IMG/VR virus record: IMGVR_UViG_3300013232_000807
Direction: 5' to 3' (one strand)
Length of the DNA: 21,929 nucleotides
Source of the DNA: a virus
The translations under genes and the position numbers were made by a program. Each line of letters starts with the position of its first letter. Positions within the stretch are counted from its first letter, which is position 1. Below, piece by piece: positions 1 to 21,929 of this stretch. Under the pieces are notes generated by a model that saw nothing but the letters and a program-made list of their open reading frames with translations, made no database searches and had not been told where the DNA came from.

Positions 1-2
1 CG

Positions 3-392
3 GCGGAGTTCGAGTTCGGCGCGGCGAACGCGCAGCTCACCCAGATGGTCCTGTGCTGCGACGAGTTGAAGATCGAGGAGGTGAAGCTCCCCTCGAACGT
101 CACCACGAACGAGGGGGTGGTGTGGTACCTCGGGCGCATCGAGCAGCTGCCCCAGGCGAAGGCGTTCGTCGAGGACCAGCTGGGGCCAACGCCCAGCGTG
201 CGCTTCCAGGAGCGGCCCGAGTTCCGCGACGTGCTCATCCTCGGGAAGTGGACGCCGCGGGCGACTGGCTGGTGGGCCTACTCGTCGTACAGCCGGCTGC
301 AGCGCCCCTGGGTGCTCTTCCTCACGCACGCGGATGCGGTCCTCTTCCTCGACGGCGTGCAGCGCTACGTCACGAAGCTGGCGGGCTCGTGA
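3..392 (+). CDS. hypothetical protein, 5'-truncated at window edge (open reading frame continues upstream of position 1)
   Basis: No in-frame stop between position 3 and the ATG at 45. GC3-rich codons. The stop TGA at 390-392 overlaps the GTG of the next gene (GTGA). Confidence 0.6.
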   Translation, partial: AEFEFGAANAQLTQMVLCCDELKIEEVKLPSNVTTNEGVVWYLGRIEQLPQAKAFVEDQLGPTPSVRFQERPEFRDVLILGKWTPRATGWWAYSSYSRLQRPWVLFLTHADAVLFLDGVQRYVTKLAGS

Positions 393-865
393 ACCCCATC
401 TACGAGGCGATGCGGAAGTTCTTCCTCCTCGAGTACGCCAAGGCCAACGACGTGCGGTTCGAGGAGAAGACCACGCTCGCCGAGCCGGTGCCGGAGGGGG
501 TCGTGCTGCCCTACCGCATCGAGTACGCGTTCGAGCCGGGCGTGGTGATGGTCCTCGGGCGGGCCCTGTGCACGGGGGAGTGGCCGCACCTGGTCGGCGG
601 CGTGGGGCAGGGCCTCGAGAAGATCAAGGCGTGGGCGGACGGCATCTACAAGAACCAGGACCGCCTGCTGGGCCACCTGCTCGGTCTGGGGCTCTCCAGT
701 GAGAGGGGATACTCGCTCGAGGACCTCACCGAGATGCTGCGCCTGCTCGGCATCGTGACCCACCCAGCGTCCACCAGCCGGGTGGCGGTGGCGTACCAAC
801 TGACCAACGCAGTGAAGCTGATCCTGAAGAAGCCCAAGGAGGACGGATGTTCTGCATCGAAGTGA
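389..865 (+). CDS. hypothetical protein (N-terminus VNPIYEAMRKFF...)
   Basis: GTG at 389 overlaps the upstream stop (GTGA coupling), with an alternative ATG at 410. The frame stays GC3-rich to the TGA at 863-865. The N-terminal PIYEAMR motif is shared with the protein at 1850. Confidence 0.6.
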   Translation: MNPIYEAMRKFFLLEYAKANDVRFEEKTTLAEPVPEGVVLPYRIEYAFEPGVVMVLGRALCTGEWPHLVGGVGQGLEKIKAWADGIYKNQDRLLGHLLGLGLSSERGYSLEDLTEMLRLLGIVTHPASTSRVAVAYQLTNAVKLILKKPKEDGCSASK

Positions 866-1032
866 AGCGTGGGGCCGACTGGGAGCTCGTGCCCGGCAAG
901 TACAAGAAGGAGCGAGACGCCGAGAAGGCGATGACGTCCAAGAGGGCGGAGGTCGCGCACCACCGGACTGCGCGCGCTGGCGCGCCGCTGCCGGAGTTCC
1001 GCGTCGTGCCCTACACGCCGAAGGGCGTGTAG
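847..1032 (+). CDS. small hypothetical protein (61 aa)
   Basis: ATG at 847 is preceded by AAGGAGG (836-842). GC3-rich. Overlaps the 3' end of the previous gene by 19 nt. Confidence 0.5.
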   Translation: MFCIEVKRGADWELVPGKYKKERDAEKAMTSKRAEVAHHRTARAGAPLPEFRVVPYTPKGV

Positions 1033-1084
1033 TCCGTCGGCGTCCTCCCACCCGGGGGATGGCCGATTTAGCCCGTGTTCCGGG

Positions 1085-1090
1085 CATAAG
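1085..1090 (+). promoter_or_regulatory. CATAAG motif (candidate promoter core) upstream of coiled-coil gene
   Basis: Sequence cgggCATAAGaagg lies 22 nt upstream of the ATG at 1113. One of 8 intergenic occurrences of this hexamer. Confidence 0.4.
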
Positions 1091-1112
1091 AAGGCATCCC
1101 CGGAGGTGAACT

Positions 1113-1772
1113 ATGGGCAAGGGACGGAACGGACGCCATCGGGAGGCACGCATGGCAGTGCGCGCTTCCCTCACCGAGAGCAACGCGGAACTGCAGGCCG
1201 AGCTGCGGACGGCCAACGAGGACCTGGGAGAGCTCCGCGCTCACTACCGCGCGAACCTGCACGAGCTCGAGCGGCTTCGGCGCTTCGAGAGCGACGGCCT
1301 CGACCTCGAGCGCCTGGCCCGCGTGCTCCACGCGGCGCGTGAGCGGATCCAGCAGCGCGAGGACATGCTCATGCAGGTCACGCGGGCCTACGAGAGCGCC
1401 AGCATGCAGCTGACGTGGGCGAACGAGCAGCTGGAGCGCACGACGAACGCGAACGCCGCCCTGCGCCTCGAGGTGCTCGACCTCAAGCAGCTCGCGGAGC
1501 GCCGCCGGCGTGATGCAGAGGCGACTCCTGAGCTGCGACAGCGCATCTCGGCCCTCGAACAGGAGCTCACGCGCGAGAACCAGCGCCGACTGCGGCTGGA
1601 GCTCGAGCTCGACGGGCTGCGCAACGACGTGAAGGAGACACCCAGCATCGAGAAGAAGGACTGGCGCCTGTTGGCGCAGCTCGTGCACCCCGACGTCCAC
1701 GTCGAGGGGCGCAAGGCGCGTGCTGAGGAGGCCATGCTCCTCTTGAACACGAAGCTGCGGCCGCGCGAGTGA
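1113..1772 (+). CDS. coiled-coil protein with C-terminal J-domain-like segment (HPD motif)
   Basis: RBS GGAGGTG precedes the ATG. Long heptad-like Leu/Glu/Arg-rich sequence. The C-terminus reads SIEKKDWRLLAQLVHPDVHVEGRKARAEEAMLLLNTKL, which matches J-domain helices II-III (KKAYRKLAxKYHPD...AEEKFKEIxEAYEVL). The HPD codons are at 1686-1694. Confidence 0.7.
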   Translation: MGKGRNGRHREARMAVRASLTESNAELQAELRTANEDLGELRAHYRANLHELERLRRFESDGLDLERLARVLHAARERIQQREDMLMQVTRAYESASMQLTWANEQLERTTNANAALRLEVLDLKQLAERRRRDAEATPELRQRISALEQELTRENQRRLRLELELDGLRNDVKETPSIEKKDWRLLAQLVHPDVHVEGRKARAEEAMLLLNTKLRPRE

Positions 1773-1778
1773 GAGGAG

Positions 1779-1811
1779 GGCGAGCTCGTGAAGAGCCGCC
1801 GTTCTCTTAGC
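1779..1811 (+). terminator. candidate intrinsic terminator (hairpin + GTTCTCTTAGC tail)
   Basis: Stem GGCG(a)GCTC / GAGCCGCC with loop GTGAA, starting 7 nt after the stop at 1772. It is followed by the T-rich tail ending in CTTAGC. Confidence 0.35.
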
Positions 1812-1827
1812 TTCTACGCCGATTTGC

Positions 1828-1833
1828 CATAAG
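1828..1833 (+). promoter_or_regulatory. CATAAG motif upstream of 1850 gene
   Basis: Sequence gatttgcCATAAGgctcgtgaggtacaccATG lies 16 nt upstream of the ATG. Confidence 0.4.
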
Positions 1834-1849
1834 GCTCGTGAGGTACACC

Positions 1850-2953
1850 ATGAGATACCCCCCACGCAAGCAGCAGCATCCAGAGGTCATGTCGAGCGGC
1901 GTCTTCGGGCCGCCCATCTACGAGGCCATGCGCGAGATCTTCGCCGAGACCGGCCTCTACTCCTCCGGGCAGATCCAGGGCCTGCTCAACGGACTGAGCA
2001 CCGGCGGGCAGCGCTTCGACACGGCCCAGGGGGCGATGTGCTTCGCCATCCTGGCCTGGCAGGACAACGGCAGGGCCGTGTACTTCCTGGAGGAGGGGCT
2101 GGCCGAGACGCTCACGAACACCGAGATGCCGATGGACCTCTTCGACCTGCCGGCCTGGGTGCCGGACAACGGGATGTACGTCGTGGTGCCGCCGCTGTTC
2201 ATGCTCGAGAACCCCGACACGAGCCTCCACCCGGTCGAGGGGTTCTACCTGGTGAAGGACATGATCGCGGTCCCGAAGGGCAAGGACGGACGCCCCGACT
2301 ACCGCACCACGGACCACCTTCTCGACGGGAAGCACACGGTGGTCAGCTCCGACGAGGGCTACGAGATGGTGCAGGGCATCACCTGCGTCGGGGTGGGCAA
2401 GCCCAAGGGCTACACCTGGAACATGCGCGAGATGCGCAACGACGCGCTGGTGGTCTTCCACCTGTGCCCGGGCATCCCGCTCGGGGAGGACACGAAGAAC
2501 GCGTTCGGGGGCATCGCCGAGCTCGAGCGCGTCGTCGTGAACCTGCTCTACGCCATGCAGAACACCACCAGCGTGGTGGCGGAGCGCCGGCAGCCCGAGC
2601 TCGGAGACAAGGCCGCCAAGCGCCGGCCGGCGAAGGCGCAGAAGCTCCTGGACGAGAGTGGGAAGACCCTCGACGCGTACACCGTGCTCAGCCTGAGCCG
2701 CACCGTGCGGAGCGCGCGCCCCTCGGAGGCTCGGGAGGGCACGGAGACGCCCGAGCGCAAGCTCAGGCACCCGAAGTACATCTCGGGGCACTTCCACCGG
2801 TACTGGGTGCGTGACGCGGCCAAGGAACGCGTCCTCGAGACGAAGGACGGGAAGAGCGGGAAGCTCTACCTGGTCGAGTACCTGCTCGCGCCCTACCTCC
2901 AGGGCGCCGACCTCCCCAAGCCACCGACGAAGACCGTCATCGTGAGGGCCTGA
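1850..2953 (+). CDS. hypothetical protein (367 aa)
   Basis: GAGG (1840-1843) lies 6 nt before the ATG at 1850, with an in-frame GTG at 1838 as alternative. A long GC3-rich ORF. The N-terminal GPPIYEAMREIF motif is shared with the 389 gene. Confidence 0.7.
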   Translation: MRYPPRKQQHPEVMSSGVFGPPIYEAMREIFAETGLYSSGQIQGLLNGLSTGGQRFDTAQGAMCFAILAWQDNGRAVYFLEEGLAETLTNTEMPMDLFDLPAWVPDNGMYVVVPPLFMLENPDTSLHPVEGFYLVKDMIAVPKGKDGRPDYRTTDHLLDGKHTVVSSDEGYEMVQGITCVGVGKPKGYTWNMREMRNDALVVFHLCPGIPLGEDTKNAFGGIAELERVVVNLLYAMQNTTSVVAERRQPELGDKAAKRRPAKAQKLLDESGKTLDAYTVLSLSRTVRSARPSEAREGTETPERKLRHPKYISGHFHRYWVRDAAKERVLETKDGKSGKLYLVEYLLAPYLQGADLPKPPTKTVIVRA

Positions 2954-3369
2954 TGGGCGACTACTACTCTCTGCGGTTCACCGCCGCGCTCAACAACGAG
3001 GGTGAGGAGCGCGTGCGCACGCTGCTCCGCACACACTCCTGGGAGGGCGTGCACGACGTGTTCTCCCAGATGAACAGAGCCAGCTTCATCCCCTTCGGCG
3101 CCCTGAACTACGAACCGGATGGGTGGGAGTACGCGTGCAACCTGCAGACGGTCGGCCCCACGCCGGTCTGGCACGTGTGCTGCTCCATCAAGACCGCGGG
3201 GCGCGCCACCGTGGAGTACTTCCTCGGCCACGTACTCCCTCCGATGCTCTCCCTCGAGACCAAGGTCGAGTGGTGGAGCGAGGTGAGCGGGGAGACGCGC
3301 ATCCTGTTCGTACACCCAGACGGCCAGGTGGTCGAGGTCCTCGAAAGCCAGCAGCAGCCCACGTCATAA
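2953..3369 (+). CDS. hypothetical protein (138 aa)
   Basis: ATG overlaps the upstream TGA (TGATG). GC3-rich. Confidence 0.65.
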   Translation: MGDYYSLRFTAALNNEGEERVRTLLRTHSWEGVHDVFSQMNRASFIPFGALNYEPDGWEYACNLQTVGPTPVWHVCCSIKTAGRATVEYFLGHVLPPMLSLETKVEWWSEVSGETRILFVHPDGQVVEVLESQQQPTS

Positions 3370-3370
3370 G
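3365..3370 (+). promoter_or_regulatory. CATAAG motif overlapping stop codon of 2953..3369
   Basis: Sequence cgtCATAAGaggattgaggtgaatcaATG lies 17 nt upstream of the ATG at 3388. No hairpin precedes it. Confidence 0.3.
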
Positions 3371-3387
3371 AGGATTGAGGTGAATCA

Positions 3388-3720
3388 ATGTCTACTCTTC
3401 TGAACTGGGCCCGCCAGCAGTCCTGGTGGAATGTCGCGCAGGCGCTTCTCGAGCAGAGCAGCATGGGCACGATCATGCACGTCCAGGAGGAGCTCCCCGA
3501 GGGGCTCTCCCTGCTCACGAACAAGCGCACGGGCAGCTTCATCAAGTTCACGCAGTGCAAGCACAGCATGCACATCCTGCTCTCCGTCGACGCCGAGATC
3601 GCCAAGAGCGTCCTCGACGCCCTCGAGAAGTTGCCGCCGGGCGGGCGCCCACACCACGACCCGACGGAGCTCCCGGGGTTCCGGCAGCACGGCTGGAAGT
3701 CCGAGGTCGGGGATGCGTGA
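3388..3720 (+). CDS. hypothetical protein (110 aa)
   Basis: RBS AAGAGGATTGAGGTG precedes the ATG at 3388. Confidence 0.65.
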   Translation: MSTLLNWARQQSWWNVAQALLEQSSMGTIMHVQEELPEGLSLLTNKRTGSFIKFTQCKHSMHILLSVDAEIAKSVLDALEKLPPGGRPHHDPTELPGFRQHGWKSEVGDA

Positions 3721-3988
3721 GGCGGGCAGCTTCCTGCGGCACGACGAGGAGGGCTTCAAGGCCTTCCTCGCCCTCGAGTTCGACGGCAACGAGGAGAAGT
3801 ACCGGCGCATGACCGAGAGCTGGGGGGACTACACGTGGGAGACACCGGCAGGCGGGTGGCTCATCTACGGCTTCGGCGGGTACCACCGGTTCTACGTCCG
3901 CGAGGACGGGATCGTGGACTACTCGCGCTCGCACGGCGGTGCAGCGGCCGCAGAGCAGGCCGCGGCGCTGGGGTTCCGCATCTGCTGA
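3713..3988 (+). CDS. hypothetical protein (91 aa)
   Basis: ATG at 3713 overlaps the upstream stop by 8 nt (ATGCGTGA). GC3-rich. The upstream part of this frame (3431-3712) is an Arg/Ser-rich shadow. Confidence 0.55.
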   Translation: MREAGSFLRHDEEGFKAFLALEFDGNEEKYRRMTESWGDYTWETPAGGWLIYGFGGYHRFYVREDGIVDYSRSHGGAAAAEQAAALGFRIC

Positions 3989-3998
3989 CGACGGGGTC

Positions 3999-4030
3999 GT
4001 GGCCCTCCCAAGGGGGCCGCACCCTTTAGC
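3999..4030 (+). terminator. candidate terminator hairpin followed by CCCTTTAGC
   Basis: Stem GTGGCCCTC / GGGGGCCGC (3999-4007 / 4012-4020, two G-U pairs) with loop CCAA, then acccTTTAGC. Confidence 0.4.
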
Positions 4031-4032
4031 GT

Positions 4033-4038
4033 CATAAG
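4033..4038 (+). promoter_or_regulatory. CATAAG motif upstream of the 4073-10403 coupled operon
   Basis: Sequence tttagcgtCATAAGcggcgtagg lies 34 nt upstream of the ATG at 4073. Confidence 0.4.
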
Positions 4039-4072
4039 CGGCGTAGGACCAAACCTTTGCTGGAGGTGAGTG

Positions 4073-4417
4073 ATGCCGCAGGCACCGTTCCGTGTGGAGA
4101 TCGAAGACGCGTGGGGAGAGGGGGACTCGGCCCTGGGCGCGCTGGTGGCGTGCATGCTCGACCTGGAGGGCATCGAGCGCTGTCGTCCCCTCATCGAGGA
4201 GGCGGCCACGAAGCTGGGGCTCGACATGAAGGTCGTCTGGCCCGAGTACCGCCTCGCCGCAGGCATCGAGGAGGAAAAGGCTGCCTGCAGCCACGACGAG
4301 CTCGAGTTCGACGGGAACTGCGAGGTGCAGCGGGACACCCTCGTCTTCCACGTGAACTGCAGGAAGTGCGGCCGCTCCGGGAGCACCACGGTCACGGCCG
4401 AAGAGGTGCTCTGGTGA
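4073..4417 (+). CDS. small Cys-rich protein (C-terminal CxxxxxxxC...CxxC, possible zinc ribbon)
   Basis: GGAGG (4063-4066) lies 6 nt before the ATG. The C-terminus reads CSHDELEFDGNCEV...VNCRKCG. Confidence 0.65.
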   Translation: MPQAPFRVEIEDAWGEGDSALGALVACMLDLEGIERCRPLIEEAATKLGLDMKVVWPEYRLAAGIEEEKAACSHDELEFDGNCEVQRDTLVFHVNCRKCGRSGSTTVTAEEVLW

Positions 4418-4965
4418 GCCTCGGTGAGACGCTCGAGCGCATTCACCAGGAGCAGAAGTGGGAGGCGTACGAGGAGACCTGGGGCCACCTGCACCCGAAG
4501 CCCGGAAACTACCCGGGCACTCTGGTCGTGGCCCACAGCGAGTACGACAACGAGGGCGTGACGGTCGTACACGCGCAGTTCGAGAACGTGGCGGACTCTC
4601 CATGGCTCTACGAAGCGATGACCCTCTTCGCCTACCGCTCGATGTGGCCGCTCTACAAGAACAGTGCGCACATCCTCGACACGAAACGTACGAAGGCACG
4701 GGGTATTTGGGAGTTCCGCGGAGTGCTGCGCGCCTACCAGAACGGCAAGCTCCGCTTCGTCGGTAGGTGGACGAAGATGTCGCTCTACCCCGGGCGCATC
4801 CCGGCCACGAAGCCGCGGCGCCCCGTGCTCTCACTGAGCGCCGCCTACCAAGGGAAGCGCAAGTACATGAAGGGCTACCTGGAGAGCGACAACGACTACA
4901 TGGCCGGCAACCAGGACAGCGTCGTGCGCTTCCTCGACACCATGAACACGCGGAGGGGGCGATGA
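4414..4965 (+). CDS. hypothetical protein (183 aa)
   Basis: GTG overlaps the upstream TGA (GTGA). GC3-rich. Contains an internal PWLYEAMTLF motif. Confidence 0.6.
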   Translation: MSLGETLERIHQEQKWEAYEETWGHLHPKPGNYPGTLVVAHSEYDNEGVTVVHAQFENVADSPWLYEAMTLFAYRSMWPLYKNSAHILDTKRTKARGIWEFRGVLRAYQNGKLRFVGRWTKMSLYPGRIPATKPRRPVLSLSAAYQGKRKYMKGYLESDNDYMAGNQDSVVRFLDTMNTRRGR

Positions 4966-5657
4966 TCGAGATCAAGGGACCAAACGACTGGGAACAGGTG
5001 CCTGCCGAGGTCGTACACCAACTGCGTCCGGATCTCTTCGACCCGGCGGTACCGGTCGTAGCGGTCGCCTTCTTCGCCAAGGACAACGAGTCCAACAAGG
5101 GCAAGGCGGTGGTCCGCAGTCGCGCGCAGGCGTGGGACATGCTGTGGCGTGACCAGGATGCGGGCGCTGCCGAAGAGCCCTGGAACGTGCGCAACCCGTG
5201 GCGCTCCTGCCACTCCGAGAACTTCTGGGTCTGGTTCTCCACCTCGGGTCGCGTACTCCACAGCAACAACGAGGTGAGCGTGAAGAACATGCGTCCCAGG
5301 CTCCGGGACTACCCGGAGGCCATCCGCACGGCCCTGTGCCTGCACGAGCTGATGAACCGTCAGAAGGTCGACCTCCGCCAGGTGCACATCTCCAGCGACG
5401 GCGAGAACACCTCGGTCACGTACTGCGGGGTGACGTTCCACTGCGGCCGCCTACTGTACGGCGGGCAGGAGTTCGCCGACCTCTGGGCGGCCGCGGCCGC
5501 CCACTGGAACCGCAACACGCCCCGCGTGAACCGCCAGAAGCAGCAGCTCTGGGAGGAGTTCAAGGAGAGTGTCGCGGACATGGACGCGCTCCTGCTCACC
5601 ATCCTCAACGCACCGAGCCTCGCCGCCGTGGCGAGCTACAACCTGGGGGACTCATGA
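4962..5657 (+). CDS. hypothetical protein (231 aa)
   Basis: ATGA overlap with the upstream stop. GGAGGGGG lies upstream. Confidence 0.65.
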   Translation: MIEIKGPNDWEQVPAEVVHQLRPDLFDPAVPVVAVAFFAKDNESNKGKAVVRSRAQAWDMLWRDQDAGAAEEPWNVRNPWRSCHSENFWVWFSTSGRVLHSNNEVSVKNMRPRLRDYPEAIRTALCLHELMNRQKVDLRQVHISSDGENTSVTYCGVTFHCGRLLYGGQEFADLWAAAAAHWNRNTPRVNRQKQQLWEEFKESVADMDALLLTILNAPSLAAVASYNLGDS

Positions 5658-6271
5658 GTGCGCAGCTGACCCTGCTCGTCGACCTCGACGGGGTGATGGC
5701 GGACTTCGAGGGGCAGCGCTTCAAGGTCCTCAAGGACCGCGGCCTTCCCGCCGTGCCACCGGCGGACGTCACGGACTTCTACGGCACCCAGGCGTACTCG
5801 ACCCGCTTCGGCAAGGCGGGCGCACGCGCAGCGCGCGAGGTCACGACCGAGCCTGGCTTCTTCCGCAACATGCGGCCCATCGAGGGTGCCCTCGAGGGCT
5901 TCGCCAAGCTGGAGAGCCGGGGACACATCGTCCGCATCTGCTCGAAGCCGCTCGAGGCCCACCCGAACTGCACGGCCGAGAAGGTGGAGTGGGTCCGGGA
6001 GCACCTGGGCCGGCGGCACGCCGAGCGTGCCCTCATCATCAAGGAGAAGTCCAAGGTGGAGGCCGACGCGCTCATCGACGACCGCCCGGACCTCTACACC
6101 TACACGATCGGGCGCAAGGAGCCCGAGCCTGTGTGGAAGCACGTGCTCTACAAGCAGCCGTGGAACCGCGAGTCGACGGTGCACGACTTCGACATGAAGG
6201 ACTGGAGCGACTTCGGCTGGCTCGACTGGCTGGAGCGCCTCGCACAACTCTCGAAGGGACGGAGGAGCTGA
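5654..6271 (+). CDS. 5'(3')-deoxyribonucleotidase, NT5C family (HAD superfamily)
   Basis: ATGA overlap. LLVDLDGVMADFEG matches the NT5C motif I (VLVDMDGVLADFEG). ALIDDRPD and WKHVLY match conserved C-terminal NT5C blocks. Confidence 0.85.
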   Translation: MSAQLTLLVDLDGVMADFEGQRFKVLKDRGLPAVPPADVTDFYGTQAYSTRFGKAGARAAREVTTEPGFFRNMRPIEGALEGFAKLESRGHIVRICSKPLEAHPNCTAEKVEWVREHLGRRHAERALIIKEKSKVEADALIDDRPDLYTYTIGRKEPEPVWKHVLYKQPWNRESTVHDFDMKDWSDFGWLDWLERLAQLSKGRRS

Positions 6272-7197
6272 TGAAGGTGGTACTGCGACCGGGTGACACC
6301 CTCGAGGTGGAGCTCGACGACACGGACGGGCACTTCGAGATCAAGTACGACGTCGACCTCGGGAAGCTCGAGGTCACGAGTGACCTGCCCGACACTCAGG
6401 GGCGCGTGGGAGTCATCTACAGCGAGGTGTTCCTCTCGCCGCGTGGGCGGATGATCGACGCGCTGAAGAACGGCGAGGACCCGCACCTGGACACGGCAGA
6501 GGCCCTGGATGAGGACGTGGCACTCTCGCGCTGGAAGCGCGCGCAGTCCCAGGCGGCTGCGGCCCGGCGCCTCGCCGTGACCACCGGGATTCCGGTGATC
6601 ATGGTGGCACGTGACCCGAACGTGCCCAAGCCGCGCACGTTCTACAAGACCACGTACGAGGTCCAGGTCCTGCATCAGGAGCCCATCCCGGCGGAGTGGG
6701 ACCTCAAGGACGTCCTCGACGAGTGCGACGACGGTGCGTACTCGGGCGACGTCCTGAGCCAGGAGAGCGTGGTCGTGGGGCCGCAGACGATGCGGAAGCT
6801 CCTCATCAAGCAGGGGTCGACTCCCGAGTTCTTCGACATCGCCAACGGGGACGAGATCGACTTCAAGGACGTGGTGATCGAGCGGGACGGCGTCCGCGTC
6901 ACCTGGACGTGGATCGGCGAGGGAGTCGACGGCGAGTTCGACTTCGAGCACGTGAGCGAGGGGGACGAACCGCGTCTCCGCGTGGATGTGGTCGTACTCA
7001 AGAACGAGCACGAGAGCGACACCTTCTCGTACTGCACCCTGGCGCCGACATGGACCTCCAGAGAGGGACTGGAGCGCATGACCAACGAGCTCGTGCGCCG
7101 CATCTACGCGGACCCGCAGAACCCGAGGAACGCCGTGGAGATGTGGACGCACCTGACGCGCCCGGACCCTGCCGAGATGGACGGAGGCGTCGAGTGA
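6271..7197 (+). CDS. hypothetical acidic protein (308 aa)
   Basis: TGATG overlap. RBS GGAGGAG upstream. Confidence 0.65.
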   Translation: MKVVLRPGDTLEVELDDTDGHFEIKYDVDLGKLEVTSDLPDTQGRVGVIYSEVFLSPRGRMIDALKNGEDPHLDTAEALDEDVALSRWKRAQSQAAAARRLAVTTGIPVIMVARDPNVPKPRTFYKTTYEVQVLHQEPIPAEWDLKDVLDECDDGAYSGDVLSQESVVVGPQTMRKLLIKQGSTPEFFDIANGDEIDFKDVVIERDGVRVTWTWIGEGVDGEFDFEHVSEGDEPRLRVDVVVLKNEHESDTFSYCTLAPTWTSREGLERMTNELVRRIYADPQNPRNAVEMWTHLTRPDPAEMDGGVE

Positions 7198-7391
7198 GCG
7201 CCGTACGCGTGCACGGCTGCAAGGGCGTGGCCGAGTCAGAGAAGGCGGTGCTCGTCGAGTGCGATGACTTCGACGAGCCCATCTGGGTGCCCAAGTCCCA
7301 GATCGACGACGACAGCGACGTGTACGCCAAGGACACTGACGGCACGCTCGTGATCACCGAGTGGTTCGCCACCAAGAAGGGGCTGAGCTGA
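7194..7391 (+). CDS. small hypothetical protein (65 aa)
   Basis: GTGA overlap. GGAGG upstream. Confidence 0.5.
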   Translation: MSAVRVHGCKGVAESEKAVLVECDDFDEPIWVPKSQIDDDSDVYAKDTDGTLVITEWFATKKGLS

Positions 7392-7663
7392 TGGCACAGA
7401 AACTGGTCTACTGGCACGTCATCGCCAGCATGACGCTCGAGAAGCTCGACAATCTGCCCGGGCCCGTGGAGTTCCGGCACCGCGAGGTCAAGCGCGGGAA
7501 GCCCGGGAACCTCGTGAGGACGCGCAAGCGCTACGTCGGCATCGGGTGGGTGGACGAGGGGGCGCCACACGGCGACGAGCCCATCCTCGTGATGGAGAAG
7601 GGCAGCAAGGACATCCCCGAGGGCATCGAGATGTACGAGGCGGCGGCATGCTCGTCGGTCTGA
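7391..7663 (+). CDS. hypothetical protein (90 aa)
   Basis: TGATG overlap. AAGAAGGGG upstream. Confidence 0.55.
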   Translation: MAQKLVYWHVIASMTLEKLDNLPGPVEFRHREVKRGKPGNLVRTRKRYVGIGWVDEGAPHGDEPILVMEKGSKDIPEGIEMYEAAACSSV

Positions 7664-8052
7664 ACAAGGCGTACCTGATGGGGCGCGCCGGGCGGGACGC
7701 AGAGATGAGCGCGATGGCCCCGAGCGGTACCCCCGTGTGCAAGGTGTCCATCTGCACGCCAACTGCGCGGCGGGTCGACGGGCAGTGGGTGGAGGACGTC
7801 GACTGGCACAACCTCGTCGGCTACAACGCCATCGCCGAGGCGATGGCTGGAATCCGGAAGGGCGTCGGGTTCATGGTGGAGTGCAAGATCAGCCCGAAGA
7901 AGTGGACGGACGCGAAGGGCAAGCTCCACTACCAGATCGACCTCCTGGTCACCAAGGTGCTGTGGATCGGCGGGGGTGTCCTCCGCACCGGACCTGGGGG
8001 AGCCGCCTCCCTTCGACTTCGGAGACCCCGAGTGAGGCGCCTCCATGCCTGA
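7648..8052 (+). CDS. ssb: single-stranded DNA-binding protein (OB fold); C-terminal tail ambiguous (see findings)
   Basis: NKAYLMGRAGRDAEM..GTPVCKVSICT and DWHNLVGYNAIAEAMAGIRKGVGFMVECKISPKKWTDAKGKLHYQIDLLVTKVLWIGGG align to E. coli SSB blocks NKVILVGNLGQDPEVRY..AVANITLAT and [52 protein letters not shown]..GG (E. coli sequence recalled from memory). Confidence 0.8.
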   Translation: MLVGLNKAYLMGRAGRDAEMSAMAPSGTPVCKVSICTPTARRVDGQWVEDVDWHNLVGYNAIAEAMAGIRKGVGFMVECKISPKKWTDAKGKLHYQIDLLVTKVLWIGGGVLRTGPGGAASLRLRRPRVRRLHA

Positions 8053-8347
8053 CTACGCGAAGAACGACCCAGGAGGATGGTGCGGCGACAAGAGCCGCGG
8101 CGCCGCCCTCGGACGTGCCACGATCACCGACGAGCCCAAGGACTTCGCCGGGAAGCTGAGCGTGCAGCGCGTGCGCCTCAACTCCGGCGGCTACGACAAG
8201 AACGGCACCTACTTCGGTCACGGACAGCCCCTGTACTGGTGCGCGAACGAGGAGTGCACCGTCGACTTCATGCTACGCGCACGAGACCGCGAGGATGCGG
8301 TCTCGCAGGTGCGCCAGGACTACCCCAACGCCAAGATCAGGAGGTGA
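8045..8347 (+). CDS. hypothetical protein (100 aa)
   Basis: GAGG lies 7 nt upstream of the ATG. GC3-rich. Confidence 0.6.
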   Translation: MPDYAKNDPGGWCGDKSRGAALGRATITDEPKDFAGKLSVQRVRLNSGGYDKNGTYFGHGQPLYWCANEECTVDFMLRARDREDAVSQVRQDYPNAKIRR

Positions 8348-8350
8348 TCT

Positions 8351-8656
8351 GTGCCGAACAAGCTCGAGTGGGTCGAGCCCGCTCTCGCGTTTCGCCTGCT
8401 GGACGGGCGCCCCGTGTTCCACGTCTACAAGAACGACACGGACACCGAGATGCTCCGCTACCACTACACGCTGAGCGCGAGCTCGGAGGACGAGGAGTCG
8501 CGCGAGTTCCTCTTCGACGTGCGTGACCTCGAGGCGAAGTTCTCCTGGGGAGGTGAGCACCCCGAGCTCCCCCAGGACCCCAGGTGGGACATCGCAACGC
8601 ACATGTGCATCGTCCAGCGTGCCTACGCCGCCGGCATGCTGAACGTGCCGGAATGA
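8351..8656 (+). CDS. hypothetical protein (101 aa)
   Basis: AGGAGG (8339-8344) lies 6 nt before the GTG at 8351. Confidence 0.6.
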   Translation: MPNKLEWVEPALAFRLLDGRPVFHVYKNDTDTEMLRYHYTLSASSEDEESREFLFDVRDLEAKFSWGGEHPELPQDPRWDIATHMCIVQRAYAAGMLNVPE

Positions 8657-8895
8657 CGGTCGAAGTCGGGAAGGTCTACACCTTCGCCGGCCGAGGAGAG
8701 CTCCTCGTGGAGGAGCTCCCCGACCCTCCGAGGAAGACGACCATCACCGTGCTCGGGCACGGCAACATCCGCGCCTGGATGGGCGTGGACGAGGTCGTGG
8801 GCGAACCCACCCCGGAGGTAGTCGAGCGACGGCGACAGGAGGCCGCTGCTCGTCTCGTGGGGTGCCGAGCCTCGGACTGCTGGTGTCGTCGGTGA
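8653..8895 (+). CDS. hypothetical protein (80 aa)
   Basis: ATGA overlap. Confidence 0.55.
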   Translation: MTVEVGKVYTFAGRGELLVEELPDPPRKTTITVLGHGNIRAWMGVDEVVGEPTPEVVERRRQEAAARLVGCRASDCWCRR

Positions 8896-9185
8896 GCCTC
8901 AGCACCTTCGAGAGGTGGTGGTTCCGGCGCACCGACGCAGAGCGAGACCTGCACGAGCTCCGTGAGTCGCCGAGCGAGCCGGCCGGCATCCGCTGCGGCA
9001 GCGAGTGGTGCACTGCGTTCGGCGACCCTGCAGCCGCCTGCGGGGACCACAAGGGCGTCTACGCTGGACTCGTGCACATGAACCGCGCCCAGCGCGCAGA
9101 AGCGCGGGACGCAGGGCAGCCCTACGAGCACGGGAGGCTCTGGTACGACCCGCGCTTCGACGAGAAGCCCGAAGGAGAGTCATGA
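8892..9185 (+). CDS. Cys-rich hypothetical protein (97 aa; alternative GTG start at 8862)
   Basis: GTGA overlap at 8892. Contains CGSEWCTAFGDPAAACGDH. Confidence 0.5.
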   Translation: MSLSTFERWWFRRTDAERDLHELRESPSEPAGIRCGSEWCTAFGDPAAACGDHKGVYAGLVHMNRAQRAEARDAGQPYEHGRLWYDPRFDEKPEGES

Positions 9186-9802
9186 ACGAGAAGCATCTCC
9201 GCGCACGCATCGACCAGTGCTTGCGGAACGCGGAACTCTCCCGCTGCCCTCGGCGGAAGTTCGGCGCCATGATCGTCGACCCGCACACTAACAGCATCAT
9301 CTCGGACGGCTACAACGGCCCTCCCCGGGGCGAAGAGGGCCTCTGCGAGGGCGACCACTGCGTGCGCGAGGGTCTCGTGCCCGCGGACTTCACCATCGAG
9401 CCGTACCCGGGCACCGCTGGGATGTACAAGACCCAGAACTCCAAGAACTGCCAGAACTTCGCCGGTACGCGCGCGGAGTGCCGTGCCTGGATCGACCGCA
9501 TGTGCGAGGCGCACCCGCCGATCGCCTCCGGTACGAGGATGGAGCTTGGGTGCCACCACGCGGAGGCGAACGTGCTGGGCAACGCACTTCGCCGCGGCGC
9601 GTCGGTCCTGGGGGCCTGGCTCATCGTGACGGGCGAGCCCTGCATGATGTGCGCGAAGTTCATCCACCACGCCGGCATCGCCAAGGTCTTCGTGGTGCAG
9701 GGTGGCTACGCCGGCGGGATCGCCGGCGTGGAGTACCTGAAGAGGTACCTGGTCGAGGTGGAGTACGTGGACGGCCCGGCCGACCCGAGGACTGCGTCGT
9801 GA
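9182..9802 (+). CDS. dCMP deaminase (cytidine/deoxycytidylate deaminase zinc-binding fold)
   Basis: ATGA overlap. Contains CHHAEANVL (H-A-E zinc/catalytic motif) and PCMMCAKFI (PCxxC zinc motif). Confidence 0.8.
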   Translation: MNEKHLRARIDQCLRNAELSRCPRRKFGAMIVDPHTNSIISDGYNGPPRGEEGLCEGDHCVREGLVPADFTIEPYPGTAGMYKTQNSKNCQNFAGTRAECRAWIDRMCEAHPPIASGTRMELGCHHAEANVLGNALRRGASVLGAWLIVTGEPCMMCAKFIHHAGIAKVFVVQGGYAGGIAGVEYLKRYLVEVEYVDGPADPRTAS

Positions 9803-10071
9803 AGACCATCGGTGCCATCACGGCCAAGCTCTACAAGTGCGTCCACTGCGGGCACGAAGCGGTGCAGAGCACCAACCACTACGGCGAGACCTACGGGCCC
9901 TGCGAGAACTTCCAGTGCGTCTCTCGGCGCCCGATGACCAACGCGACGTACCGCCCGCCGCGGCACGAGTGCCTGTCCCCGCTCCCCGAGGGATGGGGAC
10001 GCCCGGAGCCGTGGAAGGAAACGAACCTCGGTGAGTTCTTCGGGGTGGTCGGGGGCAAGGGCCCGTCGTGA
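9799..10071 (+). CDS. small zinc-ribbon protein (90 aa)
   Basis: GTGA overlap. Contains CVHCGHE...CENFQC. Confidence 0.55.
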   Translation: MKTIGAITAKLYKCVHCGHEAVQSTNHYGETYGPCENFQCVSRRPMTNATYRPPRHECLSPLPEGWGRPEPWKETNLGEFFGVVGGKGPS

Positions 10072-10403
10072 GTCCGGGCTGGTGGGTCTACATCCTCCGG
10101 TGCAGCGACGGCAGGATGTACGTCGGCACCTCCCCAGACCCAGAGCGGCGCCTGCGCCAGCACAACGGAGAACTGTCGGGCGGTGCCCGTTTTACCCAGA
10201 GACGGCGCCCGGTGGCGCTCATCTACGTCGAGTTCATCGGCGACAAGATCCTCGCCCTGCGCGTGGAGTGGCGCCTGAAACGCGCCTCTGCCGAGTGGAA
10301 GCGCGCGCTCATCCGCGGGGAACACGAAGGGCTGCGCCTCAGCGAGCTCAGCGTCATCCCGATCGCCAGGCGGCGCAGACGGCGCCGCCGCAAGACCTCC
10401 TGA
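10068..10403 (+). CDS. GIY-YIG nuclease family protein (YhbQ/UPF0213-like)
   Basis: GTGA overlap. WVYILRCSDGRMYVGTSPDPERRLRQHN matches the GIY-YIG core of the YhbQ family ([27 protein letters not shown]). Confidence 0.8.
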   Translation: MSPGWWVYILRCSDGRMYVGTSPDPERRLRQHNGELSGGARFTQRRRPVALIYVEFIGDKILALRVEWRLKRASAEWKRALIRGEHEGLRLSELSVIPIARRRRRRRRKTS

Positions 10404-10434
10404 ATCCCCCAACTGCTACGAACGAGAAACCAAC

Positions 10435-11922
10435 ATGGACCTGCATTTCTCCGTCGATGACCCCGAGGTCGTCCACTACCTCACCAAGGCCAGCGACCAG
10501 GACCTCCTGCAGCGTGCGCGCACCGCGCTCCGCATCGGCGTGCTCGCCCTCAGCAGCGCCGAAGGCGTCATCGACGCCGAGGCCATCAAGCGCGAGGGTG
10601 CCGCCATCGTGGGCGGTGTCCGCTCGATGCTCGACGCCCACGCGTTCGAGGTGAGCCAGAAGGTCGGCAGCGCCCTGGGCGCGTACCTGGACCCCAAGAC
10701 CGGGGCCTTCCAGCAGGGCATCGAGCGGCTCGTGGCGCGCGAGGGGCTCGTGGTGAAGGACCTCGAGACGGCCATGCTCGCGCACGTCGGCGAGAGCGGC
10801 ACCGTGGCCCGCACGATCGCGCGCATGGTGGGCGAGGGCAGTCCCCTCCTCCGCCTGCTCGACCCCAAGCAGCGCGAGAGCCTCCTCGCGCAGGTGGAGG
10901 CCGTGCTCGGCAAGTCCCTCGAGGCGCAGCGCGCGGCCGTGGCGCAGGAGTTCAGCCTCGACCGCCCCGACTCCGCCCTGTCCCACCTCGTGCGCGAGAT
11001 CACGGAGCGCAACGCCTCCTTCAGCCGGGAGCTCTCGCTCGACCACGCGGACTCCGCGCTGTCTCGACTCGTGGGGCGCGTCGAGGAGGCCCAGCGCCTC
11101 ACCGTCGCCCAGTTCAGCCTGGACAACGCGGACAGCGGCATGACCCGCATGCGCGGGCTGATCGACGAGCACTTCCGCACGCTCGGAGAGGCGCAGCAGG
11201 CGTTCCAGACCAGCGTGCTGGAGATGCTGGTGCGCTTCGACGAGAAGAAGAAGGTCGCGGCGACCGGCACCCAGCACGGACAGGCGTTCGAGTACGCGCT
11301 GCTCACCACCCTGGAGGCCCTGGCGGAGGGCGCCGGCGAGCTCTTCGACGCCACGGGCATGACCACCGGCCTCGTGCGCAACTGCAAGGTCGGCGACGCG
11401 GTCATCACCATCGGGCCCGACCGGTTGGGTGCCGGGCAGAAGATCGTCTACGAGGCCAAGGAGGACCAGTCCTACGGGGACACCAAGGCCCTGCAGGAGA
11501 TCGAGCTCGGGATGAAGAACCGGGACGCGCGCGTCGGCGTCTTCGTGTTCAGCAAGCGCACGGCCCCCGAGGGGATGAAGCCGCTGCGGCGCATCGGCGA
11601 CGCCGTCCTGGTCGTGTGGGACCAGGAGGACGAGCGGTCCCACGTCTACCTCGAGGCGGCGCACGCCCTGGCCACGGCGCTCATCGCCAAGGCCGCGCGT
11701 GAGAAGGACAGCGTCCAGTTCGACTTCAGCAAGGTCGACACCGAGATCGCCGAGATCGAGAAGATGGTCGAGCGCGTGGCGAACATCGGGAAGAAGTGCG
11801 AGACCATCCGCTCCGCGGCGAACAGCATCGAGGAGGAGGTCCGCATCACGAGCGAGAAGATCGGGGGCAGCGTGCGGCGCCTGCGGGCGCAGGTCGCGAG
11901 CCTCAAGGTCGAGCTCGAGTAG
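10435..11922 (+). CDS. helical-repeat protein with C-terminal PD-(D/E)xK nuclease-like domain (495 aa)
   Basis: A long GC3-rich ORF. The C-terminal region reads AFEYALL...GDAVITIGPD-x11-YEAKED, fitting E...PD...ExK. The N-terminal half is alpha-helical and carries three 27-aa repeats. Confidence 0.75.
   Translation: MDLHFSVDDPEVVHYLTKASDQDLLQRARTALRIGVLALSSAEGVIDAEAIKREGAAIVGGVRSMLDAHAFEVSQKVGSALGAYLDPKTGAFQQGIERLVAREGLVVKDLETAMLAHVGESGTVARTIARMVGEGSPLLRLLDPKQRESLLAQVEAVLGKSLEAQRAAVAQEFSLDRPDSALSHLVREITERNASFSRELSLDHADSALSRLVGRVEEAQRLTVAQFSLDNADSGMTRMRGLIDEHFRTLGEAQQAFQTSVLEMLVRFDEKKKVAATGTQHGQAFEYALLTTLEALAEGAGELFDATGMTTGLVRNCKVGDAVITIGPDRLGAGQKIVYEAKEDQSYGDTKALQEIELGMKNRDARVGVFVFSKRTAPEGMKPLRRIGDAVLVVWDQEDERSHVYLEAAHALATALIAKAAREKDSVQFDFSKVDTEIAEIEKMVERVANIGKKCETIRSAANSIEEEVRITSEKIGGSVRRLRAQVASLKVELE
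10945..11163 (+). repeat. three in-frame tandem copies of an 81-nt (27-aa) unit inside the 10435 CDS
   Basis: The three units are QEFSLDRPDSALSHLVREI / RELSLDHADSALSRLVGRV / AQFSLDNADSGMTRMRGLI. At DNA level they read gagttcagcctcgaccgccccgactccgcc..., gagctctcgctcgaccacgcggactccgcg... and cagttcagcctggacaacgcggacagcggc.... Confidence 0.6.
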
Positions 11923-11923
11923 G

Positions 11924-12151
11924 TCAGGCGGAGCGCGCTCCCTCCAGCGGGGGAGTGCGCTCGTTAGCCCCTACCTCCTCGGTGGCCTCTTCCTCTTCTG
12001 TCTTCGGGGTGGAGGACTCAGCCGCGACGGAGCGCAGTCTGGTGGAGAGGCTCTTGGCGATGACGGGTGTGCACGCGGAGGCCGTGAAGGCGCCGAGTGC
12101 CTCTCCCACCGTCACCTGGCGTGCCAGGCTGTGCATGCGGTCGAACGACAT
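11924..12151 (-). CDS. small acidic hypothetical protein (75 aa), translationally coupled to 12151..12615
   Basis: ATG at 12151-12149 overlaps the TGA of the upstream minus-strand gene (TGATG). Mostly GC3-rich. Its 3' end overlaps the hairpin at 11931-11962, which lowers confidence. Confidence 0.35.
   Translation of the reverse strand: MSFDRMHSLARQVTVGEALGAFTASACTPVIAKSLSTRLRSVAAESSTPKTEEEEATEEVGANERTPPLEGARSA
11931..11969 (+). terminator. candidate (possibly bidirectional) terminator hairpin followed by TCGTTAGCC
   Basis: 12-bp stem GAGCGCGCTCCC / GGGAGTGCGCTC (one G-U pair) with loop TCCAGCGG, 9 nt after the stop at 11922. Confidence 0.5.
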
Positions 12152-12615
12152 CAGCGGCGCTCGGCCGGGGACTCGATGGCGGGGGGAGTGACACTCGGGA
12201 CGAACTTGTCGGCCAGGTACGAGACGCCCAGCAAGTTCAGGATGACCATCACGACTCCAAGGAGAAGCAGCTGAAGCGGCTGTGATGTCCATAGCCGATT
12301 CATCCACGCTTCGCGCATCCCGCGCTCTTCCTTGTCGCTTTCCTTCTTCGCCTTCGCATTCGCGACGTCGAAGGCGAGTCGGTCCTCTTCCACCTTCGCG
12401 ATCCGCGTCAGCGCGTTCGCCGCCGCACCGGCCGCAGCGGCCGCAGCCGTGGTCGCTTGCGTATTCTGGTCCACGGACTTCTCAACGGCCTCGAGACGGC
12501 CGCCAAGCCGCTCGAGGGCTCGTGTGGACTCGATCATCCACTCCTGAACAGGATCCATGAGGTCCCTCTCCTTCACTGCGGTAGGGCGGTCGTCGACTGG
12601 GTCAGTGGGCGGCAT
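12151..12615 (-). CDS. tail-anchored membrane protein (154 aa; Ala-rich, C-terminal TM helix)
   Basis: Minus-strand ATG at 12615-12613 is preceded by GAGG. The hydrophobic stretch QPLQLLLLGVVMVILNLLGVSYL lies near the C-terminus. Codon usage is less GC3-biased than in neighbouring genes. Confidence 0.6.
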   Translation of the reverse strand: MPPTDPVDDRPTAVKERDLMDPVQEWMIESTRALERLGGRLEAVEKSVDQNTQATTAAAAAAGAAANALTRIAKVEEDRLAFDVANAKAKKESDKEERGMREAWMNRLWTSQPLQLLLLGVVMVILNLLGVSYLADKFVPSVTPPAIESPAERR

Positions 12616-12688
12616 CGAGGACCTCGGAGGTGGATTCTAACAGGTCGCCCCATCCCCAAGAACAGACGAATACCAGCCCCCGACCGGG

Positions 12689-12694
12689 CATAAG
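12689..12694 (+). promoter_or_regulatory. CATAAG motif upstream of 12721 gene (divergent intergenic region)
   Basis: Sequence ccgaccgggCATAAGgagatgtccaagggagg lies 26 nt upstream of the ATG at 12721. Confidence 0.4.
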
Positions 12695-12720
12695 GAGATG
12701 TCCAAGGGAGGACCATCATC

Positions 12721-12987
12721 ATGAGCGATCGCAAGAGCTACAGGTTCAGCATCGGAGACCGTGTGCAGGTCTCCGCAGCGAGGGAAGGTCGTGACCCCGG
12801 CGGCATCGGCGAGGTCACGGCGCGGGAGTCGAAGGAGGACAACAGCGGCGAGACCCTCCTCTACCGCGTGAAGATCGACGGCCACCCCGGCCAGGAGCGG
12901 CTGGCCTCCGAGAAGGGCCGCCGGAATCTCGGGTTCTGGTACGCCGACGAGCTCGTCAACCCCGCCCCCTACGCCACCACCACCTGA
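12721..12987 (+). CDS. small hypothetical protein (88 aa)
   Basis: RBS GGGAGG precedes the ATG. GC3-rich. Confidence 0.6.
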   Translation: MSDRKSYRFSIGDRVQVSAAREGRDPGGIGEVTARESKEDNSGETLLYRVKIDGHPGQERLASEKGRRNLGFWYADELVNPAPYATTT

Positions 12988-13005
12988 CAACCACGAGAGG
13001 TGAAC

Positions 13006-13290
13006 ATGCAGCGCATCCGCATCTTCCGCCCCGAGGGCGACGAGTACGAGTACAAGAAGACGATCCTCATGCAGGACGCCGACCTCCACGCGACCGGCCA
13101 GGCCCTCGTGGCGGAGCACGGCGTCGAGGTCGGGGACATCGCCTACTGGGGGGACTACTACTTCCGCCTCGACAAGACCGAGGGGGACGTGGTTCGGTGG
13201 ACGAACCTCCCGCCGAACCGCCCCGAGGTCCAGGGCCTGTACTCGAAGGCCGTGGAGGCGGAGCGCCCGGTCGGCGACCCCTGGTCGTGA
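13006..13290 (+). CDS. small hypothetical acidic protein (94 aa)
   Basis: GAGAGG (12995-13000) lies 5 nt before the ATG at 13006, with an in-frame GTG at 13000. Confidence 0.6.
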   Translation: MQRIRIFRPEGDEYEYKKTILMQDADLHATGQALVAEHGVEVGDIAYWGDYYFRLDKTEGDVVRWTNLPPNRPEVQGLYSKAVEAERPVGDPWS

Positions 13291-13296
13291 GAGATG

Positions 13297-13334
13297 CGGC
13301 CGTCCCCTTCCGGGGGCGCGCCGTACTCTTAGCC
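13297..13334 (+). terminator. candidate terminator hairpin followed by TACTCTTAGCC
   Basis: Stem CGGCCGTCCCC / GGGGGCG(c)GCCG with loop TTCC (13297-13323, one bulge), then tactCTTAGCC. Confidence 0.4.
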
Positions 13335-13357
13335 GTGAAATAGCGTGGTTGTTCCTA

Positions 13358-13363
13358 CATAAG
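13358..13363 (+). promoter_or_regulatory. CATAAG motif upstream of MVP-homologue gene
   Basis: Sequence gttcctaCATAAGgactctgcgg lies 49 nt upstream of the ATG at 13413, giving a long leader. Confidence 0.4.
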
Positions 13364-13412
13364 GACTCTGCGGCGGAAGATCCCGCACGCGTCACCCCAG
13401 AGGAACATCAAC

Positions 13413-21929: not shown

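Follow-up and report, generated by a model that had tools for sequence, protein, structure and literature searches.

A probable one-base G-run indel takes the acidic tail of a phage SSB gene out of frame

The SSB gene at positions 7648–8052 (plus strand) of the virus record IMGVR_UViG_3300013232_000807 encodes, as annotated, a protein of 134 amino acids with an arginine-rich C-terminus, whilst an acidic, proline-rich sequence lies in the +1 frame over the same stretch of DNA. Which of these is the real C-terminus of the protein, and how did the other come to be there? The initial annotation of the window (the whole 21,929-nucleotide stretch analysed here) pointed to a run of five G residues at 7996–8000 and noted that skipping one G at this position gives EPPPFDFGDPE with a TGA stop at 8033–8035, close to the GAGG at 8034–8037 that precedes the ATG of the next gene at 8045; direct reading of the sequence bears out each of these points. 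It listed three explanations, namely a homopolymer error, a programmed +1 frameshift and a tail-less SSB, a set that has proved to be the right one, although the programmed shift is disfavoured by the orthologues described below.

That the gene is an SSB gene, as first proposed, is confirmed by several matches. Residues 5–104 of the predicted protein align with positions 1–101 of the 104 in the Pfam profile PF00436 (E=5.2e-14), PHROG 44 also matches (E=9e-11), and crystal structures of E. coli-type SSBs in the PDB match with E values of approximately 3e-12 to 6e-12. These matches place the predicted protein in the bacterial/phage OB-fold SSB family (PF00436). In E. coli SSB, residues W54, H55 and W88 are ssDNA-stacking and tetramer-interface residues. 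Equivalents of all three are present in the window protein, where dWHnlv lies opposite eWHrvv, and KWTD opposite KWTD, in the alignment with 1EYG. In common with the E. coli protein (PDB 1EYG/1EQQ), the window protein has a single OB fold of around 105 residues in which the 'DWHN' (W54/H55) and 'KWTD' (W88) elements align. The OB-fold domain is encoded in frame 0 by codons 1–109 (MLVGLNK...VLWIGG; 7648–7974, plus strand), and the first 16 nt from its ATG at 7648 are shared with the upstream gene, an overlap also found in the nearest assembly (L001, below).

Relatives of this SSB are rare. A word-indexed search of 5.8 billion proteins returned one close relative only (P0001, 131 amino acids, 92% identity over 81% of the query), encoded on two contigs (L001 and L002) that come from two different samples and are 99.9% identical to each other. 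One further family member (P0002, 123 amino acids, 63% identity) was recovered by an exhaustive HMMER search with P0001 and sits on phage contigs of 139 kb and 188 kb (L004 and L005, listed from two samples, Logan and JGI). There are thus two independently assembled orthologue lineages, P0001 (L001/L002; SSB locus at L001 1245–1640) and P0002 (L004/L005; SSB locus at L004 5001–5372), both metagenomic and uncharacterised, that share their gene neighbourhood with the window SSB. L001 is the nearest assembly to the window, at 88% nucleotide identity. No near-identical assembly was found by megablast among GenBank phages or PLSDB plasmids, nor was one present in IMG/VR, the JGI metagenomes or the GTDB genomes. 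Looking up the SSB and the downstream gene by exact protein sequence, and searching the index of 5.8 billion proteins, gave no identical or near-identical record, and tblastn of the SSB and of the GyrB-like protein against phage records gave distant matches only (<35% and ~46% identity, respectively).

Six genes in the window have homologues in the same order on L004 and L005, with 30–70% amino acid identity, and this synteny identifies the window as part of a large phage genome of high GC content (67%); no near relative of the window was found among GenBank phages. The 100 amino acid gene downstream of the SSB gene (8034–8347 on the plus strand including its GAGG, with its stop at 8345–8347, from the sequence and the ORF list) has a homologue with 48% identity on L004/L005, located two genes past SSB with one 151 amino acid gene in between. 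Elsewhere, the window encodes a dCMP deaminase and a GyrB/ParE-like topoisomerase (18092–20002, plus strand); a 282-nt stretch of the latter gene is 77% identical to megaplasmid DNA of Streptantibioticus cattleyicolor, a weak hint that the host may be actinobacterial. An 868 amino acid ORF at 13413–16019 (plus strand) has a very strong coding signal (GC3 0.98), and a 495 amino acid ORF at 10435–11922 is 70% identical to a gene on L004/L005; neither has a PHROG match. Genes are tightly packed on the plus strand outside 11941–12721, where the codon-position GC signal is irregular and in part favours the minus strand (ORF 12151–12615, 154 amino acids, ATG start); a divergent gene may lie here, or the stretch may be regulatory or non-coding.

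Evidence for the position of the frame break comes from alignment with the two orthologue lineages. Measured over OB-fold residues 1–109 only, identity is 91% to L001 and 64% to L004, and in both lineages frame-0 tblastn similarity ends at residue 109 of 134 (...VLWIGG), rather than continuing up to ...VLWIGGGVLRTGPGG as had been thought. DNA alignments (A1 and A3) and blastn reveal one unpaired window base inside GGCGGGGGTG (about 7969–7978) relative to both lineages, which read GAC-GGAGTG (L001/L002) and GAG-GGGATG (L004/L005) opposite it. The G5 run at 7972–7976 (plus strand; GGC GGG GGT) has one extra base compared with all of the orthologues and is the actual point of the frame break. At this site the orthologues have neither a G run nor a break in frame, and their tails are encoded in a single continuous ORF (GAC GGA GTG and GAG GGG ATG). 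The remaining gaps in the alignments of the SSB gene are compensated or are multiples of three. The window is otherwise syntenic with the orthologue contigs, with four other comparable genes aligning approximately end to end and the gene at 6307–7197 aligning to residue 281 of 296. Compared with its relatives, the window differs in length by one base, the change lies within a mononucleotide run alone, and the coding signal carries on in the shifted frame. The break matches a common phenomenon, the one-base homopolymer indel.

The initial annotation was therefore right about the tail, which follows a G run in the +1 frame, but wrong about which run it is, as the DNA alignments put the extra base at 7972–7976. 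The second G5 run (7996–8000, plus strand) begins 24 nt further downstream and has the same GGG GGN phase in frame 0 (GGG GGA), and a break here would arithmetically also reach the frame that ends in EPPPFDFGDPE, giving ...LWIGGGVLRTGPGEPPPFDFGDPE. The orthologue DNA, however, aligns without a gap through 7996–8000, the unpaired base being found at 7969–7977. Furthermore, the +1 frame of the seven codons that separate the two runs encodes VSSAPDL, with six of the seven residues matching VSSVPDL in P0001, whereas frame 0 between the runs (7975–7995) gives GVLRTGP, for which there is no match. Read in the +1 frame, the second run gives CTG GGG GAG (L-G-E); this is phase 2, in which G runs inside genes of the window occur most often. 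We consider a break at the second run to be extremely improbable, and the product ...GVLRTGPGEPPPFDFGDPE that had been predicted from it is replaced by ...LWIGGVSSAPDLGEPPPFDFGDPE, which a shift at 7972–7976 would give.

With one G removed at 7972–7976, the window protein would end ...VLWIGGVSSAPDLGEPPPFDFGDPE and be colinear with its orthologues, of which P0001 ends ...VLWIDGVSSVPDLGEPPLDETPFPEEGS and P0002 ends ...VLWVEGMAAPVPGEPPPLEEG (finishing ...GEPPPLEEG), and with the more distant P0156, which ends ...VGEPPTDTHEGPEEE. The ancestral, authentic tail of the +1 frame, VSSAPDLGEPPPFDFGDPE (7976–8035, plus strand, with the TGA stop at 8033–8035), corresponds to VSSVPDLGEPPLDETPFPEEGS in P0001 and MAAPVPGEPPPLEEG in P0002. 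Ten of the 12 residues that follow the run match P0001 in this frame (VSSAPDLGEPPP versus VSSVPDLGEPPL). Frame 0 instead reads ...TGPGGAASLRLRRPRVRRLHA (...GGAASLRLRRPRVRRLHA) to a TGA at 8050–8052. Its Arg-rich read-through, VLRTGPGGAASLRLRRPRVRRLHA (7978–8052, plus strand), arises from the extra G and displays no similarity to any relative compared. The two frames thus specify very different ends, the one basic (AASLRLRRPRVRRLHA), the other acidic and Pro-rich (GEPPPFDFGDPE) with Phe but no final PF. Comparison with SSB orthologues had been proposed at the outset as a check: no relative shares the Arg-rich C-terminus, and both P0001 and P0002 carry the acidic tail in frame. Judged by these alignments, the Arg-rich end is not a real conserved tail.

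The pattern of substitution points in the same direction. In the 36 nt past the run there are six differences from L001, four of which fall on third positions of the +1 frame. Read as codon changes, they comprise four synonymous and two non-synonymous changes in the +1 frame, as against one synonymous and four non-synonymous in frame 0, a pattern that identifies +1 as the selected frame from 7976 onward. Codon usage agrees: GC3 is 0.95 for the gene set of the window, 0.62 for the frame-0 extension and 0.84 for the +1 tail, whose codon usage is good, and ten of the 24 codons in the extension are rare ones with a within-family usage of 0.07 or less (GGA twice, CCT, CTT twice, CGA twice, AGA, AGG and CAT). 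The last 20 codons of the annotated SSB gene have a GC3 of 0.55, the lowest of the 32 predicted genes (the others range from 0.65 to 1.0). Since the in-frame tails of the orthologues are likewise low in GC3 (0.59 and 0.40), the argument from codon usage is supportive rather than decisive and the comparative evidence carries the case. The second-lowest value for the last 20 codons (0.65) belongs to the GyrB/ParE-like gene, in which no frame break is indicated as its profile match is complete (residues 2–624 of 636). An open +1 frame of 19 codons is unremarkable by chance in DNA of 67% GC, and likeness to the E. coli tip would by itself be anecdotal; it is the orthologue comparison that makes the reality of the +1 tail solid.

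Could the sequence be correct and the SSB truly basic-tailed, or lacking an acidic tail? The protein might then be a neofunctional or defence-escape allele for which the acidic tail is dispensable. SSBs of this general kind do exist amongst the more distant relatives: P0004, P0157, P0019 and P0016 (encoded on L006, L007, L008 and L009–L011, respectively) are 110–119 amino acids long and truly short-tailed or non-acidic, and no acidic tail is hidden in their other frames, which are those of the next genes. In three of these four (L006, L007 and L009) the SSB gene overlaps the start of the next gene, whilst in L008 the neighbour lies on the opposite strand; the gene that follows SSB in L009 is RecA-like. 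In addition, phage SSB genes are known targets of mutations that allow escape from Retron-Eco8 and DARNA. The escapes described in the papers on these SSB-sensing defences are, however, point mutations, namely T7 M176R, which lies on the outer surface, S132P and Y158C (Y158 being a key OB-fold residue), and not frameshifts of the tail, and those of stated location (T7 M176R, Y158) lie outside it. The Arg-rich extension of the window SSB, moreover, has no homologue and a non-coding-like codon usage, and the +1 tail is undecayed and has kept the family motif. That the window SSB is genuinely without its acidic tail is, in our view, very unlikely.

The intact +1 tail with its family motif is also what would be expected were the frame break bypassed by a programmed +1 ribosomal frameshift, in which a tRNA-Gly slips at GGG followed by the rare codon GGU (or, at the second run, GGA) to produce acidic-tailed and Arg-rich isoforms in a set ratio. 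Each of the two G5 runs is phased GGG GGN and leads into a Gly codon that is rarely used (0.09 and 0.07), and the data are from Illumina sequencing, with no frame break at any other homopolymer. As in known +1 systems (prfB RF2 and P-site slippage of the Ty1 type), a rarely used codon follows a slippery one in the P site (GGG G), and the +1 product is conserved. Unlike in those systems, the site itself is not conserved in the orthologues, the A site holds no stop codon, no stimulator could be demonstrated, and the zero-frame product lacks conservation. Both orthologue lineages encode the tail directly, with neither a G run nor a frame break, and the frame-0 extension is unconserved with poor codon usage. 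The predicted fold of 7960–8060 is no better than that of shuffled sequences (z=0.22). Three further phase-0 GGG GGC runs sit in ordinary genes of the window, where no tRNA (such as a quadruplet-reading suppressor) or Rfam element was found, and a full-text literature search returned no paper joining programmed frameshifting with SSB. The A-site GGU usage of 0.09 is measured on the codons of the phage's own genes rather than on host tRNA levels. Programmed frameshifting at this locus appears improbable.

An accidental one-base indel in the G run of an ordinary SSB gene, with the real tail in the +1 frame, is very probably the correct explanation. In the window sequence only, a run of four Gs has become five (7972–7976) in a bacterial-type SSB gene carried by a large phage of high GC content, and the last 20 or so codons are put out of frame. 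The annotated frame then reads a meaningless Arg-rich extension that happens to be open to 8052, and the family's real tail (VSSAPDLGEPPPFDFGDPE, stop at 8033–8035) is left in the +1 frame. Rather than a recoding device, the frame break would be a consensus error that arose in sequencing, assembly or library preparation, or else a slippage mutation of very recent date in the sequenced phage. One point counted against an accidental indel is that in GGG GGU a slippery GGG precedes a rare Gly codon (usage 0.09) at the A site, which formally allows some +1 slippage. Known homopolymer assembly indels and slipped-strand mutations have the same features as the window, namely a mononucleotide run that is one base longer than in all relatives and a downstream coding signal that is intact in the shifted frame. 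The window differs from them in deriving from an Illumina (Nextera) library, which is not a homopolymer-prone platform, and in presenting this sole case in 21.9 kb.

The origin of the data can be read from the end of the window, the last 46 bases of which (21884–21929) are read-through into a Nextera transposase adapter, comprising CTGTCTCTTATACACATCTGACGCTGCCGACGA, the i5 index TCTACTCT and then GTGTA. The same bases recur, at 91–100% identity, at the ends of numerous unrelated records from phages and plasmids, and a C-rich stretch of low complexity lies just before them. The end of the contig is thus artefactual, with the ORF at 21545–21904 running into the adapter, and the adapter left in place indicates that the window was assembled from untrimmed Illumina reads, the absence of trimming signalling light quality control. 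Illumina chemistry rarely miscounts homopolymer runs of five bases. The window contains 43 homopolymer runs of at least five bases, and neither the gene-frame map nor colinearity with the orthologues indicates a frame break at any of the other 42; the GC3 frame map, ORF tiling and homopolymer phases likewise revealed no further frame break in the window. In general, then, the assembly is not prone to errors, and there is room for an insertion that is genuinely biological. We would put an artefact and a genuine recent slippage mutation at roughly equal probability, slightly favouring the artefact. Were the five Gs real, slippage of ribosome or polymerase at GGG-GGU could mix acidic-tailed and basic-tailed SSB, or the allele could be a selected tail swap that alters partner recruitment or evades an SSB-sensing defence. 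We think either unlikely, but if true it would represent a lineage-specific, newly arisen recoding or a phase-variable switch on the SSB interaction tail.

What type of tail, then, has been displaced? The C-terminal sequence of E. coli SSB is ...NEPPMDFDDDIPF, with the tip ...EPPMDFDDDIPF. The corrected window protein would share with it an acidic, Pro-rich and disordered C-terminus, the EPP...DF element recalling ...NEPPMDFDDDIPF, and the corrected tail resembles the start of the ...EPPMDFDDDIPF tip with the terminal ...PF missing, as it is in the orthologues. The window tail differs in being only about 20 residues long, essentially without a Gly/Gln-rich linker, in ending ...FDFGDPE rather than in (D/E)-x-P-F with a terminal Phe, and in lying out of frame as deposited. 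Across the subfamily (P0001, P0002 and P0156) the tails are very short, acidic residues come after a GEPP(P) motif, and there is no canonical ...IPF or ...PPF tip: P0001 does have DETPF but this is followed by five further residues (PEEGS), so that the two orthologues end non-canonically in ...TPFPEEGS and ...PPPLEEG. The likeness to E. coli and to the actinobacterial DDEPPF tails suggested by the initial annotation holds as a loose resemblance, but the canonical ...IPF/...PPF end is absent. From its sequence, the corrected window tail is of the family-specific GEPP(P)-acidic type, the same type as in P0001 and P0002, which differ from the window in having the tail in a continuous frame with no G5 run. 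By analogy with other SSBs, the tail would recruit replication or recombination partners, and as both the window and the orthologue tails lack the terminal ...PF, these partners are probably phage-specific rather than those of the host.

The main value of these results is for annotation. The deposited SSB of 134 amino acids has a spurious basic C-terminus, and the correct product is almost certainly a protein of 128 amino acids (7648–7974 joined to 7976–8035) in which the OB fold is followed by the short, acidic and Pro-rich GEPPPFDFGDPE tail. As it stands, the deposited SSB would be misclassified by gene callers and by surveys of tail motifs, and the entry should be annotated as the joined 128 amino acid product or flagged as frameshifted. 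If the extra G were real and bypassed, this would be an unusual case of recoding of an SSB tail, but the comparative evidence is against it. For the biology of these viruses the implications are minor: the presence of very short, non-canonical GEPP(P)-acidic SSB tails in a small family of large, high-GC phages hints at phage-specific partners.

Follow-up and report, generated by a model that had tools for sequence, protein, structure and literature searches.

A predicted PD-(D/E)xK nuclease with an all-helical N-terminal domain and FSLD repeats at the end of a phage DNA-metabolism operon

We analyzed a gene on a 21,929-nucleotide stretch of viral DNA (IMG/VR record IMGVR_UViG_3300013232_000807), referred to below as the window. 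The complete coding sequence, annotated here as a helical-repeat Mrr-like nuclease, occupies positions 10,435–11,922 on the plus strand. According to the open reading frame list and the translation, it starts with ATG and encodes 495 amino acids followed by a TAG stop codon. No alternative in-frame start was found between the upstream stop and position 10,435, and its GC3 of 0.94 is in line with coding sequence in this window. The encoded protein is acidic (pI 5.4). Its most hydrophobic 19-residue segment has a Kyte-Doolittle mean of only 1.13, hence no transmembrane segment is indicated.

Directly upstream, at 10,068–10,403 on the plus strand, lies the gene of a mini GIY-YIG nuclease of 111 residues with an Arg-rich tail (Pfam GIY-YIG, E = 2.6e-17), i.e., a candidate partner. 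A gap of 31 nt separates the two frames, in agreement with the gene order given in an earlier note on this DNA. The same note had the gene close its operon, and this fits what follows: a G+C-rich hairpin immediately downstream of the stop codon (11,931–11,962; stem of 14 bp, −33.1 kcal/mol, z = −3.89, none of 200 shuffles as stable) and then a conserved gene on the minus strand (12,151–12,615). The hairpin is probably a terminator between the convergent units. The window also encodes SSB, a dCMP deaminase, GyrB, a VanY-type lysin and an HNH protein. A tblastn search of the 495-residue protein against INPHARED phages gave no match, and a megablast comparison of the full window with phages matched only a Nextera adapter at the contig end.

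The protein begins with an all-helical domain (residues 1–171; 10,435–10,947, plus strand), which we delimited by alignment conservation and which AF2 modelled with helices between residues 10 and 172 at a pLDDT of about 60–84. The family alignment shows the conserved motifs ALRIGVLAL...G.ID, Y(F/L)DP..G.F and SPL...L.P in this domain, and with hhalign it was also recovered in archaeal homologues. No match to residues 1–171 was found in Pfam, NCBIfam, PADLOC or PDB. The helical character proposed earlier for the N-terminal half was thus borne out by AF2, at low model confidence (pLDDT 43–84; pTM 0.37 for the whole protein).

Three tandem repeats follow on the plus strand and together span residues 172–252, with a period of exactly 27 amino acids (81 nt), as had been noticed before. 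Repeat 1 (residues 172–198; 10,948–11,028) begins EFSLDRPDSALSHLV and comprises EFSLDRPDSALSHLVREITERNASFSR as a full unit, repeat 2 (residues 199–225; 11,029–11,109) begins ELSLDHADSALSRLV and comprises ELSLDHADSALSRLVGRVEEAQRLTVA, and repeat 3 (residues 226–252; 11,110–11,190) begins QFSLDNADSGMTRMR and comprises QFSLDNADSGMTRMRGLIDEHFRTLGE. Their repeat-HMM i-Evalues were 2.3e-11, 1.3e-10 and 1e-7, respectively. In 20,000 shuffled versions of the protein sequence, three or more [FL]SLD motifs never occurred. At the nucleotide level the copies are only 53–58% identical, and Tandem Repeats Finder did not report an 81-nt array; we therefore conclude that the repeat is a feature of the protein level only. 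The array is common to the whole family, with helix-loop units of the consensus FSLDxxxSALSRL and three to four units per member. When we ran the repeat HMM on 265 relatives, 139 had three copies and 85 had four, spaced by 27 or 38 residues; bacterial members show a spacer of 11 residues. The repeat had not been recognized as a named domain, and likewise we found no matching model in Pfam, PHROGs, NCBIfam or PADLOC. The FSLD loops were also considered as EF-hand, clamp-binding or SSB-tail motifs; these were rejected by eye, as the consensus did not fit. In the AF2 secondary structure, the helix of repeat 3 extends as a long helix (residues 235–276) toward the nuclease.

The nuclease core covers residues 280–426 (11,272–11,712, plus strand). 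Its AF2 secondary structure elements are α1 (280–299), β1 (303–306), β2 (322–325), β3 (336–342), α2 (349–363), β4 (367–373), β5/6 (384–395) and α3 (400–426). The α-β-β-β-α-β topology appeared in both AF2 models, i.e., the full-length protein and the domain alone, the latter with a pLDDT of 89.9. Foldseek returned DdmD, McrC, MspJI, OkrAI and BamHI as top matches, and over two structure searches the nearest solved folds included the defence nucleases McrC, Can2, Card1, DdmD, MspJI and Cap4. In these comparisons of the model, the closest solved folds are the nuclease domains of McrC and Can2/Card1. A PD-(D/E)xK core had been read from the strings FEYALL, GDAVITIGPD, YEAKED and VGVFVFSK, all of which are present in the protein, and the two models and two structure searches back this fold. 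It had also been called C-terminal. The core itself is real, but it ends at about residue 426 and a helix of about 65 residues comes after it, so the nuclease is not strictly C-terminal. This tail (residues 427–495; 11,713–11,919, plus strand) is mostly one long helix (residues 431–494, AF2 pLDDT about 66–80). Only weak matches were obtained, all to coiled coils (HA2 and trimeric adhesins, for example), and the helix is conserved in archaeal homologues according to hhalign. From the models, the tail is a probable coiled-coil oligomerization element.

We assigned the active site from 261 aligned relatives and checked the codons in the window, all on the plus strand. E286 (GAG, 11,290–11,292) is a Glu on α1 in the HG..FE motif and is E in 250 of the 261 relatives. 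D321 (GAC, 11,395–11,397), the predicted catalytic Asp, stands in CKVGD at the start of β2 and is conserved as D in 259. The (D/E)xK motif on β3 is formed by E340, A341 and K342 (11,452–11,460), with E in all 261 relatives and K in 260. The catalytic Asp had earlier been placed in GPD, i.e., at D329. This assignment was wrong: D329 is either D or E in 254 of 261 relatives and sits in the β2-β3 loop, whereas D321 immediately precedes β2 in both AF2 models and, judged from the modelled strand register, faces E340. Further invariant polar residues are K318, E355, N362 and R363. Near-invariance of these four positions and of the four active-site residues indicates selection on catalysis. The domain thus has the topology, the likeness to solved members and the full active-site set (E286, D321, E340, K342) of the PD-(D/E)xK superfamily. 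Conservation and model together argue strongly that the protein is an active PD-(D/E)xK DNase. It appears to be a real and probably active nuclease in which a catalytic fold of known type carries a new architecture: the novelty lies outside the catalytic domain, which is ordinary in itself.

Profile searches gave a borderline relation to Mrr. Against Pfam Mrr_cat (PF04471) the window protein scored 20.0 bits (E = 7.7e-4), with the gathering cut-off at 21 bits, and 14 of 51 family members matched this model at E ≤ 0.01 (best E = 9.9e-6). The archaeal full-length homologue WP_015313854.1, which aligned to the family with an hhalign probability of 99.4%, exceeded the cut-off with 27.6 bits. By sequence, the Mrr_cat restriction-endonuclease domain is the closest named relative, at borderline level. 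Scans of the protein with PHROGs, PADLOC and NCBIfam gave nothing significant. Sequence searches of PDB by phmmer and profiles, run both for the family as a whole and for its nuclease domain, found coiled-coil or chance matches only. With single-sequence templates, and hence at low power, hhalign of the family profile gave 0.3% probability for E. coli Mrr and no similarity to E. coli McrC.

The domain composition sets the protein apart from the named systems with related nuclease folds. Compared with Mrr_cat proteins such as EcoKMrr and AF1548 (PDB 1y88), the window protein has no winged-helix DNA-binding domain Mrr_N; this domain, found in Type IV restriction enzymes of the EcoKMrr type, whose cleavage depends on DNA modification, was not matched by any of 51 members. 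Instead, the window protein has the helical domain of about 170 residues, the FSLD repeats and the C-terminal helix. In contrast to McrC of McrBC (PDB 6hz4, 6ut7), including the CoCoNuT variants, it stands alone: no McrB/CnuB GTPase gene was found nearby in the window, in the phage-like relatives or among the most frequent families flanking the bacterial homologues. McrBC or CoCoNuT membership was therefore rejected. The CRISPR type III effectors Can2 and Card1 and the CBASS effector Cap4 carry CARF or SAVED ligand-sensing domains, which are missing here; there are no cyclase or CRISPR genes near the window gene, and its putative regulatory part is all-helical. Giant-virus proteins from Heterosigma akashiwo virus 01 (A0A1C9C4X3) and CroV (E3T5I3) likewise combine a helical N-terminus with an Mrr domain, and the latter is annotated 'Restriction endonuclease type IV Mrr domain-containing protein'. 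Foldseek against BFVD aligned them over most of the model (499 columns, E = 5.4e-7, and 317 columns, E = 4.2e-4, respectively), but with low TM-scores of about 0.2 and an identity of 13–14%.

The protein belongs to a family of 3,312 clusters at 50% identity (E ≤ 1e-3). The best 120 of 960 homologue matches were nearly all full-length, with 34–72% identity to the window protein. Family members share the order of N-terminal helical domain, three to four repeats, long connecting helix, nuclease and C-terminal helix of about 65 residues, and the window protein is collinear with them over its full length in all four modules. Members occur in Planctomycetota, Proteobacteria, Acidobacteriota, Chloroflexota and Myxococcota, on archaeal plasmids and in large phages; Thiolapillus and Sedimenticola are examples of bacteria with a member. 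The spread is sparse, yet covers many phyla: two peptide patterns gave 246 matches in 185,579 species genomes. Annotations are "hypothetical" or generic, and "restriction endonuclease" for the archaeal plasmid members. PHROGs, PADLOC and NCBIfam contain no model of the family, and in Pfam there is only the borderline Mrr_cat match; our literature search found no described family of this kind.

Relatives with 54–72% identity and a 27/27 repeat spacing are found on phage-like contigs, two of which are IMG/VR genomes of 182–188 kb with the gene in synteny. On such contigs the gene stands at the end of an early operon for DNA and nucleotide metabolism, usually right behind the mini GIY-YIG nuclease, and these phage-like relatives encode NT5C, ThyX, SNase and Exo_endo_phos proteins. 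The GIY-YIG gene adjoins the nuclease gene in five of seven phage-like contexts (among them L087, L088, L091 and, with a 4-nt overlap, L099) and is one gene away in a sixth (L097); it is absent in L098 and in all bacterial loci fetched. The contigs are related and syntenic, hence the adjacency may reflect shared ancestry rather than function.

The bacterial copies have no conserved partner in the loci compared. In an all-against-all clustering of open reading frames from 80 loci, no neighbour cluster was present in more than nine loci, and a Pfam scan found no family in more than six of 111 genes adjoining 68 bacterial homologues. Recurrent neighbours are clade-specific and of housekeeping type: in Pirellulales and Parvularculaceae the surroundings are clade-conserved, with HemN-like, RsmE and HtrA genes, and other loci have DnaB, TrpC or RNA polymerase as neighbours.

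As the best explanation, which we favor somewhat over even odds, we propose that the 495-residue protein is a soluble, metal-dependent DNA endonuclease of the PD-(D/E)xK superfamily, predicted to belong to an Mrr/McrC-like branch. Three rival readings were weighed against it.

First, the protein might be a defence or exclusion nuclease, i.e., a single-gene restriction-like or abortive-infection system in which an invader is recognized by the N-terminal domain and the repeats, and the nuclease carries out the response. In the phage, its task would be to exclude competing phages or other mobile elements, not to degrade host DNA. Some homologues do lie in restriction or defence islands. In locus L003 the homologue stands beside type I HsdS/HsdR, a resolvase and a transposase. 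In P0016 it is flanked on one side by a type I restriction-modification operon with an AAA_15/DUF3696 ATPase and on the other by a PLD-like protein, a helicase and TerB. On the M. hollandica plasmid it directly follows a DNA methyltransferase and a DEAD/DEAH helicase and precedes RelE. The sparse spread across many phyla, the defence nucleases among the nearest solved folds and the stand-alone gene with a variable sensor-side module fit such systems as well. However, PADLOC gave nothing significant (best E 0.0038–0.067, over the helical region), with no match for the window protein and insignificant coiled-coil matches for three homologues, and among the 25 most frequent Pfam families in the 111 genes flanking the 68 bacterial homologues none is typical of defence or restriction. 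Moreover, the surroundings in Pirellulales, Parvularculaceae and the other loci are of housekeeping type, and the phage copy sits inside an early DNA-metabolism operon, not in an island of accessory genes. The kinship to Shedu and Lamassu suggested earlier found no backing either: Pfam scans of the window protein and 51 members gave no DUF4263, the domain sought for Shedu (SduA), and for Lamassu there was neither a PADLOC match nor an LmuB/SMC-like partner in the window, nor a conserved neighbour in the 68 bacterial loci. We regard a defence function as possible, at about one chance in a few.

Secondly, and with still less probability, the protein might serve DNA maintenance in the manner of RmuC. 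It would then be a structure-specific endonuclease on a helical scaffold that processes intermediates of recombination or replication (hairpins, cruciforms, stalled forks). Some clades of bacteria would inherit it vertically, and large phages would have borrowed it to replicate and recombine their own DNA. Proteins of the RmuC family carry an N-terminal membrane anchor. RmuC (PF02646) and DUF2130 (PF09903) join, as the window protein does, a long helical region to a PD-(D/E)xK nuclease, and their bacterial genes stand alone; one of 51 members had a weak DUF2130 match. The clade-conserved chromosomal neighbourhoods with housekeeping genes, DnaB next door in one genome, and SSB and gyrase B near the phage gene are in line with a maintenance role. 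The earlier suggestion of RmuC kinship failed nonetheless: none of 51 members matched RmuC in Pfam (E ≤ 0.01), hhalign to E. coli RmuC gave 0.2% probability, and the N-terminal anchor is absent from the window protein. Unlike in RmuC, its nuclease lies inside the chain, with a long helix behind it, and its FSLD repeats were found only in its own family. The resemblance is one of architecture, i.e., helical region plus nuclease, not of family. Furthermore, a core repair function is unlikely because the distribution is too sparse. Both RmuC and DUF2130 are listed in a census of PD-(D/E)xK proteins (PMC3424549), and the RmuC domain has been co-opted by the Shield defence system (PMC10270631).

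Finally, inactive PD-(D/E)xK domains exist in other families, and helices with matches of coiled-coil type make up over half of the protein, but a catalytically dead domain in a structural or coiled-coil adaptor is highly improbable here, as the four canonical active-site residues are kept in the window protein and near-invariant in 261 relatives.

Returning to the Mrr/McrC-like endonuclease, we propose how its parts might work together. The long helices of residues 235–276 and 431–494 could pair within or between subunits to form a stalk that oligomerizes the enzyme. The repeats would act as a helical arm whose length changes in steps of 27 residues, and this arm would set the position of the N-terminal domain, which would serve in sensing or in partner binding, with respect to the nuclease head and would keep cleavage under control. 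That the helical parts mediate oligomerization or regulation seems somewhat more likely than not; the stalk and arm in particular are conjecture, given the low confidence for the N-terminal half. In the phage, the enzyme would cut DNA other than the phage's own, with the host chromosome early in infection as the likeliest target. It might act together with the GIY-YIG enzyme, and the products might feed the neighbouring nucleotide-salvage genes. The analogy would be T4 EndoII, a GIY-YIG enzyme, together with a second nuclease. We put forward host-DNA degradation as a tentative role in the phage, one that we hold somewhat less likely than its opposite. As the bacterial homologues cannot be degraders of host DNA, this role would be a co-option.

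The protein represents a family of about 3,300 clusters that is absent from PHROGs, PADLOC and NCBIfam and merits a profile model of its own. Its conserved, sensor-like N-terminal domain is clearly delimited and its repeats vary in copy number by whole units, which lends itself to straightforward structure-function experiments. If the enzyme is a repair nuclease, it would be an analogue of RmuC for lineages without RmuC. If it acts in defence or as a weapon of the phage, the list of single-gene systems would grow by a new one, and the phage copies would exemplify its borrowing and its pairing with a GIY-YIG enzyme. More speculatively, and with a low probability in our view, the family may be an unrecognized, widespread class of stand-alone nucleases, in which an array of 27-residue units, variable in copy number, links a helical sensor domain to an Mrr/McrC-like head as an arm of adjustable length. 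Such a module would have passed from bacteria to large phages and been combined there with a mini GIY-YIG enzyme into a two-nuclease device against host or rival DNA. If so, the defence catalogues of today would lack a new mechanism of immunity or counter-immunity that needs a single gene.

The reading frame at 10435–11922 (+) is clean, has an ATG start and encodes a 495-residue acidic protein (pI 5.4) with no indication of a transmembrane segment. Its GC3 is 0.94 and its codon-position GC pattern agrees with that of the other plus-strand genes of the window. Pfam gave one weak match, to Mrr_cat (residues 299–382; 20.0 bits, with the cut-off at 21), and no significant match to the protein was found in PHROGs, PADLOC, NCBIfam or PDB sequences. 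We predicted the structure for the full-length protein (mean pLDDT 75.8, about 90 for residues 280–420) and for the nuclease domain only (residues 265–433, pLDDT 89.9, pTM 0.84). Both models had the same topology, i.e., α1 (280–299), β1, β2 (322–325), β3 (336–342), α2 (349–363) and β4 (367–373), which as predicted is the arrangement of a PD-(D/E)xK core. With the full model, Foldseek matched DdmD, McrC, MspJI, OkrAI, BamHI, EcoT38I, SPARDA and Cap4. Models and structure matches thus agree on the nuclease core that an earlier note had proposed.

Among 261 relatives, E340 was invariant, and K342 (260), D321 (259) and E286 (250) were nearly so, as were K318, E355, N362 and R363. The ExK half of the motif had been rightly assigned to YEAKED, i.e., E340 and K342. 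The Asp chosen with it, D329 of GPD, is probably wrong: D329 varies between Asp and Glu across relatives and sits in the β2–β3 loop, whereas D321 directly precedes β2 and, in the modelled strand register, faces E340 in canonical geometry. We consider the protein very probably an active metal-dependent DNase.

Residues 1–171 form an entirely helical domain, for which an alignment of 51 family sequences shows separate conserved motifs (ALRIGVLAL, YFDP..G.F and SPL). The three tandem in-frame repeats (27-residue units, FSLDxxxSALSRL) are present exactly as described earlier, at residues 172–198, 199–225 and 226–252 (10948–11190, +) with a strict 27-residue period; shuffling the protein 20,000 times never gave three or more [FL]SLD motifs. 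Nucleotide identity between the copies is only 53–58% and Tandem Repeats Finder detected no array over them; we hence conclude that the repeat is old, is kept at the protein level and did not originate from recent duplication. A repeat HMM made from family members and run on 265 relatives found three copies in 139 and four in 85, spaced by 27 residues in 270 pairs and by 38 in 205. Spacing is usually 38/27 or 38/27/27 in bacterial proteins and 27/27 in the closest relatives (54–72% identity); copy number therefore varies by whole units. Across the family the four-module architecture is fixed and the repeat array variable in copy number. In the predicted model the repeats are helix-loop units with the FSLDxxxS segment as non-helical loop, one long helix (235–276) runs into the nuclease and a second (431–494) follows it. 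The N-terminal half was modelled at low confidence (pLDDT 43–84, pTM 0.37), which makes its modelled three-dimensional arrangement tentative. The long helices and repeats seem likely to serve oligomerisation and regulation.

A word-indexed search gave 960 matches, the best 120 of which were nearly all full-length and all named "hypothetical" or given a spurious coiled-coil label. With a threshold of E ≤ 1e-3, an exhaustive profile search yielded 3,312 clusters (50% identity), and with E ≤ 1e-30 it yielded 762; the best matches were nearly all 440–670 residues long. Scanning one genome per species with two peptide patterns yielded 246 relatives, most of them in Planctomycetota and others in Gamma-, Alpha- and Beta-proteobacteria, Acidobacteriota, Chloroflexota, Myxococcota, Spirochaetes and Latescibacterota. 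Distant homologues were found with tblastn on haloarchaeal and Methanomethylovorans megaplasmids, two of them annotated "restriction endonuclease". Two archaeal homologues tested could be aligned end to end with the family profile, at hhalign probabilities of 99.4% and 99.6% (E = 1e-21 and 5e-24), with repeats fewer or absent. The M. hollandica protein scores 27.6 bits to Mrr_cat, above the cut-off, and so ties the family transitively to Mrr_cat.

The window, an entire 21,929-bp metagenome contig, encodes SSB, a dCMP deaminase, a GIY-YIG protein, the nuclease, an 868-residue MVP-shoulder/SPFH protein, a 2H-phosphoesterase-like protein, a VanY-type lysin, gyrase B and an HNH protein. The nearest homologues of the nuclease (70–72% identity) are syntenic and come from two IMG/VR viral genomes (182,777 and 188,230 bp); further members with 27/27 spacing (54–62% identity) occur on phage-like contigs whose genes are small and co-directional. 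A mini GIY-YIG gene (10068–10403, +; 111 residues, tail RRRRRRRRK) lies directly upstream, as had been stated, and likewise in the syntenic relatives L087 (9554–9850), L088 (9374–9673) and L091 (9557–9841). On two further phage-like contigs, GIY-YIG overlaps the homologue by 4 nt from directly upstream (L099) or is one gene away (L097); the mini gene is absent in a third (L098) and from every bacterial locus fetched. Phage-borne members thus usually stand behind a GIY-YIG gene. Automatic gene calls on related contigs overlooked the mini gene and called a small overlapping ORF in its place; among database proteins, its product comes closest to GIY-YIG proteins from Rhizobium phages (about 150–207 kb; about 41–42% identity). 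That the nuclease gene closes its operon also holds: a hairpin with a 14-bp stem (11931–11962, −33.1 kcal/mol, z = −3.89) follows the stop codon, and past it lies a conserved minus-strand gene. The short minus-strand unit (11924–12615, −) is wedged between two plus-strand operons; its ORF 12151–12615 (−), with counterparts in L087 and L088 (47–52% identity), converges with the nuclease gene at the hairpin.

Other features of the window were also recorded. The 868-residue ORF (13413–16019, +) combines a major-vault-protein shoulder domain (E = 1.1e-22) with an SPFH/Band-7 domain; a vault-shoulder protein is unusual in a phage. It is absent in L087, L088 and L091, has an 865-residue homologue in L097 and matched only three "huge phage" metagenomic records (462–735 kb, 36–38% identity) in the phage database. 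In the dCMP/cytidine deaminase ORF (9005–9802, +), without counterpart among the syntenic relatives, the 102-position profile stretches over residues 69–231, therefore the fold holds a large insertion. The 371-residue ORF at 1838–2953 (+) had no Pfam match; it may be anti-CRISPR-like, because its counterpart in the relative of 182 kb (79% identity) has a precomputed AcrVA2-like (PF26125) match. The 170-residue ORF at 16031–16543 (+), conserved in L087 (53% identity), weakly matches a fungal tRNA-ligase cyclic-phosphodiesterase (2H-type) domain (E = 1.2e-4), and its product may act in RNA repair or on 2',3'-cyclic phosphates. The contig ends in 46 bases (21884–21929, CTGTCTCTTATACACATCTGACGCTGCCGACGA...) of residual Illumina Nextera transposase adapter; only here did megablast match many unrelated phage records, at their ends.

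In bacteria, family members are stand-alone genes. After clustering the ORFs of 80 loci, no neighbour family occurred in more than nine, and no Pfam family in more than six of 111 directly flanking genes. Recurrent neighbours were clade-specific and housekeeping (AAA_22 ATPase, HemN-like protein, RsmE, HtrA), with an AddA-like helicase-nuclease recurring in Sedimenticola. Individually annotated contexts were mixed, some housekeeping (DnaB, TrpC, ferritin) and some defence or mobile islands, among them type I R-M with resolvase and transposase, type I R-M with AAA_15/DUF3696 ATPase, PLD-like protein, helicase and TerB, and the setting on an archaeal plasmid. On this plasmid, M. hollandica pMETHO01 (L096, 544–7490), a DNA methyltransferase and a DEAD/DEAH helicase gene directly precede the homologue, followed by a RelE/ParE toxin gene; this group may be a restriction-like operon using the nuclease family.

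The protein belongs to the PD-(D/E)xK superfamily, with Mrr_cat borderline by direct match and reached through the M. hollandica protein, and is predicted to work like a regulated Mrr/McrC-type nuclease. Unlike the EcoKMrr type it has no Mrr_N domain and falls outside that type. McrBC and CoCoNuT were rejected, as neither the window, its phage-like relatives nor the most frequent families flanking bacterial members included a GTPase partner. In BFVD, giant-virus proteins that join an Mrr domain to a helical N-terminus weakly resemble the whole model. For the phage we tentatively propose degradation of non-self DNA: the nuclease would cut most likely the host chromosome, early after infection, with the GIY-YIG enzyme and nucleotide-salvage genes acting alongside. 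A defence or exclusion nuclease would share this chemistry and seems rather unlikely. A nuclease of RmuC-like type that processes recombination or replication intermediates, again with the same chemistry, is improbable. Membership in Shedu, Lamassu and RmuC, to which the protein had been likened earlier, did not hold. A dead scaffold is very unlikely in a family whose PD-(D/E)xK fold has an intact active site under selection. The earlier account was largely correct and the feature is real; what is new is the architecture of helical modules and repeats, the catalytic fold being already known. The protein belongs to a large unnamed family with predictable chemistry, and family size, modular repeats and the phage-specific GIY-YIG pairing make it a reasonable choice for characterisation.
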